DNA from: Parachlamydiaceae bacterium
Lineage (GTDB): Bacteria; Chlamydiota; Chlamydiia; Chlamydiales; Parachlamydiaceae
Length of the DNA: 64,000 nucleotides
Assembly (NCBI GenBank): GCA_044326545.1
Contig: JBIRBM010000005.1
Span: 13,457-77,456, forward strand
Direction: 5' to 3'
Shown here piece after piece: positions 1 to 64,000 of the stretch. Numbering within the stretch: the stretch's first letter is position 1; the number at the start of each line of letters is the position of its first letter. Position numbers and translations under genes: made by a program. Under the pieces are notes generated by a model. That model had not been told where the DNA came from, made no database searches, and saw nothing but the letters and a program-made list of their open reading frames with translations.

Positions 1-9981: not shown

Positions 9982-10929
9982 TTAACCGCGGGAGCTTTTG
10001 GTGTCAGCCCAAATTTTGATTGCTTGCAGCACGCGGTCAGTGAAATAATGATCATCTAAAGCCGCATCCCGTGTGTTCACAGCGAAAACCTGTTTGCCGT
10101 AAAGAGAGTGGATCGGTTCATTTTGACCACTAATTTCGCATGGACAGACGATATCGTGCATTTCTCCTGTCACGTTATCATCAAATAAAAGAGATAAATT
10201 CTCGCGCCCTCTGCTTCCTGAAGCGTCGTAGATGAAAGGTTTTCCAGATCTGCCAAGCTCTCCATCTAAATTCCATCTTTTCCAGTCATCTTGAACGGCA
10301 AAATGTGATGGAGACGATAAAAAAAGATCAAAGATGTCTTCCACTTTTTCTACTGTCCCTATTTGCTCAATTGTAAATGTTGTCTGTTCGAATTTAGCCC
10401 AACGATTGATGGTAATTCCTGACGGATGATCTTGAATTTCTCTGACGACACTGCGTAAATCATGGCCAAAAGAGCGAAGGACGATGGTGAATGGAATCTC
10501 TTTTTCCCTCAGAGTGTCCAACATATGATAGAAAGAATTAAAAATAGTAAAATTCACTTCGCCTGTCGAAGGATTGGTAAATTTTTCTCTTATTTTGGAG
10601 TAATCGTCTAACACTTGATCTTTGCAATCATGAGAAGATTGTGAAAGCCAATCCACAAAACCTGAGATACGGTCTTGCCTCTGTCTTTTTATTGCCGCAT
10701 CACTTTTATCGCCAGGTACGAGCACATGATCGACATATTGTTTAAAAGAGATCCTGCATATTTTTTCCTCCGCTTCAGTTTGCCCATCCCAATTAGCAAA
10801 TGTATTTTTAGCTAAAGCATTGTTTAGCATATATTCAGGGCTCTCTTTTTTTGTGGAATCTTCAAGGATCATTGTTCCGTTGACATCAAAAAATAAAATG
10901 AGGTGAGGATTTGCAGTGGTGTTTTGCAT
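9982..10929 (-). CDS. HAD-superfamily-like protein with atypical motif I (DVNGT)
   Basis: ATG at 10927-10929 is preceded by AGGAAG. LILFFDVNGTM resembles HAD motif I but has Asn in place of the second Asp. VLRSFG, GKP and LLFDDN are plausible motifs II-IV. Confidence 0.45.
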   Translation of the reverse strand: MQNTTANPHLILFFDVNGTMILEDSTKKESPEYMLNNALAKNTFANWDGQTEAEEKICRISFKQYVDHVLVPGDKSDAAIKRQRQDRISGFVDWLSQSSHDCKDQVLDDYSKIREKFTNPSTGEVNFTIFNSFYHMLDTLREKEIPFTIVLRSFGHDLRSVVREIQDHPSGITINRWAKFEQTTFTIEQIGTVEKVEDIFDLFLSSPSHFAVQDDWKRWNLDGELGRSGKPFIYDASGSRGRENLSLLFDDNVTGEMHDIVCPCEISGQNEPIHSLYGKQVFAVNTRDAALDDHYFTDRVLQAIKIWADTKSSRG

Positions 10930-11040
10930 ATTGCTTCCTGAAGCTTGATTTTCGTGTTTTTCCTTAGAATACAACAGAAACAATAGTTGAGAAACTGATT
11001 TTTTTTAGTGATCGAATTTACAGCAATTTAATCTTGAGTC

Positions 11041-11215
11041 TCGTTCTTTACGATTCACTCTCCTTAGAATCTGTTCAGAATCTTTGATCCGATGATTTGT
11101 TTGCTAAAAGCCGCGATCAGGGATTTATAGGAGCAAAGGATTGTGATCAAAGATTCTGAACAGGTCCTTACGCAACTGAAGTGCGATGTGGATTTAAGCC
11201 AAAGCCTCGGGGAAA
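11041..11215. repeat. Family A repeat split by a family B insertion (A15 halves at 11041-11063 and 11171-11215)
   Basis: Joining the flanks gives ...GATTCACTCTCCTTA|CGCAACTGAAGTGCGATGTGGATTTAAGCCAAAGCCTCGG, which reads as a family A left half. Confidence 0.55.
11064..11170. mobile_element. Family B MITE-like element (B1, 107 bp), nested in a family A copy
   Basis: TTAGAATCTGTTCAGAATCTTTGATCCGATGATTTG...GTGATCAAAGATTCTGAACAGGTCCTTA. The terminal inverted repeats exceed 20 bp, with TTA on both flanks. Confidence 0.8.
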
Positions 11216-11353
11216 ATAAGAAGAGAGGGTCTCAATCTCTCAATCTTATGTGAATTGGAATTATATTGGTTTAAACTCCTGGATATGGTATCAAGGTGTG
11301 TAGGTGTTGAGACATCAAAAGTTAGATTATTCAATATTTATTCTCAGGTGTAT

Positions 11354-11608
11354 ATGAAAGAAAATGCGTTTGATTTAGATGAATTTAGAAATCATCTTCA
11401 GCAATTAGAAAAAGAGTTGTCTGCAGGGATCGAGCAGGATGGAGAATATCAAGGTGAGATAGATGAAGTGATTGGTTCTTTAAAACGATTGTCAAAGGAA
11501 CTAAAAGATAACAAATATCAGCAAGTGCTTCCTGATCTTTTCAGAGTTCTTGAGTTTTTGGACATGATAGAGGATAATTTTGAGGATGATGAATCAGAAG
11601 AAGAGTAA
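11354..11608 (+). CDS. Small acidic hypothetical protein
   Basis: 84-aa ORF from ATG 11354 with a strongly acidic tail (EDNFEDDESEEE). The longer TTG-initiated version from 11255 is less likely. No family recognised. Confidence 0.35.
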   Translation: MKENAFDLDEFRNHLQQLEKELSAGIEQDGEYQGEIDEVIGSLKRLSKELKDNKYQQVLPDLFRVLEFLDMIEDNFEDDESEEE

Positions 11609-11620
11609 CATTTTCTTTCC

Positions 11621-11789
11621 TTAGAGCCTATTCACAATCTTTTATCAGATAATTTGTCTGTTAAAATGCCCTATAAGCTCACAAAAAATTTTCGCAATAA
11701 TTAAACAAGATTGGAAAAAAATTTTGTGAGTTTATGGGGCATCTATGGCAGCAAAACATCCTCACGATCTGTATGCAATAGGTTCTAAG
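11621..11789. mobile_element. Family B MITE-like element, long form (B2, about 170 bp)
   Basis: TTAGAGCCTATTCACAATCTTTTATCAGATAA...CTCACAAAAAATTTTCGCAATAATTAAA...TTTTGTGAGTTTATGGGGC...GCAATAGGTTCTAAG. Confidence 0.75.
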
Positions 11790-11813
11790 CGCAATGACTA
11801 AAAGGGCTGTTAT

Positions 11814-12731
11814 ATGGATAAAATCAATTGCGACGCATCTCTTTTTAAAGGTGTTTTTGCTGCGACCCTTATTCCGATGCGTGATGATTTAGCTTGTGAT
11901 GATAAAGAATTAGCAGCCCATTGTCATGAGTTACTTGCTAGAGGATGTCGAGGAATTGCTCTTTTTGGAACAACAGGAGAAGGCGCCTCTTTTCCGGTTG
12001 AAGAGAAGATACGAGTGATGAATACTCTCATCGCCTCTGGAATCAGTCCTCAATGTTTGATTTTAGGGATATGCGCTTGCGCAATTGAAGATGCAGTTCA
12101 ATTGGCTCAAGCTTCTTGTCAAGCCAATTGCTTAGCTACCTTGGTTCTTCCCCCTTTTTTTTATAAAAAAGTTCAAGACGTGGGAGTCATTGCTTTTTAT
12201 CGTGAAATGATTCAACGTGTTAATCATCCTGCTTTGCGTCTGATTCTCTATCACATGCCTCAATATAGCGGCGTCCCTTTGAATCGGGTGGTGATTGAGA
12301 CGTTAAGAAATGAATTCCATGACATCATCATGGGGATTAAAGATAGCGAAGGAAACCTCGCATTAGTCCAAGACATTTTACAACATTGTCCGGGAATGAA
12401 AGTTTTTGCTGCAAGAGAGCATCTTGTCTCTGAATCAATTCAGTTAGGGGCTACTGGAGTTATTTCCGGAATGGCCAATGTCTTTCCTGAGCTTCTTGGC
12501 TCTCTTTATGAATATGGGATGAATCAACAATACCCTAATCATAATAGCGAAGTGAGCCGGATTCTAGAGATACTAAAAGATTATCCTATTTTTGCTGCAT
12601 TGAAGTGCATCCTTGCACATCAAAAAGGTAAAAAGAAAGAACTGTGGGACGTTCTTCGCCCTCCTCTTGTCCCACTCAATTCATTGCTTTCTCAATCCCT
12701 TTTAGATGCGCTTAAAAACAAAACAATGTGA
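11814..12731 (+). CDS. DHDPS/NAL-family class I aldolase (DapA-like, specificity uncertain)
   Basis: FGTTGEG, YHMPQYSG (the Tyr133 region) and GIKDSEGN (Schiff-base Lys). The Arg of the DapA PSRTG loop is replaced (PQYSG). Confidence 0.8.
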   Translation: MDKINCDASLFKGVFAATLIPMRDDLACDDKELAAHCHELLARGCRGIALFGTTGEGASFPVEEKIRVMNTLIASGISPQCLILGICACAIEDAVQLAQASCQANCLATLVLPPFFYKKVQDVGVIAFYREMIQRVNHPALRLILYHMPQYSGVPLNRVVIETLRNEFHDIIMGIKDSEGNLALVQDILQHCPGMKVFAAREHLVSESIQLGATGVISGMANVFPELLGSLYEYGMNQQYPNHNSEVSRILEILKDYPIFAALKCILAHQKGKKKELWDVLRPPLVPLNSLLSQSLLDALKNKTM

Positions 12732-12753
12732 ACATGCTCAAGAGAGCCTTTGT

Positions 12754-13896
12754 TCATATCTCGTCTTCTAAAATCATCTTTCGGTATCGCTCCATCCACT
12801 TGACCATAAAATAAAGGTTATGCGCACTAGCCAAGCTCATGCTTGTCAGCTCGTGGGCTTTAAAAAGGTGGTGTAAGTAAGCGACTGTAAAACGGGTGCA
12901 GGTTGGACAGCCGCAATTTTCTTCGATTGGACGAAAGTTTTTGGCATTTTCTGTTTTCGTCACATTCATCCCTCCTTTTGCTGTTAATAAAACTCCATGG
13001 CGGGCTGATCGGGTTGGATAAGAGCTATCAAAAGTGTCGATTCCCAGCGGGATGGATCGATCAATTGAGGTGAGATCACCAATTCCTAATAAATGATTAG
13101 GCTTTTCTTCGGGAAGTAAAGGGAGGGTGTAGGAGAGCATATGATGCATTTCATCTTTTGTTTTTCCCATACTTCCTCCAATAGCAAATCCGTCAAACGG
13201 CAACGTTGTGAGAAAATCGCAGCTAGCTTTCCTAAGCTCTAGATTGACCCCGCCATGAATCACACTATACATTGCCTGGTTTTGTCTATTTTTAAGATGG
13301 GCTTCTAAAGATCGTTCCTCCCAACGATGGGTACGGGCTAGCGAATTTTTCAGGTCGTCATTCTGAATGTGATAAGGAGGCAATTCATCAAAAGGGATAA
13401 TAATGTCGGCACCCAAATCTTTTTGAGCCTGAATGGAGCTTTCCGGTGTTAACATCACTTTAGATCCGTCGCGGTAAGAGCGAAATAAAACCCCTTCTTC
13501 GGTGATCTTAATGACTGATCCCCCTTGTTTTTTTAGTCCGCGGCTTTTGAGTTCATCGGCGACAGATCCGTAAGCTAGGCTAAAGACTTGAAATCCGCCA
13601 GAATCGGTGATAATTGGCAGTTGTCGATTAATAAATTGATGCAATCCTCCCGCTTCTTTAACCACTTCAGTCCCTGGCTGTAAAAGCAAATGGTAAGTAT
13701 TGCAGAACATGAGCTGTAACCCAATGTCATGGAGTAAGGCATTATCAAGGGCTTTGACTGTCCCGTTTGTTCCGACTGCAACAAAATTTGGAGTTTCAAT
13801 AATCCCGTGAGGAGTATGAATACGACCAACACGAGCCCTCGATTTTTTTGAGCGGTGAATCAATTCAAAGTGAAAAGTTGTCATGTTTTTGCCCAC
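12754..13896 (-). CDS. tgt: tRNA-guanine transglycosylase (queuine tRNA-ribosyltransferase)
   Basis: TPNFVAVGT, TDSGGFQVF, GFAIGGSMG, and the zinc site CGCPTC...H. Confidence 0.92.
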   Translation of the reverse strand: MGKNMTTFHFELIHRSKKSRARVGRIHTPHGIIETPNFVAVGTNGTVKALDNALLHDIGLQLMFCNTYHLLLQPGTEVVKEAGGLHQFINRQLPIITDSGGFQVFSLAYGSVADELKSRGLKKQGGSVIKITEEGVLFRSYRDGSKVMLTPESSIQAQKDLGADIIIPFDELPPYHIQNDDLKNSLARTHRWEERSLEAHLKNRQNQAMYSVIHGGVNLELRKASCDFLTTLPFDGFAIGGSMGKTKDEMHHMLSYTLPLLPEEKPNHLLGIGDLTSIDRSIPLGIDTFDSSYPTRSARHGVLLTAKGGMNVTKTENAKNFRPIEENCGCPTCTRFTVAYLHHLFKAHELTSMSLASAHNLYFMVKWMERYRKMILEDEI

Positions 13897-14528
13897 CTAG
13901 CGCAAGAAGTAAAAGAAAAGATCACAATCATTTTAATCAAAAAACTTACCGCAATAATATCGATCACAGAAGTGACAACGCCATATAAACCGGCAAAGCT
14001 AAATAATACGGTATCTAACAATTGAGATAAGACAAGCGAGATTAAACTTCTCCAGCCAAAATCAAGATGAGGTAAAGTTTTTTTGAGAAAAGCGAAAAAA
14101 CGAATGTCTATTTGCTGAACAATGAAGAAAACGCTCATCGATGCAATCAGTAATCGAGGAGATAGGATGAGGAGAGTGAGAAAAGCTGAATGTGTTGTAT
14201 CATAAGCATTTGGTTCATAGAGTAAATGAAGTTGGGAGACAAGGGCGAAAAAAAACATAAAGAAAAAGCAGATTTTGGTCGCTTTATTTGCGTCTTCCCG
14301 ACTATAAAACTCTTGTAAAAAATTAAGGCCTAATAAACTTCCTATTGCAAAAGCATCACTTGCAGTCACCTCAAGACCAAATAACGTAATTTGCTTTAGA
14401 ACAAACAGGTTGGCGATTAACGCTTGGATAGCGACCCACACGATCAAGGCTTCTTTTCCCAATTTTAATGCACCTAAGGCAAATCCTAGAATCAAGAGGA
14501 TTTGACAAAAAAAAATGAATTCATTCAT
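13881..14528 (-). CDS. yhhQ: Queuosine-precursor/queuine transporter, YhhQ (DUF165/VUT) family
   Basis: 215-aa protein with about 6 TM segments and a DUF165-like C-terminal half (VFFIVQQIDIRFFAFLK...LSQLLDTVLFSFAG). Its 3' end overlaps the tgt start by 16 nt. Confidence 0.75.
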   Translation of the reverse strand: MNEFIFFCQILLILGFALGALKLGKEALIVWVAIQALIANLFVLKQITLFGLEVTASDAFAIGSLLGLNFLQEFYSREDANKATKICFFFMFFFALVSQLHLLYEPNAYDTTHSAFLTLLILSPRLLIASMSVFFIVQQIDIRFFAFLKKTLPHLDFGWRSLISLVLSQLLDTVLFSFAGLYGVVTSVIDIIAVSFLIKMIVIFSFTSCARWAKT

Positions 14529-14779
14529 TGTTGTTATTCCAAATAACTGAAAATCATATTATTATAATAAAAACTTTTAAAGTTTCAAGCAAAAATATGA
14601 AAACGGATTCTAAGATTCGTCGAGAACAGCGGATTTTATCTGAAATTGAGTGTTATAATGTTGGGATTTCAATTCTGATGATTGAGTGGTGACTAGCGGA
14701 CCTTAATGACTCGCTAGTGCCTCATCAGACCCGCTAGTTCATGTAAACGAATGATTTTGTTAAATCAGAGATTTAATCA

Positions 14780-15751
14780 ATGAAAAAAGAAGTTATTCTT
14801 GTTGTAGGGGGGGCTGGATTTATTGGTTCTCATGTAAACAAAATGTTAAACCATCGTGGATATCAAACTGTTGTTTTCGACAACTTAACTCGAGGAAATC
14901 GGAAAACTGTCCTTTATGGGGATTTTGTTAAGGGAGATTTAGCGAATCCCGATTTTTTAAATCATTTATTTGAAACCTATTCTGTTATCGCCGTTATGCA
15001 TTTTGCAGCGTATATTGATGTTGGAGAATCTGTTCGACATCCTGCAAAGTATTACTTGAATAATGTTGCTTATACGTTAAATCTTCTGCTAGCCATGATG
15101 CGTTATCAGATTAAGACATTGATTTTTTCTTCAAGCGCAGCTGTTTACGGATATCCTCTCCATTTGCCGATTCGGGAGAGTCATCCATGTCATCCTATTA
15201 ATCCTTATGGTGAATCGAAGTGGATGATAGAAAAAATGTTGCGTGATTTTGAGACTGCTTATGGATTGAAATTTTGTAGTTTACGTTATTTCAATGCCGC
15301 AGGAGGCGATCCTGAAGGAAAAATCAAAAATGTTCAACAGAATAAAACCAATTTGATTCCTCGCATTTTAATGGCTCTTAAAAATGACAAGGAGATCTTG
15401 ACGATTTATGGAACAGATTATCCAACACCAGATGGAACATGTATTCGGGATTATGTTCACATCGAAGATTTGGGTAGAGCTCATATCACTGCCATGGAGC
15501 AGCTTCTTGCGGGAGGTCATTCCAATGAATATAACTTGGGGATTGGTAAAGGATATAGCGTCAGGGAAGTGATTTTAGCTGTGGAAGAAATTTTAGGCAA
15601 AAAGGTGAATGTTTTTAACGCAGAGCGTCGTCCGGGAGATCCTCCTGTTTTATTGGCAGACTCTTCCAAAGCCGCTTCTCAATTAAATTGGCAGCCGAGT
15701 TTTTTTCTTGAAGACATCATTGAGCACGCTTGGAAGGCATTCGAATTTTAA
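14780..15751 (+). CDS. galE: UDP-glucose 4-epimerase
   Basis: GGAGFIGSH Rossmann motif, SSSAAVYG, YGESK catalytic YxxxK, and RDYVHIEDL. Confidence 0.9.
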   Translation: MKKEVILVVGGAGFIGSHVNKMLNHRGYQTVVFDNLTRGNRKTVLYGDFVKGDLANPDFLNHLFETYSVIAVMHFAAYIDVGESVRHPAKYYLNNVAYTLNLLLAMMRYQIKTLIFSSSAAVYGYPLHLPIRESHPCHPINPYGESKWMIEKMLRDFETAYGLKFCSLRYFNAAGGDPEGKIKNVQQNKTNLIPRILMALKNDKEILTIYGTDYPTPDGTCIRDYVHIEDLGRAHITAMEQLLAGGHSNEYNLGIGKGYSVREVILAVEEILGKKVNVFNAERRPGDPPVLLADSSKAASQLNWQPSFFLEDIIEHAWKAFEF

Positions 15752-16070
15752 ACACTCTTTTATAACCTGTTCAGAATCAATCCTGAAACTTATGGGGTGT
15801 TTATTAACAGAGGATTCATTCACTGTTGCATTCTTTCCAACGATTTTATACTATCCCAATATACCATTTTCAAGAAATAAAGCCCCTTTGAATTGAACTC
15901 GGGGAATTTCTTTGAGGATTACGTTATCCGGAGCCGGTACATATACAATTAAAAACCCGATGTTTTCAATGACTCAGATCGCCCAAACTCCGAATTAAAC
16001 ATCCTATTGTTTTGAAAGCACTTCATCTTAAGCTCTCATTTCATAAAAATTAAACTTCTGGCTCTAAATG

Positions 16071-16136
16071 ACTCACCTTACGCGCCGGGAGCGCGATTTG
16101 GCCTGAAACCAAAGCGTCGCGATGCGTCAAGTGAGT
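16071..16136. repeat. Family A palindromic repeat (A2), complete hairpin
   Basis: ACTCACCTTACGCGCCGGGAGCGCGATTTGG...CCAAAGCGTCGCGATGCGTCAAGTGAGT. The outer and inner arms are complementary. Confidence 0.8.
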
Positions 16137-16252
16137 CAATTACAAAACCTTAATTTAAGCTTAATTTTTTCATTTTATTCATTCATTAAAATCTGTTTTT
16201 AATTAAGATATGATGCGATTCGATCTAAAAAAAATTAATCAAGTGTTAAAGA

Positions 16253-17377
16253 ATGATCATTTTAAATCGCCTTTCAATAAAGATCTTGTTGCTTATTACA
16301 CTATCCTTCTTGATTTTAATCGGAATGGGATTATTTGTTTATCATCATTTCATAAAATGGGGCGTATACGATATTGAACATGTCATAGAAGCTGTTGAAA
16401 AGAATGGGCTAAATTTGCGGTTTGCTGCAGATGAGCTTAGAAATGATCCAAAAATTGTTGGGATTGCGATTAAGCAAAATGGGGCAGCATTAGAATTTGC
16501 TTCGTCGGTTCTTAAGAATGACTCAGAAATTGTCAAGCATGCTGTTTCCCAAAATGGTTGGGAGCTTCAGTATGCCTCTGCAAATCTTCAAAATCATCCA
16601 GAGATTGTCAGTCTTGCAATTGAGAAAAATGGATATGCCTTGAAATTTGCTTCTCTTGCTTTGCGTAATGATCCTGACATTGTCAAGTTAGCTGTTAAAA
16701 AAAATGGCTGGGCATTAGAATACGCCTCCGCGGAAAGGCGTGATGACCCTGACATTGTGAAGTTGGCGATTCAACAAGATGGTCTTGCGCTTGAATTTGC
16801 CTCGGATAAATTTAAAAATCATCGCGAAATTGTTACATTAGCCGTTCAGCAAAATGGACTCGCATTAGACTATGCGAGTAAAGAGCTTAAAAGAGATCCG
16901 GAAATTGTGAAATTAGCGCTTAGACAAAATGGACAAGCTTTAGTCGTCGTCCCGGATGAGGATCAAACCCGAGAGATTGTGATGGTTGCGATTGAGCAAG
17001 ATGGAAAAGCTTTGCGTTATGTTGGAAGAGAATTATTAAAAGATCCTGAAATTGTTCGAATCGCCGTGCAAACTTATGGCCAAGCTTTAAAGTTTACGAA
17101 TGATTCAGAGCTTCAAAATGATCGCGAGATTGTGATGTTTGCTGTGCAGCAGGACGGGCGAGCTCTTCGTTTTCTCTTAGATGAACTGCAAAATGATCGC
17201 GAGATTGTCTCGTTGGCCGTTCAACAAAATGGACTGGCTCTTAAATATGCCTCAAACGATTTGAGAAATGACCGTCAAATAGTTAAAATAGCCATTCAAC
17301 AAAATCCCTCAGCGGTTGAATTTGCCTCAGATGAGTTGAGGCGGGATTTAGAAATCGTTCAATTGCTCAATCATTAG
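16253..17377 (+). CDS. Membrane-anchored DUF4116 repeat protein
   Basis: An N-terminal TM segment (ILLLITLSFLILIGMGLFVY) is followed by about 13 tandem 25-aa units of type NDPEIVKLAVQQNGLALEYAS.ELR. Confidence 0.75.
   Translation: MIILNRLSIKILLLITLSFLILIGMGLFVYHHFIKWGVYDIEHVIEAVEKNGLNLRFAADELRNDPKIVGIAIKQNGAALEFASSVLKNDSEIVKHAVSQNGWELQYASANLQNHPEIVSLAIEKNGYALKFASLALRNDPDIVKLAVKKNGWALEYASAERRDDPDIVKLAIQQDGLALEFASDKFKNHREIVTLAVQQNGLALDYASKELKRDPEIVKLALRQNGQALVVVPDEDQTREIVMVAIEQDGKALRYVGRELLKDPEIVRIAVQTYGQALKFTNDSELQNDREIVMFAVQQDGRALRFLLDELQNDREIVSLAVQQNGLALKYASNDLRNDRQIVKIAIQQNPSAVEFASDELRRDLEIVQLLNH
16376..17368 (+). repeat. Tandem 75-bp coding repeats (about 13 units) of the DUF4116 gene
   Basis: The 25-aa periodicity is seen directly in translation: ...NG.AL.[FY]AS..L.ND.EIV..A... 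Units are diverged, not identical. Confidence 0.7.
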
Positions 17378-17419
17378 AACGTGTTTTTGATGTTCTAAGA
17401 ACCTATTCAACATCTTGTC

Positions 17420-19222
17420 TTATTGTTCTTTTTTATCATCGATGAGGAATCCTCCCGCTTGCATATGCCATAAATGTGCGTAATGAGTTTTTTCTTTAAG
17501 TAGCTCTTCATGGGAGCCATCCTCAATAATTTTTCCTTCTTTAAACACAAGAATCCGGTCCATATTTGACAGAGTCGAAAGACGGTGGGCAATCACAAGT
17601 GTTGTGTGCCCTTGAATCACATGTTTTAGCCCTTCTTGAATGTCTTTTTCAGTGACAGAATCAAGGGCAGAGGTCGCTTCATCTAAAATAATGATCGGTG
17701 CGTTTTTTAAGATGGCGCGGGCAATGGCTATTCTTTGCCTTTGCCCCCCTGAAATTTTAACCCCCCTTTCTCCGACTGGCGAATCATATTTTTCTGGCAT
17801 TTTCATGATGAATTCGTGGCAATGTGCTTTCTTGGAAGCTTCGATAACCTCTTCATCCGAGGCATCTAACCGGCCATACCGAATATTTTCCATTAAGGAG
17901 CGGTGAAACAAGATGGGATCTTGCGGGATCATTGAAATTTGTTCTCTTAACGAATCTTGGCAAACTTTTGCAATATCTTGTCCATCGATGAAAATATGCC
18001 CTTCTTGAATATCGTAATAGCGCAAAATCAGGTGGACAAAGGTGCTTTTGCCTGATCCCGAAAACCCCACAAGTCCCACCTTTTGGCCGCTTGTGATTGT
18101 AATTGTTTTATCTTCGAACACATTGTGATCCTTAAGGTAATGGAAGGTGACGTGGTCAAACGAAATCTCACCTTTGGTTATTTTCAGAGGGAGGGCGTCG
18201 CGAGCATCTTTGATGTCATGGGCGCTTTGAATAATTGTGAGGGCTTGCCGGCAAATGCCAATCTCTTTGAATAATAAGGGAAGTTCTAGACCGGCTAGCC
18301 ACGCCATCATTGTAATGTTCCACGTTGTATTAAAAATAAAGACAACTTCTCCTGTGCTTAACTCTCCTTGCTGCCAGCTGTATAACATAAACCAGTTGAG
18401 GGCAATCCCCATCCCTAAAAAACAGGCGATTCCTAGTGCTATTTTCATCTTTTCAATCGACCAAAGAGATCTCCAGTGTGTGGTGATTTCATCTCTTTGA
18501 AAAATGGATAAGTATTCATATTCAAATCGACTCCGTGCAAATAAACGGACATTGGTTGTGTTGGTTAAACAATCAACAATTTTACCTGATAGTTGGCTGC
18601 GAGCTTCTGCATGTACGTTAGAGGTTTGAGCGCACTCTTTTGAAAAAATCAAGCAGATGCTCATGTGGATTGCCACCCATCCGATTAAAATCAAAGCGAA
18701 AAAAAGGTTCATTTGTGCAAAAAGAGTGGTTGAAATCACTAAGGCTAGAAGAACTGGGACAAAAAGGTAGAGAATTTTTTGAAACAGACGTGTCATGGCT
18801 TGCGGCATATCAGAAATTTTATTTGCAATAGATCCTGCCATATGATTACTGAAGTATCGATGAGAATGGTGCAGAACGTAATCAAACATGCTCATCCTTG
18901 TTTCAGCTTCGATGCGAGGGAACAAATAGGTGCTAAGAATCCCTGATAAACGAAAAAAAAGTTCGATGACAATCCAGAGGCTAATCCCCATGATCATCGG
19001 GATCTTGAGCGCATACCAAGCGTCTGCTTTATCACCTGTAAAATGTGTAATGGTATCGATCAGGGTCATCATCACGTAAGGCCACAGGGTGTGGTCAAAT
19101 GCCCAAGCGAAGCTAAAAAACTGAACGAGGAGCAACAGAGCCCAATGTTTTCTTAAAAAATGCCAAAAAAATGGAAGAAGTGTTTTTGGCAAAGAGGAGG
19201 TCTTCATAGCGATAGTGTCCAT
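17420..19222 (-). CDS. ABC exporter, fused permease/ATPase (MsbA/MdlB-like)
   Basis: Six-TM N-terminal half. Walker A GFSGSGKST, signature ISGGQRQR, Walker B IIILDEATSALD, H-loop IAHRLST. Confidence 0.9.
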   Translation of the reverse strand: MDTIAMKTSSLPKTLLPFFWHFLRKHWALLLLVQFFSFAWAFDHTLWPYVMMTLIDTITHFTGDKADAWYALKIPMIMGISLWIVIELFFRLSGILSTYLFPRIEAETRMSMFDYVLHHSHRYFSNHMAGSIANKISDMPQAMTRLFQKILYLFVPVLLALVISTTLFAQMNLFFALILIGWVAIHMSICLIFSKECAQTSNVHAEARSQLSGKIVDCLTNTTNVRLFARSRFEYEYLSIFQRDEITTHWRSLWSIEKMKIALGIACFLGMGIALNWFMLYSWQQGELSTGEVVFIFNTTWNITMMAWLAGLELPLLFKEIGICRQALTIIQSAHDIKDARDALPLKITKGEISFDHVTFHYLKDHNVFEDKTITITSGQKVGLVGFSGSGKSTFVHLILRYYDIQEGHIFIDGQDIAKVCQDSLREQISMIPQDPILFHRSLMENIRYGRLDASDEEVIEASKKAHCHEFIMKMPEKYDSPVGERGVKISGGQRQRIAIARAILKNAPIIILDEATSALDSVTEKDIQEGLKHVIQGHTTLVIAHRLSTLSNMDRILVFKEGKIIEDGSHEELLKEKTHYAHLWHMQAGGFLIDDKKEQ

Positions 19223-19321
19223 TATTTAAGAGGCTGTTTGCAAATGATCATCCTTTTTCATCAAGGTGAAAGCTCAATCGATCCGCAAATCAAAGATCGG
19301 TGCATCAAGTGAGTGTTAAAA

Positions 19322-19894
19322 TCATTTGATCAGATCTATCCATTTGTGTACATTAGCTTGATGCTTTTGACGTTCACATTCCCATGCATGATTGATAACC
19401 TTCTTACCGGCATTAGGAAAGTTTACCGAATATTGCTGGACAAAATTGATGTATGCCCATTCTTCTTTGGGGGCGACAGGCAAATTTTTACGTTTTTCAT
19501 ATTCTTCCTGCCACATACTGGCAAATGCACGGTAAGTTGGGGGATTGCCCTCCATCCACCGTTCATTTAACCAATCAATACCGAAGGCAGTAAAATGGAA
19601 GTGATCGCCAATAAGCTCTTTGAAAAATTCTCTCGTTTTGAGATCATTTCGATAAGATCCTTTTAACATCCATTCATTTTCACCTAATGAATAAAAGCCA
19701 GCACGTTTGGCGCATGATTTTTCCGGAAATTTTGGAAGAGTTAATTTTTGACCCGTTTTCAAAAAATGCAAAATACGGATAATAATGGTCATTTTATTTC
19801 CTTTATCAGACAAGGATAACCGAATGGCAATCTCTTTTAATTCCCTTACATGCAAAAATATTAACGATTCTTTTAAAGCTAGGTGATCTGTCAT
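19322..19894 (-). CDS. Hypothetical protein with SAP-like N-terminal helix pair
   Basis: 190-aa ORF. LHVRELKEIAIRLSLSDKGNKMTIIIRILHFLKTG resembles a SAP motif. The rest is Trp/Glu-rich with no family recognised. Confidence 0.45.
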   Translation of the reverse strand: MTDHLALKESLIFLHVRELKEIAIRLSLSDKGNKMTIIIRILHFLKTGQKLTLPKFPEKSCAKRAGFYSLGENEWMLKGSYRNDLKTREFFKELIGDHFHFTAFGIDWLNERWMEGNPPTYRAFASMWQEEYEKRKNLPVAPKEEWAYINFVQQYSVNFPNAGKKVINHAWECERQKHQANVHKWIDLIK

Positions 19895-20187
19895 AAAAAA
19901 GACATCTAAATGGTTTTTTCAACCCATGTTGGGGGTGGAAGTTGAGATGATAGCATGTTTGGGCAAGGTTTGAAAAGAAGAAATTTTTTGAAGTCACTAC
20001 TTCTGAGACCGCGTTCACAATCCGTGTTGCGACCTCTGTTTTCCAAAAGGGGGTCTCTCCATTTTTATTAATGATTGCCTTCAAATCAACTCAAAGAAAT
20101 TGATTGGACGATTGAATGGATCTTTTGACTTTTATCACCTCAATTGTTAAATTAAGAGTTATTGTCCTCTAACAATTGGAGAGTTCT

Positions 20188-21283
20188 ATGAATAGCGAAA
20201 CACATGTGCGATTGAAAGAAATAGATGATCGATTCATTCATATGTGGAGGTATCTTTGACTTAGCTTCAAAGGAAGCTCGAGTGAAAGAATTAGACGTTC
20301 TTATGGAAGCCAATGACTTTTGGCTCAATTCCGATCGCGCTCAACACGTCATTAATGAAAGTAACGAGTTAAAAGGGTGGACGCTCCCTTATCAAGATCT
20401 TAAAAAGCGCTTTGAAGATATTCAAGCTCTTTTACCCGAAGCGTACGAAGCAGAAGAAAACGAATTGATCGACGTCCTTTTAGCTGATTTAAATCGTGTC
20501 GATGTTGCACTAGAAGACCTTGAAATCCGCCGTATGCTATCGGGAGAATTAGATAACAAAGACTGTTATTTGACCATTAATTCGGGTGCCGGAGGAACTG
20601 AAGCGTGCGATTGGGCTCAGATGCTATCTCGGATGTATCAGCGCTGGGCTGCGAAGAGAGGGTGGAAGGTAGACATTATTGATTTTGTCGATGGAGATGT
20701 TGTTGGATTGAAAAGCATCACAATCAAGCTTCAAGGGCGTTTCGCTTATGGTTATGCAAAAGCTGAAAAAGGTGTTCACAGATTAGTCCGCATCTCTCCA
20801 TTTGATAGCAATGCCAAACGGCATACAAGCTTTGCCTCTGTTGACATAACCCCTGAAATCACGGATGACATTAAAATTGAGATTAAGCCCGACGATGTGC
20901 GCGTCGATACGTATCGATCTTCCGGGGCCGGGGGGCAGCACGTCAATAAGACTGATTCTGCTGTTCGTTTGACGCATATTCCGACAGGAATTGTCGTGTC
21001 ATGTCAAACTCAGAGAAGCCAAGTGCAAAACAGAGAATCGTGCTACCAGATGTTGCGTTCAAAGCTCTATGAATTGGAAGTATTGGAAAGAGAAAAAGCG
21101 TTGAATGAACTCAAGGGAGAAAAGAAAGAGAATGCGTGGGGAAGTCAAATTCGCAATTATGTCTTTCAACCTTATACTTTAGTTAAAGATACGAGAACTA
21201 AAGCAGAATCTGGAAATATTCAGGCCGTAATGGACGGTGAAATTGATCAGTTTGTCAATGCATATTTAAAGGAGTTTGGCTAA
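20188..21283 (+). CDS. prfB: Peptide chain release factor 2, expressed through a programmed +1 frameshift
   Basis: Frame 0 runs ATG 20188...TAT CTT TGA (20257-20259). The +1 frame from GAC 20258 continues DLASKEARVKEL... and carries SPF and the GGQ motif (SGAGGQHVNKT). Confidence 0.92.
20246..20260 (+). promoter_or_regulatory. prfB: prfB +1 recoding site (internal SD-like GGAGG, then TAT CTT TGA C)
   Basis: GGAGG at 20246-20250, a 3-nt spacer, then slippery CTT followed by in-frame TGA C. This is the same architecture as the classical RF2 autoregulatory site. Confidence 0.9.
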
Positions 21284-21798
21284 TGAATCAACATGACACA
21301 CCCCCTGTTCCTCAAGGAGTGGAAGTTCGTTATACAGAGCCTGAAGATGCAAAATACCTTAAAGACTGGCTGATGGATTCGAGCGTCAGGTATTGGTTTC
21401 CTATGGCTGATGAAGTTGAAATTGACGACGCTGTTATGCGCTGGATCGCTTTTTATCGATATAAGTGTAGTTTGACAGTGATAAAAGATGGGGTTCCTTG
21501 TGGAATCGCGATATTGTATTTGCAGCCTTATCGGAAGCTGGCTCATCAATGTGAATTTGGGGTTATTGTTGGGCATCATTACCGCAATATGGGAATTGGA
21601 AGTTATTTGATGAGTCATATTATGCATTTGGCTAAGGAGAAATTCAAAATTCAGTTGATTCATTTGCAGGTTTATGCAGAAAATCCTGCAATGAATTTAT
21701 ATAAGCGTTTTGGATTCAAAGAATTTGGCAGACAAGATGCGTGGATTAAGGAAGAAGATCGTTATGTTGGACGCGTTTTCATGGAACGATTTCTTTAG
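21283..21798 (+). CDS. GNAT family N-acetyltransferase
   Basis: 171 aa. Acetyl-CoA motif region VIVGHHYRNMGIGSYLM and a NPAMNLYKRFGF tail. The ATG shares 1 nt with the prfB stop. Confidence 0.8.
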   Translation: MNQHDTPPVPQGVEVRYTEPEDAKYLKDWLMDSSVRYWFPMADEVEIDDAVMRWIAFYRYKCSLTVIKDGVPCGIAILYLQPYRKLAHQCEFGVIVGHHYRNMGIGSYLMSHIMHLAKEKFKIQLIHLQVYAENPAMNLYKRFGFKEFGRQDAWIKEEDRYVGRVFMERFL

Positions 21799-21910
21799 GG
21801 CATGTCATCAATTGATCATAACCCTTTATTCAAGTTCTTTCCAAGCGGGTGGTCACATCGCTTGAGAAATCATCTTGAATAGAGGCGATTAGCAATTGAT
21901 GACACGCCCT
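21797..21910. mobile_element. Family D MITE-like element (D1, 114 bp)
   Basis: AGGGCATGTCATCAATTGATCAT...ATTAGCAATTGATGACACGCCCT. The terminal inverted repeats are about 22 bp. It starts within the GNAT stop codon. Confidence 0.8.
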
Positions 21911-22034
21911 AGAACCAGTTCAACATCTTTGATCCGATGATGTGTGTCCTGTGAAATGCCCGATAAACGCACAAAAATTTTCTCAGAAGAGGTAAATCAC
22001 ACTTCTTCGGACATCTACTCATTCAAGCTCTAAG
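21910..22034. mobile_element. Family B MITE-like element (B4)
   Basis: TAGAACCAGTTCAACATCTTTGATCCGATGATGTG...CGATAAACGCACAAAAATTTTCTC...CATTCAAGCTCTAAG. It abuts D1. Confidence 0.55.
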
Positions 22035-22162
22035 TGTAAATTTGAGCTTCAACAAGTCGATGTTTTTTTCTAAGAAGCTGTCCTAAAACTTCATCTTAAA
22101 GCAAACACTTTGAGTTTTAGAGCGTGTCTGAAAAGTTTAATAGCTTGGATTCGACTTTCCGG

Positions 22163-22189
22163 GCACGCTCCTGGTGCGTAAGGGGAGTT
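22163..22189. repeat. Family A repeat, right arm only (A3)
   Basis: GCACGCTCCTGGTGCGTAAGGGGAGTT. Confidence 0.5.
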
Positions 22190-22237
22190 CTAAATCAAAC
22201 TTTTTTATTTATTATTTTAAAAATTATTGTAAATCAT

Positions 22238-22930
22238 ATGTCATGTCAAGTAAATGAAAATGCTCTAACATTTCAAGAACAGTTAGAGATAAGTGCGGGG
22301 ATAAAGCTCCAATTAAAAATTAACAATAATCGATCAACAATGTTGAGTGTTAAGTGGGAGCCCGATCATACGAAAGTTTCTTTGCATCGGATGTTTTTAA
22401 AAGCCCCGAAAAATATTATGGAGGCATTAGCTTGCTATCTTAAGGGAGAGAATAGAAAGTTGTCTCCGAGCATTAAAGCGTATATTGAATCTAATGTTCA
22501 AAAAATGGATTATTCTCATCATCTCGATTTTTCTAAATTGCAGACAAAGGGAGATGTCTATGATTTAGAAGAGATTTACCGTGGGTTGAATGAGGACTAT
22601 TTCGGAGGCGCAGTTGATTTGTTTATTACATGGTTTGGAGAGCGGAAGAGAAAGAACAGTCGGCGTGTGACCTTCGGCCTTTTTCACGATCCGCTACGTT
22701 TAATTAAAATCAATCGTTTATTAGATGATGAAGAGTTCCCTCCCTATTTTGTTGCTTATGTTGTGTATCATGAAATGCTTCATCATGTGTGTCCGACACA
22801 AGTGAATGAAAATGGTTTTAAGCAAATTCATAGTGAAGCTTTCAAAAAACGAGAGGCTCAATTTGAATATTTTAAGGAAGCCAGGAGGTGGCTTCGAGAA
22901 AATGAACACGATTTATTCAATCTTCAATAG
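22238..22930 (+). CDS. SprT/DUF45-like zinc metalloprotease domain protein
   Basis: HExxH in VVYHEMLHHVCP. Start moved to ATG 22238 because the upstream part of the long ORF runs through a family A repeat arm. Confidence 0.55.
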   Translation: MSCQVNENALTFQEQLEISAGIKLQLKINNNRSTMLSVKWEPDHTKVSLHRMFLKAPKNIMEALACYLKGENRKLSPSIKAYIESNVQKMDYSHHLDFSKLQTKGDVYDLEEIYRGLNEDYFGGAVDLFITWFGERKRKNSRRVTFGLFHDPLRLIKINRLLDDEEFPPYFVAYVVYHEMLHHVCPTQVNENGFKQIHSEAFKKREAQFEYFKEARRWLRENEHDLFNLQ

Positions 22931-22942
22931 CGGGTCAAGATT

Positions 22943-23680
22943 ATGGCAGGCCATAGTAAATGGGCGAATATTAAGCATCGTAAAGGAAAAGCGGATGCGA
23001 AAAAGGGGAAGATTTTCTCACGAATTGCAAAAGAAATTATTAGTGCAACAAAGCTTGGAGGATCGGATCCGAAGTCCAATCCTCGCCTTCGCGTAGCGAT
23101 TCAAAAAGCACGTGAAGAAAATATGCCAAATGATATTGTTGAGCGCAATATTAAAAAAGCGTCAAGTGCGGATCAAGCAGATTATCATGAAATCACGTAT
23201 GAACTTTATGGTCATGGAGGCATAGGATTGATTGTTGATGTGATGACAGATAATAAAAATCGGATTGCATCCGAAATGCGGATTGCAACAAATAAGCGAG
23301 GCGGCACGATTGCAAGTCCTGGAGCAGTTGCATTCAATTTTGATCGTAAAGGTGTCATTCAAGTTCCTAACAAGGGTGTTGTAGAAGATGAATTGTTTTT
23401 AGCTTCGACTGAAGCTGGAGCGCAAGATTTTGAAGTAGGCGATGAGGCGTTTATCATTACAACCGATCCAACCCTTCTTTATGCTGTCCGTGATGCAATC
23501 AGTCATCTGGGGTTTCCCGTTCAATCCGCCGAATTGGAAATGATCCCTAAATCTCTTCTGGATTGCGACATTGAAAAAGCAAAAGAAAATTTTGCATTAA
23601 TTGATTGGTTAGAAGAGCTTGAGGATGTGGATGCTGTTTATCATAACATGAATATCCCAGAGGGATTGGAGGAAGGGTGA
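22943..23680 (+). CDS. yebC: YebC/PmpR family DNA-binding regulator
   Basis: Starts MAGHSKWANIKHRKGKADAKKGKIFS; full-length 245 aa. Confidence 0.92.
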   Translation: MAGHSKWANIKHRKGKADAKKGKIFSRIAKEIISATKLGGSDPKSNPRLRVAIQKAREENMPNDIVERNIKKASSADQADYHEITYELYGHGGIGLIVDVMTDNKNRIASEMRIATNKRGGTIASPGAVAFNFDRKGVIQVPNKGVVEDELFLASTEAGAQDFEVGDEAFIITTDPTLLYAVRDAISHLGFPVQSAELEMIPKSLLDCDIEKAKENFALIDWLEELEDVDAVYHNMNIPEGLEEG

Positions 23681-25122
23681 GCTCTGCGTTCTCCTTTCAA
23701 AATTCACAGAATTATCAATATGTGACCCTTCCTCCTCATTCGCTTTCTGTTTTTCTCTCTATTGCCGATTTTTTTGCGGACTATCAAGGAACCTCCCTCC
23801 TCTATTCGGGGGGGGATTTTGACTCTGCTCGACACTCGCTATTGGGTTTATTTCCCTTTGAGACAATCGAGATTCATGGCCGTCAACTCGATTATCAAAT
23901 GGGTTTAAAGATTGAGCGTAAAAGGATTGAAAATCCTTGGAATGCCCTTCAAGATCAGTTTTTTAACCGCCTTATGGAGGATCCCAACGCGACAGCATTT
24001 GGATGGTTTGGTTATGGAATGGGTGCCTCTGCCGATGAAGATCATCCTCTTCCTTACCGGCCCTCTTCATTGCCTGATGCGTTCTGGCAGCGCTGTGCTA
24101 TTGTCCTGGAAAGGGATCATCAATCAGGTCAAACGATTGCTCAAATCAACGGATCTGTTTTAGATGCCGTTGAAATGAAGGCCAAGCCTTGGGTGTGCTC
24201 CTTTTTAACTTTTCAAGGCTGGAAAATGTTTTTGGACGCACTCCCTCCGTCAATTTATCGTTATGAGACGAGGATTGACTCGCGTTATTTGTCCCACTGC
24301 CGTGAGCGGCGCTCCTTGTATATCGATAAAGTCATGCAAGCGCAAGAACTCATCAGAGAGGGTGAAATTTATCAAGTGAATCTTTCTCATCTTTTTCAGT
24401 TGCATAGTCAACGCCCCCCTTTTTCATTTTTCCGACAAATGTGTGAATTAAATCCAGCTCCTTTTTCTGTCTATTTTCGTCATCGGGATGCCACAATTGT
24501 CTCGACATCGCCTGAGCGATTCTTGTGTAAAAGGGGAAATCGATTAGAGACACGTCCAATTAAGGGCACGATTGCAAGAGGAAAAACCGATGAGGAGGAT
24601 CTTTTTTTAAAAAAAAAATTATTAGCTTCCTCCAAGGAGCGAGCTGAATTATTAATGATTACCGATCTTATGCGCAATGATTTAGGTAGAATCAGTGAAA
24701 TAGGAAGCGTTAAAACGCTTGATTTATGGCGTTGTGAAGCGTATACGAATGTTTTCCACTTAATTTCAGTGATTCAATCGATTGCCAAACCGAAGATGAG
24801 CCCGCTTGAGATCATACGTTCAGCTTTTCCTGGAGGCTCGATTACCGGCTGCCCGAAATTGCGTGCAATGGAAATCATTGATGAGTTGGAAAAGAGATCC
24901 AGAGGGATTTATACTGGGTCGATCGGATATATCAAAGGGCAGGGAGATTTTGATCTGAATATTGCCATTCGAACTCTTGTCAAGAATCAAGAGACCTATT
25001 TTTTACAGTTGGGGAGTGGAATTGTGATTGACTCAGATCCAAACGAAGAATATGAAGAGACGATGTCCAAGGGCGATTCCCTTTTTTATTCCCTGGAAAC
25101 TGAAGAGATCATATGCGATTAA
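23677..25122 (+). CDS. pabB: Aminodeoxychorismate synthase component I (chorismate-binding enzyme family)
   Basis: SPERFL, RPIKGTIARG, FPGGSITGCPK...MEIIDELE and RGIYTGSIGY. The GTG start overlaps the yebC stop by 4 nt. PabB rather than TrpE is inferred from the pabC neighbour. Confidence 0.75.
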   Translation: MSSAFSFQNSQNYQYVTLPPHSLSVFLSIADFFADYQGTSLLYSGGDFDSARHSLLGLFPFETIEIHGRQLDYQMGLKIERKRIENPWNALQDQFFNRLMEDPNATAFGWFGYGMGASADEDHPLPYRPSSLPDAFWQRCAIVLERDHQSGQTIAQINGSVLDAVEMKAKPWVCSFLTFQGWKMFLDALPPSIYRYETRIDSRYLSHCRERRSLYIDKVMQAQELIREGEIYQVNLSHLFQLHSQRPPFSFFRQMCELNPAPFSVYFRHRDATIVSTSPERFLCKRGNRLETRPIKGTIARGKTDEEDLFLKKKLLASSKERAELLMITDLMRNDLGRISEIGSVKTLDLWRCEAYTNVFHLISVIQSIAKPKMSPLEIIRSAFPGGSITGCPKLRAMEIIDELEKRSRGIYTGSIGYIKGQGDFDLNIAIRTLVKNQETYFLQLGSGIVIDSDPNEEYEETMSKGDSLFYSLETEEIICD

Positions 25123-25616
25123 ATGAACATTTATATACTCCACAAAAAGGTGTTGATTCACCTCTTAAATGCAGCTGGCCAAAAAGACAATTAGAAGAAA
25201 AAATTGTCTTTATTGGACTGAAAATCTTAAGCATTTTAGGTCTGGCTTATCTTTGTTATTCTCGTCGGACTGTGAGGATAAAAATGATCGTGGAGACAAC
25301 TTGCGCGTTCGTGTTGGTCGGTTTTTTGTTGACTCGTTTAATCAAATCAACGCCGCATAAGATGGCTTCGCCGTTAGGGAATCAAATGATTGAAAAAGAG
25401 AACCCCAAAACACCTGTTAAGGCGAGTTACGATTTTATTGAGAATTATGATCAAGTCAATAGCGATACCTCATCGGGTGTTTCACCTTTTGTTTCAATGG
25501 AGCAAAAGCCGATTTTTCCGGGCGAGGAAAAGGAAAATATGAAAGAAAACGATCACGTCGCTCGCAATCTTTTATCCACTTTTGATGAAATGGCTTTAGG
25601 AGTCAATGATCAGTGA
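25113..25616 (+). CDS. Hairpin (two-TM) membrane protein with acidic tail, Inc-like topology
   Basis: IVFIGLKILSILGLAYLCY and MIVETTCAFVLVGFLLTRLI are separated by an 8-aa loop. The ORF overlaps pabB (10 nt) and pabC (4 nt), suggesting translational coupling. Confidence 0.5.
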   Translation: MRLNEHLYTPQKGVDSPLKCSWPKRQLEEKIVFIGLKILSILGLAYLCYSRRTVRIKMIVETTCAFVLVGFLLTRLIKSTPHKMASPLGNQMIEKENPKTPVKASYDFIENYDQVNSDTSSGVSPFVSMEQKPIFPGEEKENMKENDHVARNLLSTFDEMALGVNDQ

Positions 25617-26425
25617 GCGAAAAATGGGTATTTCTGAATGACTCTTTTCGTAAAGAAAAAGAGGCTTTTATCCCGATAGGGGATCGAGGATTTTTATTTG
25701 GCGATGGTTTATTTACGACCATTAGGGTCAATCATGGACAACCGGAATTCGTTGAAAGACACCTCAAGCGTCTTCAACGGCATGCAGAGAGTTTGGATTT
25801 CAATCTCGATTGTTTGCAAGTCGATTTTATTACAGAATTAATCAATCTCAATCAAGCCCAAGAGGGGATTTGGCGATTAAAAATCATTGTGACAGTTGTA
25901 GAAAATGAAGAGAAGAGAGAGCTTGGGATCTTATTGGCAACACTAGAGCCGGCCCAAGATTTTTCTTTTCATTCTTGCATCCTGACTCTTTTTCCCCATC
26001 CAATTGAACGGCCATTGGGCAACATGAAAAGCCTTGCCTATCTAGACCATCTCCATGTGAGAAATTATGCCAAGAGGCTTGGATATACCGATGCCATCAA
26101 GCAAACAAGAGAGGGTGTCTTAATGGAAACGGGATGCTCGAATCTTTTTTGGATAGATAAAGGCAAATGCCTAGTTCCTGATCCGACGCTCCCTTATCTA
26201 AAAGGAGTGTTCCTTGAATCTCTTCTTCCTTATTTTAGTTGGCCCGTTGAACACCTTCGTGTTTCAATCAATGAGCTTCCCCCAACAGCACATCTTTATA
26301 TTTGCAATGCGTTGAGTCATATCAGGCCTGTTGTCTGCATCGATCAAAGGAGCTTTCTTCGGTGCGAAGAAACGGAGCATCAACTTCGCAAAGCGATTGT
26401 TCAATCATTGCAGGGAAATGATTAA
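25613..26425 (+). CDS. pabC: Aminodeoxychorismate lyase / class IV aminotransferase fold
   Basis: 270 aa. DRGFLFGDGLFTT at the N terminus and NMKSLAYL (PLP Lys region) are typical of fold-type IV enzymes. The assignment is supported by linkage to pabB. Confidence 0.7.
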   Translation: MSEKWVFLNDSFRKEKEAFIPIGDRGFLFGDGLFTTIRVNHGQPEFVERHLKRLQRHAESLDFNLDCLQVDFITELINLNQAQEGIWRLKIIVTVVENEEKRELGILLATLEPAQDFSFHSCILTLFPHPIERPLGNMKSLAYLDHLHVRNYAKRLGYTDAIKQTREGVLMETGCSNLFWIDKGKCLVPDPTLPYLKGVFLESLLPYFSWPVEHLRVSINELPPTAHLYICNALSHIRPVVCIDQRSFLRCEETEHQLRKAIVQSLQGND

Positions 26426-26466
26426 GTTAGGTATGCTGCTGTTTTTTCAAATCACAAGAGAGTGTT

Positions 26467-27984
26467 ATGACAAAAGAACAACATGCCATTAGTCCTACAA
26501 GAGCAGAAGATTATCCAGAGTGGTACCAACAAGTGATCAAAGCTGCTGATATGGCAGAAAATGCTCCGGTTCGCGGCTGCATGGTGATTAAAGGATGGGG
26601 ATATGGAATTTGGGAAAATATTCAGCGGGCTCTTGATCAAGAAATCAAAGCGACAGGCCATGAAAACGTCTATTTTCCACTGTTTATTCCCTTGAGTTTT
26701 TTTGAAAAGGAAGCGGCGCATGTTGAAGGATTTGCTAAAGAATGCGCCGTCGTCACCCATCATCGCTTAGAAGAAAAGGATGGGCGGTTGATTCCGGCTG
26801 GGGAGTTGGAAGAACCTTTAGTTGTCCGCCCCACATCTGAGACAATTATCGGGGATTCGTTTTCTCGCTGGGTTGAATCATACCGAGACTTGCCCCTTCT
26901 GATTAACCAGTGGGCTAATGTTGTCCGATGGGAAATGCGCCCCCGTATTTTTTTGCGGACGACCGAATTTCTTTGGCAAGAAGGGCACACAGCGCACGCT
27001 ACAGAAGGAGAGGCGATTGAAGAGACATTAAAGATGCTGGAGGTTTATCGTCATGTTGTGGAAGATCTATTGGCAATCCCCGTCATCATGGGCGAAAAAT
27101 CACCCGGAGAACGGTTTCCTGGAGCGGAAAATACCTATACTCTTGAAATGATGATGCAAGATCGAAAAGCTTTGCAATCGTGTACGTCTCATTATTTAGG
27201 TCAGAATTTTGCGAAGGCGTCGAATATCCGTTTTACCAATAAAGAAGGGGTGTTACAGTATGCCTATACGACCTCTTGGGGAATGACGACTCGGTTAATT
27301 GGAAGTTTGATCATGTGCCATGGGGATGATGATGGTTTGCGTTTGCCTCCCCGGATCGCCCCTAAGCAAATTGTGATTATTCCTGTTATTCCAAAACCGG
27401 AGATGGAATCTGATGTCTTGGCTTATGCTGAGCAATTAGCACAGGATCTTAGAGCACAATCATTTTACGGCAAACCGATTGCGGTTCATGTTGATAAACG
27501 AGATCGCAGAGGCGGGGAGAAAAATTGGGAGTGGATCAAAAAAGGGGTTCCTATACGAGTAGAGGTCGGGCCGCGGGATGTTCAGGCAGCAGTCGTGATG
27601 GTTGCAAGGCGTGATCGTCCAATCAAAGAGAAGCAATCTCTTCCTATTCAAGCATTCGTCGATCAAGCTTCTCATCTTTTAGAGGACATTCAGCAGCATT
27701 ATTTTCGGCAGGCGACAGCCTATCGCGATGCCCAAATCTATGAAAATATCGAGACATTTGATCAGCTCAAGAGATTTTTTACGCCGACAAATGAAGAGAA
27801 GCCGGAGATTCATGGGGGATTTGTTCTGGGCAAGTGGTGCGGTGATCCTGCAACAGAGGAGATGCTCAAAGAGCTTAAGGTCACAATTAGATGCCTTCCC
27901 TTGAAGCAAAGTGGAACAAAAGGGCGATGTATTTTAACGGGAAGGGATGCAGTATTAGATGCTATTTTTGCGAAGTCGTATTAA
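26467..27984 (+). CDS. proS: Proline--tRNA ligase (archaeal/eukaryote-like type)
   Basis: 505 aa. Class II motifs (FRDE-like WANVVRWEMRPRIFLRTTEFLWQEGHTAH; SWGMTTR), an anticodon-binding domain, and a C-terminal ProRS-C_1-like tail ending in Y. Confidence 0.92.
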   Translation: MTKEQHAISPTRAEDYPEWYQQVIKAADMAENAPVRGCMVIKGWGYGIWENIQRALDQEIKATGHENVYFPLFIPLSFFEKEAAHVEGFAKECAVVTHHRLEEKDGRLIPAGELEEPLVVRPTSETIIGDSFSRWVESYRDLPLLINQWANVVRWEMRPRIFLRTTEFLWQEGHTAHATEGEAIEETLKMLEVYRHVVEDLLAIPVIMGEKSPGERFPGAENTYTLEMMMQDRKALQSCTSHYLGQNFAKASNIRFTNKEGVLQYAYTTSWGMTTRLIGSLIMCHGDDDGLRLPPRIAPKQIVIIPVIPKPEMESDVLAYAEQLAQDLRAQSFYGKPIAVHVDKRDRRGGEKNWEWIKKGVPIRVEVGPRDVQAAVVMVARRDRPIKEKQSLPIQAFVDQASHLLEDIQQHYFRQATAYRDAQIYENIETFDQLKRFFTPTNEEKPEIHGGFVLGKWCGDPATEEMLKELKVTIRCLPLKQSGTKGRCILTGRDAVLDAIFAKSY

Positions 27985-28040
27985 GAACTGGTTCAGAATC
28001 TTTGATCACGATGCTTTGCTGCTATAAATCGGCTATAAAC
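27985..28040. repeat. Family B left arm plus internal module (B5)
   Basis: GAACTGGTTCAGAATCTTTGATCACGATGCTTTGCTGCTATAAATCGGCTATAAAC, directly after the proS TAA. Confidence 0.7.
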
Positions 28041-28072
28041 TCACCTTACACACTCCCGTGCCTAAGGTGAGT
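28039..28072. repeat. Family A mini-hairpin (A4), fused to a family B arm
   Basis: ACTCACCTTACACACTCCCGTGCCTAAGGTGAGT, followed by TAAGAACC. Confidence 0.7.
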
Positions 28073-28214
28073 TAAGAACCCCTCTAATAGACTGTTTAGC
28101 GGTAGGTTTTAAGAGCCTTGTCTTAAGATTTTCGATCTACGGCGGTTTTGGTGGGTCCCAAAGGCTCAAAATGTGAAGAGAGGAGTCTGAGTGCTAAAAA
28201 TGGCAAAGTTGAGT

Positions 28215-28538
28215 TTAGCGGATAAAGAGCCAATGCTGTTGCACTTTTCCCTTTTCAGACATCGTCTTTTTTGTTTTATTAACATCGATGACGTTATTTA
28301 ATTCTAGATTGAGTTTTTCATCTAATTTTCTTTTTTCTGCTTCCAGAAGGTCCCACATTGATGAATCAAAATTCTCACGATTTTCTATAAAATGTCTTAA
28401 TTCAGCTGACGTTAATCCTAATTCGTTCACCAGGTTAAGATAGTCTTGGTGGAGACGATCTGTTTGAATAGATAACTCAGTGAGTTTTTTCTCGGTTCTA
28501 CTGATTTTTTCTTGAATTTTTTCTTTAATGATGATCAT
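28215..28538 (-). CDS. Small coiled-coil hypothetical protein
   Basis: 107-aa ORF with a heptad-like charged sequence. No family recognised. Confidence 0.4.
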   Translation of the reverse strand: MIIIKEKIQEKISRTEKKLTELSIQTDRLHQDYLNLVNELGLTSAELRHFIENRENFDSSMWDLLEAEKRKLDEKLNLELNNVIDVNKTKKTMSEKGKVQQHWLFIR

Positions 28539-28586
28539 AACGCTTCTATTTTTGTTGTTCGAGCTTCACCTTGATTTTGTATAATT

Positions 28587-28635
28587 TTAGACCTATTCAA
28601 AATCTTTGATCCGATGATGTTAAACAGACTCTAAG
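28587..28635. mobile_element. Family B short form (B6, 49 bp)
   Basis: TTAGACCTATTCAAAATCTTTGATCCGATGATGTTAAACAGACTCTAAG. Confidence 0.7.
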
Positions 28636-28689
28636 GAGAGTGTTTGCAACGAATTTTAGAAGGGATTTATTTTAATAACAAGAGGGTTT

Positions 28690-29616
28690 TTAGTTTTCTT
28701 TTTTCTCTTTCATAGGAAATAAGCATGATGCACCGATAGATAAAGATAGCGTAGAAATGATAACGCATAATGTGATCGAAGTTGGAATATCGAGATAGTG
28801 CGCCAATATCATCTTAGACCCGATAAAAACCAAAATAAATGCTAATCCATAATGAAGAAGGTAAAAGGTTTTCATAATCCCCTCCAACGCAAAAAAAAGA
28901 GAACGAAGCCCTAAGATGGCGAAAATATTTGAAGTGTAGACGATGAATGGGTCTGTGGTAATTCCCAAAATGGCCGGAACAGAGTCCAAAGCGAAAATAA
29001 GATCTGTTGTTTCGATCAAAATGACGACAGCGAGTAAAGGCGTTGCGACCCATTGATTGGCGATTTTGATCATAAAGGAGGTGCCATGATAAGAATCGGT
29101 AAAAGGAAGTCTTGCTTTTAACCATCGATAAACAATCCCTTCTTCTGCCTCCTCCTCTTTTTCTGTATGAAAAGCTAATCGAATCCCTGAAATGATCAAA
29201 AAGAGTCCAAATACAATAAAAATCCATTCAAAGTGCTGGATTAAGGCGATTCCTCCCCAAATAAGAAGTGCTCGCATGACGATGGCACCTAAAATACCAT
29301 AAAAAAGCACTTGATGTTTTGCCGTATCAGGAACTTTAAAATGAGCAAAGAGAAGTAAAAAGATAAATAGGTTGTCAATGCTAAGGGATTTTTCAAGAAG
29401 ATAGCCAGTGAAAAAATCGAGCCCTTGCTGACTCCCAAATGTAAAATAGATCCAGATGTTGAAACTGATTGCGAGGACAACCCATCCCAATGAGGTCAGC
29501 AGCGCCTCTTTTATTCCTATAGGATGGGGATGACGGAAAAAACGCCACAGATCTATTGATAATATCAAGAGAATCATGACATTAAATCCAATCCATTGAG
29601 AGAGAGTTGCTGACAT
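28690..29616 (-). CDS. TerC family integral membrane protein
   Basis: LEKSLSIDNLFIF and ETTDLIFALDSVPAILGIT are the paired TerC signature repeats. Start set at ATG 29614-29616. Confidence 0.85.
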   Translation of the reverse strand: MSATLSQWIGFNVMILLILSIDLWRFFRHPHPIGIKEALLTSLGWVVLAISFNIWIYFTFGSQQGLDFFTGYLLEKSLSIDNLFIFLLLFAHFKVPDTAKHQVLFYGILGAIVMRALLIWGGIALIQHFEWIFIVFGLFLIISGIRLAFHTEKEEEAEEGIVYRWLKARLPFTDSYHGTSFMIKIANQWVATPLLAVVILIETTDLIFALDSVPAILGITTDPFIVYTSNIFAILGLRSLFFALEGIMKTFYLLHYGLAFILVFIGSKMILAHYLDIPTSITLCVIISTLSLSIGASCLFPMKEKKEN

Positions 29617-29813
29617 TTTTAATGACACTTCTGTTAAAATTCTTGGTTGATCTAAAAAAAACAAGATAGTATAATGGATGAAATTAATGCAAGGTTGCGT
29701 TAAATGAAGCCTTTTTGCTGCTCATTTTTTCTTTGGCAACAAAAAAGCCCTCTATAAAATATCAATCCATCATCCTTTTCTTTTTGCAGAGATTTCTGTA
29801 AAAAAAAAAGTGC

Positions 29814-31298
29814 ATGAAAAATTCAGATCAAAATAATTTTATTGCGAATTCCACGACACCTTTGGTGAAGCGTGCCTTGATTTTAGGGCAATTTTTTTTA
29901 ATCATCTTTGTTTATCATATTTTAAAAGATTTAAAAGATACGTTGGTCATTACCTCGAGCGACGCAGGTGCTCAAGTGATTCCGTTTCTCAAGATTTGGG
30001 TCATCCTTCCGTTTGCTATCTTGACGAGTTATCTTTTTTCAAAAATTTATCAACGTTTTGGACGTGAAAAAACACTCTATTTTTTCGTTTCGTTACTGTT
30101 GGTTTCCTATGCTCTATTTGCTTTTTGTCTTTATCCTTTTCGAGAGAAACTTCACTTTTATGCACTGTCTGATTTTTTAACTTTGGCTCTCCCCGTCGGG
30201 TTTAAAGGGTTCATTTCAATGGTTAGCTATTGGATCTATACCCTTTTTTACTTAACCGCAGAGCTTTGGGCGATGATGATTTTGACGGTCTTGTTTTGGG
30301 GGTATCTCAACGAGATTCACACGTCTCAACAAGCGAAATCTTTTTATCCCATTTGTGTTTTTGTCGGAAATTGTGCAGGCATTTTATCCGGTCAAACCTC
30401 GCGTTTTCTTTGTCATTCATTAATGGATACTCTTTCTTGGCAAGAAACTCTTCAGATTATGGTTTCACTTGTTATTGTGTGCGGGATTGGGATTATGGTG
30501 ATCAATCGCTTGTTATCAAATCTCAACACACCTGTTGTTTTGCGTGAAGCAAAAAAAAATGCTTCTTCGATGGGTTTTACAGAAAGTGTCTTATGTATCG
30601 TGCAATCTAAGCCCCTGATGTGCATTGCAACGCTGGTGGTTGGTTTTGCATTAACGAGTAATTTAATTGAGGTTGTATGGAAAGAGACGATTAAAGGGGT
30701 TTATCCTTCACCGCAAGCGTATAATGCTTATGTCAATCAGTTAACATCGATTATAGGCACTTTTGCTGTGTGCACATCTCTTCTGTCTCGTTGGATTTTT
30801 CAAAGAGTGAGTTGGGTGAAGATTGCATTAGTGACCCCTGTTAGTCTTTTTATCACAAGCTTTGCTTTTTTCTTTTCAATGCAAATAGCGGAGGAATCTC
30901 TTTCTCCTTTTGCTTCATTATTTAAAATGAATTCACTCTATTTTGTTATGACAATGGGGTCGATTTATTATGTTTTGGCTTTAACGGCTAAATACACCAT
31001 TTTTGATATGTGTAAAGAAATGGCGTTTCTCTCGATTCATCCGAATGAACGGATGCGAGCAAAATCAGTGATTGATAGTATCGGATCGCGATTGGGTAAG
31101 TCAGGCTCTTCTTGCTTGTACCAAGTGTTGTTAATTACATTTGGTTCAACTGCTGGTCATGTCTCTATTGTGGGGATTACCGCCATTCTTGTGATAGGAA
31201 TTTCCATTATTGCGACAAAAAAATTGGGGGATCATATTTCTAGTCAAGGGGCTGACCGCTTGAAAGAAGAACAGATATTAGTTGAGGCTCCAGGTTAA
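29814..31298 (+). CDS. Nucleotide transporter, TLC (ATP/ADP translocase, NTT) family
   Basis: 494 aa, about 12 TM segments. N-terminal LKDLKDTLVITSSDAGAQVIPFLKIWVILP and later AELWAMMILTVLFWGYLNEI match the chlamydial/rickettsial/plastid NTT family. Confidence 0.88.
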   Translation: MKNSDQNNFIANSTTPLVKRALILGQFFLIIFVYHILKDLKDTLVITSSDAGAQVIPFLKIWVILPFAILTSYLFSKIYQRFGREKTLYFFVSLLLVSYALFAFCLYPFREKLHFYALSDFLTLALPVGFKGFISMVSYWIYTLFYLTAELWAMMILTVLFWGYLNEIHTSQQAKSFYPICVFVGNCAGILSGQTSRFLCHSLMDTLSWQETLQIMVSLVIVCGIGIMVINRLLSNLNTPVVLREAKKNASSMGFTESVLCIVQSKPLMCIATLVVGFALTSNLIEVVWKETIKGVYPSPQAYNAYVNQLTSIIGTFAVCTSLLSRWIFQRVSWVKIALVTPVSLFITSFAFFFSMQIAEESLSPFASLFKMNSLYFVMTMGSIYYVLALTAKYTIFDMCKEMAFLSIHPNERMRAKSVIDSIGSRLGKSGSSCLYQVLLITFGSTAGHVSIVGITAILVIGISIIATKKLGDHISSQGADRLKEEQILVEAPG

Positions 31299-31373
31299 TG
31301 TCATCGGGCTTGCGGCGCGATAAGCTTTAGACCTTCTTGAAAAAAGGTTTTAATAACGCTGTTTGGTCTGTTT

Positions 31374-31402
31374 AAATCGCACTCCTGGTGCGTCAGGTGA
31401 GT
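31374..31402. repeat. Family A repeat, right arm (A5)
   Basis: AAATCGCACTCCTGGTGCGTCAGGTGAGT, downstream of the NTT gene. Confidence 0.6.
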
Positions 31403-31675
31403 GGTGAGTGCTGCGAGAATTTTTGAGTTAATTCGAATTCGCAAGATTCGCTGTTTCGCCTGCATCTTTTACGTAACAATTGATTCAATATCTTCAATTC
31501 GATGAGATTGATATCAAATTTTAAAGATTTCTTCACTAAGAATTAACAAGAAAAACATTGATTTAAATTTTATTTTTTGTGACAATCCTACACATTAGTT
31601 AATTAAATAAATGTGAATATCTCAGAATCAAAATGATTTTTTAATTTAATTCACAATAAAAAAGAGAGGAATTGT

Positions 31676-32290
31676 ATGAGTCCATTAAAAAATTTGAATA
31701 CAACAGGTAGTCGCTGGGAAGGATATGTTGATGATGTGATGACAAAGCTTGAACGCTACTCAACCGATTTTTCCAAATATGCTAAGTCAGAAGAGGGAAA
31801 AAAGTTGATTGCTCAAGTTCAGATCATTTCAACGCTTGCTTCAGCTGCTATTTTGGCTTTTGCATCACCCTTAGTAGTCGGGATCTCGACATTAGCCGGA
31901 GTTGTTGTTAAGACATTTTCTCCTGAACAGGTGGAAAATATTAGTGATAGTCTGGGGGACATTTCCTCTAATCTTCCGGGTGGTGTGAAAATGCTGGCTG
32001 CTGTCATTGCTGTGACCTATGCGCCTATTTTATTCCCGACGACGGCCGGACTCTATTTTGGTTTAACATTGATTCCTACACCTGATCCCAAAGAAGTTGT
32101 GGGGGTGTTAGATCATGTTGCCGGTCAAGTCAAGGGTTCGCCGCCAATTTCATCATGGAATCAATCAGTTCTGAAAGAGAAAGAAGAGGAATCAACATTG
32201 TCTGCTCGTCAGATCTTTGTCCGTTCCACACAGCCGCCATTACCTCCCCCAGCTAAACAAAATTCGTTGTTGACTGAGGAATTTTATTAA
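31676..32290 (+). CDS. Hypothetical membrane protein with two bilobed hydrophobic domains (Inc-like) and Pro-rich tail
   Basis: IISTLASAAILAFASPLVVGISTLAGVVV and MLAAVIAVTYAPILFPTTAGLYFGLTLI. C-terminal QPPLPPPAKQ. RBS AGAGAGGAA upstream. Confidence 0.5.
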   Translation: MSPLKNLNTTGSRWEGYVDDVMTKLERYSTDFSKYAKSEEGKKLIAQVQIISTLASAAILAFASPLVVGISTLAGVVVKTFSPEQVENISDSLGDISSNLPGGVKMLAAVIAVTYAPILFPTTAGLYFGLTLIPTPDPKEVVGVLDHVAGQVKGSPPISSWNQSVLKEKEEESTLSARQIFVRSTQPPLPPPAKQNSLLTEEFY

Positions 32291-32340
32291 CATAAGATTC
32301 ATCGGTTTATCTTTTGGACGTCATATGATGTCCAATAGGA

Positions 32341-32374
32341 GACCTGTCTTCAAAATTGTTTTGAAGGCAGGTTC
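32341..32374. repeat. Family B-like mini-hairpin (B18)
   Basis: GACCTGTCTTCAAAATTGTTTTGAAGGCAGGTTC, abutting A6. Confidence 0.5.
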
Positions 32375-32377
32375 TTA

Positions 32378-32421
32378 ACTCACCTTCAGTCTAAATCGCA
32401 CTCGCGGTGCGTCAGGTGAGT
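32378..32421. repeat. Family A repeat (A6), forming the plsX 3' end
   Basis: ACTCACCTTCAGTCTAAATCGCACTCGCGGTGCGTCAGGTGAGT. Its reverse complement encodes ...THLTHRECDLD-stop. Confidence 0.75.
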
Positions 32422-33414
32422 CTTTAATTGGCTCTTCATTTTATCAATAAAATGATTTTCTACCAGACGAATCGCTCCTTCTATTCCTTTCAAAAGTCCT
32501 TGATGCGAGGATTGACCGTGACATTTCACGACGATACAATCAATCCCGCAAAGAATGGCTCCGCTGTATTCTTCGTAGTCAAAACGAGAGGTAAGATGAT
32601 TGAGAATAGACAAGCGCTTATCGGGTGTTGTTTGTTGAAGGATATGATCCAGTTGATTGAGAAAGAAAGAAGAAATTCCTTCAGATGTTTTAAGTAAAAC
32701 ATTTCCTGTAAATCCGTCAGTGACAAGAACGTCAATCTTTCCATTGAAAACGTCTCTTGCCTCAACATTTCCTGTGAATATGCTCGGCTGTTTTTTTTCT
32801 ATCGTTTTCAGGATTTGATACGCTTCACGTAACTCCGACGTCCCTTTTTTAGATTCAACCCCAATATTTAGAAGGCCGACACAGGGTTTTTCAATTTTGT
32901 TCCAGCTCGTTTGGTAAGCAACTCCCAATTGTGCAAATTCGACGAGATGGCGAGCTTTGCACGAGACATTTCCTCCTACATCGATGATCGCAACCTCTCC
33001 TGTTTTTGTTGGTAAAACAGCTAATAAGGCGGGGCGCTTGATATTGGCTAAAAGAGGAAGGTGAATCGTTGCTCCGACGATTAAGGCTCCTGTATTACCT
33101 GCCGAAACAAAGGCATCTAAATCGCGTTTCTTTAAAAATTTCAAGCCTAAAATTAACGAAGAATCTTTTTTTTCGCGAATCGCGATGAGGGGATCGTCTT
33201 GCATGTCAATGACGTTAGATGCAATTTGAAATTCAATTGGAAGATGCTCAAAAGAGGCCTTTAAGATCTGCTGCAAGAGAATTTCATCAAGAGCTTGTTG
33301 TGTTAAAAATACAACAAAGGTGATATGAGTCAATTTCTTTGCAGCTTGTTCTACAGCTGTAAATAGGCTGGTTGGAGAGACGTCGCTCCCCATAAGATCG
33401 ATGCCAATGCGCAA
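32386..33414 (-). CDS. plsX: Phosphate acyltransferase PlsX
   Basis: IGIDLMGSD start, SAGNTGA, and VKCHGQS near the C terminus. TTG start. The last 11 codons plus the stop lie in family A repeat copy A6. Confidence 0.9.
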   Translation of the reverse strand: MRIGIDLMGSDVSPTSLFTAVEQAAKKLTHITFVVFLTQQALDEILLQQILKASFEHLPIEFQIASNVIDMQDDPLIAIREKKDSSLILGLKFLKKRDLDAFVSAGNTGALIVGATIHLPLLANIKRPALLAVLPTKTGEVAIIDVGGNVSCKARHLVEFAQLGVAYQTSWNKIEKPCVGLLNIGVESKKGTSELREAYQILKTIEKKQPSIFTGNVEARDVFNGKIDVLVTDGFTGNVLLKTSEGISSFFLNQLDHILQQTTPDKRLSILNHLTSRFDYEEYSGAILCGIDCIVVKCHGQSSHQGLLKGIEGAIRLVENHFIDKMKSQLKTHLTHRECDLD

Positions 33415-33450
33415 GCGGGGGACTCCTTGTGATCAATGGATTTATGTGCT

Positions 33451-33551
33451 GTGAGATGTTGAAATGTTGCGTTTGATGGCTGAGCAGTCAGTCGATTATT
33501 AAATCGCGATAGCTTTTGTGTCGCTCAAAACGCAACATTTCAACACTTCAC
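33451..33551. mobile_element. Family F palindromic element (101 bp)
   Basis: The arms GTGAGATGTTGAAATGTTGCGTTTGA and TCAAAACGCAACATTTCAACACTTCAC are reverse complements (2-3 mismatches or indels). Single copy in this window. Confidence 0.7.
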
Positions 33552-33567
33552 ATTGTCATGAACCCAC

Positions 33568-33721
33568 TTAAGAACCTGTTTAAAATATTCGATCTGATAA
33601 TTTGTGTGCTAAAATTTGCGATAAACCGGTAAAATTTTTTTGCAATCTTAAAAACTTTGCCGGTTCATCGTGTGTTTATAGCAATAAAGCACTCTGATGA
33701 TAGATTTTAAACAGGCTCTAA
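33568..33721. mobile_element. Family B MITE-like element, long form (B7, about 154 bp)
   Basis: TTAAGAACCTGTTTAAAATATTCGATCTGATAATTTGTGTGCTAAAATTTGCGATAAACCGG...CCGGTTCATCGTGTGTTTATAGCAATAAAGCACTCTGATGATAGATTTTAAACAGGCTCTAA. Confidence 0.75.
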
Positions 33722-33757
33722 CATAAATGGCATGCGTGAATTTGAGAAAAACAAGCG

Positions 33758-33940
33758 TTATGCAGAAGTTTGTTCTGTAGAGGCTTTTTCTCCGTAAACT
33801 CCACAAGCTTGACAGCTAAAGTGGGGGCGGCGTGGGGCTCCACAGCTGGTACAGGTGGACAAATGTTTTGGTGTTTTTGCATGGTGGGCACGTTTTGAAT
33901 TTTTACGTGCATTCGACATGCGATTACGTGGTACTGCCAT
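33758..33940 (-). CDS. rpmF: 50S ribosomal protein L32
   Basis: MAVPRNRMSNARKNSKRAHH... with CxxC...CxxC zinc-ribbon cysteines. Confidence 0.92.
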   Translation of the reverse strand: MAVPRNRMSNARKNSKRAHHAKTPKHLSTCTSCGAPRRPHFSCQACGVYGEKASTEQTSA

Positions 33941-33970
33941 GATTCATTCTCCTCATCTCATCATTAATAA

Positions 33971-34441
33971 TTACTTCCAATCCAAATCGGCAAAGGGATG
34001 ATATCCCTCTTCATCAGATGGGGGATTGGAAGGCTCTTTTAGATATTTTTGATATTCTTGGCGTTTGGGGCATTGTCCTTCATGACATTCAATGAAAGGA
34101 GGAATCTCAAGGAGAATTGTTTCTCTTAAAAGATTCTTGAAATTATAAACGCCTGTCTTGATTTCTGAAACAGGTTCGCTATAATAAAAATCACAAATGT
34201 CTATCAGGGTTTTGACCGGTTCATTGCAGATTGAACAGGGCATAATGGCTTCTGCACGGGTGTTCCATTTTAAAACCAATTCATGTTCAGCTAAATAAGC
34301 AACGCCTTCTAATTCAACAGGTTTTTCAAAAATTAGATCCGGTTCTTGGACATCAAGGAAGCTAGGGTCTAATTTCTCATTGATTTGCTCTTCCCGGCCA
34401 TCTCGTAATTGTTCAATATAGATTTTAAAAAAATCATCCAT
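33971..34441 (-). CDS. yceD: YceD/DUF177 family protein
   Basis: 156 aa immediately upstream of rpmF, in the conserved yceD-rpmF-plsX order. CSICNEP...C...HEGQC cysteine cluster and an acidic tail. Confidence 0.8.
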   Translation of the reverse strand: MDDFFKIYIEQLRDGREEQINEKLDPSFLDVQEPDLIFEKPVELEGVAYLAEHELVLKWNTRAEAIMPCSICNEPVKTLIDICDFYYSEPVSEIKTGVYNFKNLLRETILLEIPPFIECHEGQCPKRQEYQKYLKEPSNPPSDEEGYHPFADLDWK

Positions 34442-34769
34442 GCTTTGTCCGTATGAGGGGGATAAAAATCACGTAAAGATGCTCATTCTATGAGATCACA
34501 TCTTTTTTTACCAACACTTTCTTAAGTCTTTTCACGACTTCTCTTGCAACTCACAGCAAGAGTGCGATATCGGGTAAAATTGTTGAGCTTTTGTCGCTTA
34601 CGATGGTTGCGTTGCAGGACCTTTTAGGAACGCCTAAAGAGCAAAAACAACAAGAATCAGGTTTTTACTGGAAAAGAACCCTTAAATTTCTTACACTCCA
34701 ATTTAAACGTGCCTTTAGCTTAGCGAGGTACGTCTGGTGAGTAGGTAATGGCTTGTTTGAAGATGTTGT

Positions 34770-34816
34770 CATCCGTAGATTCCGGATATCTCAGATAGTT
34801 CCGGAGTCTACGGATG
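34770..34816. other. 17-bp stem hairpin in the long rng upstream region
   Basis: CATCCGTAGATTCCGGA, 13-nt loop, TCCGGAGTCTACGGATG; one mismatch. Confidence 0.6.
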
Positions 34817-34857
34817 CTTACATCATGCTAGAGAGATTTTGACATCAAGAGACTCTC

Positions 34858-34906
34858 TAAGAACCTGTTCAGAATCTTTGATCCAATGATTCTAAACAGG
34901 TTCTAA
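34858..34906. mobile_element. Family B short form (B8), with TAA on both flanks
   Basis: TAA|GAACCTGTTCAGAATCTTTGATCCAATGATTCTAAACAGGTTC|TAA. Confidence 0.85.
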
Positions 34907-35084
34907 AAAATAAAAGATATAAATCAAAGACGCAACTCGTCAATTATACAATGAAAGAGTCTTGTCTGAACTCGATGATCCTGATTAGAGTCTGATTAGA
35001 AGCTCTAAGGGAGTCCTCCATCTCAAAAAAAGAGGAGGCAGTGTTGAACATAAGATGATCTAGGTCATGTTTGGTAAACTTTAG

Positions 35085-35250
35085 AGAGTATCTGAAATAT
35101 GTGATCAGGCTGCTTTGCTGCTATAACAGCCTATCAAAGAAGCGAAAATTTTCTGCGATATGGGGAGATATTGGGAAAGATTTTTGTCTCTTGATAGCTG
35201 ATGTTAGTCAACAATCATCCGGTCGATGTTTTGTAAACACTTTTTTAGTG
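35085..35250. repeat. Family B-related mosaic element (B9)
   Basis: Carries the internal module GATCAGGCTGCTTTGCTGCTATAACAGCCTATCAAAG...AAAATTTTCTGCGATA. The termini are degenerate. Confidence 0.45.
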
Positions 35251-35346
35251 TCTTCCGATTGAGGAATGATCAATAGACTCAATCTGGGGTTAGATCCTTG
35301 TTTGACGAGTGTGTGTTTTTCGTTCAGAGATTGAAAAGGTGACGAA

Positions 35347-36885
35347 ATGCACGAAATTTTACTTAATATTGAATCTAAAGAAATGCGCTATGCTCTTTTA
35401 AAGAATGGCGAGCTGTGCGACCTCATTATTGAACGCAAAAAAGAAAGGCAGTTAACAGGTAACATATACCGAGGAAAAGTCAAAAATATTCTCCACAATA
35501 TCCAGTCGGCTTTTATTGATATCAGTGAGGGAGAAAATGGATTTATCCATATTTCAGACATTATTGAAAACACCAAAAAGTTTGAACAATTATTTGAAAT
35601 GGACTTTGATCTCAATTATGAAATCAAAGCTGTCAATGGTAAAGAACAGCAAAATGTGGCCATTGAGCAAATCATGAAACCTGATCAGCCTGTGCTCGTT
35701 CAAGTTGTAAAAGAGCCAATTGGGTCAAAAGGGGCTCGCCTCACTTCTAACGTTTCCATTGCAGGGCGCTATCTGGTTTTACTTCCCAATTCATCCCACA
35801 GGGGTGTGTCGCGCAAAATTGAAGATCGCACTGCAAGGGAGCGTCTCAAAAGACTGATTCGCGCGTTTGAAATGCCGCAAGATATGGGATTGATTTGCCG
35901 AACTGCCAGTGCCACTGCCACAGCGGAAATGTTGATTGGAGAAGCTCATGATCTTTTGAATAATTGGCAAAATATCATGGAAAATTTTCAGAAAGCATCA
36001 GAGCCAACCCTTTTATACGCAGAATCTGATTTGATCAAACGCGCTGTTTTGACCGCCATCGATAAACATTATGATCGGATTTTAGTTGATGACTACGCAA
36101 CTTATCAAACGTGCAAGCGTCTGTATAGTCGCTATGCAGGGGAGCACCCTTTACGAATTGAATACTATCGTGATAAAACGCCGATGTTCGAGCGTTTCAA
36201 TGTTGAGAGGGAAATCGATAAAACACTACGCCGAAAAATTTGGCTTCCAAGCGGAGGTTATCTTTTCTTTGATCGAACAGAAGCGATGTATACAATTGAT
36301 GTCAACTCGGGAAGAAGTAATACAAATAAAACGGATGTAGAAGAATCTTTGTTGCGGATCAATATAGAAGCTGCTGAGGAGATAGCCAGACAGCTTCGTT
36401 TACGCAATATTGGTGGATTAATTATTTGCGATTTTATTGATATGCGTTTGCGCAAAAATCAACGGCGCCTGCTTGAACGTTTAAAAGACTGTATGAAGGA
36501 AGATTCCGCTAAATGTACGATACTGGGAATGAGCGAATTTGGTCTTGTTGAAATGACCAGGCAGCGTAATCGAGGCTCTTTAATGCAAACGATTTTTACT
36601 TTTTGTCCTTATTGTTCAGGTAGCGGAATGGTAAAATCAAATGAAAGTGTTTCAATTGAAATTGAGAGAGCGTTAAAGAAAATTATTGCATCTCAGGAGC
36701 AATTTTCAATCAAATTGGTGACCCATCCTCAAGTTGATCAATACTTAAACGTGGTCGATAAGCCTTATTTTCTTAAATTAGTGAGTGAACATAATGCTCA
36801 TTTAAGTTTTCAGACCGATGATTGCTTGCATCTTAACGAATGGTATTATTATTCCACCGTGACGAATAAGCGCATTGAGGTCTAA
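35347..36885 (+). CDS. rng: Ribonuclease E/G family endoribonuclease
   Basis: N-terminal S1 domain (GNIYRGKVKNILHNIQSAFIDISEGENGFIHISD), TIDVNSG DNase-I-like site, NIGGLIICDFIDM. Confidence 0.88.
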   Translation: MHEILLNIESKEMRYALLKNGELCDLIIERKKERQLTGNIYRGKVKNILHNIQSAFIDISEGENGFIHISDIIENTKKFEQLFEMDFDLNYEIKAVNGKEQQNVAIEQIMKPDQPVLVQVVKEPIGSKGARLTSNVSIAGRYLVLLPNSSHRGVSRKIEDRTARERLKRLIRAFEMPQDMGLICRTASATATAEMLIGEAHDLLNNWQNIMENFQKASEPTLLYAESDLIKRAVLTAIDKHYDRILVDDYATYQTCKRLYSRYAGEHPLRIEYYRDKTPMFERFNVEREIDKTLRRKIWLPSGGYLFFDRTEAMYTIDVNSGRSNTNKTDVEESLLRINIEAAEEIARQLRLRNIGGLIICDFIDMRLRKNQRRLLERLKDCMKEDSAKCTILGMSEFGLVEMTRQRNRGSLMQTIFTFCPYCSGSGMVKSNESVSIEIERALKKIIASQEQFSIKLVTHPQVDQYLNVVDKPYFLKLVSEHNAHLSFQTDDCLHLNEWYYYSTVTNKRIEV

Positions 36886-37882
36886 TGTGAGTGACTTGCT
36901 TTTGCAGTTAAATCGCTATTTAGAAAATGGGAGAATCGATGCAAAGCTTTTTCATGTCATGGAGAGCTTTTATGAAAGCTATTTGATTGCTTTGGCCCAT
37001 TTGCCTTCTCGTGAAAAGTGTCAAGAAATGTTTAAGATTCTCATGGAGCTTGTTGTCGAGCAAGTGCGCCACCCCTATCAATTTTCTGTTTTTCATCGAA
37101 GTCTTAGAGTCCCTTTTGATTATTATCAATTTGGCCTTGATTTCATTCGTCCTTTTGTTGATTTTAATCGCTCTCAAATTTTTGGATTGGATCAACTTGA
37201 ATTGATTCGGGGGCAGCTCAAAAGAGGCGATAATGTGATTTTACTTTCCAACCATCAAACAGAGCCCGATCCTCAAATCATCAGTTTATTATTAGAAAAA
37301 AGCGATCCGGAATTAGCAAGAGAGATGATTTTTGTTGCGGGGCATCGCGTGACAACCGATCCTTTGGCTATTCCCATGAGTTTAGGACGAAATCTTCTTT
37401 GCATTTATTCGAAGAAGCATGTCTCTTATTCTCCTGATAAAAAAGAAGAAAAAATTTTACATAATCAGCGCACTCTTAAGCAAATGCAAGAGCTATTGAA
37501 TCAGGGAGGATATTGCATTTATGTTGCTCCAAGCGGAGGAAGGGATCGCCGAGATCTTGTAACCGGAGATGTTCAAGTGGCACCTTTTGACCCTCAAAGC
37601 ATTGAACTTTTTTGGCTTTTGGGGAGGCAGGCAAAGCATCCGGTTCATTTTTATCCTTTAGCTCTACGAACCTATGATTTAATGCCTCCTCCAAAGCTTG
37701 TCGAAAAAGATTTAGGAGAGAGGCGGCTGATTAATTTCACCCCTGTCTATCTTGCTTTTTGCGATGAAGTACAGATGAAAAACTTTGCGGGAAGCGAAGG
37801 GTTAGATAAAAAATCAAAGCAAAATAAGCGTGCTGAATATATTTGGAAGCAGGTGTGTAAGAAATATGACGCTTTTCCTTAA
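36875..37882 (+). CDS. plsE: Soluble glycerol-3-phosphate 1-O-acyltransferase, plant plastid (ATS1)-like
   Basis: HX4D block LLSNHQTEPDPQ, VAGHRV and YVAPSGGRDR, as in plastid GPAT and the chlamydial PlsE. The TTG at 36875 overlaps the rng stop; GTG 36887 is the alternative start. Confidence 0.8.
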   Translation: MRSNVSDLLLQLNRYLENGRIDAKLFHVMESFYESYLIALAHLPSREKCQEMFKILMELVVEQVRHPYQFSVFHRSLRVPFDYYQFGLDFIRPFVDFNRSQIFGLDQLELIRGQLKRGDNVILLSNHQTEPDPQIISLLLEKSDPELAREMIFVAGHRVTTDPLAIPMSLGRNLLCIYSKKHVSYSPDKKEEKILHNQRTLKQMQELLNQGGYCIYVAPSGGRDRRDLVTGDVQVAPFDPQSIELFWLLGRQAKHPVHFYPLALRTYDLMPPPKLVEKDLGERRLINFTPVYLAFCDEVQMKNFAGSEGLDKKSKQNKRAEYIWKQVCKKYDAFP

Positions 37883-37947
37883 ATATATTGAACATTTTTT
37901 TTCTTATTGGTATACAAAAAAAAGTAACCTAAATTTGGAGATAGCTT

Positions 37948-38331
37948 ATGAAAATATTGACAGCTTTAACATCTTGTTTGTTGATCCCTCTATCTAGCTT
38001 GTTTGCAAGTGTATCCGGAACGTATCATGTCCATGGAGGAAATCCTTCAGAGGGAACGTCTTATACGGGAGTCCTTGTCATTGAAAAAGACGATGAAATC
38101 TTCCATGCTACTTGGCAACTAAGCGATGGCTCAAGTACAGGAATTGGTGTTAAAAAAGATGATCATCTGGCGATCAATTTTCTGGGGGTCGATGCTAATA
38201 ATGAACCAATTTTGGGAGTTCAACTTTACAAGATTTATGAACATGGTTTAGAAGGTCCTTGGGCTATCAGTGGTCAAACCACGAAAGGCGTTGAGATAGC
38301 AAAAAAAGAAAAATCATCAAGTTGCCGATAA
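37948..38331 (+). CDS. Small secreted hypothetical protein
   Basis: Signal-peptide-like MKILTALTSCLLIPLSSLFASVSG. RBS GGAGA upstream. No family recognised. Confidence 0.5.
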   Translation: MKILTALTSCLLIPLSSLFASVSGTYHVHGGNPSEGTSYTGVLVIEKDDEIFHATWQLSDGSSTGIGVKKDDHLAINFLGVDANNEPILGVQLYKIYEHGLEGPWAISGQTTKGVEIAKKEKSSSCR

Positions 38332-38361
38332 ATCGATTTTTTATCCCCCATTTCGTTAATC

Positions 38362-38394
38362 ACTCACCTAACGCTCCTGGGGCGTAAGGTGAGT
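38362..38394. repeat. Family A mini-hairpin (A7)
   Basis: ACTCACCTAACGCTCCTGGGGCGTAAGGTGAGT. Confidence 0.7.
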
Positions 38395-38555
38395 TAATCC
38401 ACCTGTTCCATATCTCCGATATGGATGCTTTCCTGCTACACATGCGCGATACACTCACACAATTTTTCTCCGATAGTCTTTAATATTTCGGAGAATGTTG
38501 CGAGTCTATCTCGCATTTTTCCAAGCAAATCGAATCATCCAAGAGGAGAGGGCCA

Positions 38556-38954
38556 ATGTTTATCAGGACATTGTTTTATTTTGCAGTCTTGATGTCATCC
38601 ATGGCTTTACCGCTTCACATATCGGGAATGCCCCGTGGTGAACAGGGTGAGTCCTTATTACCACCAAGTGAAGGCGGAACCTCCTGTGACAATTATAGAA
38701 AGGGATTGTCGGGGACCACAAGCGTTGCATTTGGAAATACGGTAGTTATCCCTCTATCGGTCTCTGATACGGTGATTCAAGTGAATGCAGCGGCTCATGT
38801 TCCTCAAACTGTTTTTGTGACTGTCAATCCCGCGACTGAAACGTCGGCTAGTTCGCCCGATTCCTATTGTGTTTATCAAGGAAACTGGACGGTTGCGGGT
38901 TCCCAGTTTTCCGGCACCTTATGCTTCGTAGATCTCTCTTCCCAAGCGGTGTAA
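38556..38954 (+). pseudogene. Truncated, frame-disrupted paralogue of the N terminus of the 59566-61644 IPT/beta-propeller protein
   Basis: The signal peptide and residues about 55-130 align with the large protein (GFGNSIVTPLSVSNSEIQV.. vs AFGNTVVIPLSVSDTVIQV..; SPDSYFVYQGN vs SPDSYCVYQGN). The segment 38633-38740 matches only in another frame (PVVNRVSPYY vs PVIKSVSPYF). The ORF stops after 132 aa. Confidence 0.5.
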
Positions 38955-39000
38955 GAAACACAAAAAACCCCATGGGATTGAACGGAGATAAGACTTGCTC

Positions 39001-39027
39001 TTAGAACCTGTTTAAAACAGGTTCTAA
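39001..39027. repeat. Family B minimal hairpin (B10, 27 bp)
   Basis: TTAGAACCTGTTTAAAACAGGTTCTAA. Contains the stop codon of the DUF374 gene. Confidence 0.8.
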
Positions 39028-39680
39028 GATAATTTTTCTTTAAGGATTCTTTTTACCTCTTCGATCTCAAGAGGAGGGGACTGGTCAAAATGGATGGGAG
39101 GGCCAAATGTCACATGTAGGGTCGAAAAAGGCTTGGGGAGACGGAGTTTGTCCCACGTGTTGAATTCCCAAAAATGATTGGCTTCCCAATTCACAGGAAT
39201 AATATAGGCTTGCGTTTCTAAGGCTGCAACAGCTATTCCCGGTTTGATGTTATAGCATGGGCCTCGCGGACCGTCGGGAGTAATGACAACCACTTGTTTA
39301 TGTTTTTTAATCCGATGAATGACTGTTTTTAGAGCTTGATGGCGTCCGTCATGAGGCACTCTGATTGTATGCCCATTTTTATGCGATTCGATGATGTTGC
39401 TTAAAATATCTCCATCGCGACTGGCGCTGACAAGGGCTGTGTAGCGATTTTTAGGGGCAAATGTTGAGAGAATAAAGAGCATGGGAGTCATGCGATTATG
39501 CCAGAGCATGAGAATACATCTCTGTTTTCCGGCAAGTTCAAGAAACCGATGCAATCCTTCAATTTTGATACGACAGGTTTTCATCAAAAGATGCAAGAGG
39601 CAGTGGACGACCTTTGCAATCAAAAATGAACGAATTTTAAATAGTTTTTTTTTCCAGTCGCCTACGAACCCCTTTAACAT
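39024..39680 (-). CDS. DUF374 / lysophospholipid acyltransferase-like protein
   Basis: SASRDGDILSN and VITPDGPRGP blocks are typical of DUF374. Overlaps lpxB by 7 nt. Its stop codon sits inside hairpin B10. Confidence 0.75.
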   Translation of the reverse strand: MLKGFVGDWKKKLFKIRSFLIAKVVHCLLHLLMKTCRIKIEGLHRFLELAGKQRCILMLWHNRMTPMLFILSTFAPKNRYTALVSASRDGDILSNIIESHKNGHTIRVPHDGRHQALKTVIHRIKKHKQVVVITPDGPRGPCYNIKPGIAVAALETQAYIIPVNWEANHFWEFNTWDKLRLPKPFSTLHVTFGPPIHFDQSPPLEIEEVKRILKEKLS

Positions 39681-40834
39681 GTCATTAATTCCTTGATTGC
39701 ATTTGCGGCATTCTTGTGAGGAGAATCACACCCTAGCTCTTCTTTCAAGCCCTCGCAGGTTCTTTGAATCTTCTGATAATGAATGGGATCAATCAGAATC
39801 TCTTCGATTGCCTCCCTAATTTTTTCCTTTGATAACTTTTTTCCGATAAATTCAGGAAAAATTCGCTGATTGCTCAAAATATTGACAATGCAGTAGTGAG
39901 GTAAATTCAATTTTAGGATGTATTTAGCGAAGACATAATTTAGATGAGAGAGTTCGTAGATGACGACTGTTGGAATATTGTGAAGAGCAAGCTCTAAAGT
40001 CACCGTTCCTGATTTTGCTAACGCCGTTTTGCAATGATTCATTAAATCGTAATGATCGTGCGAAGAGATGACGTGAATATCTCGATTAAGTTGCAATTCT
40101 CCTTTTCGGATCATGTTCAAAATAGGTTCATGCAACGATTGCTGTGCGTAAGGAAGGACGAAATGAAGATGTGGGTGGCGTTGTTTTAATTGGGAAGCAA
40201 TCTTTAACTGCAAGCCTAAATGTCTTTCAATTTCTCCTAATCGGCTTCCTGGAAAAAGAGCGATGAGATCTCGATCAGGCGGTAGACCCATTTTAGAGAT
40301 CCAATCTCGTTGATAATCATGAGTGTGAATTGTTTCTGTTAAAGGATTGCCGATGTATTCAACCTTTAAGGGGGAATTTTTAAAATAATCGATTTCAAAA
40401 GGGAAAATTGTGAGGAGGAGATCATAATTATCGGCTAAAACCTCTATCCGTTTTTTTCCGTGTGCCCATACTGTAGGGCAAATGTATTGAACAATTTTTC
40501 CAGTGTACTTTTTTTTTCGTAAAGACTGAGCTAAGCGTAAATTAAAACCCGGATAGTCAATCAAAATAATGCAATCGGGCTGGGTTTTTAAGATAACATT
40601 TCGAATGTGATAAAAAAGGGTATAGAGGCGGGGTAAAGCTAGGCAAACATCGGAAAACCCCATCACCTGAAATTCTTCCATGTCCAGGACGCATTGAAAT
40701 TTTTCTTGGCGCATGCGAGGTCCTCCGACTCCATGAATTGAGGCATTATTCAACTGCTCATTCAAGGTGCGGATTAAGCGACTTCCATGTAAATCGCCAC
40801 TGGGCTCTCCGGCGAAAATAAAGTAATGCGTCAT
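39674..40834 (-). CDS. lpxB: Lipid-A-disaccharide synthase
   Basis: IFAGEPSGDLHGSRL N terminus, IDYPGFNLRLA, KSGTVTLELAL. Confidence 0.9.
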   Translation of the reverse strand: MTHYFIFAGEPSGDLHGSRLIRTLNEQLNNASIHGVGGPRMRQEKFQCVLDMEEFQVMGFSDVCLALPRLYTLFYHIRNVILKTQPDCIILIDYPGFNLRLAQSLRKKKYTGKIVQYICPTVWAHGKKRIEVLADNYDLLLTIFPFEIDYFKNSPLKVEYIGNPLTETIHTHDYQRDWISKMGLPPDRDLIALFPGSRLGEIERHLGLQLKIASQLKQRHPHLHFVLPYAQQSLHEPILNMIRKGELQLNRDIHVISSHDHYDLMNHCKTALAKSGTVTLELALHNIPTVVIYELSHLNYVFAKYILKLNLPHYCIVNILSNQRIFPEFIGKKLSKEKIREAIEEILIDPIHYQKIQRTCEGLKEELGCDSPHKNAANAIKELMTC

Positions 40835-41517
40835 GTTTCTCTTTGTCCAGATTTTATTTTAGATTGGAGCATGAGATTGCGAACATAAGGAATAAATCCA
40901 AAGAGAGGGCCTATGAGATTGACTGTATCATGAATGCGAAGAAAATAGGCAATCGATAGGATAGCTCCAATTAAGCTTAACCACCAAAAACAGGGAGGGA
41001 AATAGCTTGTGTGGGCTTTTTCTGCAAACCACCATTGAACCCAAAAACGACTGGAAAAGAGGAGAAAGGCTGTGCCTCCCAAGAAATGCCAAAAGAGAGG
41101 GGCTAAAGGAGCGGAGCTTGATTGCCAAGGAGCTGTCGGGATCCGAAACCAATCGAATTCTCTCATTAACACAACATCTTGAACTGCAAATGCTAATGTA
41201 ATGAAAAAAGCTGAGCACATTAAGAGAAGGCATACAGACTGAAGAGAGAGCGTTGGCTTCTGTTCTTGCATAAGATTTAAATTGCGCCAAGAAATCACAG
41301 CGTTGAATCCTTGAACAATGCAGACATGAAACTGCACTTGAATAAAGCTGTGGATAAGCAATAACATGTTGCCAATCAACGAAATTTGCCAAAAAGATTT
41401 TGGCACCACACTTTTGTGTGCTTTTTCACTTTGGAGCCATTGAATAATAAACCGAGCTCCAAAGGCCAAAGAGGATAGAAAGCCAAGGGGGTAAAGAAAT
41501 GAGCGCCATTCGTCCAT
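40831..41517 (-). CDS. Membrane protein with two lipid-A-biosynthesis N-terminal (LAB_N) domains
   Basis: Internal duplication: GARFIIQWLQSEKAHKSVVPKSFWQISLIGNMLLL and SSRFWVQWWFAEKAHTSYFPPCFWWLSLIGAILSI. 4-nt overlap with lpxB. Confidence 0.75.
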   Translation of the reverse strand: MDEWRSFLYPLGFLSSLAFGARFIIQWLQSEKAHKSVVPKSFWQISLIGNMLLLIHSFIQVQFHVCIVQGFNAVISWRNLNLMQEQKPTLSLQSVCLLLMCSAFFITLAFAVQDVVLMREFDWFRIPTAPWQSSSAPLAPLFWHFLGGTAFLLFSSRFWVQWWFAEKAHTSYFPPCFWWLSLIGAILSIAYFLRIHDTVNLIGPLFGFIPYVRNLMLQSKIKSGQRET

Positions 41518-41639
41518 GATGAAGTCTGCCTTAGCACTTTTTAGACTCTTTTTTCCTTTTCTTTAGGTCTTTGGGGTTGCGATTTCCGATCCCGACGCTT
41601 TTGAAAAAGCCCAAACATTAAAAAAAGGAAGGAAGAGTC

Positions 41640-42365
41640 TTATTTATTTAAAAGAGTTTCGGATTCGATTTGATAATTTAAATGTCTTTTTCTCATCCAT
41701 CTGACAGCGAATAAATCAGCCACTGTGTTGAATGATCTGTTAAAGAAATGATAATTGCTTTTTCCTCTCAACCTTTCGCGATGATTGACAGGCAGTTGTT
41801 TGATTCTGAATCCCTCAATTTTAAAAAGAGCCGGAAGAAAGCGGTGCATACCGTGATACATTTTAATCTTTTGAAGACATTCTTTTCGATAAATTTTTAA
41901 AGAACATCCAGTGTCTTCGACGCCATCATCGCATAGACGGCTGCGGACAGCATTGGCCAATCGAGATGTCAAGCGTTTAATCAAAGAATCTTTACGTTTC
42001 GTCCGAATTCCACAGACTAAATCGCATTCGTTAATGAGAGTAAGAAGCTTGGGGATGTCTTGAGGGTCATTTTGACCATCTCCATCAAGTGTGATAACAA
42101 ATGTTCCTTTCGCAGCTTTGAATCCAGCGTCAAAGGCACTTGATTGTCCGAAATTTTTTGTGAAAAAAATAGGATGAAGATAGGGTTTTTGACCGCTTAA
42201 TTTTTTTAACATGTCATGCGTTCCATCTGTCGATCCGTCGTCTATACAGATGAGCTCCCAAGGGCGCCCGAGATTTTCCATAACAGGTTCGAGTTCGTTG
42301 ATAAGATCAAGAATGTTGCTTTCCTCATTTTTTAAAGGGATAACCACTGAATATAGACAATGCAC
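41640..42365 (-). CDS. Family 2 glycosyltransferase (polyprenyl-phosphate sugar transferase-like)
   Basis: VVIPLKNEE, IDDGSTDGT and LDGDGQNDP (DxD) motifs. Confidence 0.85.
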   Translation of the reverse strand: MHCLYSVVIPLKNEESNILDLINELEPVMENLGRPWELICIDDGSTDGTHDMLKKLSGQKPYLHPIFFTKNFGQSSAFDAGFKAAKGTFVITLDGDGQNDPQDIPKLLTLINECDLVCGIRTKRKDSLIKRLTSRLANAVRSRLCDDGVEDTGCSLKIYRKECLQKIKMYHGMHRFLPALFKIEGFRIKQLPVNHRERLRGKSNYHFFNRSFNTVADLFAVRWMRKRHLNYQIESETLLNK

Positions 42366-42433
42366 AATTTTCTCCTGAATGTTTCCCCTGGATGATGAAA
42401 GGAATAAGGGGGATTAAATATTGTTGATTAAAT

Positions 42434-42539
42434 ACTCACCTTACGCAGCGGGAGTGCTAGTTGGACTTCAAGTGAAAGCTGTCAAGACGCAGAGCTTTTG
42501 CTTGAATCTCATATAGCGTTCTTCGTCTGTAAGGTGAGT
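42434..42539. repeat. Family A repeat, long form (A8)
   Basis: ACTCACCTTACGCAGCGGGAGTGCTAGTTGG...(about 60 bp)...CGTCTGTAAGGTGAGT. Confidence 0.7.
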
Positions 42540-42572
42540 GAAAGAGGAGATCCTTTGGTAGGGACGAGCAGG

Positions 42573-43847
42573 TTATGGTGAGGTTGAGGCACGGCGATGT
42601 TCTCGTTTGTGATTGTGATGCCTTGGGGAAAGATGGTGTTTTCGCTCTGTGTGATGGGTCATTTCACGATATTGGTTACGGATCGAAGTGTAAATGTCAA
42701 CGTATTTTTCATCGACGAGTGCTCTTAATTTTAAAAATTTGAGAGCTAAATCAAAATCTTTATAGCGCATGAGCTTTTCTCGATAATGACGTTTGCCTGC
42801 AAGGGGGGTAATGCGATATTGTGCAACTAAAATTGACGTGACTGTCGAGCTAATGCGTCTGGGAAAGTGGGAAAAAGCATCAATGAGGTGATCCTTAATC
42901 AGGGTTGAAGCGATGAGTGTAATGTCCCCAATATGGGGCGGGTGATTTCGCTTGAGGCATTGATGCTTGAGCTCCTCTTCCAGGAGAGGGTAAATTAAGC
43001 AGCAGGTGAGAACGGCACGATCTAAGAGATTTTTTTCTTTATATTTATGCTGATGAACTTGATCCGCACAAGTCAAGTAATGGAAAATCATTTTACCTTG
43101 AGTTGTATGCAATGCTCGCATTAAACTTGGAAAAAGGATGGATAAAAAATTGTATTCTGCAAGCAGCCGGAAAAAAGGAGCAGAGGCTCCTGATTCTAGC
43201 ATTCTGAAGATCTCTTCTAAGACGCGAGCCGGAGAGCTTTTGATAATTTCTTTGCGGCAGGTGTGGATTGCCGCTTCTGTCGCAGGATCTACGTGAAAGT
43301 TAAAGCGCGCTCTAAATTTTAGAAGTCTTAATAAACGGACTGGATCCTGTTTGAATCGAATTTCCGGGTCTCCAATAATGCGTAAAGTGTGTTTTTGAAT
43401 ATCTTCCCACCCTCCGACAAAGTCAATGATTGAATGGTTGGAGGGATCGTAGAAAAGACCGTTAATTGTAAAATCACGGCGGAGGACATCTTGTTCAGGA
43501 GTTCCCCATTCATTATCATGCACAATCAAATCACTGTCATTTTCACCTGTGCGAAAAGTCGACACTTCAATAATTTTATGTCCAAAACGAATGTGGGCAA
43601 GTCGAAATCGTCTTCCGATCAGAATGCATTGACGTTGGAAAATGGCTTTAATTTGTTCAGGACGAGCAGAGGTCGAAATATCGAAGTCTTTAGGTTTTTT
43701 TTTGATGAGCAGATCTCGGACACTCCCTCCCACTAAATAGGCTGTAAATCCTGCATGTCGCAGTCTTTCGAGGATATATAGAGCGTCACTATCAATCATT
43801 GAGGGGTCAAGGCAGTGTTCTTTAGCAAAATAGATCTTTGGTTGCAC
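42573..43847 (-). CDS. pcnB: Poly(A) polymerase / tRNA nucleotidyltransferase family protein
   Basis: GGSVRDLLIKKKPKDFDIST, RRDFTINGLFYD, and a basic His/Arg-rich C-terminal tail. PcnB versus CCA-adding enzyme is not resolved by eye. Confidence 0.75.
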   Translation of the reverse strand: MQPKIYFAKEHCLDPSMIDSDALYILERLRHAGFTAYLVGGSVRDLLIKKKPKDFDISTSARPEQIKAIFQRQCILIGRRFRLAHIRFGHKIIEVSTFRTGENDSDLIVHDNEWGTPEQDVLRRDFTINGLFYDPSNHSIIDFVGGWEDIQKHTLRIIGDPEIRFKQDPVRLLRLLKFRARFNFHVDPATEAAIHTCRKEIIKSSPARVLEEIFRMLESGASAPFFRLLAEYNFLSILFPSLMRALHTTQGKMIFHYLTCADQVHQHKYKEKNLLDRAVLTCCLIYPLLEEELKHQCLKRNHPPHIGDITLIASTLIKDHLIDAFSHFPRRISSTVTSILVAQYRITPLAGKRHYREKLMRYKDFDLALKFLKLRALVDEKYVDIYTSIRNQYREMTHHTERKHHLSPRHHNHKREHRRASTSP

Positions 43848-44081
43848 GAAATGTTAGCTCCTAGAAATTGACGATATAGAAGGGGTTGAAGGATATAGGG
43901 AGAACTTGTCTAGTATGAATCAGTTTAAGTACTCTGATTTAAGGTTTTATTTATTAGTTTGTTGGATGATATTTTAATCAGAAAAATAGTCGATTTTGAT
44001 GAAAAAGTCAATGTTTTATTTTTCTTTTCCATCACTATTGAGATCAGCCATTTTACAAGTTTTCCAATCGGCGGCTTTGGT

Positions 44082-44197
44082 TTAACAACTCGTTCAGAAT
44101 CTTGGATGACGATCCTTGGCTGCCATAAATCCGCGATAAACTCACAAAAAATTTTCGCAATATTAAAAACACCCCGTGCGTAAGCTGAGTTCTTAAA
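44082..44197. mobile_element. Family B/A mosaic element (B11)
   Basis: TTAACAACTCGTTCAGAATCTTGGATGACGATCCTTGGCTGCCATAAATCCGCGATAAACTCACAAAAAATTTTCGCAATATTAAAAACACCCCGTGCGTAAGCTGAGTTCTTAA. B left arm with an A-type right arm. Confidence 0.65.
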
Positions 44198-44297
44198 CAT
44201 TAAAAGCATCCGTTTTATAATTTACTTGATTTAGGGAGCAAAAATCGTTATTTTTTAAGGGTTCGTTTAATCTTTTAGTCGGCACGGAGTGAATCAC

Positions 44298-45674
44298 ATG
44301 GCAAATAAACCAGCATTAACTATTTTTGGAACAGATGGAGTAAGAGGAAGAGCAAATAAACTTCCGATGCTTCCTGAAATTGCTCTTGCCTTGGGGCGGG
44401 CAGCAGGAAAAATGCTGCGTGCTCGCTCTTCGGGAAAGCCTCGAGTCGTGATTGGAAAAGACACCCGTCTTTCATGTTATGTATTTGAAAATGCCCTGAT
44501 TTCAGGATTCTGCTCCATGGGGGTTGATACATTGATGGTGGGTCCTTTACCAACTCCTGGAGTTGCATTTATTACACGTGCGTATCGAGCTGATGCGGGG
44601 ATTGTTATTTCGGCCTCTCATAATCCTTACCACGATAATGGAATTAAATTTTTTGATTCCGAGGGTTTTAAATTACCCGATGCATGGGAAAGGGAAATGG
44701 AAGCCATGGTTTTCAAGAATGACTTTCAAGATTCTCTTCCTCTGGATGATCAACTTGGGAGAAATGCAAAAATTATTGATGCTGATGGCCGCTATATTGA
44801 ATTTGTGAAAGCCACATTTCCTAGGGGTAAATCGTTGAGGAATTTAAGCATCGTCCTTGATTGTGCAAACGGTGCAGCCTATAGAGTCGCCCCTTTAGTC
44901 TTTAAAGAACTTGATGCAAAAGTTTTTGCTTATGGAGTACAGCCCGATGGCCTTAATATCAACCTTAACAGCGGGTCTTTGCATCCAGGAACTGTTCAAA
45001 AAGGGATTATCGAACATCAAGCCGATGTGGGGATTGCATTGGACGGTGACGCCGACCGGGTGGTGATGGTCGATGAAAATGCTCAAATTGTTGATGGCGA
45101 TACCATACTGGCCATTTGTGCGCGAGATATGCAAAAGCGAAATCTGCTCAAAAACAATCGCGTTGTTGGGACGGTGATGAGTAATTTAGGTTTTATTAAA
45201 GCGATGGAAACGTTAGGGATTAGTGTCATCAAATCTCAAGTAGGTGATCGATACGTGATTCAAGACATGCTGGCAAATGAATCAAATTTAGGGGGCGAGC
45301 AAAGCGGTCATGTGATTTTCCTCGATTACAATACAACAGGAGACGGACTTGTCTGTGCTTTACAGGTTTTACGCATCATGATTGAAACAGATGCTAAATT
45401 ATCAGATCTTGCTTCATTTGTTCATCGCTATCCTCAAACGTGTCTGAATGTCAGGGTTGATTCAAAGCCTTCCCTCGATTCTCTCGAAAAAGTTCAAGGG
45501 GCAATAAAAAGTGTAGAAGAGGTTTTAGGGGATTCAGGACGTATTCTTGTGCGCTATTCGGGAACGGAAAATATTTGCCGCGTCATGGTTGAAGGCAGTA
45601 AATATAAGCAAGTCATTCAACTGGCTCAAGGAGTTGCCCAGATCATTAACGAAGAGATTGGGGTTAAAAAATGA
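44298..45674 (+). CDS. glmM: Phosphoglucosamine mutase
   Basis: FGTDGVRG, SASHNPYHDNGIK, DGDADR, GGEQSGH. GGAG RBS 9 nt before ATG 44298. Confidence 0.92.
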   Translation: MANKPALTIFGTDGVRGRANKLPMLPEIALALGRAAGKMLRARSSGKPRVVIGKDTRLSCYVFENALISGFCSMGVDTLMVGPLPTPGVAFITRAYRADAGIVISASHNPYHDNGIKFFDSEGFKLPDAWEREMEAMVFKNDFQDSLPLDDQLGRNAKIIDADGRYIEFVKATFPRGKSLRNLSIVLDCANGAAYRVAPLVFKELDAKVFAYGVQPDGLNINLNSGSLHPGTVQKGIIEHQADVGIALDGDADRVVMVDENAQIVDGDTILAICARDMQKRNLLKNNRVVGTVMSNLGFIKAMETLGISVIKSQVGDRYVIQDMLANESNLGGEQSGHVIFLDYNTTGDGLVCALQVLRIMIETDAKLSDLASFVHRYPQTCLNVRVDSKPSLDSLEKVQGAIKSVEEVLGDSGRILVRYSGTENICRVMVEGSKYKQVIQLAQGVAQIINEEIGVKK

Positions 45675-45711
45675 ACGCGTTTTTAGATACCCTATTGAAG
45701 GAGTAAACAGT

Positions 45712-47535
45712 ATGTGCGGGATTTTTGGGTACATTGGCTCAAGGAATGCAATTCATGTCGTGATTGAAGGACTTAAACGGTTGGAATATCGTGGATATGA
45801 TTCTGCCGGTTTAGCAGCGGTTGATCAGAATCATATTGTGTTTTGCAAAGAAGTGGGCAAAGTGGCTGTTTTAGAGGCAGAGGCAAAAAAACAGCATTGG
45901 GAAGTTCCCGGTGCAATCGCTCAAACGCGATGGGCAACACACGGTAAAGTGACTCAAACAAACGCTCATCCTCATTTTGACACAGCCCATTCTCTTGCAA
46001 TCGTCCACAATGGGATTATTGAGAATTATGAAGTGCTTCGCAGGCAATTAAAAGAAAAAGGGGTTGTCTTTGAGTCGGACACTGACACTGAAGTGATAGC
46101 TCAATTAATCTCTAGCTATTATACGGGTGATCTTATTGCGGCTGTGCAAGAAGCAGTTGCTCAACTCACAGGCTCTTATGCTGTCGCTCTTGTGCATCGT
46201 GATTATCCCGATCAAATCATTGCAATTGCTCGGGATACCCCCCTTGTGATTGGAATTGGCACGCATGAGGCGTTTATTTCTTCTGATCCTCGTGCTTTTG
46301 CCTTTTATACACGTCGTGCTATTTATCTTGCAAATTCTGAAATTGCAGTGATTAAAGTGGATAGCCAGCAGGTCTATTCGGCGGAGGAGCCTGTTGAAAA
46401 AGAAACATGCATGCTGGATTACGAACTGAGCGACTCTTCAAAGGGAAACTTTGAACATTATACCCTTAAAGAAATTTATGAGCAGCCTCAAACGATTCGC
46501 AGCGCGCTTTTATCTCGTATCCACATCGAATATGGAACAGCCATTTTTGAAGAATTAACCTTCACAGATCACGATTTATTAAGCATTGAGAGGATCTTAA
46601 TTTTGGGGTGTGGAACTTCTTTGCATGCTGGTTACGTCGCCTCTTATCTATTTGAAGAATTTGCGCGGATTCCGGTTCAAGTCGAAATATCATCTGAATT
46701 TCGTTATAAAAATCCGATTGTTCCGCCTGGAACATTGGTCATTGCAATCAGTCAATCAGGTGAAACAGCAGACACAATTGCGGCATTGCGAGAGGTGAAG
46801 GCCAAAGGAGCTAAAGTATTAGCTTTATGTAATGTTAATGGCTCCACCTTAACGCGTGAAGCAGATGATACAATTTTCTTAAAAGCCGGCGCTGAAATTG
46901 GTGTATGCTCGACTAAAGCGTTTACAAGCCAGGTGGTTGTCCTCTCTTTGTTTACTCTTCTCATGGCAAGAATGAGGCACATGACGAAAGCGGAAGGGCA
47001 GCGATTTTTAGAACATCTGATGTGTTTGCCAGATCAAGTGCAAGCTGTTTTAAATCAAGCGCCCCAAATTGCTTCGATTGCACGAAAATTTGCCGAATAT
47101 GATAATTTTTTTTATATTGGCCGCTCCTATATGTATCCCACGAGTTTGGAGGGGGCTCTCAAGTTAAAAGAGATTTCTTATATTAACGCAAACGGATATC
47201 CCGCAGGAGAGATGAAACATGGGCCAATTGCGTTAATTAGCCAGAAGTGTCCCACAATTGCTTTGTGCGCTAATCAGATCACATATGAAAAATTGATCAG
47301 TAATTTAATGGAAATTAAAGCACGAAACGGAAAAATCGTTGCAATTGCTAACCGTGAAGATAAGTCTTTAGAAGAAATTGTGGATGAGTTGATTTATGTT
47401 CCTTCTTGCAGTGATGAATTGGCAGTGGTTCCTGTCACTGTCGCCAATCAGTTGTTTGCCTATTACGTCGCACAAATAAGGGGGGCAGATATTGATCACC
47501 CTCGTAATTTAGCAAAATCAGTGACGGTGGAGTAA
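45712..47535 (+). CDS. glmS: Glutamine--fructose-6-phosphate aminotransferase
   Basis: MCGIFGY N-terminal nucleophile with GAAGGAG RBS upstream. Two SIS domains (SQSGETADT) and a KSVTVE C terminus. The ORF-track extension upstream of 45712 overlaps glmM and is rejected. Confidence 0.93.
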   Translation: MCGIFGYIGSRNAIHVVIEGLKRLEYRGYDSAGLAAVDQNHIVFCKEVGKVAVLEAEAKKQHWEVPGAIAQTRWATHGKVTQTNAHPHFDTAHSLAIVHNGIIENYEVLRRQLKEKGVVFESDTDTEVIAQLISSYYTGDLIAAVQEAVAQLTGSYAVALVHRDYPDQIIAIARDTPLVIGIGTHEAFISSDPRAFAFYTRRAIYLANSEIAVIKVDSQQVYSAEEPVEKETCMLDYELSDSSKGNFEHYTLKEIYEQPQTIRSALLSRIHIEYGTAIFEELTFTDHDLLSIERILILGCGTSLHAGYVASYLFEEFARIPVQVEISSEFRYKNPIVPPGTLVIAISQSGETADTIAALREVKAKGAKVLALCNVNGSTLTREADDTIFLKAGAEIGVCSTKAFTSQVVVLSLFTLLMARMRHMTKAEGQRFLEHLMCLPDQVQAVLNQAPQIASIARKFAEYDNFFYIGRSYMYPTSLEGALKLKEISYINANGYPAGEMKHGPIALISQKCPTIALCANQITYEKLISNLMEIKARNGKIVAIANREDKSLEEIVDELIYVPSCSDELAVVPVTVANQLFAYYVAQIRGADIDHPRNLAKSVTVE

Positions 47536-47561
47536 TAACCTGTTCAGAATCTTTGATCACC
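47536..47561. repeat. Family B left arm (B12)
   Basis: TAACCTGTTCAGAATCTTTGATCACC, immediately after the glmS stop. Confidence 0.6.
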
Positions 47562-47626
47562 ATATAAAAATCATGCATTTTTTCAAGGAAAGTCAGTTTT
47601 GAAAGAGGGGTTATTGTTGCTCAATT

Positions 47627-47746
47627 CCTAGTGCTCTGTCTCTGTCAAGCTTAAATTTTCGAATTAGACTTGCCTGAAAGCTCTCGTGATTGAGAGATCG
47701 CAAATTCAATCGGAAAATTTAAACTTGACAGAGACAGAGCATTAGG
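47627..47746. mobile_element. Family E palindromic element (120 bp)
   Basis: Arms CCTAGTGCTCTGTCTCTGTCAAGCTTAAATTTTCGAATT and AATTCAATCGGAAAATTTAAACTTGACAGAGACAGAGCATTAGG. Single copy in this window. Confidence 0.7.
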
Positions 47747-47854
47747 GCGTGTCATCAATTGCTCATCGCCTCTATTCAAGATGATTTCTGAAGCGATGCG
47801 ACCACCCGCTTGGAAAGAACTTGAATAAATTTATGATCAATTGATGACACGCCT
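47744..47854. mobile_element. Family D MITE-like element (D2, 111 bp), inverted relative to D1
   Basis: AGGGCGTGTCATCAATTGCTCATCGCCTCTATTCAAGATGATTTCTGAAGCGATGCGACCACCCGCTTGGAAAGAACTTGAATAAA...GATCAATTGATGACACGCCT. This matches the reverse complement of D1 with few differences. Confidence 0.8.
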
Positions 47855-47882
47855 TAAGCTCATCTATTGCTCTTGAGTCATT

Positions 47883-48227
47883 TTAACGGACATTAAAATA
47901 GAACCCTGATCCATCGACTCCTGCACTAGCGCCGTGTGCATTAGGTTCAGCGTAATAATGTTGGCCATAAGGATGGTTGTTGTCGTAAATGTAACCGGCA
48001 TTGTCATCATAGCCGTTGCCGTAGTAACCATTGCTATAGTAGTTGTTGTCGCCGTAGAAATCAGTTCTTCCACCGCCCCACCAACCGCCATTTCCGCCCC
48101 AAGCAGCTCGGCCGTTATCATAAGCTCCCCATCTTCCCGAAGATGCTTCTAACTGATTGTAACCGACTGAAAATAAGCTTGCAAAGAGGCAAGAACCTAA
48201 AATTAAAGACTTAAAAGAACGAGACAT
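47883..48227 (-). CDS. Secreted Gly/Tyr/Asn/Trp-rich low-complexity protein (paralogue 1)
   Basis: Signal peptide MSRSFKSLILGSCLFASLFSVG, then GGNGGWWGGG...YYSNGYYGNGYDDN..., ending GSGFYFNVR. RBS AAGGAGGA upstream (rc of 48230-48237). Confidence 0.6.
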   Translation of the reverse strand: MSRSFKSLILGSCLFASLFSVGYNQLEASSGRWGAYDNGRAAWGGNGGWWGGGRTDFYGDNNYYSNGYYGNGYDDNAGYIYDNNHPYGQHYYAEPNAHGASAGVDGSGFYFNVR

Positions 48228-48291
48228 AGATCCTCCTTATAATTGAATCTAATTTAGCGCCTAATCCCGCTCTTGAGTGGTTGGGATTGGC

Positions 48292-48561
48292 TTATTGCCT
48301 AAATTTCGCTTTCTCTTTCTTACCGAAGCATGAAAGCTCCCGAAGATTGATAAATTCCGAGGACCCACATTTTTTATAGGGTGATCTCAGATCGGTATCT
48401 CTCCATCCGAGATGAAGGATGCAATCTTCAATCCTTGAGGCTTTAACAGAGCTTAAAAGAAAAAAACAAAACACAGGCTCATATTGATGAGATGTTTTTG
48501 CAAAATTTTCAATGAAATCATTGTTGATTTTGCAATCAAATAATTTCTTAGCATATTTCAT
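48292..48561 (-). CDS. Hypothetical small protein between the two Gly-rich genes
   Basis: 89-aa ORF on the same strand as its neighbours. No motif or clear RBS; it may be spurious. Confidence 0.2.
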   Translation of the reverse strand: MKYAKKLFDCKINNDFIENFAKTSHQYEPVFCFFLLSSVKASRIEDCILHLGWRDTDLRSPYKKCGSSEFINLRELSCFGKKEKAKFRQ

Positions 48562-48752
48562 AAAAAAAATAACCTTAAAAGTTTCTTAAGTGAGGAGAAA
48601 AAAAAGAAGAAATCAATCGATCTTTCTAGAAAATCAGAGAGTTAAATCATGATTCAATTTAGAGAAAAACACGAAATAAGAGGAGAAAAAGAGGGTGAAT
48701 AACAGAAGGGTGGGGCCAAGCTAAAAAGCCTTGGCCCTCATGAAGAGGATGA

Positions 48753-49166
48753 TTACCTCACGTTATAATAAACACCTGAATCAGCATCATAATAGTAGTT
48801 ACTATACGGATATGTATTATCATAGTAGGGAGAAGCCGATCCTTGATAATAGGAAGGAGCTCCATAGACTCCTAGGCCGTAACCTAAACCATAAGCTGCA
48901 CCATAACCTCGATAATAATTGCCTCCCCAATGATTGCGATCCCAATCGCCGTGATGCCCTCCATTCCAGCCGTGTCCGCCACCCCAATCACCATGATGCC
49001 CTCCTCCGCTCCATTCGCTCCCATGTCCGCCACCACCGCCATGTCCGCCACCACCGCCATGTCCACCACCACCGCCACGAGCTGACAGGGTATTAAAATT
49101 GAGCGGTAACAAAAACAGTGCTAACAAAAAAGCACTTGAAATGAGATATTTTAAAGAAAGCGTCAT
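48753..49166 (-). CDS. Secreted Gly/His/Tyr-rich low-complexity protein (paralogue 2)
   Basis: Signal peptide MTLSLKYLISSAFLLALFLLPL, then (GGGGHG)x3 and GGGHHGDWGGGHGWNGGHHGDW, then a Tyr/Gly-rich part ending DSGVYYNVR. RBS AGGAGGG upstream (rc of 49171-49177). Confidence 0.6.
   Translation of the reverse strand: MTLSLKYLISSAFLLALFLLPLNFNTLSARGGGGGHGGGGGHGGGGGHGSEWSGGGHHGDWGGGHGWNGGHHGDWDRNHWGGNYYRGYGAAYGLGYGLGVYGAPSYYQGSASPYYDNTYPYSNYYYDADSGVYYNVR
49021..49074 (-). repeat. Three tandem 18-bp units (CCATGTCCGCCACCACCG on + strand) encoding GGGGHG
   Basis: Units at 49021-49038, 49039-49056 and 49057-49074. The third differs by one base. Confidence 0.85.
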
Positions 49167-49508
49167 AAACCCTCCTTACGAAAAGGTCATAGTGAATAGA
49201 ACCAAGAACACTCCACTCCTTTCCCTCGCCTCCCTTTTCTATCACTTGGTTTCATGATTAAGCTTAAGAGCTTTTTTTCACATTCAAGTGACCTCCCAGG
49301 GGGTGGGGGAGAAGGAGTGGAGATGGAAAATCACAATAGGGCTCATATTAAAAAATATGAAGGCCTTTGTGCTTTTCTATTTGCGAGATCTTTCAAACCC
49401 GCGACACAGATGCTTCATGCAAAATACGTGCCGGCTTATCTGGATTTATGGCTTTTTTCTTTGATGTTTTTCAACGAAAAGGGGATGTAAAAAACAACAG
49501 CACCCCCA

Positions 49509-49605
49509 GAGACTGTCTTAAAGCCTCACTTTACGCAACGAGAGCGCGATTTGGACTGAAGCGAAAACTCGCGCTGTGCTTAAGGTGAGGTTTTAAGACA
49601 GTCTC
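49509..49605. repeat. Family A repeat with extra outer stem (A9)
   Basis: GAGACTGTCTTAAAGCCTCACTTTACGCAACGAGAGCGCGATTTGG...CTCGCGCTGTGCTTAAGGTGAGGTTTTAAGACAGTCTC. Confidence 0.8.
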
Positions 49606-49956
49606 TTAGAACCTCATGACAGATGTTAAGAAGGTTCTTATGTGCACCAAACATCCAGTATAAATCAAATCACTCATACATTAAAACCTCCTCTATTTTT
49701 ATTTTATTTATTTTGATTTAGTTTGTCAAATCATTTTTTTAATTTTTATGTTTTATTTTTTGAGTTTTTAACTCAGCTTAAACGATAAATCACACTCTTC
49801 GTGTGTCAGGTCTGTTAATCAGCATTGCCTCTATAAAATCGTTGTCAAATTCGTAACCTATGTGTTAAAGTTGGCTTATTTTTTAAACAACAAGCGTCGA
49901 TATTAATAAAAATTCAATTTTATTTCTTTGCTTGTTATCATAGACCCATTCGATTA

Positions 49957-50119
49957 AGGGGTGCCTAGACGATAGGATCAGGCTGCTTTGCTGCTATGAA
50001 TTAGCTATAAAAGTGCAAAAAATGTTCAGAATATTAAGTCAATATTGCCGACATTTTTTAGAGCGTTTTTAAGTCATTTTAGCACATACATCAGACGATC
50101 GAATTTTATAGACACCCTC
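49957..50119. repeat. Family B-related mosaic element (B13)
   Basis: GGGGTGCCTAGACGATAGGATCAGGCTGCTTTGCTGCTATGAATTAGCTATAAAAG...CATCAGACGATCGAATTTTATAGACACCCTC. It has the B internal module but different termini. Confidence 0.5.
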
Positions 50120-50153
50120 TAAACAAGGTCGAATCAATTTTAGAGAGTATGGA

Positions 50154-51536
50154 ATGCAAAAAGCAAGAGAGCATTGGAGTTCCCGTTTAGGATTTATCTT
50201 AGCGGCCGCTGGGTCTGCAATCGGGTTAGGAACATTATGGAAGTTTCCTTATGTCACAGGGGAAAATGGGGGAGGGCTTTTTGTCCTTATGTACATGCTG
50301 TGCACTTTCTTAATTGGAATCCCTGTTTTTATTGCTGAGCTTATTTTGGGGAGAAAGGTTCAAAGGGGAGCTGTTGGAATATTTATCAATTTAACGGATA
50401 ATTCCACCCTTTGGAAAGCCATTGGCTGGATGGGTGTTGCCTCCTCTTTTTTAATCATGTCTTTTTACAGTGTTTTAGCAGGTTGGGGACTCAATTATGT
50501 CTTTATGTCTTTAAGTCAATTTTATGTTGATCTGAGCGCAGAAGAAATCTCCCACGTCTTCGATATTCTGTCTTCTTCTGCTGATATTACATTATTTTGG
50601 CATTTCATCTTTACCATTTTAACAGGAGCTGTTGTTTATCAGGGGATTCGTCAAGGAATTGAGTATTGGAGCAAATTCATGATGTTCGGACTTTTATTCC
50701 TTTTAGTTGCCATGTGCTTATATGCCTTTACGCTAGAAGGGTTTAGGCAAGGGGCTTATTTTATTCTCTACCCTGATGTTTCAAAATTTAAAGCCTCAGC
50801 CGCTCTGCAAGCTTTGGGATTGTCCTTCTTTACCTTAAGTCTTGGGCAAGGCATTATGTTGACATATGGAAGCTATATGAAGCGTAGCGATGATATTCCT
50901 AAAACCTCCATTATTATTGGGGTGATGACGGTTATTATTGCTGTTTTTGCTGGTTTAATGATTTTCCCTATTATTTTCACCTTTGGTTTTTCTCCGGAGT
51001 CGGGGCCGGGATTAGTGATGAAGACATTGCCTGTTTTATTTGCTCAGCTCCCCGGTGCCCTTTTTATCTCGACAAGTTTTTTCATTTTATTTGTGTTTGC
51101 CGGTTTAACATCTGCTGTTGCTTTGATTGAAGTGGTGGCAGCGAATTTTACCGATTTATTCGGTTGGTCAAGACACAAGGCAGTTGCCATCACCTGTGTT
51201 TCGTGTTTTATTTTTGGAATTCCCAGTGCTTTATCCAACACAAATACGTTGTTTGCCAATTGGTCTGCCATCTACGGCAAAAATTTTTTTGAGACCGTCA
51301 ATGATATTGTCTCTTTATGGCTACTCCCGATCAGTGGATTAATGACGGCGATTTTTACCGGTTGGGTGATAGATAAAAAGATGATTTATGAAGAATTTAA
51401 TGCAGGGACAACGCTTGGTTGGTTATGGAAGCCGTGGAGGTTTTTCCTTCGCTGGGTTGCACCCTTGGCAATTATCTTTATTATGCTCCAACAAAGTGGA
51501 ATGATTGATATTGATGCTTATTTTATCCAAAGCTGA
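50154..51536 (+). CDS. Neurotransmitter:sodium symporter (NSS/SNF) family transporter
   Basis: WSSRLGFILAAAGSAIGLGTLWKFPY signature at the N terminus; about 11-12 TM segments. Confidence 0.88.
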   Translation: MQKAREHWSSRLGFILAAAGSAIGLGTLWKFPYVTGENGGGLFVLMYMLCTFLIGIPVFIAELILGRKVQRGAVGIFINLTDNSTLWKAIGWMGVASSFLIMSFYSVLAGWGLNYVFMSLSQFYVDLSAEEISHVFDILSSSADITLFWHFIFTILTGAVVYQGIRQGIEYWSKFMMFGLLFLLVAMCLYAFTLEGFRQGAYFILYPDVSKFKASAALQALGLSFFTLSLGQGIMLTYGSYMKRSDDIPKTSIIIGVMTVIIAVFAGLMIFPIIFTFGFSPESGPGLVMKTLPVLFAQLPGALFISTSFFILFVFAGLTSAVALIEVVAANFTDLFGWSRHKAVAITCVSCFIFGIPSALSNTNTLFANWSAIYGKNFFETVNDIVSLWLLPISGLMTAIFTGWVIDKKMIYEEFNAGTTLGWLWKPWRFFLRWVAPLAIIFIMLQQSGMIDIDAYFIQS

Positions 51537-51631
51537 TAAAAAAAAGAAAGAGGGGATCTAGAAGCTTCGATTTTCGATTCACCGGTTTTGCATCCTGATT
51601 GTGTCTGCAAAAATGAAGAAGCCCCTCTTTT

Positions 51632-51682
51632 TATAGCGAATTTAAAACAGCAAAGCATGCTGATCATAGATTTTAAATCGCC
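51632..51682. repeat. Family B arm in reverse orientation (B14)
   Basis: The reverse complement reads ATTTAAAATCTATGATCAGCATGCTTTGCTGTTTTAAATTCGCTATAAA. Confidence 0.5.
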
Positions 51683-51691
51683 TTTATCCGT

Positions 51692-51973
51692 TTATTCTTG
51701 AGATGTTAACATTTTAGAGAGGATAAAACCGTTTTCTTTCAAGCAACAGGGATAATAGACATCAACAAACGCTTTATAAAATAATTTGTCTTTTGGATAA
51801 ATCGTCCTTTTGTTTTCAAATTCTTCTTTCATTGGCTCTGGAATGATAATTCCAACGAGATTTAACACTTTCTTTAAATTCTCTTCGTGAAATTGAACTT
51901 TATCATCCGAAATTTCTGCTACGATATCATTTGTTGCTGGGTGACAAAGATGTAGCTGTACGTTATTATGCAT
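51692..51973 (-). CDS. Hypothetical protein
   Basis: 93-aa ORF. No motif recognised. Confidence 0.3.
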   Translation of the reverse strand: MHNNVQLHLCHPATNDIVAEISDDKVQFHEENLKKVLNLVGIIIPEPMKEEFENKRTIYPKDKLFYKAFVDVYYPCCLKENGFILSKMLTSQE

Positions 51974-52050
51974 GTTTTTCTTGCCTCTTTAATGCGTGAC
52001 TGATGATGATATTATAAACATCTGAGTTGAATTTCAGATAAAAAGCCCCG

Positions 52051-52100
52051 ACTCACTTCAATCATTCACCTTAGGCACCAGGAGTACGTAAGGTGAGTGA
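52051..52100. repeat. Family A repeat (A10)
   Basis: ACTCACTTCAATCATTCACCTTAGGCACCAGGAGTACGTAAGGTGAGTGA. Confidence 0.6.
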
Positions 52101-52201
52101 TTTAAATGTGCGAGAGAACTGAAAATCGCCTTCGGTATCATGTGTGCGATCTCCATTTTTTTCTAACATTTTCTATTTAAAAACAATAAAAGCAAGTGTT
52201 T

Positions 52202-53806
52202 CTATCGATTTAGCTTACCTTTAAGCTTACCTAATATTGAATCAGAAAAATCGACCCATTCTCCGGTTTCATTCCCTAGAGGACCATAAATACAACACAG
52301 CTGTAGACTATTCAATGAAGGAGATGTTCTTGCCTGTTTCATCCGTTGTTGCCGCAGCTTTCCTATTGATATTGAGGGATCCTGTATGACGAGTTGTTTA
52401 GCTGAGATCACAAGTTCAAGGAGTCTTAATATTTGATCAAACTCATCATCCAAGGAAAATTTAGCAGAGTTTTTAAGTGCAATCAATCCTGCATCATAAG
52501 GAGTAATCATCTGCAATGGGTCATTGGAAGGAGCTAATGAAAGACGCATCACTTGCTGCAAAAATTTCGTTCCTCGCTTCATTCGATCAATAGCCGCATC
52601 AGGGATCCCGTGGTCTGCCATGATTTTAGCCTCTTTTTCAAGATCGATTTCTAATAATTGTTCAGCAATTTTATCACTCCACTTTTCAGTCATTTGAGGA
52701 AGAAATAAGTGCTCTAATTTCAATAAATCTGCAGCTGATGATGAAAAGCATAATCCATGATCGATCATAAAAAGATTGAGAGGACCTTCCTCTTTTTCTG
52801 GCACTAAAAGATTTCCTAGATGACGGTCGATATTACCAAAGCGTATATCAAAGATTAAACTTGCCTGGACACTTTCGTTTGATAAGACATTTAATCGATG
52901 AGCCTTTTCTGGATTTAAGCTCAAGACAGATAATCCTACGCAATTTTTTTGAAAAATTTGTGCAGATCCCACCTTCCCATTTAATTCGATATAAGTCGTA
53001 TAAGGAATCGGATAAAGACGTTGCTTGTTTAATAAACAGGCAACTTTTTCTCTTATGGCGCTTTCTCCGGCTCGAATGCCTGCTGCGACTCCTTCTTTTT
53101 CTTCATCTTTGGGTTTAAAAATCAATATTTTTTCAAGATTCTCATTGGTAATAAAATAAGAGCCATTGATTCCTGCACTGGAATTATCTCCTCCTGTTGG
53201 AATGACGGCGTCTGGCCCCAATACTTCGACTCCTTTAACAGCCTCTCCTAGTTGTTTGAAAATAAAGGCGGGATGGTAATCATCCTGTTGATTAGAGGCG
53301 TATTTTTTCAACGGTGTTTCAAATAACAATTTAAAAACATGTTGAATTTCGTTTGAGGTGATGACCATCGGCGAAGATAAGCGAAGATTGAGACGATCAA
53401 AAATGATGTTAGCTATCGATTCTAACGGTTTGTTTGCAATTTCTTCAACGATTTGTTCTCCAAAACAGCTAATCGATAATTCCAGTAAAGAGGAAAAGTC
53501 TTGAGCATTCGTTGAATCGGCTTTTTCTTCCAATTGTGAGGAGGTGATACCAACAGATAAAATAGTGGTGGCGATAACATTTAATTTATCTAAATTTTCA
53601 CTCATTTTTAAAGCTTCATTGTCTGTTGATGTTTTTCTCATTTCCAAATTTACTGTGCTTGGAGATTGAGAATTAAGGAGAATCGCTTCAGTTATAATAT
53701 GGCTATAAGGGTCTACGGAATTGTTTTTTCCAGAATCGGATGTTGAGTCCAAGTGAGAATAGTTACCAGCCATTTGCTCTTGATTAAATGTGCTAATATT
53801 ATTCAT
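52202..53806 (-). CDS. Eukaryotic type II PI4-kinase-like (PI3/PI4-kinase superfamily) protein; candidate effector
   Basis: GSYFITNENLEKILIFKPKDEE, VGSAQIFQKN, FGNIDRHLGNLLV (DRHxxN catalytic loop) and FMIDHGLCF (metal-binding Asp). The N-terminal ~200 aa are Ser/Asn-rich with no signal peptide. ATG 53804-53806 is preferred over GTG 53839. Confidence 0.7.
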   Translation of the reverse strand: MNNISTFNQEQMAGNYSHLDSTSDSGKNNSVDPYSHIITEAILLNSQSPSTVNLEMRKTSTDNEALKMSENLDKLNVIATTILSVGITSSQLEEKADSTNAQDFSSLLELSISCFGEQIVEEIANKPLESIANIIFDRLNLRLSSPMVITSNEIQHVFKLLFETPLKKYASNQQDDYHPAFIFKQLGEAVKGVEVLGPDAVIPTGGDNSSAGINGSYFITNENLEKILIFKPKDEEKEGVAAGIRAGESAIREKVACLLNKQRLYPIPYTTYIELNGKVGSAQIFQKNCVGLSVLSLNPEKAHRLNVLSNESVQASLIFDIRFGNIDRHLGNLLVPEKEEGPLNLFMIDHGLCFSSSAADLLKLEHLFLPQMTEKWSDKIAEQLLEIDLEKEAKIMADHGIPDAAIDRMKRGTKFLQQVMRLSLAPSNDPLQMITPYDAGLIALKNSAKFSLDDEFDQILRLLELVISAKQLVIQDPSISIGKLRQQRMKQARTSPSLNSLQLCCIYGPLGNETGEWVDFSDSILGKLKGKLNR

Positions 53807-53994
53807 AATAAAAACTTTTTTTGTTTTTTGTCTAGTCACAATTTAATTATATTTTTTATTTAATTTATGTTCAATATTTTTGATTGTTGTTTTTAAATAT
53901 AAGAAAATTCATAGAGTAAATTTTTTTATTGTTATTTGAATGTTTATTTCATAATTAAATTAAAAAAAGATCCTGTATCCAAAGTTTGAATGAT

Positions 53995-54092
53995 ATTAGA
54001 CTTCTTCGGAAACTTCATTGACTTGCTAAAACCGCCATTTTTGGCATCTTTTTTGTAAAATTTTTCGACCGTATGCACGCATACGCTCTCAA
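53995..54092. repeat. Family C left half (C2); direct repeat of 54899-54996
   Basis: 98 bp, identical to 54899-54996 except one C/T difference (54076 vs 54980). It lacks the right arm. Confidence 0.85.
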
Positions 54093-54253
54093 AATGGAAT
54101 CCAAGCGATCGATAACAGAAATGGCGGGTAAGAAGAGTTATGAATGGAAGATGTCGACGTAACGTGTCAATAGAGGGGGGGGGACGAGACTTTATTTGGT
54201 TCCAAAAAGGTCGACATCTCTCGATCTGGCCTATTTTGCAAGCTTTGAAAGCC

Positions 54254-54298
54254 GCGAGCGGTTTGGCTTCAGCGGAAATAGCTCTCTTGGCGGCTAAG
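54254..54298. repeat. Family A repeat, inner and right part (A14)
   Basis: GCGAGCGGTTTGGCTTCAGCGGAAATAGCTCTCTTGGCGGCTAAG, abutting a family B arm. Confidence 0.5.
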
Positions 54299-54351
54299 AA
54301 ACTTGTTCAGAATCTTTGATCCCCATCCTTTGCTGCTATAAATCCGCTCGA
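54295..54351. repeat. Family B left arm plus internal module (B15)
   Basis: TAAGAAACTTGTTCAGAATCTTTGATCCCCATCCTTTGCTGCTATAAATCCGCTCGAC. Confidence 0.65.
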
Positions 54352-54372
54352 CATGTAGAAAAACATCTCCTT

Positions 54373-54837
54373 TTATTCCCACACGGGTTTCTTGGCCCCG
54401 TCATAAGGTTTAGCTAATCCCTTTGAAATCAGTTCTTCAGCTAAATCTATTCCATCTATATAGACATCTGCAAGAATGCGGAAATATTTATCTCGTTGCA
54501 TATTCGTCAATTCGATGATGTTGGCATGATTGAGTCGATCAGCAACATAATCTCGAGCTTCAATCGCCATTTTTTTTATCTTTTCTCTTTTATCTGTTAT
54601 CTCCGGTGTGTCGATTTTAGCAATCCGAATGGAAATTTTCTCCCCTATCAAGGGATGAACATCAAAAATATCGACGATGAATGTGTCTCCATCATGAACG
54701 CGGCACACTTTGTCAACCTGCAGTGCCCCATAACAGCGAGCAGCTTCAAGGTTTTCAAAACAGAAGAGGAAATGAAGGGCTAAACATGCTGAATAAAAAG
54801 GCAATGGTTTAATTGAAAAGGGGGAGGTTGTTTTCAT
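54373..54837 (-). CDS. Secreted staphylococcal-nuclease-like (SNase/thermonuclease) protein
   Basis: Signal peptide (PLPFYSACLALHFLFCFENLEA), then VHDGDTF, IRIAKIDTPE and RDKYFRILADVYIDG...GLAKPY, matching SNase catalytic/OB-fold blocks. Confidence 0.8.
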   Translation of the reverse strand: MKTTSPFSIKPLPFYSACLALHFLFCFENLEAARCYGALQVDKVCRVHDGDTFIVDIFDVHPLIGEKISIRIAKIDTPEITDKREKIKKMAIEARDYVADRLNHANIIELTNMQRDKYFRILADVYIDGIDLAEELISKGLAKPYDGAKKPVWE

Positions 54838-54898
54838 TTGTTATTCTTTTATCGACATGAGCTGTTTTGTAAAAGCTCTTCTGTTTGTAGATCTACTC

Positions 54899-55063
54899 AT
54901 TAGACTTCTTCGGAAACTTCATTGACTTGCTAAAACCGCCATTTTTGGCATCTTTTTTGTAAAATTTTTCGACCGTATGTACGCATACGCTCTCAACATT
55001 TTCAAAACAATCTGCTCAAAAAGGGCAATTTTTTCAAGCAAAGCAAGTTTCTCAAGAAGTCTA
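54899..55063. mobile_element. Family C MITE-like element, long form (C3, about 163 bp)
   Basis: Left arm TAGACTTCTTCGGAAACTTCATTGACTTGCTAAAA; right arm TTTTCAAGCAAAGCAAGTTTCTCAAGAAGTCTA. Shares the core GCCATTTTTGGCATCTTTTT with C1. Confidence 0.8.
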
Positions 55064-55123
55064 TTCCCACTTTGACCTTGAATGAGTAGATTTTGTGATT
55101 GATATCGACTTAACGTGAGTGGT

Positions 55124-56053
55124 TTAAAGAAAAAAATTATCAACAAAACTTTGAGCGTCAAAAGGCTGCAGGTCATCGATTTGTTCGCCTGTTCCAATAA
55201 ATTTAATCGGGAGGCCTAATTCACGTTGAATGGCCACGACAATTCCCCCTTTGGCTGTACCATCGAGCTTAGTGAGAATAATTCCGGTCAGGGGAGTGAA
55301 TTGATGGAAATTCTTTGCTTGTTCAATTGCATTTTGACCAGTTGTTGCATCAAGCACTAGGAGCGTCTCATGCGGACCGCTTAAAGCCGCTTTTCGGCAA
55401 GATCGCTTGATTTTTTCAAGTTCTTGCATAAGAGGGATTTTTGTGTGAAGGCGTCCGGCGGTATCGATAAGGACGACATCGCATTGGCGAGCTTTAGCTG
55501 CTTGCACTGCATCGAATGCCACTGCTGCGGGATCGCTTTTAGAGGTTCCTTTGACAATGTCTATATCCAGACGTTGTGCCCACGTTTCAAGTTGTTCAAT
55601 TGCAGCTGCGCGGAAGGTGTCAGCTGCACCAACAAGCACTTTTTTTCCGTTTTGCTTAAAGAGGTTCGAAAGTTTTGCAACAGACGTTGTTTTGCCATTG
55701 CCGTTGACTCCAACAATCAGGATAATCAAAGGGGTTTGACCCTCAGGTTGTGAGGCTAAACCCGAAGGATTGCGGTTAAGCTCTGTGGTAATATGCGAAC
55801 GCAAAGCATCAAGGTATTGTGCTGTTTTAAAAGAGGGGTTTTCTTTATGAAGTTCGCGGATTTTATGTGTCAGTTCAATCGATGTTTGGACTCCAAAATC
55901 AGCTTCATACAAAAGCTGTTCGAATTGTTCCAACATACTCTCATCAATTTTTCCTTGGAAAAGAGAGTGAAGCTTATCGCTAAAGAGTGATCGTGCCCGA
56001 GAAAGGGCTGATTTAACTTTCGAGTAACTTGATTTAAAAAATTGCAAAACCAT
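55124..56053 (-). CDS. ftsY: Signal recognition particle receptor FtsY
   Basis: GVNGNGKTTS (G1), DTAGR (G3), TKLDGTAKGG (G4), preceded by an NG-domain N helix bundle. Confidence 0.9.
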   Translation of the reverse strand: MVLQFFKSSYSKVKSALSRARSLFSDKLHSLFQGKIDESMLEQFEQLLYEADFGVQTSIELTHKIRELHKENPSFKTAQYLDALRSHITTELNRNPSGLASQPEGQTPLIILIVGVNGNGKTTSVAKLSNLFKQNGKKVLVGAADTFRAAAIEQLETWAQRLDIDIVKGTSKSDPAAVAFDAVQAAKARQCDVVLIDTAGRLHTKIPLMQELEKIKRSCRKAALSGPHETLLVLDATTGQNAIEQAKNFHQFTPLTGIILTKLDGTAKGGIVVAIQRELGLPIKFIGTGEQIDDLQPFDAQSFVDNFFL

Positions 56054-56165
56054 GAGTGAGGCCCATTAAGAATTTTAGAAAAAAAAGCTTAGCATAGAAA
56101 ATAGAAAAAGGGGAAGATCAAATCAAAACATACGCATACAGGTTCTTAATTCATAGGGTTGACGA

Positions 56166-57335
56166 ATGAATATTCATGAATATCAAGCCAAGCAGATTCT
56201 AGAAGGATATGGTATTCCGATTCCGGAGTTTGCTGTCATCTCTTCTTTAGATCAATTAAAGGAAGTTCTAGATGTAAAAGGGTGGCAATCAGCTGTTCTT
56301 AAAGTGCAAATCCATTCCGGAGGTCGAGGAAAAGCCGGAGGGGTGAAATTTGCCGAGGGGCGTGACGAGATTTTAAAAGCGGCCAACGAATTGTTGGGTA
56401 AAAGATTTGTGACTGAACAAACCGGGGTCGAAGGGTTAGTGGCTCACCAGCTGATGGTCTCGCCCCCTATTACCATCGATCATGAGTTTTATTTGGCTGT
56501 GACAATTGACCGAGCAAAAGCAGAAATTATTTTCATTGCTTCTCGTTTAGGAGGAGTCGAGATAGAAAAAATTTCGCGGGAAGAGCCTGATAAAGTCCTC
56601 ATTCTTCCTTTGCCTCCAGAGGGATTCTTTCGTTCTTATCATTTGATTCGGATCGCCAAATTTATGCAATGGGAAGGATCGATTGCTGAACAGGGGGTCA
56701 ATATTGTGAATGCTCTTGTGAAGGCGTTTAACGAAACAGACGCCACCCTTTTGGAAATCAATCCCCTTGTGAAAACATCCGATCATCAACTCTTGGCTCT
56801 TGATGTCAAGTTATCTATTGATGATAATGCTCTTTATCGACAGCCTATCATTAAAGCCTTATTTGATCCAACTCAGGTGAATGCAAGTGAAGCAAAAGCC
56901 CACCAAATCGATCTGGCCTATGTTGCGTTAGATGGCGATATTGGTTGCATGGTTAATGGAGCGGGATTGGCAATGTCAACGATGGATCTTATCAAACATT
57001 TTGGCGGCCATCCGGCTAATTTTTTGGATGTGGGGGGCGGCGCATCAAAAGAAAAGGTGGCTGAGGGATTTAAAATCATTTTATCCGATCCTAAGGTGAG
57101 AGCAATCTTAGTGAATATTTTTGGAGGAATCATGAATTGCGAGACGTTAGCTTCGGGAGTTATTGAAGCGGCAAGAGAGCTCCAAATTCGTGTCCCCCTT
57201 GTCGTTCGTCTAGAGGGAACTCATGTCGAAGAAGGTCGAAAACTCCTCAAAACATCGGGATTAAATATCATTGGTGCGAATAATTTAACTGAAGCTGCCA
57301 AACAAGTCGTCCATATGGCTCAAAAAAATGGGTAG
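56166..57335 (+). CDS. sucC: Succinate--CoA ligase (ADP-forming) beta subunit
   Basis: [12 protein letters not shown] start, ATP-grasp region, [21 protein letters not shown]. Confidence 0.93.
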
Positions 57336-57339
57336 GAGT

Positions 57340-58257
57340 ATGTCTGTTCTAGTCAATCACAAAACGAAAATTATTACGCAAGGAATCACAGGCAAAGCCG
57401 GCCGTTTTCACACTGAGCAAGGAATGGTTTACACACCAAACTATGTTGGGGGTGTGACTCCGGGAAAAGGGGGAAGTTGCATTTTAGGCCTTCCTGTATT
57501 CGATACAGTCCATGAAGCTAAAGAGTCAACAGGGTGTGATGCCTCTTTAATTTTTGTTCCAGCTCCTTTTGCAGCAGAAGCCATTTTAGAGGCGGAAGAA
57601 GCCGGGATAGAACTGATTGTATGCATCACCGAAGGGATTCCTGTTCAGGATATGCTCAAAGTTAGCCGAGTCATGCGGTCGAGCAAAAAAAGCCGCCTGA
57701 TTGGCCCTAATTGCCCCGGCATCATCGCTCCCGGTGCATGCAAAATGGGGATTATGCCGGCTTATATTCATCTTAAAGGGGGAGTGGGGATTGTTTCCCG
57801 ATCGGGCACCTTAACATATGAAGCCGTTTGGCAAACGACACGGCTTGGACTTGGTCAATCAACATGTGTTGGAATTGGAGGAGATCCTTTGAATGGAACG
57901 TCGTTTATTGATGTATTAAAGTTATTTCAAGCCGACCCTGAAACAAAAGCCATTTTAATGATAGGTGAAATAGGAGGAGAGGCGGAAGAAGAGGCTGCTG
58001 ATTGGATTTTCCATCATTGTACGAAACCTGTCGCTGCTTTTATTGCGGGTCAAACGGCCCCTCGCGGAAAGCGTATGGGTCATGCAGGAGCCATTATCAG
58101 CGGCGGTCAAGGGACGGCAGAAACGAAAATTGCGGCGTTAAAAGGAGCCGGTGTGAATATTGCAAAGAATGCCGCTGAAATGGGGATGGCGGTGCAAGAG
58201 GCGATGGCTGAAGAAACAGCGTGCAAATGGAGTCAAAAATTCACTTCAATCAAATGA
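57340..58257 (+). CDS. sucD: Succinate--CoA ligase alpha subunit
   Basis: [26 protein letters not shown] and MGHAGAII (phosphohistidine). AGGAG RBS before ATG 57340. Confidence 0.93.
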
Positions 58258-58324
58258 CTTTCAGTTTTATCACAGTTTTTGAAGAGATCATCATTTTTAA
58301 ATTTCTCTATTATTCTAAGGTATC

Positions 58325-59479
58325 ATGATTTCGATTTCTGGACGCATTCCTGTTCAAATTTATCCTTTTTTCTGGATTCTTATTTTGCTGATAGGATGGA
58401 TCAATAGTTTGACTGTCACCGGAACACTGATTTGGTCGATTGTCATTCTGGTTTCTGTCTTGATTCATGAATATGGCCATGCCCTTACCGCGTTGTTCTT
58501 TGGCCAGGAAGCTGAAATCAATCTGGTGGGGTTGGGAGGAGTCACAAAACGAGACGGACCGAAACTCTCGCAATGGAAAGAATTTTTGATTGTCTTGAAT
58601 GGCCCTTTAGCCGGTTTTTTGCTATTTGCGATTGCTTATTTTCTGATTGATCATGTTCCGGAGAGGAACAAAATCTTGGTTTACGCTTTAGAGGTGATGA
58701 TTGAGGTTAATTTTTTTTGGACTCTTTTGAATCTTCTTCCTGTATTGCCTCTTGACGGAGGGAATTTGCTGCGCATTTTATTGGAAGGGATGTTTGGTGT
58801 GCAAGGGCTGAAGGTGGCATTTGTGATCAGCATCGTATTAGCCGCAGTGATTGGGTTCTATTTCTTTGTCATCCAACAAATGTTTATGGGGGCTTTATTT
58901 TTGATGCTTGGTTTTGAAAGTTATAGGGCATGGTCAGATGTTAAAACCATCGTTCCAGAGGACTCAGATCAATATTTGCAAGATGTATTAAATCAGGGGA
59001 TAGAGGAATTAAAACGAGGAGAGAGAAAGGAGGCTTTAGTTAAGTTTTCCATCATCCGGGATAAAATATCAAAAGGGGTGTTGTATGTCTCCGCTTCGCA
59101 ATACGGAGCGCGCATATTAGCTGAGCAAGGGAAATTTAAGGAGGCTTATCAATGGCTTTATCCCTTAAAAAATCGCCTCTCGCTTGATTATCTCAATCTT
59201 CTTCAGCAAATTGCTTACCGCCTTCAAGAGTGGGAAGAGACAGTGGCGATTGGTGAACAATCTTTTCAGCAGCAGCCAACCCCTGAAACAGCGTTAATGA
59301 TCGCCATTTCTTATGCCATTATGGGCAAAGCTGTTCCTGCGGTAGGTTGGCTCCGTTCTGCTTCTCAGCAAGGGGTGCCCGATATTCAAAAAGTTATTTT
59401 AAAGCGTGAATTTGATGCCATCCGTGCTTCAGATCCGTTTCAAAAATGGGTGAAAAGTTTGGAAAATTTGACTCCTTAG
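58325..59479 (+). CDS. M50 (site-2 protease) family metallopeptidase with C-terminal TPR-like region
   Basis: HEYGHAL in TM helix 2-3, NLLPVLPLDGG second zinc-ligand motif, helical repeat tail. Confidence 0.8.
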   Translation: MISISGRIPVQIYPFFWILILLIGWINSLTVTGTLIWSIVILVSVLIHEYGHALTALFFGQEAEINLVGLGGVTKRDGPKLSQWKEFLIVLNGPLAGFLLFAIAYFLIDHVPERNKILVYALEVMIEVNFFWTLLNLLPVLPLDGGNLLRILLEGMFGVQGLKVAFVISIVLAAVIGFYFFVIQQMFMGALFLMLGFESYRAWSDVKTIVPEDSDQYLQDVLNQGIEELKRGERKEALVKFSIIRDKISKGVLYVSASQYGARILAEQGKFKEAYQWLYPLKNRLSLDYLNLLQQIAYRLQEWEETVAIGEQSFQQQPTPETALMIAISYAIMGKAVPAVGWLRSASQQGVPDIQKVILKREFDAIRASDPFQKWVKSLENLTP

Positions 59480-59565
59480 AACCTCTCTTGATGAAAAGAG
59501 ATTTTTGATTTTTTAGTTGTTTTGGTGCATCTTTCCTAAATGCGAAGCGAAAAAGAATTAAGTCG

Positions 59566-61644
59566 ATGTTTATCAATATTTTATGTTATATATGCCTCTT
59601 TATCTCTTCGATGATTTTACCCATTTATCTCTACGCTGTGCCGGTGATAAAGAGTGTGAGTCCCTATTTTGGACCAGAAAGTGGGGCAACCCTTGTGACC
59701 ATCACGGGAAATGGATTCATCGGCACCACAACAATTGGATTTGGAAATAGCATAGTGACTCCCTTGTCTGTCTCTAATAGTGAGATTCAAGTCTACACCC
59801 CACCCCACGTCCCTCAGTCAGTCTCCGTGATTGTAAATACACCGGAATCTAGCTCCGACAGCTCACCTGATTCATATTTTGTATATCAGGGGAATTTAAA
59901 GCTTGCAGGGGCGCATGACTCTGATTATTTATATTTGTTTGATCTCTCTTCTGTTCCTTCAATTCAATCGACATTGAATGTTAGCCTCGGTTTGATTGGT
60001 CTTTCATTTACACCGGATGGATCTCAACTCTATTGCTTACCTGGAGGCAATGATCATGAAGTTGTTGTTGTCGACGTTGCGTCGTCTTCGATCTTGACAC
60101 GGATCTCTTTAGGTGGGCAAGATACTTCAGCCGGAGTTGTTTTTCAGCCAAATGGTTCAACTGCCTATATTTCGAATGAGAACAATAACCAGATACATGT
60201 CGTTAACACCTCTGATTTTTCTTCCCAAATTGTCCCTGTTGGAACTCATCCTTTTCAATTAGCCATCACCCCAAGTGGTGATAAGGTTTTTGTCTCGAAT
60301 AATGGCGATCCTAGTGTTTCAGTTATTGACACAGCGACTTTGAGTGTTACGACAATAACTTTGCCTCCAGGATCAATTCAAGGAGTTCATTCTCTTGCAG
60401 TGAGTCCGGACGGATCTTCTGTTTATGCCGTAGGGGTTGATTCCAATCCCAGCTCAGCATACCTTTATCAAATAGATGTCTCAACGTTCGCGGCAACTTT
60501 AATCCAACAACTCCCTCAAAATGGCGATTATACCTCTGGCTCTTTAGCTCTTTCTTCGAATGGAGAATATGTGTTTATCTCAAATTTAGACACATCTGAA
60601 GTAACAGCTTTTACAACCTCTCCAACACCCGCTTTTTATCGTAATATTGCCTTGACCCCGACTCCCTCCAGTCCTTCTGCCTTAATTGTAGCACCCGATA
60701 ATTTAGGGCTTTATGTGCCGCATTCTCATGCCAATGGTGGAAATGGAGTTATTTCGTATGTCGATCTCTCTGAGTCACAAGAAACAAGTGTTGTCACAAT
60801 TAGGAATTTAGCAGACTTGAACTCTATTTGTACGGCACCAGATGGCCTCACACTCTATTTAGGTTCCGGCTCCGGCGGGACCGGAACAGGAATTATTGAA
60901 CTTTATAATTCTGATCCGGCAAGTGTCTATTCTATCCTTCCAACAGTTCCCACGAAAGCCATGGATCTGAATAACATCGCGCCAGATCAAGCTCCTCTTG
61001 CGAAGTATACCGTAAAGAGGGTCCAAAACAGCGAGGCGGGGATCTACTTATTCGATGGATCGCAATCTTTGTCTCCAATCGGTGAAATTGTGAATTATGA
61101 ATGGAATTTTGGAGATGGTACTGCTCCTCAAACGACAACTTCGCCGCAGATTGTCCACCAATTTACTCAGCCAGGCCGCTATTCAGTCAGCCTTAGGGTG
61201 ACAAATGGTGCCGGAACCTCTACTCAAAAGAAGTATAACAATGCTTCATTTAAAAATAATTACAACTTATATAATCCCGGATTACTCAATAACGGAGGCC
61301 CGACAGCTCTGTTGCAAAAAAATATTGTTGTTGCTTTACCTATTGTAGAAGCTGTTGACCCTCATACAGGGTGTGAAAAAGGGGGGAAAAAAGTTTCAAT
61401 TATAGGTTCAAATTTTATCGGGGCAACAGCCGTCTATTTTGGTCGGCATCTTTCAACGTCTTTTGAAGTCGTTTCCGATTCCATGATCATTGCGTCTGTC
61501 CCTAAAGGAAAAGGTAAGGTAAAAGTTAAGGTTCATTCAGGATTTGGCGTATCGGCCTCGTCGGTCGTCTACACCTATCAATCTTGTGGATATTGTCCGC
61601 AGCCTTATAAACTTCGCAAGCGATGTAAAAACCGCAGTAAGTAG
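59566..61644 (+). CDS. Secreted IPT/TIG - YVTN beta-propeller - PKD - IPT/TIG multidomain protein
   Basis: Signal peptide, then an IPT-like domain (PVIKSVSPYFGPESGATLVTITGNGF). Repeated ...P.G..[LV]Y[VI].N......[VI].V[IV]D blades. PKD motif YEWNFGDGT...GRYSVSLRVTNGAG. A second IPT (PIVEAVDPHTGCEKGGKKVSIIGSNF) and a basic Cys-rich tail. Confidence 0.75.
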   Translation: MFINILCYICLFISSMILPIYLYAVPVIKSVSPYFGPESGATLVTITGNGFIGTTTIGFGNSIVTPLSVSNSEIQVYTPPHVPQSVSVIVNTPESSSDSSPDSYFVYQGNLKLAGAHDSDYLYLFDLSSVPSIQSTLNVSLGLIGLSFTPDGSQLYCLPGGNDHEVVVVDVASSSILTRISLGGQDTSAGVVFQPNGSTAYISNENNNQIHVVNTSDFSSQIVPVGTHPFQLAITPSGDKVFVSNNGDPSVSVIDTATLSVTTITLPPGSIQGVHSLAVSPDGSSVYAVGVDSNPSSAYLYQIDVSTFAATLIQQLPQNGDYTSGSLALSSNGEYVFISNLDTSEVTAFTTSPTPAFYRNIALTPTPSSPSALIVAPDNLGLYVPHSHANGGNGVISYVDLSESQETSVVTIRNLADLNSICTAPDGLTLYLGSGSGGTGTGIIELYNSDPASVYSILPTVPTKAMDLNNIAPDQAPLAKYTVKRVQNSEAGIYLFDGSQSLSPIGEIVNYEWNFGDGTAPQTTTSPQIVHQFTQPGRYSVSLRVTNGAGTSTQKKYNNASFKNNYNLYNPGLLNNGGPTALLQKNIVVALPIVEAVDPHTGCEKGGKKVSIIGSNFIGATAVYFGRHLSTSFEVVSDSMIIASVPKGKGKVKVKVHSGFGVSASSVVYTYQSCGYCPQPYKLRKRCKNRSK

Positions 61645-61679
61645 CAATTGTTGTGGTGAAATGAAACGTGTATTAAAAG

Positions 61680-61740
61680 ACTCACCTTACGCACCAAGAT
61701 TGCGATTTGGGTTGAAGCCAAAGCTCTCTTGGTGCGTAAG
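61680..61740. repeat. Family A repeat, complete (A11)
   Basis: ACTCACCTTACGCACCAAGATTGCGATTTGGGTTGAAGCCAAAGCTCTCTTGGTGCGTAAG, then a family B arm. Confidence 0.8.
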
Positions 61741-61761
61741 AACCTGTTCAAAATCTTTCTG
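61737..61761. repeat. Family B left arm (B16)
   Basis: TAAGAACCTGTTCAAAATCTTTCTG. Supplies the stop and last codons of the 61748-62338 gene. Confidence 0.6.
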
Positions 61762-62338
61762 AAAACTCAATGGAGTCTAAAAAACGGGCATAAACATCGT
61801 GATCAAATTCGGTGTCCGACGCTATGTAAAAAGCTGTATATAGGGTTTTATCAGTCATTTGAGCGATGCCCTCCAATCTTTTCAAGGTGTGCTGATCGAA
61901 GAAGGTAAATTGAAAGGAACCGGTATCTTTTTCTTCTTGGGATTGAGTGAATTGAAAATCATAGGTTTGATGATTTTTGAATATCGAGGGATTAAAAAAG
62001 AAATAAGGAGCTAAAATGGTTTCAAAAAAGACTCTGAGAGACTCTTTTTGTAATCCCGATTGGTGAAAGGTCGCAGAGGTAAAACAGCTCAAAGCGAAAA
62101 GTCCATTTGATGTTGGGGTAGAATAAAGACGTAACTGCCCTTTGGGAGGAGTGTTTTGAAATGGGGTGTCGATATTCATCTCAATAGGGTGGTGCGGAAG
62201 CTTCGCTCGCAGGCCGCTTTCCCGATCTACGAAGCTGACCCACTCAAATGAAAGAGGGGAGTGTGAATGATTGGCCATAAGACCTTTATTGAAAAAAAAT
62301 GATAGCCCTAATATAAGAATTCCTGAATACGTTTTCAT
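61748..62338 (-). CDS. Secreted hypothetical protein
   Basis: Signal-peptide-like MKTYSGILILGLSFFFNKGLMA. No family recognised. The last codons and stop lie in a family B repeat arm. Confidence 0.5.
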   Translation of the reverse strand: MKTYSGILILGLSFFFNKGLMANHSHSPLSFEWVSFVDRESGLRAKLPHHPIEMNIDTPFQNTPPKGQLRLYSTPTSNGLFALSCFTSATFHQSGLQKESLRVFFETILAPYFFFNPSIFKNHQTYDFQFTQSQEEKDTGSFQFTFFDQHTLKRLEGIAQMTDKTLYTAFYIASDTEFDHDVYARFLDSIEFSERF

Positions 62339-62363
62339 CCTACCCTCTATTTGATTAAAAGAT

Positions 62364-62440
62364 CACTCGAATTTTTGAGTGCGATTTGGGCTGAGCCCAA
62401 ATCGCACTGCCGGTGCTTAAGGTCTGTTTGTAAGGTGAGT
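62364..62440. repeat. Family A repeat (A12)
   Basis: CACTCGAATTTTTGAGTGCGATTTGGGCTGAGCCCAAATCGCACTGCCGGTGCTTAAGG...TAAGGTGAGT. Confidence 0.7.
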
Positions 62441-62573
62441 TCCTTAACAAACTCTTTACAAACGAGTTTAATTTGAATGATTTTGAAAGTAAACTAAAAT
62501 CATTTTTTTATTTGTTAAACTATTTTTTTAATTTTAATTATTCGAATTGGAAAACGAATGTTTTAACCGTCAG

Positions 62574-62617
62574 AGATTTGGCTTCAGCCCAAATCGCTCT
62601 CTTGGTGGGTAAAGTGA
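62574..62617. repeat. Family A repeat (A13)
   Basis: GATTTGGCTTCAGCCCAAATCGCTCTCTTGGTGGGTAAAGTGAG. Confidence 0.6.
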
Positions 62618-62774
62618 GGATAAAGAGAGTTGTAAAAGAGCCATCGTATGGCCAACAATTCCCCCTTTATAGGCGAAGAATTTCTAAAAATTCACTGATT
62701 TAAACAAGTTCTATTGCGCTTTTCAAATCGATTGTTTATTGTTTTGCTTCTACGAAAAAATGCTGATTTGCAAA

Positions 62775-63719
62775 ATGAACCCACCCATTTTCCCAAGCAA
62801 AACCAATCATCTAAGATGTCTATTATTTTGTGCGCTGTTGGTCTTTCTATCTGGCTGTGAGACAAAATTTGATTTACCGGACAATCCACCTCCCATTCCT
62901 GAATGCTTGCCTCCTCATCAAATACGTCTGGCTTTGGTTCTTGGGGGAGGGGGAGCTAAAGGAATGTCTCATGTTGGTGTTTTGGCTGAATTTGAAAATG
63001 CTGGGATTCCAATTGATTATATTGTAGGGTGCAGTGCAGGGAGCATTGTTGGCGTTTTATATGCAGATTGCCCTAATGCTCAATATATTAAACAACTTTT
63101 AAGACCTCTTAGAACATGGGACATTTTAGATATTAATATTTGGTATGGCCGCTATGGATTAGTGAGAGGGGGGGCTCTTAGGCGTTTTTTAAAATCCCAT
63201 CTATGGTCTCGCTCCTTCGAAGAGCTTCAAATCCCTTGTTGTGTTGTGGCAACAGATGTGATTGCCGGCGAAATGGTCTGCCTTAATTCGGGGCCCATTA
63301 TTCCTGCTGTCCACGCCTCTTCAGCAGTTCCCTTTGTTTTTTCACCCGTTTATCTTCATCAACGTTGGTTGGTAGATGGAGGGGTTTCTGATCCCGTTCC
63401 TGTCAGGTGTGCAAAAAAGGCTGGTGCTGCGGTGATCGTTGCCGTAGACCTGAGTGGATTATTACCTAAGACATGCCCAACAAATTTATTTGGAGTTGCC
63501 ACACGATCAGCAGAAATTAAATTTCTTCTGCAAAGCGAAAGCTGCCTTCATGGAGCCGATGTGATCATTAAGCCGGAATTAGGGGATATGGGTCTTTTTG
63601 ATGATCGCAATCCGCAAAATGTATATGAAGCTGGAAGTAAAGCTGCTAAGGAGGCGATTCCTCAAATTATAGAAATTTTGTCACAAAAAGGGATTACTTT
63701 CTGCAAAACTTTAGAATAA
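62775..63719 (+). CDS. Patatin-like phospholipase, probable lipoprotein
   Basis: GGGGAKG oxyanion loop, GCSAGS (GxSxG serine), VDGGVSD (catalytic Asp). N-terminal LLVFLSGC lipobox-like sequence. ATG 62775 chosen; earlier starts are possible. Confidence 0.8.
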   Translation: MNPPIFPSKTNHLRCLLFCALLVFLSGCETKFDLPDNPPPIPECLPPHQIRLALVLGGGGAKGMSHVGVLAEFENAGIPIDYIVGCSAGSIVGVLYADCPNAQYIKQLLRPLRTWDILDINIWYGRYGLVRGGALRRFLKSHLWSRSFEELQIPCCVVATDVIAGEMVCLNSGPIIPAVHASSAVPFVFSPVYLHQRWLVDGGVSDPVPVRCAKKAGAAVIVAVDLSGLLPKTCPTNLFGVATRSAEIKFLLQSESCLHGADVIIKPELGDMGLFDDRNPQNVYEAGSKAAKEAIPQIIEILSQKGITFCKTLE

Positions 63720-63819
63720 AATTTGTTTATTAATAATTAATTTTTATTTAAAATTGCTTTTTATGATTTAAAAAATCAATTTCTTTATTCATTTTTTTGT
63801 TTGAAGTTTTGGAGATCAG

Positions 63820-64000
63820 ATGGAGTGTTCAGATAGACAATTTATTCAACCCAATCGTTTCATTTTTCGTGATCTTCCATCCCCATCCTCTCCTGTTCCT
63901 ATTGCTGAGTTAGTGGATGATGTTCAATCCGATAAATGCGTTAAGGTTGATCGTTGTTCCTCTGTGATTCAATTAAATGACTTAGGACCTCTCTTCATGT
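63820..64000 (+). CDS. Start of an uncharacterised ORF running off the window
   Basis: ATG 63820 is preceded by GGAGA (63811-63815), and the frame is open to the window end (MECSDRQFIQPNRFIFRDLPSPSSPVP...). Too short to classify. Confidence 0.25.
   Translation, partial: MECSDRQFIQPNRFIFRDLPSPSSPVPIAELVDDVQSDKCVKVDRCSSVIQLNDLGPLFM

Follow-up and report, generated by a model that had tools for sequence, protein, structure and literature searches.

Several accepted families of non-autonomous DNA transposons (MITEs) are orphans. The Correia or NEMIS elements of Neisseria are orphan MITEs approximately 100-160 bp long whose terminal repeats measure about 26 bp; they occur as internal-deletion size variants and are present in hundreds of intergenic copies. 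Correia elements duplicate TA. We know of no transposase for the Correia / NEMIS elements. The repeat family described here, family B, resembles these elements in size, terminal repeats, internal-deletion variants, intergenic copies and the lack of a known transposase. It differs from Correia elements in that TWA and not TA is duplicated, in its unrelated sequence and in belonging to a different phylum.

Pangu and bacterial IS5 elements duplicate ANT, PIF/Harbinger elements duplicate TWA and NuwaII duplicates C-TNA-G (PMC4482050). Family B shares with Tourist-like MITEs and PIF/Harbinger (PHIS) elements a 3-bp TWA duplication, in a C...G context like that of NuwaII (PMC4482050), as well as short terminal inverted repeats, non-coding sequence, high copy number and paralogous empty sites. 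It differs in its bacterial host and in that no transposase with matching ends was found. The ANT footprint of bacterial IS5 elements (PMC4482050) is here the footprint of another family, family C, and not of B. REP sequences are defined as 20-40 nt long with a GTAG or CGTC head (PMC3733652). REP and BIME sequences are, like B, intergenic, hairpin-forming and abundant, but REPs have no target duplication, whereas B makes one.

The window analysed here is a stretch of 64,000 nucleotides, positions 13457-77456 of contig C13, from a genome (G000) of 2.49 Mb in 105 contigs with 40% G+C. Outside this genome, the best match of the window's glmS is in a genome of uncultured Parachlamydiaceae (67% protein identity), which supports the first-pass guess of Chlamydiae. 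The locus of interest consists of a copy of family B within a copy of another repeat, family A, and a second B copy lies close by. The features, in window coordinates, are as follows.

11053-11063, plus strand: outer part of the left terminal repeat of family A, ATTCACTCTCC, 5' of the insertion point
11064-11066, unstranded: left copy of the duplicated target TTA, by direct reading
11067-11167, unstranded: family B MITE of 101 bp, non-coding, an internal-deletion derivative of the 161-bp full-length form
11067-11089, plus strand: left terminal inverted repeat of B, GAATCTGTTCAGAATCTTTGATC
11145-11167, minus strand: right terminal inverted repeat of B, reading inward GGACCTGTTCAGAATCTTTGATC, 21/23 against the left repeat
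11168-11170, unstranded: right copy of the duplicated target TTA, by direct reading
11171-11227, plus strand: remainder of family A, CGCAACTGAAGTGCGATGTGGATTTAAGCCAAAGCCTCGGGG, followed by a degenerate right arm, AAAATAAGAAGAGAG, placed by local alignments to uninterrupted A copies
11629-11785, unstranded: second B copy, 157 bp, diverged and approximately 75% identical to the consensus, with TTA on the left and TAA on the right (discordant)

We suggest that B is very probably a non-autonomous DNA transposon, a MITE, which was moved in trans with duplication of TWA and which is nested here in an older copy of family A; an enzyme of the IS5/PHIS kind is what we infer as its mobiliser. In brief, a transposase acting in trans would have made cuts staggered by 3 nt at a TWA target, with a preference for C-TWA-G, and repair would have duplicated the TWA. 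The B copy at 11067-11167 would have entered the TTA of an older family A terminal repeat (CTCACC-TTA-CGCA), giving a nested insertion. The enzyme would be an IS5 / PIF-Harbinger-type (PHIS) DDE transposase whose gene is presumably absent from the genome now, so that B would be a decaying fossil family here.

At the site, the sequence reads ...ACGATTCACTCTCC, TTA, GAATCTGTTCAGAATCTTTGATC...GATCAAAGATTCTGAACAGGTCC, TTA, CGCAACTGAAGTGCGATGTGGATTTAAGCCAAAGCC..., and TTA is thus present on each side of the insert, as the first-pass annotation had noted. One of these two copies (11064-11066 or 11168-11170) is the TTA that the family A terminus had before the insertion. Both B termini were detected by nhmmer, with E values of 1.2e-7 and 1.2e-8. 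The 107 bp (11064-11170) first given for the insert has both TTA copies counted in, and the element proper is 101 bp. The earlier description gave its termini more than 20 bp of perfect match; GAATCTGTTCAGAATCTTTGATC and GGACCTGTTCAGAATCTTTGATC, the latter being the reverse complement of 11145-11167, instead have mismatches at the outer positions 2 and 4 and are perfect only over the inner 19. Alignment with 161-bp full-length copies shows that this copy lacks the central approximately 60 bp of the palindrome. The surrounding family A element at 11053-11227 is complete, with a degenerate right arm (approximately 11171-11227). The insertion sits in a 271-bp gap between two divergent ORFs. Neither of these ORFs has a Pfam match, and no promoter-like site was found in the gap. 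The second B copy is located 460 bp downstream of the first. Its hairpin (11656-11745) gave only sub-threshold, microRNA-like chance matches in Rfam.

The terminal 23-mer of B, at no more than 3 mismatches, is found 6 times in the window versus 0 times in 100 shuffles. At the same threshold there are 121 B termini in the genome, and a reversed-pattern control gave 0. The full-length form is a near-palindrome of 161 bp with terminal inverted repeats of approximately 23 bp, consensus GAACCTGTTCAGAATCTTTGATC, and is without coding capacity. Copies are 72-93% identical to their own consensus. Shorter size classes of 150, 141, 101, 73-77, 55, 41-43 and 29 bp also occur. All forms (29-161 bp) are non-coding and below the approximately 300 bp of bacterial MITEs. 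The terminal inverted repeats are likewise those of a bacterial MITE, at 23 bp in the consensus and 21/23 in the window copy. Fifty-three of 67 B elements lie entirely outside ORFs of at least 120 aa, although such ORFs make up 82% of the genome. The smallest form, a 29-bp mini B (GAACCTGTTCAGAATCTTTGATCAGGTTC), is present in 15 copies, for example at C37:40823-40851 and C90:5270-5298, and keeps approximately 7 bp of one end. Most of the mini copies have concordant TWA flanks. They may stem from transposition or from recurrent deletion.

Since TAA is the reverse complement of TTA, the flanks discriminate between two cases: on one strand, a target duplication should leave identical triplets left and right of the element, whereas an extension of the terminal repeats should give TTA...TAA. 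We scored 67 paired B elements, whose ends were set by the terminal 10-mer alone with hidden-Markov support for at least one end. TTA or TAA stands on both sides of 43 of these: 19 are TTA/TTA, 18 are TAA/TAA and 6 are discordant. The duplication is thus direct in 37 of 43 informative elements (binomial p = 1.6e-6). In a stricter set, 19 elements were concordant and 2 were discordant. The TAA/TAA flanks reported earlier for two other copies in the window are correct (34858-34860 with 34904-34906, and 33569-33571 with 33719-33721). In 24 of the 67 elements TWA is missing from one or both sides. Decay explains these and the 6 discordant ones, which is an explanation and not a proof.

When B elements are oriented by their internal asymmetry (GATCCGATGA end versus GATCACGATG end), 8 have TAA and 8 have TTA, so the triplet is not an intrinsic, asymmetric end of the element. 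The outer flanks (40 nt) are on average 33% identical, with a maximum of 60%, and the sites of B are therefore independent. B thus has what is seen in MITEs, a target duplication of fixed length at independent copies. A second genome (G128) behaves alike: among its 14 elements with flanks, 11 are concordant (7 TAA, 4 TTA), 1 is discordant and 2 are one base off, and all the flanks are unrelated. The flank test that had been proposed for the genomic B copies thus came out in favour of a duplication. The first-pass reading of a 3-bp T(A/T)A target duplication, and of B as a MITE rather than a structural REP only, is supported by this concordance, its independence of orientation and its recurrence in the second genome.

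Intact copies of the repeated family A serve as paralogous empty sites. Removal of B together with one TWA restored the terminal 13-mer of family A, CTCACCTTACGCA, in exact register and with no more than 3 mismatches in 11 of 67 elements. In the controls, where both TWA copies were kept or the register was shifted by 3 nt, the 13-mer was restored in 1, 0 and 1 cases. TWA sites located in the A 13-mer are 0.6% of all those in the genome. For the window copy, the junction of ...CACTCTCCTTA with CGCAACTGAAG... is spanned by gap-free alignments to intact A copies on contigs C39, C28, C64, C77 and C93 (for example C39:3982, GATTCACTCACCTTACGCACTGGGAATACGATTTGGGCTGAAGCCAAAGCCTCGG). The joined terminus, CTCTCCTTACGCA, has 1 mismatch to CTCACCTTACGCA. 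The earlier prediction that excision of B and one TTA yields a normal left half of family A therefore holds, and the nested insertion of B in A is confirmed. At this locus an orthologous empty allele would be 104 bp shorter and would read CACTCTCCTTACGCAACTG.

Empty sites, which had been suggested as a check in related strains or species, are thus present for B as paralogous A sites. Comparison across species gave no clean empty site. Metagenome contig L053 has a B copy upstream of a gene whose G000 orthologue is without B, but at 74% coding identity the intergenic DNA is unalignable. In the nearest congener the flanking gene is only 56% identical at the protein level and the downstream gene is without an orthologous neighbour; this divergence makes intergenic alignment impossible. 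An exact look-up of the flanking protein found no record, and hence no close strain.

Many B termini are found in only 2 of 401 Chlamydiota genomes, the present one (121) and G128 (78). G128 belongs to the same family and a different genus, and a G128-specific pattern gave 92 B termini in it. The congeners of both genomes have 0-1 B termini, and a third genome (G016) has a single B copy of 151 bp. Near-identical 161-bp B elements are also located at the ends of Ga0172380 metagenome contigs, with TTA/TTA where both ends are present. The coding DNA beside B on these contigs is only 74% identical to G000. An exact B terminus was absent from the genome-contig collection searched, and the B consensus had no match in a plasmid collection. 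A mobile element that spreads horizontally produces this kind of patchy, lineage-specific amplification in local bursts, and the pattern argues for horizontal spread among amoeba symbionts.

Family C offers a comparison within the same genome. Its copies in the window are located as follows.

4265-4348: family C copy
53998 onward: family C copy
54902-55062: family C copy

Approximately 9.4 kb past the end of the window, at C13:86891-87837, the genome encodes a 947-bp IS5-family element with HTH_Tnp_4 and DDE_Tnp_4 domains (NF033581), the ends AGACTTCTTTCGAAACT and the flanks AAT/AAT. The family C MITEs (161 bp) carry the same ends, with approximately 127 termini at no more than 2 mismatches, and the copies are 95% identical to their own consensus. 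Their flanks are concordant in 45 of 52 cases (ATT 25, AAT 18, ACT 2), which is an ANT duplication. Family C and the 947-bp element are a textbook MITE-IS pair. Since the flank method recovers this known kind of pair in the same genome, it serves as a positive control for B. The transposase frame of the 947-bp element is broken at an A9 run (C13:87340-87350), and with one A removed the frame would be continuous. Either a slippage mutation or programmed transcriptional slippage may lie behind this.

B is like C in its full length, long-palindrome architecture, 3-bp duplication and intergenic location. The ends of the two families are alike at 12/17 positions with one gap in a hand alignment, and the internal sequence TTGCTAAAACC is common to both. 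They differ in the duplicated triplet (TWA in B, ANT in C), in identity to the consensus (72-93% in B, 95% in C) and in that the genome houses an element sharing the ends of C, whereas none was found for B. Alignment of the two consensus sequences gave no significant link between B and C: the global z was 2.9, and 44 of 1000 shuffles attained the local score. Full-length copies of both families measure exactly 161 bp. A shared preference for approximately 160 bp may reflect a constraint on bringing the two ends together.

For B itself no autonomous element with the same ends, which the first-pass annotation had proposed to look for, was found in either of the two B-rich genomes. There is no transposase gene between B termini in G000, in G128 or in the metagenome contigs. 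Where B termini converge at a distance of 400-4000 bp, the genes between them are ordinary ones and not transposases, and no IS-type multi-copy repeat of more than 400 bp with B ends was found in the genome. The other transposases of G000 (IS903-like, IS4-like, IS982-like and IS5-type fragments) were rejected as partners, as none has B ends, and none of the transposase genes of G128 has them either. The sole DDE_Tnp_4 gene of G000 is that of the 947-bp element, whose ends differ from B. The other IS5-type genes in the genome are fragments. Two of these, at C22:2168-2404 and C23:3192-3383, are degenerate C-terminal remnants of IS5-type transposases with the RW.VE..FAW motif; the one on C22 is followed by GAGTTTGTC..., next to TAA. 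These remnants could be relics of the type of element that once moved B, although their ends do not match it. B is thus an orphan MITE.

The flanks of B follow the profile Y-Y-T-W-A, element, T-W-A-G-R, which is a preferred C-TWA-G context. Conservation covers every position of the triplet, left and right: of 67 elements, 61-62 have the T, 61-64 the W and 60-61 the A. Compared with the footprints in PMC4482050, this 3-bp duplication is of the type made by IS5 / PIF-Harbinger (PHIS) elements. The footprint and its context point to an IS5 / PIF-Harbinger-type enzyme, and we suggest that B was moved by a related DDE transposase which has since been lost. A derivation from IS630 / Tc1-mariner, with TA duplicated, does not match the conservation of all three flank positions. 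Of the two kinds of partner put forward earlier, an IS5-type element thus fits the TWA footprint and an IS630-type element fits it less well.

It is unlikely, though by no means negligible, that B is a MITE whose mobiliser was not of the IS5 / PIF-Harbinger kind, but another TWA- or TA-duplicating family (ISAzo13, IS630/Tc1-mariner) or an unclassified enzyme. That no IS5-type element with B ends was found speaks for such a mobiliser, whereas the likeness of the B ends to those of the resident IS5-family element (12/17, hand alignment) speaks against it. A duplication of TA alone would leave unexplained why 61 of 67 elements keep a T at the outer position -3, and likewise why 61 of 67 keep an A at +3. 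For ISAzo13, its transposase (PF07592) gave no match in G000, G128 or G016, a weak argument, as control genomes likewise had no match.

We consider it improbable that B is an orphan MITE lineage that is still moving within and between Parachlamydiaceae genomes without a cognate element. It could then be cross-mobilised by a transposase with different ends, for example that of the resident Harbinger-like IS5-family element with its 12/17 matching end positions (hand alignment), or it could derive from a eukaryote-type PIF/Harbinger element acquired in an amoebal host. The TWA footprint of B is of the eukaryotic PIF/Harbinger type and not the ANT reported for bacterial IS5.

Very improbable, and largely refuted, is the idea that B is a REP-like structural palindrome which was spread by recombination or by a RAYT-type enzyme, with TTA/TAA as part of its consensus and the present locus as a mosaic. 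B does resemble such sequences: as single-stranded DNA the 101-bp copy folds into one hairpin (-23.4 kcal/mol, z -6.6), B is intergenic, it often adjoins pieces of family A and no transposase is known for it. A triplet internal to a palindrome should however be inverted (TTA...TAA), whereas that of B is direct in 37 of 43 elements irrespective of orientation, and family A is restored precisely upon excision and not in shifted registers. Compared with the 20-40-nt REPs with a GTAG or CGTC head (PMC3733652), B at 161 bp has 23-bp terminal repeats, lacks a head of this kind and is flanked by a direct TWA repeat.

There is hardly any room for the reading that A with B inside was copied ready-made to 11053-11227 as a composite from elsewhere, with no insertion at the site: B does abut family A ends at many places, with the flanks ACTCACCTTA or GGTGCGTAA, but the outer flanks of the window locus are unique, with a top identity of 60%, and the 11 cases of B in A comprise B forms of 29, 41, 80, 100, 101, 151 and 161 bp in both A arms, both orientations and different A sequences, and are therefore separate events.

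A trans-mobilised MITE with a TWA target thus being our preferred reading of B, the nature of its host repeat is of interest. Family A has 283 termini in G000 at no more than 2 mismatches and is also present in several other genera of Parachlamydiaceae. In a congener (G003), family A ends (ACTCACCTTACGCAA) bound multi-copy elements of approximately 1155 bp, three of which were fetched (L155 307-1463 on G003:C3, L156 and L157). The single copy read from end to end has a gene for an IS701-family transposase (NF049921, E 2e-99), and duplications of 5-6 bp flank two of the three. Most likely, then, the family A hairpin is itself MITE-like, and it probably derives from IS701 and is not a plain structural palindrome. 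With A itself MITE-like, the locus would be a MITE inside a MITE. The family A copy at 61680-61812, which had been the reference for the first reading of the locus, is itself interrupted: its right arm GGTGCG-TAA runs directly into a B terminus, GAACCTGTTCAAAATCTTTC. The B copy abutting it is truncated on the far side.

Nesting and divergence give relative ages for the three families. A is older than B, since B is nested in A. B is older than C, which follows from the greater divergence of B and from a C copy inside a degenerate B end on contig C10.

The genome thus has at least three such families: A with IS701-type ends, B as an orphan with TWA, and C of the IS5 type with ANT. Together they document DNA transposition, both active and fossil, in a lineage of obligate intracellular bacteria. 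The literature searched holds no description of MITEs in Chlamydiae, and B is apparently undescribed for this group there. With B a new family joins a well-known kind of element, and the understanding of how MITEs work is unchanged by these findings.

MITEs can supply hairpins, terminators and promoters. They also break short-read assemblies, and here contigs end approximately 128 nt into repeats. The MITE families are the cause of the fragmentation of this assembly, and the breakpoints are probably at the k-mer length of the assembler. Many contigs break off approximately 128-150 nt into a terminus of family A or C, which lies within approximately 120-170 nt of the contig end; these are C2, C4, C14, C28, C36, C37, C38, C44, C63, C69, C77, C84, C88, C90, C99 and C102.

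Follow-up and report, generated by a model that had tools for sequence, protein, structure and literature searches.

Rizvi et al. (2025, PMC12282069) show that in Chlamydia trachomatis sigma-54 binds no more than two promoters, and these only late; neither of the two genes has a known function. The products of this late regulon (ctl0021/ct652.1 and ctl0052/ct683; PMC12282069, PMC7482065) are a TPR protein, Ctl0052, and the small protein Ctl0021, in which both a signal peptide and low-complexity sequence are missing. Table S1 of Rizvi et al. (2025, PMC12282069) also predicts a sigma-54 promoter upstream of PC_RS11495 of Protochlamydia amoebophila, which encodes a Gly/His protein that the paper neither discusses nor characterises. 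More broadly, Francke et al. (2011, PMC3162934) argue that sigma-54 controls the bacterial exterior in general. At least one relative within the Parachlamydiaceae (Rubidus) has been reported without rpoN.

Proteins rich in Gly and His are known from eukaryotes, for example the antimicrobial shepherins and the marine-worm jaw proteins that are hardened with Zn or Cu, and the mature form of E. coli ZraP begins with an HGGHG-type tract. Other small exported proteins with which a comparison suggests itself are the late-expressed, cysteine-rich envelope proteins OmcA and OmcB of the chlamydial disulfide-cross-linked outer membrane complex, the clustered Streptomyces chaplins and the curli protein CsgA, as well as a glycine-rich protein (GRP) of tick cement that phase-separates and ages (PMC11794139).

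Here, we analysed two adjacent genes, P1 and P2, in a 64-kb stretch of DNA (the whole of which is called the window) that comes from an amoeba-associated member of the Parachlamydiaceae and also contains typical chlamydial genes, such as one for a TLC ATP/ADP translocase. The initial annotation had described two same-strand ORFs of 114 and 137 aa with good ribosome-binding sites, and both were recovered at the proposed limits on the minus strand, each behind an AAGGAGG Shine-Dalgarno sequence (Table 1). Their predicted signal peptides, judged by sequence inspection and Kyte-Doolittle hydropathy, have the features of Sec/SPase I export, namely a basic n-region, a hydrophobic core of 12–18 residues (at least 10 being expected), small residues at −1 and −3 and a polar mature start; in P2 the predicted cleavage site lies between NTLSA and RG, and the protein contains no Cys at all.

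Table 1. Features of the P1/P2 locus, numbered by position in the 64-kb window.
Feature	Position	Strand	Remarks
P1 gene	47883..48227	minus	114-aa ORF; identical to NCBI MFI0434813.1, a hypothetical protein of a Parachlamydiaceae MAG
P1 signal peptide MSRSFKSLILGSCLFASLFSVGYNQLEA	48144..48227	minus	inferred SPase I cut after LEA (between NQLEA and SS)
P1 family motif AWGGNGGWWG	48075..48104	minus	in 77/77 P1-type proteins
P1 C-terminal motif VDGSGFYFNVR	47886..47918	minus	71/77 members have it among their final 30 aa
P1 Shine-Dalgarno AAGGAGG	48232..48238	minus	4 nt 5' of ATG; kept in orthologous upstream regions
P2 gene	48753..49166	minus	137-aa ORF; strain contigs have a gene call of 137 aa too; positional orthologues
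P2 signal peptide MTLSLKYLISSAFLLALFLLPLNFNTLSA	49080..49166	minus	strongly kept in Gly/His-type proteins and P. amoebophila PC_RS11495
P2 Gly/His/Trp tract (RGGGGGH x3 ... GHHGDWDRNHWGG)	48921..49079	minus	9 His
18-bp tandem repeat encoding (GGGGGH)n	49021..49077	minus	Tandem Repeats Finder: period 18, 3.2 copies, 97% matches
P2 C-terminal module YYYDADSGVYYNVR	48756..48797	minus	low-confidence beta-hairpin; aligns with P1 C-terminus (BLASTP, hhalign)
P2 Shine-Dalgarno AAGGAGG	49171..49177	minus	4 nt 5' of ATG
GC-rich hairpin, candidate terminator	48713..48737	minus	16 nt 3' of P2 stop; without an adjacent T-run
Sigma-54-type -24/-12 element CGGCACGTATTTTGCA	49418..49433	minus	251 nt upstream of P2 start; one mismatch to TGGCA-N6-TTGCA

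The P1 product is an exported-type protein rich in Gly, Tyr, Asn and Trp; its mature part contains 23% G, 15% Y and 13% N, has only 3 His, and lacks C, K, L and M. P2 encodes an exported-type paralogue rich in Gly, His, Tyr and Trp (mature part: G 35%, Y 16%, H 8%, with C, F, I, K and M absent), and its 9 His among 108 mature residues are clustered as GGGGGH and GHHGDW. For comparison, the long ORFs of the window average 6.7% G, 3.2% Y, 2.7% H, 1.3% W and 5.5% K, and P1 and P2 are the only ORFs in the 64 kb with such a composition or such an ending. The initial annotation quoted the low-complexity strings correctly, as it did the endings DGSGFYFNVR and DSGVYYNVR; the proposed (GGGGHG)x3 has the right periodicity, although its register is different, the P2 unit reading GGGGGH three times.

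The suggestion that both ORFs are genes rather than noise is borne out by their orthologues, which keep the frame, start, stop and motifs; no frame-shifted orthologue was seen. dN/dS is 0.09–0.14 for P1 and 0.12–0.21 for P2. The repeat of P2 had been suggested as one that could expand or contract by slippage, and a strain contig (L001) indeed carries a natural in-frame 9-bp insertion at 49069, within the 18-bp repeat; among P2 orthologues the length of the Gly/His tract varies widely, and His positions are not kept residue by residue. The 89-aa ORF between the two genes (48292–48561) was set aside: it is not conserved, and none of the strain contigs has a gene call for it. These comparisons confirm P1 and P2 as real genes encoding proteins with predicted export signals.

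P1 belongs to a family of at least 77 unnamed metagenomic proteins, for which our searches returned 30 representatives among 1.84 billion cluster representatives and 78 proteins among 5.8 billion. In the AWGGNGGWWG decapeptide, the A, W, G, G, N, G, G and second W columns are invariant across the 77 P1-type proteins, and the consensus near the C-terminus is V-[DP]-G-x-G-L-Y-F-N-V-R. As a separate observation, the decapeptide is the strongest conserved element of P1, and the initial annotation had not singled it out. The C-terminal motif it did propose is conserved across many genomes, although it is not strictly terminal, as 36 of 77 P1-type proteins end exactly on it. Among 648 ORFs of all fetched loci only array members carry this motif, which is missing in about half of the Gly/His-type relatives.

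The proposed paralogy of P1 and P2 holds: their family profiles give an hhalign probability of 99.1% and line up at the signal peptide and at the C-terminal module, a value that signal peptides and compositional bias push too high. The C-termini of the two proteins also align by BLASTP, and the Gly/His-type protein P0044 matches the P1 profile over its full length. The common plan begins with the conserved signal peptide, continues with a low-complexity middle that differs between members, being rich in Gly/Tyr/Asn, in Gly/His or, for some relatives, in CxxC, and closes near the C-terminus with the conserved, beta-prone motif, the wider shared form of which is YYYD-x-G-x-G-[LVF]-Y-[FY]-N-V-R. 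The 12-residue Kyte-Doolittle maximum exceeds 1.6 in 76 of 77 P1-type proteins and all 12 of the Gly/His set, and K or R precedes the hydrophobic core in 70/77 and 12/12, respectively. The mature proteins, 55–160 aa long across the family, contain 21–22% aromatic residues, 17–37% Gly and 0–0.6% Lys (background 5.5%), retain Arg and have a median net charge of −4/−5; at least four mature Cys occur in 23 of 77 P1-type members, with a CxxC-x(4-9)-CxxC arrangement in six, and His makes up 7–20% of the Gly/His-type relatives.

The named sources of the family are Parachlamydiaceae or Chlamydiae MAGs only. A scan of GTDB genomes gave only two confirmable loci and, by that route, no cultured named species, and a scan of viral contigs found no relatives. 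P2-type (Gly/His) proteins were not found in the large protein collection, from which they are systematically missing. The P. amoebophila protein PC_RS11495 shares its signal peptide, its Gly/His tract and its GYGLG/Tyr-rich tail with P2; BLASTP gives no alignment between the two because composition correction removes the low-complexity part, and it is profile comparison alone that brings out the common signal peptide and tract start.

As the initial annotation had supposed, no characterised family matches. P1 and P2 have no Pfam-A or NCBIfam match at E<=1, none of the 77 P1-type and 12 Gly/His sequences reaches a family threshold, sequence searches of the PDB (profile and single sequence) gave nothing better than E 0.6, and our literature searches found no described chlamydial Gly/Tyr/His-rich family. 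The only trace of a known domain is a set of weak, sub-threshold matches of four Cys-rich P1-type members to the double zinc ribbon (DZR; E 0.0045). AlphaFold, run with alignments, models both proteins as disordered, P1 at a mean pLDDT of 54 and P2 at one of 47, with helices confined to the signal peptides (P1 residues 4–20, P2 residues 2–30) and two P2 strands, 124–127 and 132–135, at low pLDDT. P1-type proteins share 30–53% identity where GlmS shares 71–81%. By sequence and structure prediction, P1 and P2 belong to a previously undescribed family of small proteins that is specific to chlamydiae and evolves fast, its members being exported through Sec and intrinsically disordered.

Several known classes were considered for these proteins and set aside. 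A lipoprotein would need a conserved L-x-x-C lipobox; P2 has no Cys, and the one in the P1 signal peptide is part of the hydrophobic core and does not recur in P0004 and other orthologues, so that there is no conserved lipobox. Outer-membrane beta-barrels, whose BAM beta-signal is an amphipathic strand closed by a C-terminal aromatic residue, usually Phe, and which need enough sequence for a barrel, do not fit proteins that end in Arg or Lys, some with 2–8 residues past the motif, and are predicted to be disordered. Pmp proteins have multiple GGA[ILV] and FxxN repeats (Pfam Chlam_PMP) and an autotransporter beta-domain, of which some members show only a single GGAL/GAGL-Y-F-N string; the proteins are too short and have no Pfam match. 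The Spy/CpxP/ZraP class does not fit either, for lack of an LTXXQ Pfam match and of any AlphaFold helix beyond the signal peptide. One D-G-x-G-hydrophobic string per protein, together with an N-terminal Sec signal, is not what is expected of an RTX/type I substrate, which has tandem GGxGxDxUx nonapeptides and an uncleaved C-terminal signal. An EF-hand-like calcium site was dropped as well. A C-terminal sorting signal (PEP-CTERM, GlyGly-CTERM, LPXTG and the like), in which a transmembrane helix and a basic tail come after the motif, was rejected, given that 0–8 polar residues and no hydrophobic segment follow the motif, and that the motif never occurs on other passenger domains among the 648 ORFs. 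A polyglycine-II helix bundle is not predicted by AlphaFold.

Family genes occur as tandem arrays of one to six in a conserved slot, ftsY > [array] < tyrP-glmS-glmM, and the array is convergent with the Trp_Tyr_perm gene in many loci (L009, L010, L011, L012, L013/14, L015/16, L019, L024 and L025). The window locus has the P1/P2 pair and no tyrP at the site. Searches with Rfam gave only sub-threshold matches of generic long-hairpin microRNA models to flanking hairpins.

Exact TGGCA-N6-TTGC elements match eight times in all 25 loci, and seven of these lie on the same strand 30–96 nt upstream of Gly/His genes, in five loci (L009, L012, L015, L023 and L024); elements with one mismatch are present in L013, L020 and upstream of P2. 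The P2 element aligns with the same variant in L020, which there lies 86 nt upstream of a Gly/His gene, and the P2 leader has an apparent insertion of ~150 nt. The mismatch of the P2 element falls at the conserved T, the element is more distant from its gene than the 30–125 nt seen elsewhere, and it scores 2.8 with the narrow published chlamydial matrix (cut-off 10); a match with at most one mismatch is expected in a given 320-nt segment with a chance of ~0.02, since shuffled sequence gives 6.8 matches on average per 128,000 strand positions. The P1-type genes of the fetched loci and of the window all lack such an element, and upstream of 13 P1-type genes nothing beyond the ribosome-binding site is conserved by shared k-mers or by sigma-28-like and sigma-66-like patterns. 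Neither rpoN nor a ctcC-type activator gene is found in the 64 kb. P2 may be switched on by sigma-54, the factor that chlamydiae use late, when infectious forms arise. Of the roles suggested in the initial annotation (an envelope or developmental-form matrix, metal sequestration, or condensate or amyloid formation), the one in a developmental form gains some indirect support for P2 from this putative promoter.

P2-type genes share with the late regulon of Chlamydia the TGGCA-N6-TTGC kind of -24/-12 element, similarly far from the start codon, whereas P1-type genes lack it, and neither Ctl0021 nor Ctl0052 is homologous to P1 or P2. The other comparisons concern the proteins. The initial annotation had likened P1 and P2 to eukaryotic glycine-rich proteins, and this is right for composition and for composition only. 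The tick cement GRP also combines a signal peptide with disordered Gly/aromatic sequence in which Arg is present but Lys scarce, a composition that is expected to self-associate; unlike it, P1 and P2 are bacterial, periplasm-directed and anionic, with 85–110 mature residues and the family's own AWGGNGGWWG and C-terminal motifs, and there is no sequence homology. Of the traits of self-associating sticker-and-spacer proteins, the family has predicted disorder and a composition of abundant aromatics, Gly/Ser/Asn spacers and more Arg than Lys; the evenness with which the aromatics are spaced, a trait of liquid-like condensates, does not differ from shuffles (mean z −0.4 and +0.1). The shepherins and worm jaw proteins have GGH/GHG-type repeats with Tyr or Trp, as P2 does, but they are eukaryotic, not homologous, and either processed into short peptides or far richer in His.

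Among bacterial proteins, ZraP resembles P2 in Sec export, periplasmic location and its mature start, but it has a folded helical LTXXQ core, and no such domain was found in any family member. As in OmcA and OmcB, a third of the P1-type relatives are Cys-rich; mature P1 and P2, in contrast, are free of Cys, show no homology to them and have no conserved lipobox, whereas OmcA is a lipoprotein. The arrays recall chaplins and CsgA as clusters of small Sec-exported paralogues with short, conserved beta-prone segments that could nucleate assembly, yet P1 and P2 are not hydrophobic, have no Q/N repeat units and have no dedicated secretion or nucleator genes nearby in the 64-kb window.

We tentatively propose that P1 and P2 are late-expressed, self-associating matrix proteins of the envelope or periplasm, possibly metal-binding, with the C-terminal motif as an assembly handle. 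Since sigma-54 in Chlamydia binds only late, at the conversion of RB to EB, P2 would probably be made at this stage, a timing that is extrapolated from C. trachomatis, and would then be exported to the periplasm or envelope, the Sec signal placing both proteins in the periplasm only and saying nothing on the surface. There, it would self-associate through its Gly-spaced aromatic and His residues, perhaps more firmly where divalent metal is bound to the His, and so provide the infectious form with a cohesive matrix or buffer layer in the envelope; the shared C-terminal motif would act as an assembly or docking handle. P1 would share export and handle, and its decapeptide, being invariant, may point to a specific binding partner.

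A purely soluble role is a different way to read the same His clusters, namely that of a periplasmic metal buffer or metallochaperone without structural function, whose Gly/His tract in P2 and CxxC pairs in relatives would bind Zn, Cu or Ni and guard the bacterium against metal poisoning or starvation in the amoebal vacuole. The nine clustered His of P2, its His-rich relatives, the tract at the start of mature ZraP, the six P1-type relatives with paired CxxC and the four zinc-ribbon matches all agree with it. P1, however, has few His and no Cys, the conserved decapeptide and C-terminal motif are not metal ligands, neither His positions nor tract lengths are conserved, no metal transporter or sensor lies nearby in the 64 kb, and CxxC pairs in an oxidising periplasm are more likely to form disulfides; we consider such a role unlikely. 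It is similarly doubtful that the proteins are secreted peptides directed against host or competitors, with AWGGNGGWWG as a ligand (a GW/WG-type mimic or glycan binder) and the Gly/His members antimicrobial-like. Interface proteins typically come in tandem arrays, diverge rapidly and vary in length, as is seen here; the invariant decapeptide suggests a specific partner, Lys is almost absent, and the composition resembles the Gly/His- and Trp-rich antimicrobial peptides covered in a review (PMC6017362). The signal, though, is Sec and not type III, which offers no route past the outer or inclusion membrane; the mature proteins are anionic, unlike membrane-active peptides, whole-gene dN/dS far below 1 gives no sign of diversifying selection, and the viral contigs scanned contain no relatives.

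The position of the arrays raises the idea that these Tyr- and Trp-codon-rich ORFs serve aromatic amino-acid supply as a translational sensor or sink beside a Tyr/Trp permease, the protein being secondary. Tyr and Trp make up ~20% of mature residues against 4.5% in the background, and the arrays adjoin the permease gene in many loci, but convergently rather than upstream of tyrP; the window pair lacks tyrP at the site, and conservation is at the protein level, in the signal peptide, the invariant motifs and a dN/dS of 0.1–0.2. C. trachomatis also has a glmM-glmS-tyrP-ftsY neighbourhood, and the arrays may lie beside the permease gene merely because this gene order was inherited; we regard the sensor or sink idea as very improbable. 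Low-complexity DNA gives long ORFs in several frames and on both strands, and P2-type proteins are missing from the large collection, which could suggest chance ORFs in a spacer of odd composition or the mirror image of an opposite-strand gene; this reading is effectively refuted by the ribosome-binding sites, signal peptides, conserved starts and stops, the 77 homologues with invariant motifs, the low dN/dS in this very frame and the in-frame indel.

Returning to a self-associating envelope matrix as our tentative reading, chlamydiae outside the genus Chlamydia, to our knowledge, do not have the pathogens' major outer membrane protein, and little has been learnt of how they assemble an infectious particle that is resistant. 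The P1/P2 family, partly behind sigma-54 elements, offers a testable candidate output for this factor, and it is a bacterial case of a composition for which structural and phase-separating proteins of eukaryotes have so far been the main objects of study. Because Gly/His members are absent from the large collection and the PC_RS11495 tag was assigned late, earlier proteomics and transcriptomics may have overlooked the family. In its boldest form, which we think rather improbable, the proposal would have environmental chlamydiae build part of the EB envelope from sigma-54-controlled, exported, disordered Gly/aromatic/His proteins that condense into a gel or cross-linked layer. If this were true, a disordered layer would replace or supplement the Cys-cross-linked outer membrane complex of pathogenic Chlamydia, an extracytoplasmic protein condensate would serve as structural material, and sigma-54 would gain a concrete structural output in chlamydial development.

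P1 (Gly/Tyr/Asn/Trp-rich) and P2 (Gly/His/Tyr/Trp-rich) lie on the same strand exactly within the limits proposed in the initial annotation, and the ribosome-binding sites and signal peptides described there are present in both. AAGGAGG is located four bases 5' of ATG in each gene, and each product begins with sequence features of a Sec-type signal peptide, namely a basic n-region and a hydrophobic core, with putative cleavage between ..LEA and S in P1 and between ..LSA and R in P2. The composition is as extreme as was claimed: mature P1 contains 23% Gly, 15% Tyr, 13% Asn and 5% Trp, and mature P2 contains 35% Gly, 16% Tyr, 8% His and 5% Trp, as compared to 6.7% Gly, 3.2% Tyr and 5.5% Lys in the long ORFs of the window. 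Lys, Met and Cys are absent from both mature proteins, which carry a mild net negative charge, and none of the remaining ORFs of the 64-kb window has a similar composition or ending. The 18-bp tandem units in P2, placed by the annotation at 49021-49074, extend to 49077 (3.2 copies, 97% matches). A change in repeat length of the kind suggested in the annotation was seen in a strain variant (locus L001), in which P2 carries a 9-bp in-frame insertion within the Gly-tract repeat and one Arg>Gly change, and P1 a single synonymous change.

P1 and P2 are genes, and the idea that they are merely noise is scarcely credible. The same pair is present on six contigs, each from independent sequencing runs, where gene callers predict 137-aa and 114-aa genes with nothing in between, and a hypothetical protein from a Parachlamydiaceae MAG (NCBI MFI0434813.1) is identical to P1. 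Comparison with orthologues from four other genomes gives low dN/dS ratios (0.09-0.14 for P1 and 0.12-0.21 for P2); these values are rough, with dS partly saturated, and like the hhalign figures they are approximate on low-complexity alignments. No conservation was found for an 89-aa ORF in the P1-P2 spacer.

Coordinates of the features at the P1/P2 locus and in related arrays
Feature	Position	Strand	Details
P1 ORF	47883-48227	minus	114 aa
P2 ORF	48753-49166	minus	137 aa
Candidate sigma-54 element CGGCACGTATTTTGCA	49433-49418		251 nt upstream of P2
Leader motif AGGGAAAG-GAGTGG	~49210-49235; also L009, L015, L023, L024		~45 nt upstream of start codon
Hairpin in spacer upstream of P2 promoter region	49508-49606		30-nt arms, 90% complementary, 39-nt loop
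Hairpin 1	47627-47673 / 47700-47746		47-nt arms, 85% complementarity
Hairpin 2	47742-47766 / 47833-47857		25-nt arms, 92% complementarity
SNF-family transporter	50154-51536		adjoins kinase-domain gene
PI3/PI4-kinase-domain protein	52202-53839	minus	545 aa, Pfam E 4e-11
Direct repeat, ~95 bp	53997-54090 and 54901-54994		flanks secreted nuclease gene
Secreted staphylococcal-nuclease-like gene	54373-54837	minus	
Array in locus L015	4352-8354		six family genes
Array in locus L024	3072-5360		four family genes

A single-sequence search with P1 returned five orthologues (54-77% identity), while profile searches returned 30 P1-type matches among 1.84 billion cluster representatives (E<=1e-3) and 78 among 5.8 billion proteins, every one of the 78 unnamed or "hypothetical". 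The named sources of the family are only Parachlamydiaceae or Chlamydiae MAGs, and a scan of viral contigs found no relatives. In an alignment of 77 P1-type sequences, the decapeptide AWGGNGGWWG is invariant except at residue eight (the first W of WW, where some members have S or Y) and at the final G, which is retained in at least 90% of members; the wider block reads ER-x-AWGGNGGWWG-x4-DWYG-x-YG-[TW]-PE. A second block, [DE]-x-[VI]-[DPN]-G-[AG]-[AG]-[LIVF]-Y-[FLIW]-N-[VILF]-[RK], falls within the last 30 residues in 71 of the 77 but forms the exact C-terminus in only 36, so the common C-terminal motif of the initial annotation stands as a segment conserved near the end and not as a fixed ending. 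The middle region is variable: in the clade of the window it is rich in Tyr, Gly and Asn, and in 23 members it is Cys-rich; six carry CxxC-x(4-9)-CxxC, with weak, sub-threshold matches to a zinc-ribbon model. P1-type proteins share 30-53% identity with P1 of the window where GlmS from the same contigs shares 71-81% with the window's GlmS, indicating that the family evolves fast.

Few matches were obtained with P2, partly because Gly/His-type (P2-like) proteins are missing from the protein collection: no exact sequence was found there for P2 itself, for five orthologues read from DNA (L009, L013, L015, L023 and L024) or for PC_RS11495 of P. amoebophila. Protein-database searches therefore give too low an estimate of how widely this under-represented class occurs. 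At the DNA level, Gly/His-type genes lie immediately upstream of P1-type genes in six loci (L009, L013, L015, L021, L023 and L024), and two proteins matched in the database (P0008 and P0011) are encoded at the corresponding site, 3' of ftsY. Their signal peptide is strikingly conserved, ..FFLALF(F/L)LP-x-x-FN-x-[LV]-[ST]-A, and after it come a (G)nH tract that differs greatly in length, a region rich in GDW/GW and a Tyr-rich tail, which ends in G-x-G-[VLA]-Y-[FY]-[ND]-V-R in about half of the proteins. As judged by sequence comparison, we accept P1 and P2 as paralogues, as first proposed: their C-termini align (BLASTP, E 0.001), a Gly/His protein (P0044) aligns along its whole length with the P1 profile (E 1e-4), and the two family profiles align with each other at 99.1% probability in the signal peptide and the C-terminal module; this probability is inflated by composition and signal peptides.

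Aligning the regions upstream of Gly/His-type genes revealed TTGGCAT-N5-TTGCA, which is the sigma-54 -24/-12 consensus with canonical spacing. Exact TGGCA-N6-TTGC occurs eight times in all 25 fetched loci, and seven of these sites precede a Gly/His-type gene on its coding strand, at a distance of 30-96 nt (L009, L012 twice, L015 twice, L023 and L024); one-mismatch copies are located at 125 nt in L013 and 86 nt in L020. By chance, a 320-nt stretch would contain a match with one mismatch or none in about 2% of cases. On a narrow matrix published for ctl0021 promoters (authors' cut-off 10), three sites score >10 and four 8.5-9.1, and the first base of the window candidate lowers its score to 2.8. 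This candidate aligns with the L020 copy and shares its sequence variant, and its distance from P2 is explained by ~150 nt in the P2 leader without counterpart in other leaders; beyond this stretch the leader motif, located between the sigma-54 element and the ribosome-binding site of Gly/His-type genes, realigns. Neither a sigma-54 element nor another common promoter motif was found upstream of P1-type genes. An independent prediction is given in Table S1 of Rizvi et al. 2025 (PMC12282069), where an intergenic sigma-54 promoter is placed before P. amoebophila UWE25 PC_RS11495, whose printed sequence (MYRTLKLRVCGLIFLTLFLLPFNFVNAKGGHGHGGGHHH...GYGLGGFGLGYGLGYHGSSYYY...NFYFKVPLK) has the Gly/His-type layout; over its first 40 residues it matches the Gly/His profile with 98.4% probability (E 9e-15). 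The same table lists P. naegleriophila PNK_RS13020 close to a sigma-54-like site that lies on the other strand. This secreted protein begins with a Gly/Tyr-rich part, continues with CC-R-Y-V-P-[QK]-Y-Y repeats, and is another exported low-complexity Cys/Tyr-rich protein of the same clade.

The order ftsY > [1-6 same-strand family genes] < Trp/Tyr permease < glmS < glmM is shared by L010, L011, L012, L013/14, L015/16, L019, L024 and L025, sometimes with one extra gene between permease and glmS, and with sucC/sucD and an M50 peptidase beyond ftsY. The six genes in a row in L015 comprise three Gly/His-rich genes, a YSHDGWNNAPGG-repeat gene, a Tyr/Ser-rich gene and a Cys-containing P1-type gene; the L015 and L024 array types without window counterpart include a 267-aa protein in which YSHDGWNNAPGG is repeated ~ten times, and Tyr/Ser-rich proteins with ..SSGVFFGE or ..SVGVFLN at the end. 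The window retains the frame (ftsY at 55124-56053, sucC, M50 peptidase, glmM and glmS), with ~5 kb inserted between ftsY and P2 that encode the secreted nuclease, the PI3/PI4-kinase-like protein and the SNF transporter. This separating stretch with its kinase-domain gene, whose product is a candidate eukaryote-like effector by its sequence, was seen in the window's genome only. The direct repeat suggests that the nuclease gene entered the spacer downstream of ftsY by insertion, or was duplicated together with that spacer; on the plus strand, each repeat copy has TGGCATCTTTTTTGTA, sigma-54-like with GT in place of GC. The window has no Trp/Tyr permease at the locus, and two long hairpins (47627-47857), for which Rfam gave only sub-threshold generic hairpin matches, lie between convergent glmS and P1 at the exact site of the permease gene in related genomes. 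All six short-read contigs of the window's strain break at 47800, the centre of hairpin 2. Elsewhere, 16253-17377 encodes a 374-aa DUF4116 protein with nine repeats (Pfam E 3e-122).

AlphaFold gave a mean pLDDT of 54 for P1 (77-sequence alignment), with helix in the signal peptide only, and of 47 for P2, whose C-terminus is modelled at low confidence as a hairpin (YYYD / turn / VYYN); no sequence relatives were found in the PDB. On these models, the proteins are best described as probably disordered chains with dense aromatics, Gly/Asn/Ser spacers, Arg and almost no Lys, which hold one short, putatively beta-prone segment.

Sec export signals, a conserved family and locus, a sigma-54-type element before P2-type genes and predicted disorder are the observed features behind our tentative proposal for function. 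P2 would be made late, a timing extrapolated from a distant relative, C. trachomatis, in which binding of sigma-54 to its two promoters starts no earlier than 28 h, when the replicative form converts to the infectious form (PMC12282069). It would accumulate outside the cytoplasm, where aromatic and His contacts, possibly metal-bridged, could drive self-association into an envelope-associated matrix or buffer, and the common C-terminal segment may serve assembly or docking. We regard the chain as a whole as the likeliest of the readings considered, but doubtful. The Cys-rich relatives agree with the chlamydial habit of cross-linking envelope proteins, and the invariant P1 decapeptide argues for a defined partner and not generic stickiness. 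It is unlikely that the proteins act as a soluble metal buffer, a role to which the His content of P2 and the CxxC motifs of some relatives would be relevant, and equally unlikely that they are secreted peptides aimed at the host or competitors. Aromatic amino-acid sensing linked with tyrP, a reading that concerns the permease present beside the family in related loci and absent from the window, is very improbable.

The likeness to eukaryotic secreted glycine-rich structural proteins, such as tick cement GRP (PMC11794139), to Gly/His-rich peptides and to ZraP-like tails is one of composition only, and that to chlamydial late envelope proteins one of biology only; every testable assignment of P1 and P2 to a family failed. 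The family was previously undescribed, one homologue (PC_RS11495) having been glimpsed in a published supplementary table, and the sigma-54 element before Gly/His-type genes is a new regulatory finding. P1 and P2 are best filed as a chlamydia-restricted kind of exported low-complexity protein, within the wide grouping of such proteins that are structural or bind metal.

Follow-up and report, generated by a model that had tools for sequence, protein, structure and literature searches.

Several intracellular bacteria secrete phosphatidylinositol (PI) kinases of their own, such as LepB, MavQ, OpiA/LegA5 and Risk1. The enzymes of this group (LepB, MavQ, LegA5/AnkK, OpiA and Risk1) use type IV or type VI secretion and not type III, and to our knowledge no obligate small partner has been reported for any of them. 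The known bacterial PI-kinase effectors form separate families, likely of bacterial origin, that cluster away from PI3_PI4_kinase, and some Legionella proteins do cluster with PI3_PI4_kinase in the Legionella pan-kinome (PMC9758233). C. trachomatis relies on the PI4KII-alpha of its host and on inclusion PI4P (PMC13573033).

In the plant PI4K-gamma branch, members are reported to have protein-kinase activity and no detectable lipid-kinase activity; the wheat and Arabidopsis type II PI4K-gamma enzymes phosphorylate themselves as well as proteins, and leave PI unphosphorylated (PMC3741686). Rice OsPI4K-gamma7 is reported to phosphorylate a transcription factor.

Here we describe a putative kinase gene in a 64,000-nucleotide stretch of DNA, which is referred to as the window. 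The DNA comes from a Parachlamydiaceae MAG that encodes a TLC ATP/ADP translocase.

The kinase gene and its predicted protein

The open reading frame on which the initial annotation was based was present, on the minus strand, and encodes 545 residues counted from a GTG codon (Table 1). The true start is probably the ATG at 53806 (Met12), which would give a protein of 534 residues. This start was preferred because the NCBI counterpart (ACH350_03680, labelled hypothetical) has 534 residues, homologues begin with "MN", and a -10-like box ends at 53846. The sigma-70-like match around this box is weak evidence for a promoter, as such sites were no commoner in the region than in shuffled sequences. 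No terminator-like hairpin was found between the kinase gene and the gene downstream of it, which is consistent with a single transcript covering both. Residue numbers below follow the 545-residue count.

Table 1. Features of the kinase locus, in coordinates of the window.
Feature	Position	Strand	Basis or remark
Terminator-like hairpin, directly past partner stop codon	51648..51662	-	Sequence
Partner gene, 93-aa orphan protein	51692..51973	-	228 nt downstream of kinase, same strand
Kinase ORF	52202..53839	-	545 aa from GTG; ATG 53806 likelier
C-terminal all-helical domain, aa ~401-545	52205..52639	-	pLDDT >90; invariant positions up to K538
Type II PI4K-type kinase core, aa ~211-400	52640..53209	-	Pfam, alignments, fold search
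N-terminal helical domain, aa ~111-210	53210..53509	-	pLDDT >90, helices 109-211; conserved positions
Disordered Ser/Thr/Asn-rich N-terminal region, aa 1 to ~110	53510..53839	-	pLDDT ~38-63; S+T+N 35%; alignment
Sigma-70-like promoter match TTGAAC-17-TATAAT, directly upstream of kinase	53846..53874	-	Sequence match

The N-terminal ~200 residues had been described as rich in Ser, Asn and Thr and as lacking a signal peptide. The first part of this description applied to residues 1 to ~110, which are predicted to be disordered (pLDDT below 50 at residues 1-52 and 54-71 of the AlphaFold model), are poorly conserved among homologues and have a Ser, Thr and Asn content more than twice the 15% of residues 201-545. 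It did not apply to residues ~110-210, which form a confidently predicted and conserved helical domain. The lack of a hydrophobic signal peptide was borne out by the hydropathy of the first 30 residues (mean -0.76 to -1.24). We regard residues 1 to ~110 as a candidate secretion or targeting region. The helical domain that follows was restricted to the chlamydial full-length clade, with L139, L154, E164, I165 and L197 invariant in the alignment, and the C-terminal helical domain was likewise conserved inside the chlamydial clade.

With cut-offs of E <= 1e-10 and E <= 1e-3, an exhaustive search identified 869 and 2496 relatives, respectively. About 50 representatives at 50% identity were full-length, and these matched the family profile over its full length. 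It was this search that revealed the size of the family; word-indexed homologue searches had returned 7, 8 and 6 proteins. The relatives compared below were the best 150 of the 2496, a handful of which carried a taxonomic label. All ten loci of the full-length clade (the window, L001-L005, L008-L010 and L027) fit Chlamydiae, which are named in the records of four of them (the NCBI protein of the window, L003, L004 and the L027 plasmid). NCBIfam held no model for the kinase family. Metagenome scans with kinase patterns yielded short, mostly distant, high-GC contigs, none of which had the partner gene, and a scan with the partner pattern gave no match.

Relation to eukaryotic type II PI 4-kinases

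Sequence and structure comparisons agreed on the family of the kinase core. Pfam PF00454 (PI3_PI4_kinase) matched residues 254-368 with E 3.9e-11 and 43.8 bits, above its gathering cut-off of 27.1 bits, and a sequence search of the PDB with the family profile matched PI4K2A/2B only. The four motifs quoted in the initial annotation were all present in the order given: GSYFITNENLEKILIFKPKDEE at residues 226-247, VGSAQIFQKN at 290-299, FDIRFGNIDRHLGNLLV at 330-346 and FMIDHGLCF at 357-365. An HMM alignment of the family to 4HND/4WTV supported the type II motif set in its proper order, i.e., the GSYF G-loop, the FKPxxEE lysine, GSxQxF, DRxxxN and IDxG. In hhalign, the match to a nematode type 2 PI4K had a probability of 97% (E 8e-11) and spanned 197 columns, in which the catalytic Lys and the two Asp residues of the kinase fell on those of PI4K2.

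The AF2 model of the kinase (pLDDT 86.7, pTM 0.81) led to the same family. Foldseek ranks 1-12 in the PDB were all human PI4KII alpha/beta (PI4K2A/2B; E 1.1e-10 to about 5e-7), followed by VPS34 at 2e-5, and the TM-score to PI4K2A was moderate, at up to 0.58 over the target. A viral fold library produced just weak phage PI3/4K-like matches. Together, the agreement of the Pfam, profile, hhalign and fold searches places the kinase, as judged from sequence and predicted structure, in the type II PI4-kinase superfamily and not in the class I/III PI3K/PI4K type.

The residues expected of a working enzyme were in place. These were the G-loop GSYF (residues 226-229), Lys242 (nt 53114-53116), Glu264, the GSxQ block (residues 291-294), the catalytic loop Asp338..Asn343 (nt 52811-52828) and the metal-binding Asp360 (nt 52760-52762). 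At least 90% of 149 relatives retained each of K242, E264, D338, R339, N343 and D360, and the canonical catalytic positions (Lys, Glu, Asp-x4-Asn, Asp) were invariant across the close clade. Thus, the kinase is apparently catalytically competent.

Compared with the human, animal and yeast type II enzymes (PI4KII-alpha/beta and Lsb6; PDB 4HNE, 4WTV), the window kinase has the atypical kinase fold in common, as well as the motif order GSxGSYF, FKPxxEE, GSxQxF, DRxxxN, IDxG and LPQ. Identity to these enzymes was about 15-18% by structural alignment and 25% over 189 residues by BLASTP. The CCPCC palmitoylation loop of PI4KII alpha/beta was absent: the insert corresponded to a gap of 12 + 7 columns in the hhalign alignment, and no Cys cluster followed FKPKDEE in the kinase or in protein P0030.

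The nearest labelled eukaryotic relatives were instead the plant, algal and protist PI4K-gamma (UbDK-gamma) proteins, at 27-29% identity over about 230 residues (27% over 226 residues for the gamma-type protein P0162 of Chromochloris). The family profile gave 106-150 bits for algal and euglenid gamma-type proteins versus 29.6 bits for animal PI4K2 (canonical reference P0161, obtained in a word-indexed search with a 149-sequence profile), and BLASTP gave 86-89 versus 39 bits. The bit score to the algal/protist PI4K-gamma branch was three to five times that to animal PI4KII. The gamma-type proteins share with the kinase a DRHxGN loop (DRHLGN at residues 338-343), a G(E/x)(G/S)AxRE helix after FKPxDEE and the lack of CCPCC. 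They differ from it in their ubiquitin-like domain, which was missing from the window kinase in the Pfam search; Chromochloris P0162 and P0164 both combine a ubiquitin domain (PF00240) with a PI3_PI4_kinase domain.

A neighbor-joining tree, which was rough, without bootstrap and with few labelled tips, placed the bacterial clade as sister to PI4K-gamma/UbDK, with animal PI4K2 as a long outgroup branch. The bacterial proteins formed a clade of their own in it. As the bacterial radiation is sister to PI4K-gamma/UbDK, the plant and algal gamma kinases and the genes of the chlamydiae may go back to a common source through a transfer, in either direction, between an endosymbiont and its host. These comparisons do not support the kinase being a close mimic of PI4KII alpha/beta.

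The partner gene and the genomic setting

A feature that the initial annotation had overlooked, and which any mechanism must explain, is the conserved gene downstream of the kinase. A homologue of this partner adjoins the kinase in 11 of the 11 bacterial loci examined, distant kinase clades included. The window, L001, L002, L003, L005, L008, L009 and L010 all have the partner adjacent to the kinase, and its HMM recovered it at three loci outside the set from which the model was built (L012, E 6e-13; L011, E 2e-12; the Neochlamydia S13 plasmid, E 8e-11). The two genes were variously co-directional, divergent and convergent. The kinase and its partner are a conserved two-gene module, and no paper describing such a unit was found in the literature.

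The partner protein is labelled hypothetical at NCBI and had no match in Pfam, NCBIfam, PADLOC or the PDB. Its single-sequence model was of low confidence (pLDDT 69) and had no fold match. The invariant residues (F28, I42, Y59, F65, A68, F69, Y73, L78 and G82) are hydrophobic or aromatic, with a Gly, so that judged by its conserved positions the partner looks like a non-enzymatic binding protein. That it is a classical acidic class I type III secretion chaperone is made less likely by the pI of the partners, which ranged from 4.8 to 9.7, and by the lack of a CesT match in Pfam. A detached ubiquitin-like domain was considered for the partner and rejected (hhalign probability 0.2% versus P0162).

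The initial annotation had placed the kinase in a repeat-bounded accessory stretch. The 101-nt direct repeat (53995-54095 and 54899-54999) was found to flank a nuclease gene and not the kinase, and the other short repeats near the kinase belong to families dispersed over the whole window. Such dispersed families mark no island, and a repeat-bounded island around the kinase was rejected. What did agree with an accessory location was that the kinase-partner pair had a different neighborhood in each genome examined. In L002 its neighbors were Fic, DUF4116, RHS and CesT genes, the L012 contig carried transketolase, GGDEF and NUDIX genes, and in Neochlamydia S13, an amoeba symbiont available in culture, the module was on a plasmid, where its proteins are WP_042243537.1 and WP_042243534.1. 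No type III secretion apparatus genes were seen among the scanned open reading frames of the window; the related Neochlamydia S13 has a type III and no type IV secretion system (PMC3991601).

Possible targets of the kinase and comparison with known systems

Based on these data, we consider that the module probably comprises an active kinase of the type II PI4K superfamily with an obligate partner and is aimed at the host. We put the probability of this reading, which rests on sequence comparison and a predicted structure, at about 0.55, a figure that does not extend to PI4P synthesis. The kinase probably acts on the host cell: its secretion is suggested by the disordered N-terminal ~110 residues, the genome of an obligate intracellular organism and the variable genomic position. 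For the substrate, our own split assigns roughly two parts in five to PI, two parts in five to Ser/Thr residues of proteins and the rest to other substrates. In the first case the inclusion or other membranes of the host may be the site of PI4P synthesis, and in the second the enzyme may act as the plant PI4K-gamma enzymes do.

The initial annotation favored the lipid: the protein would be a PI 4-kinase, secreted as a mimic of host PI4KII, with PI4P on the inclusion membrane as its product. Membership of the superfamily and the intact catalytic residues stood, and this proposal gains from the PDB searches, in which PI4K2A/2B came first by fold as well as by sequence, from the importance of PI4P and host PI4KII-alpha to the chlamydial inclusion and from the precedent of other intracellular bacteria that secrete PI kinases. 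Its PI4P component was weakened by the gamma-type affinity (106-150 bits versus 30 bits for animal PI4KII, with plant gamma enzymes lacking detectable lipid-kinase activity) and by the missing CCPCC loop. In addition, no membrane-binding element was found, and a bacterium free of PI would come to no harm from a PI kinase, so that an obligate partner could be accounted for only as a chaperone or cofactor. We would entertain PI4P synthesis tentatively, at somewhat less than even odds. Because the kinase is nearer to the PI4K-gamma branch, whose plant members show no detectable lipid-kinase activity, PI4P synthesis is no better supported than the phosphorylation of proteins. Our literature search found no usable paper on the PI-binding residues of PI4KII-alpha by which the substrate might be judged from sequence.

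An atypical Ser/Thr protein kinase resembling plant PI4K-gamma/UbDK, secreted to act on host proteins, would account for the nearest labelled eukaryotic relatives being proteins with ubiquitin and PI3_PI4_kinase domains that score far above animal PI4KII, for the missing palmitoylation loop and for the tightly linked small gene, which is typical for enzymes potentially harmful to their producer. The partner would then inhibit the kinase or confer immunity to it within the bacterium, or be a regulatory subunit. The wheat and Arabidopsis enzymes and rice OsPI4K-gamma7 offer the model for such an activity, and CtkA, HipA and CotH, which are protein kinases of the same general fold, were among the fold matches (E about 2e-4). 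However, the matches to PI4K2A/2B were stronger by about six orders of magnitude, the kinase has no ubiquitin-like domain and the partner does not resemble one, and the activity is known from plant gamma members and not from bacterial or protist ones. A Ser/Thr protein kinase is thus a plausible candidate that falls short of an even chance. The alternative that the pair is no effector but works inside the bacterium, as a toxin-antitoxin-like or signaling pair (cf. HipA/HipB and the actinobacterial SCO1664 family), appears unlikely. It would agree with the partner being kept beside the kinase in distant clades such as L011 and L012 (which also fits a toxin-immunity pair), with the lack of a signal peptide and with weak profile matches to TIGR03843 (SCO1664 family), but the TIGR03843 score was 15.6 against a cut-off of 172 bits, and PADLOC matched neither the window kinase nor its partner, while its matches to the distant homologues tested were marginal (E 0.002-0.02). 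The Pfam search found no HipA_C, and the partner had no HTH or known antitoxin domain; identity as a defense system or HipA was rejected for want of Pfam or PADLOC profile support. The ten of ten full-length-clade loci fitting Chlamydiae, and a long disordered N-terminus and variable genomic position typical of effectors, also argue against an intrabacterial role. Kinase folds are often reused by bacterial effectors, and the large accessory helical domains might suit a pseudokinase or a scaffold, which would bind host factors but catalyze nothing; the conservation of every canonical catalytic position, described above, makes this very improbable.

In the host-directed reading that we prefer, the kinase would be exported from the obligate intracellular Parachlamydiaceae bacterium into the cytosol of its host, an amoeba, likely by a type III system acting on the unstructured N-terminus. 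There it would phosphorylate a host target with ATP, for which it would rely on the Lys242/Glu264 pair, on Asp338 as the catalytic base and on Mg bound by Asn343 and Asp360. Its partner may bind the kinase core, keeping it inactive or export-competent in the bacterium, or may serve as a regulatory subunit.

No described bacterial type II PI4K-like effector was found in the literature, in keeping with the earlier suggestion that the module is undescribed. We speculate, as a doubtful proposition, that the module is a bacterial two-component effector and the first bacterially encoded PI4KII/PI4K-gamma-type kinase delivered to a eukaryotic host. If this speculation is correct, environmental chlamydiae would supply their own vacuole with PI4P and have no need to recruit host PI4KII, or would carry out gamma-type phosphorylation of host proteins. 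A chlamydia-encoded enzyme of the PI4KII superfamily would offer a direct route to inclusion PI4P or represent a new kind of host-directed protein kinase, and the orphan partner, being always present, may point to a protein-protein mechanism. The copy on the plasmid of Neochlamydia S13, a symbiont in culture, makes experiments feasible.

The supplements of the Legionella pan-kinome paper (PMC9758233) gave no match to the kinase. With Legionella LepB, MavQ and LegA5/AnkK, Francisella OpiA and Rickettsia Risk1, the window kinase would share the concept of a bacterium remodelling its vacuole with a PI-kinase-like enzyme of its own; none of these proteins, which may or may not have PDB entries, was among the top 50 Foldseek matches. 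HipA- and CtkA-type kinases are protein kinases with a distant likeness to PI3/4-kinases and have either a small cognate partner or a secreted role. They likewise pair a kinase with a small adjacent protein and have a remote fold similarity to the window kinase (E about 2e-4 to 7e-4; the PI4KII match is stronger by about six orders of magnitude), but the window kinase differs from the HipA type in its lack of a HipA_C match and of an HTH in its partner. From PI4KII alpha/beta it differs in its N- and C-terminal helical domains and in having a partner gene. The plant PI4K-gamma enzymes are protein kinases inside the plant cell, whereas the window kinase is presumably exported, and as a neighbor of PI4K-gamma/UbDK, a branch of which little is understood, it could help decide whether lipid kinases occur in that branch at all.

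Fold and start of the kinase

The minus-strand gene described in the initial annotation as a type II phosphatidylinositol 4-kinase (PI4KII) homologue is present (545 aa counted from GTG), and the four kinase motifs quoted for it were all found (aa 226-247, 290-299, 330-346 and 357-365). The NCBI protein ACH350_03680 ('MAG: hypothetical protein [Parachlamydiaceae bacterium]', 534 aa) is 100% identical to it and begins at an ATG corresponding to Met12. Based on this protein, the 'MN' with which the kinase homologues begin, and the -10 box of an upstream promoter-like match (TTGAAC-17-TATAAT) ending at 53846, we consider the ATG at 53806 to be the probable start.

Sequence and structure comparisons confirmed the assignment to the type II PI4-kinase family. 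The kinase matched Pfam PF00454 (PI3_PI4_kinase) at 43.8 bits, above the gathering cut-off of 27.1 (E = 3.9e-11); no NCBIfam model reached its own cut-off. A profile of the kinase and six homologues had only four distinct matches among PDB sequences (E about 0.005), all of them PI4KII-alpha or PI4KII-beta and resting on the GSYF...FKPxxEE block. Aligned by hhalign to an animal 'phosphatidylinositol 4-kinase type 2' (P0161, Thelazia; 97% probability, E = 8e-11, 197 columns), Lys242, Asp338 and Asp360 paired with the FKPKDEE lysine, the DRN aspartate and the IDHG aspartate. The AlphaFold2 model (149 sequences) had a mean pLDDT of 86.7 and a pTM of 0.81, with residues about 110-545 above 90. When this model was searched against the PDB with Foldseek, PI4KII-alpha/beta structures took the top twelve places (E = 1.1e-10 to 4.5e-7), with TM-scores over the target reaching 0.58; VPS34 came next (E = 2e-5), and then class I PI3Ks, PI4KIII-beta, CtkA, CotH and HipA at 1e-4 or weaker. 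Over 149 relatives, F241, K242, P243, E264, D331, N336, D338, R339, N343, I359 and D360 were at least 90% conserved, and from this conservation the kinase looks like an active enzyme, not a pseudokinase.

A partner gene beside the kinase

The kinase is followed by a small gene that escaped the initial annotation (Table). A terminator-like hairpin lies after this partner and none between the two genes. Homologous small ORFs follow the kinase in seven loci from other genomes (L001, L002, L003, L005, L008, L009 and L010), in some of which the kinase is only about 26-30% identical to the window protein. The partners of these seven loci and of the window were used to build an HMM, which found small ORFs in three loci outside its training set: L011 (E = 1.9e-12, divergent from a 505-aa second-group kinase), L012 (E = 5.8e-13, second gene downstream of a 790-aa third-group kinase), and L027 (E = 8.4e-11), which is plasmid pS13 of Neochlamydia sp. 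S13, a cultured symbiont of amoebae, and on which kinase and partner (WP_042243537.1, WP_042243534.1) are convergent. All 11 bacterial loci in which the kinase was complete and the flank sufficient thus had the partner beside the kinase, a count that leaves out L004 (kinase truncated) and L007 (contig ending 160 nt past the gene). Arrangements were co-directional, divergent or convergent, and since the remaining neighbor genes vary between loci, the pair persists as a unit. This module, together with its occurrence in a cultivable symbiont, is the most useful new fact.

Coordinates of features in the window and, where a locus is named, in other genomes
Feature	Position	Strand	Remark
Kinase ORF	52202-53839	-	
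Partner ORF	51692-51973	-	93 aa; 228 nt downstream of kinase
Hairpin	51662-51648		
Nuclease gene	54373-54837	-	
101-nt direct repeat	53995-54095, 54899-54999		98% identical
Partial third copy	4260-4320		61 nt; 82-85% identity to the pair
Dispersed repeats, example	27981-28044, 38395-38458, 44082-44145, 49953-50016, 54295-54358		
Dispersed repeats, example	2838-2888, 16065-16115, 49518-49568, 61674-61724		
Dispersed repeats, example	11057-11105, 21902-21950, 33562-33610, 34851-34899		
Inverted repeat	47627-47746		arms 47 nt, 85% complementarity
Inverted repeat	47742-47857		arms 25 nt, 92%
Inverted repeat	49508-49606		arms 30 nt, 90%
Low-complexity ORF, ...GFYFNVR	47883-48227	-	
Low-complexity ORF, ...GVYYNVR	48753-49166	-	
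Nine-DUF4116-repeat protein	16253-17377	+	
Patatin-like phospholipase	62739-63719	+	
TIG/PKD/beta-propeller protein	59566-61644	+	
Partner, L001	4482-4778		
Partner, L002	9311-9592		
Partner, L003	5373-5681		
Partner, L005	6683-6967		
Partner, L008	5823-6167		
Partner, L009	5674-6225		183 aa
Partner, L010	5828-6070		
Partner, L011	3376-3657	-	
Partner, L012	7881-8138		85 aa
Partner, L027	5160-5501	-	
Truncated kinase, L004	3785-4732		315 aa
Kinase and two small ORFs, L012	5001-8138		

In L004 (Parachlamydiales MAG SW_28) the kinase homologue stops just past the IDNG motif with no partner after it, and looks like a decaying copy. In L012 the kinase has a long N-terminal extension and is followed by a 103-aa ORF and then the partner, on a contig also encoding a transketolase, GGDEF and NUDIX proteins and a beta-CASP RNase; this locus bears on whether the module is confined to host-associated bacteria.

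Partners are usually about 80-115 aa, and that of the window had no match in Pfam, NCBIfam or PADLOC, no sequence relatives in the PDB and, as a single-sequence model (pLDDT 69), no known fold. A relationship to the ubiquitin domain of algal kinases was rejected on comparison. The invariant residues are hydrophobic or aromatic with one Gly, a pattern more in keeping with a binding protein than with an enzyme. Candidate roles for the partner are export chaperone, inhibitor or immunity protein, and regulatory subunit; the partners have pI values from 4.8 to 9.7, whereas class I type III chaperones are uniformly acidic.

Surroundings and a possible host-directed role

The neighboring gene does encode a staphylococcal-nuclease homologue with a hydrophobic N-terminus. 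The proposal that the kinase lies in a repeat-bounded stretch did not hold, as the 101-nt direct repeats bracket the nuclease gene, which may reflect its recent duplication or insertion, and the short repeats near the kinase belong to families dispersed across all 64 kb. There are at least a dozen such families (40-65 nt; 2-6 copies per family, 61-88% identical to the reference copy), several sharing the core GTTCAGAATCTTTGATC, and they look like REP/MITE-type elements. The copies close to the kinase are intergenic; with this distribution over the 64 kb, the repeats are a genome-wide feature, not island boundaries. The GC content is 0.348 at 52-54 kb versus roughly 0.36-0.45 elsewhere in the window. 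Long imperfect inverted repeats were also observed between genes, as were two small ORFs with hydrophobic signal-like N-termini, Gly/Tyr/His/Asn-rich low-complexity bodies, similar C-terminal motifs and no Pfam match.

We put the probability of a host-directed role for the kinase at about 0.6, and it is plausibly a secreted effector. This reading is based on the Parachlamydiaceae MAG from which the window derives, the N-terminus, the shifting neighborhoods and the type III system of Neochlamydia S13, which has no type IV system (PMC3991601). The N-terminus is indeed Ser/Thr/Asn-rich without a signal peptide, disordered and little conserved, over about 110 aa rather than the roughly 200 first proposed. 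The genes around the kinase-partner pair differ in each genome and in L002 include Fic, DUF4116, RHS and CesT genes. The TLC ATP/ADP translocase, the DUF4116-repeat protein and the patatin-like phospholipase encoded in the window also speak for such a role; no type III apparatus genes were seen among its ORFs scanned. Its DUF4116, patatin-like and TIG/PKD/beta-propeller genes are possible host-interaction genes.

Relationship to the gamma branch and the substrate

The exhaustive profile search identified 2496 representatives with E limited to 1e-3, and 869 and 67 at limits of 1e-10 and 1e-30; about 50 among the matches listed have the full-length architecture, the others matching the kinase core alone. 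Clustering of the core gave three main groups: a chlamydial full-length clade, proteins of ~500 aa with a C-terminal kinase, and a group including labelled eukaryotes (Peranema (eukprot), the dinoflagellate Effrenium and the green alga Chromochloris). In P0162 (algal) and P0164 a ubiquitin domain precedes PI3_PI4_kinase, which is the architecture of plant PI4K-gamma ('ubiquitin-like domain kinases'). The chlamydial profile scored gamma-type proteins at 106-150 bits versus 29.6 for animal PI4K2, and BLASTP at 86-89 versus 39 bits. A rough NJ tree (no bootstrap) placed the chlamydial clade with the second group in a larger radiation sister to the gamma-type group, with animal PI4K2 as a long outgroup branch.

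Since public data already carry a precomputed PF00454 tag on these proteins, the domain match itself is not new. What is new is a bacterial branch of some size, for the most part chlamydial, that neighbors PI4K-gamma and has accessory domains of its own and an obligate partner. We found no paper on a bacterial type-II-PI4K-like effector or on the partner. A Legionella pan-kinome survey (PMC9758233) noted some Legionella proteins clustering with PI3_PI4_kinase, possibly 'ancient' kinases, and placed LepB, AnkK and MavQ in families of their own.

The evidence favors PI4P synthesis by the kinase, as first proposed, no more than phosphorylation of protein. Wheat TaPI4KII-gamma and Arabidopsis UbDK-gamma4 and gamma7 show auto-/protein phosphorylation and undetectable PI-kinase activity (PMC3741686), and the step from type II PI4K-like to PI4P production is therefore not safe. 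The chlamydial kinases are closer to this gamma branch than to PI4KII-alpha/beta, whose Cys-rich palmitoylation insert the chlamydial proteins lack in the alignments.
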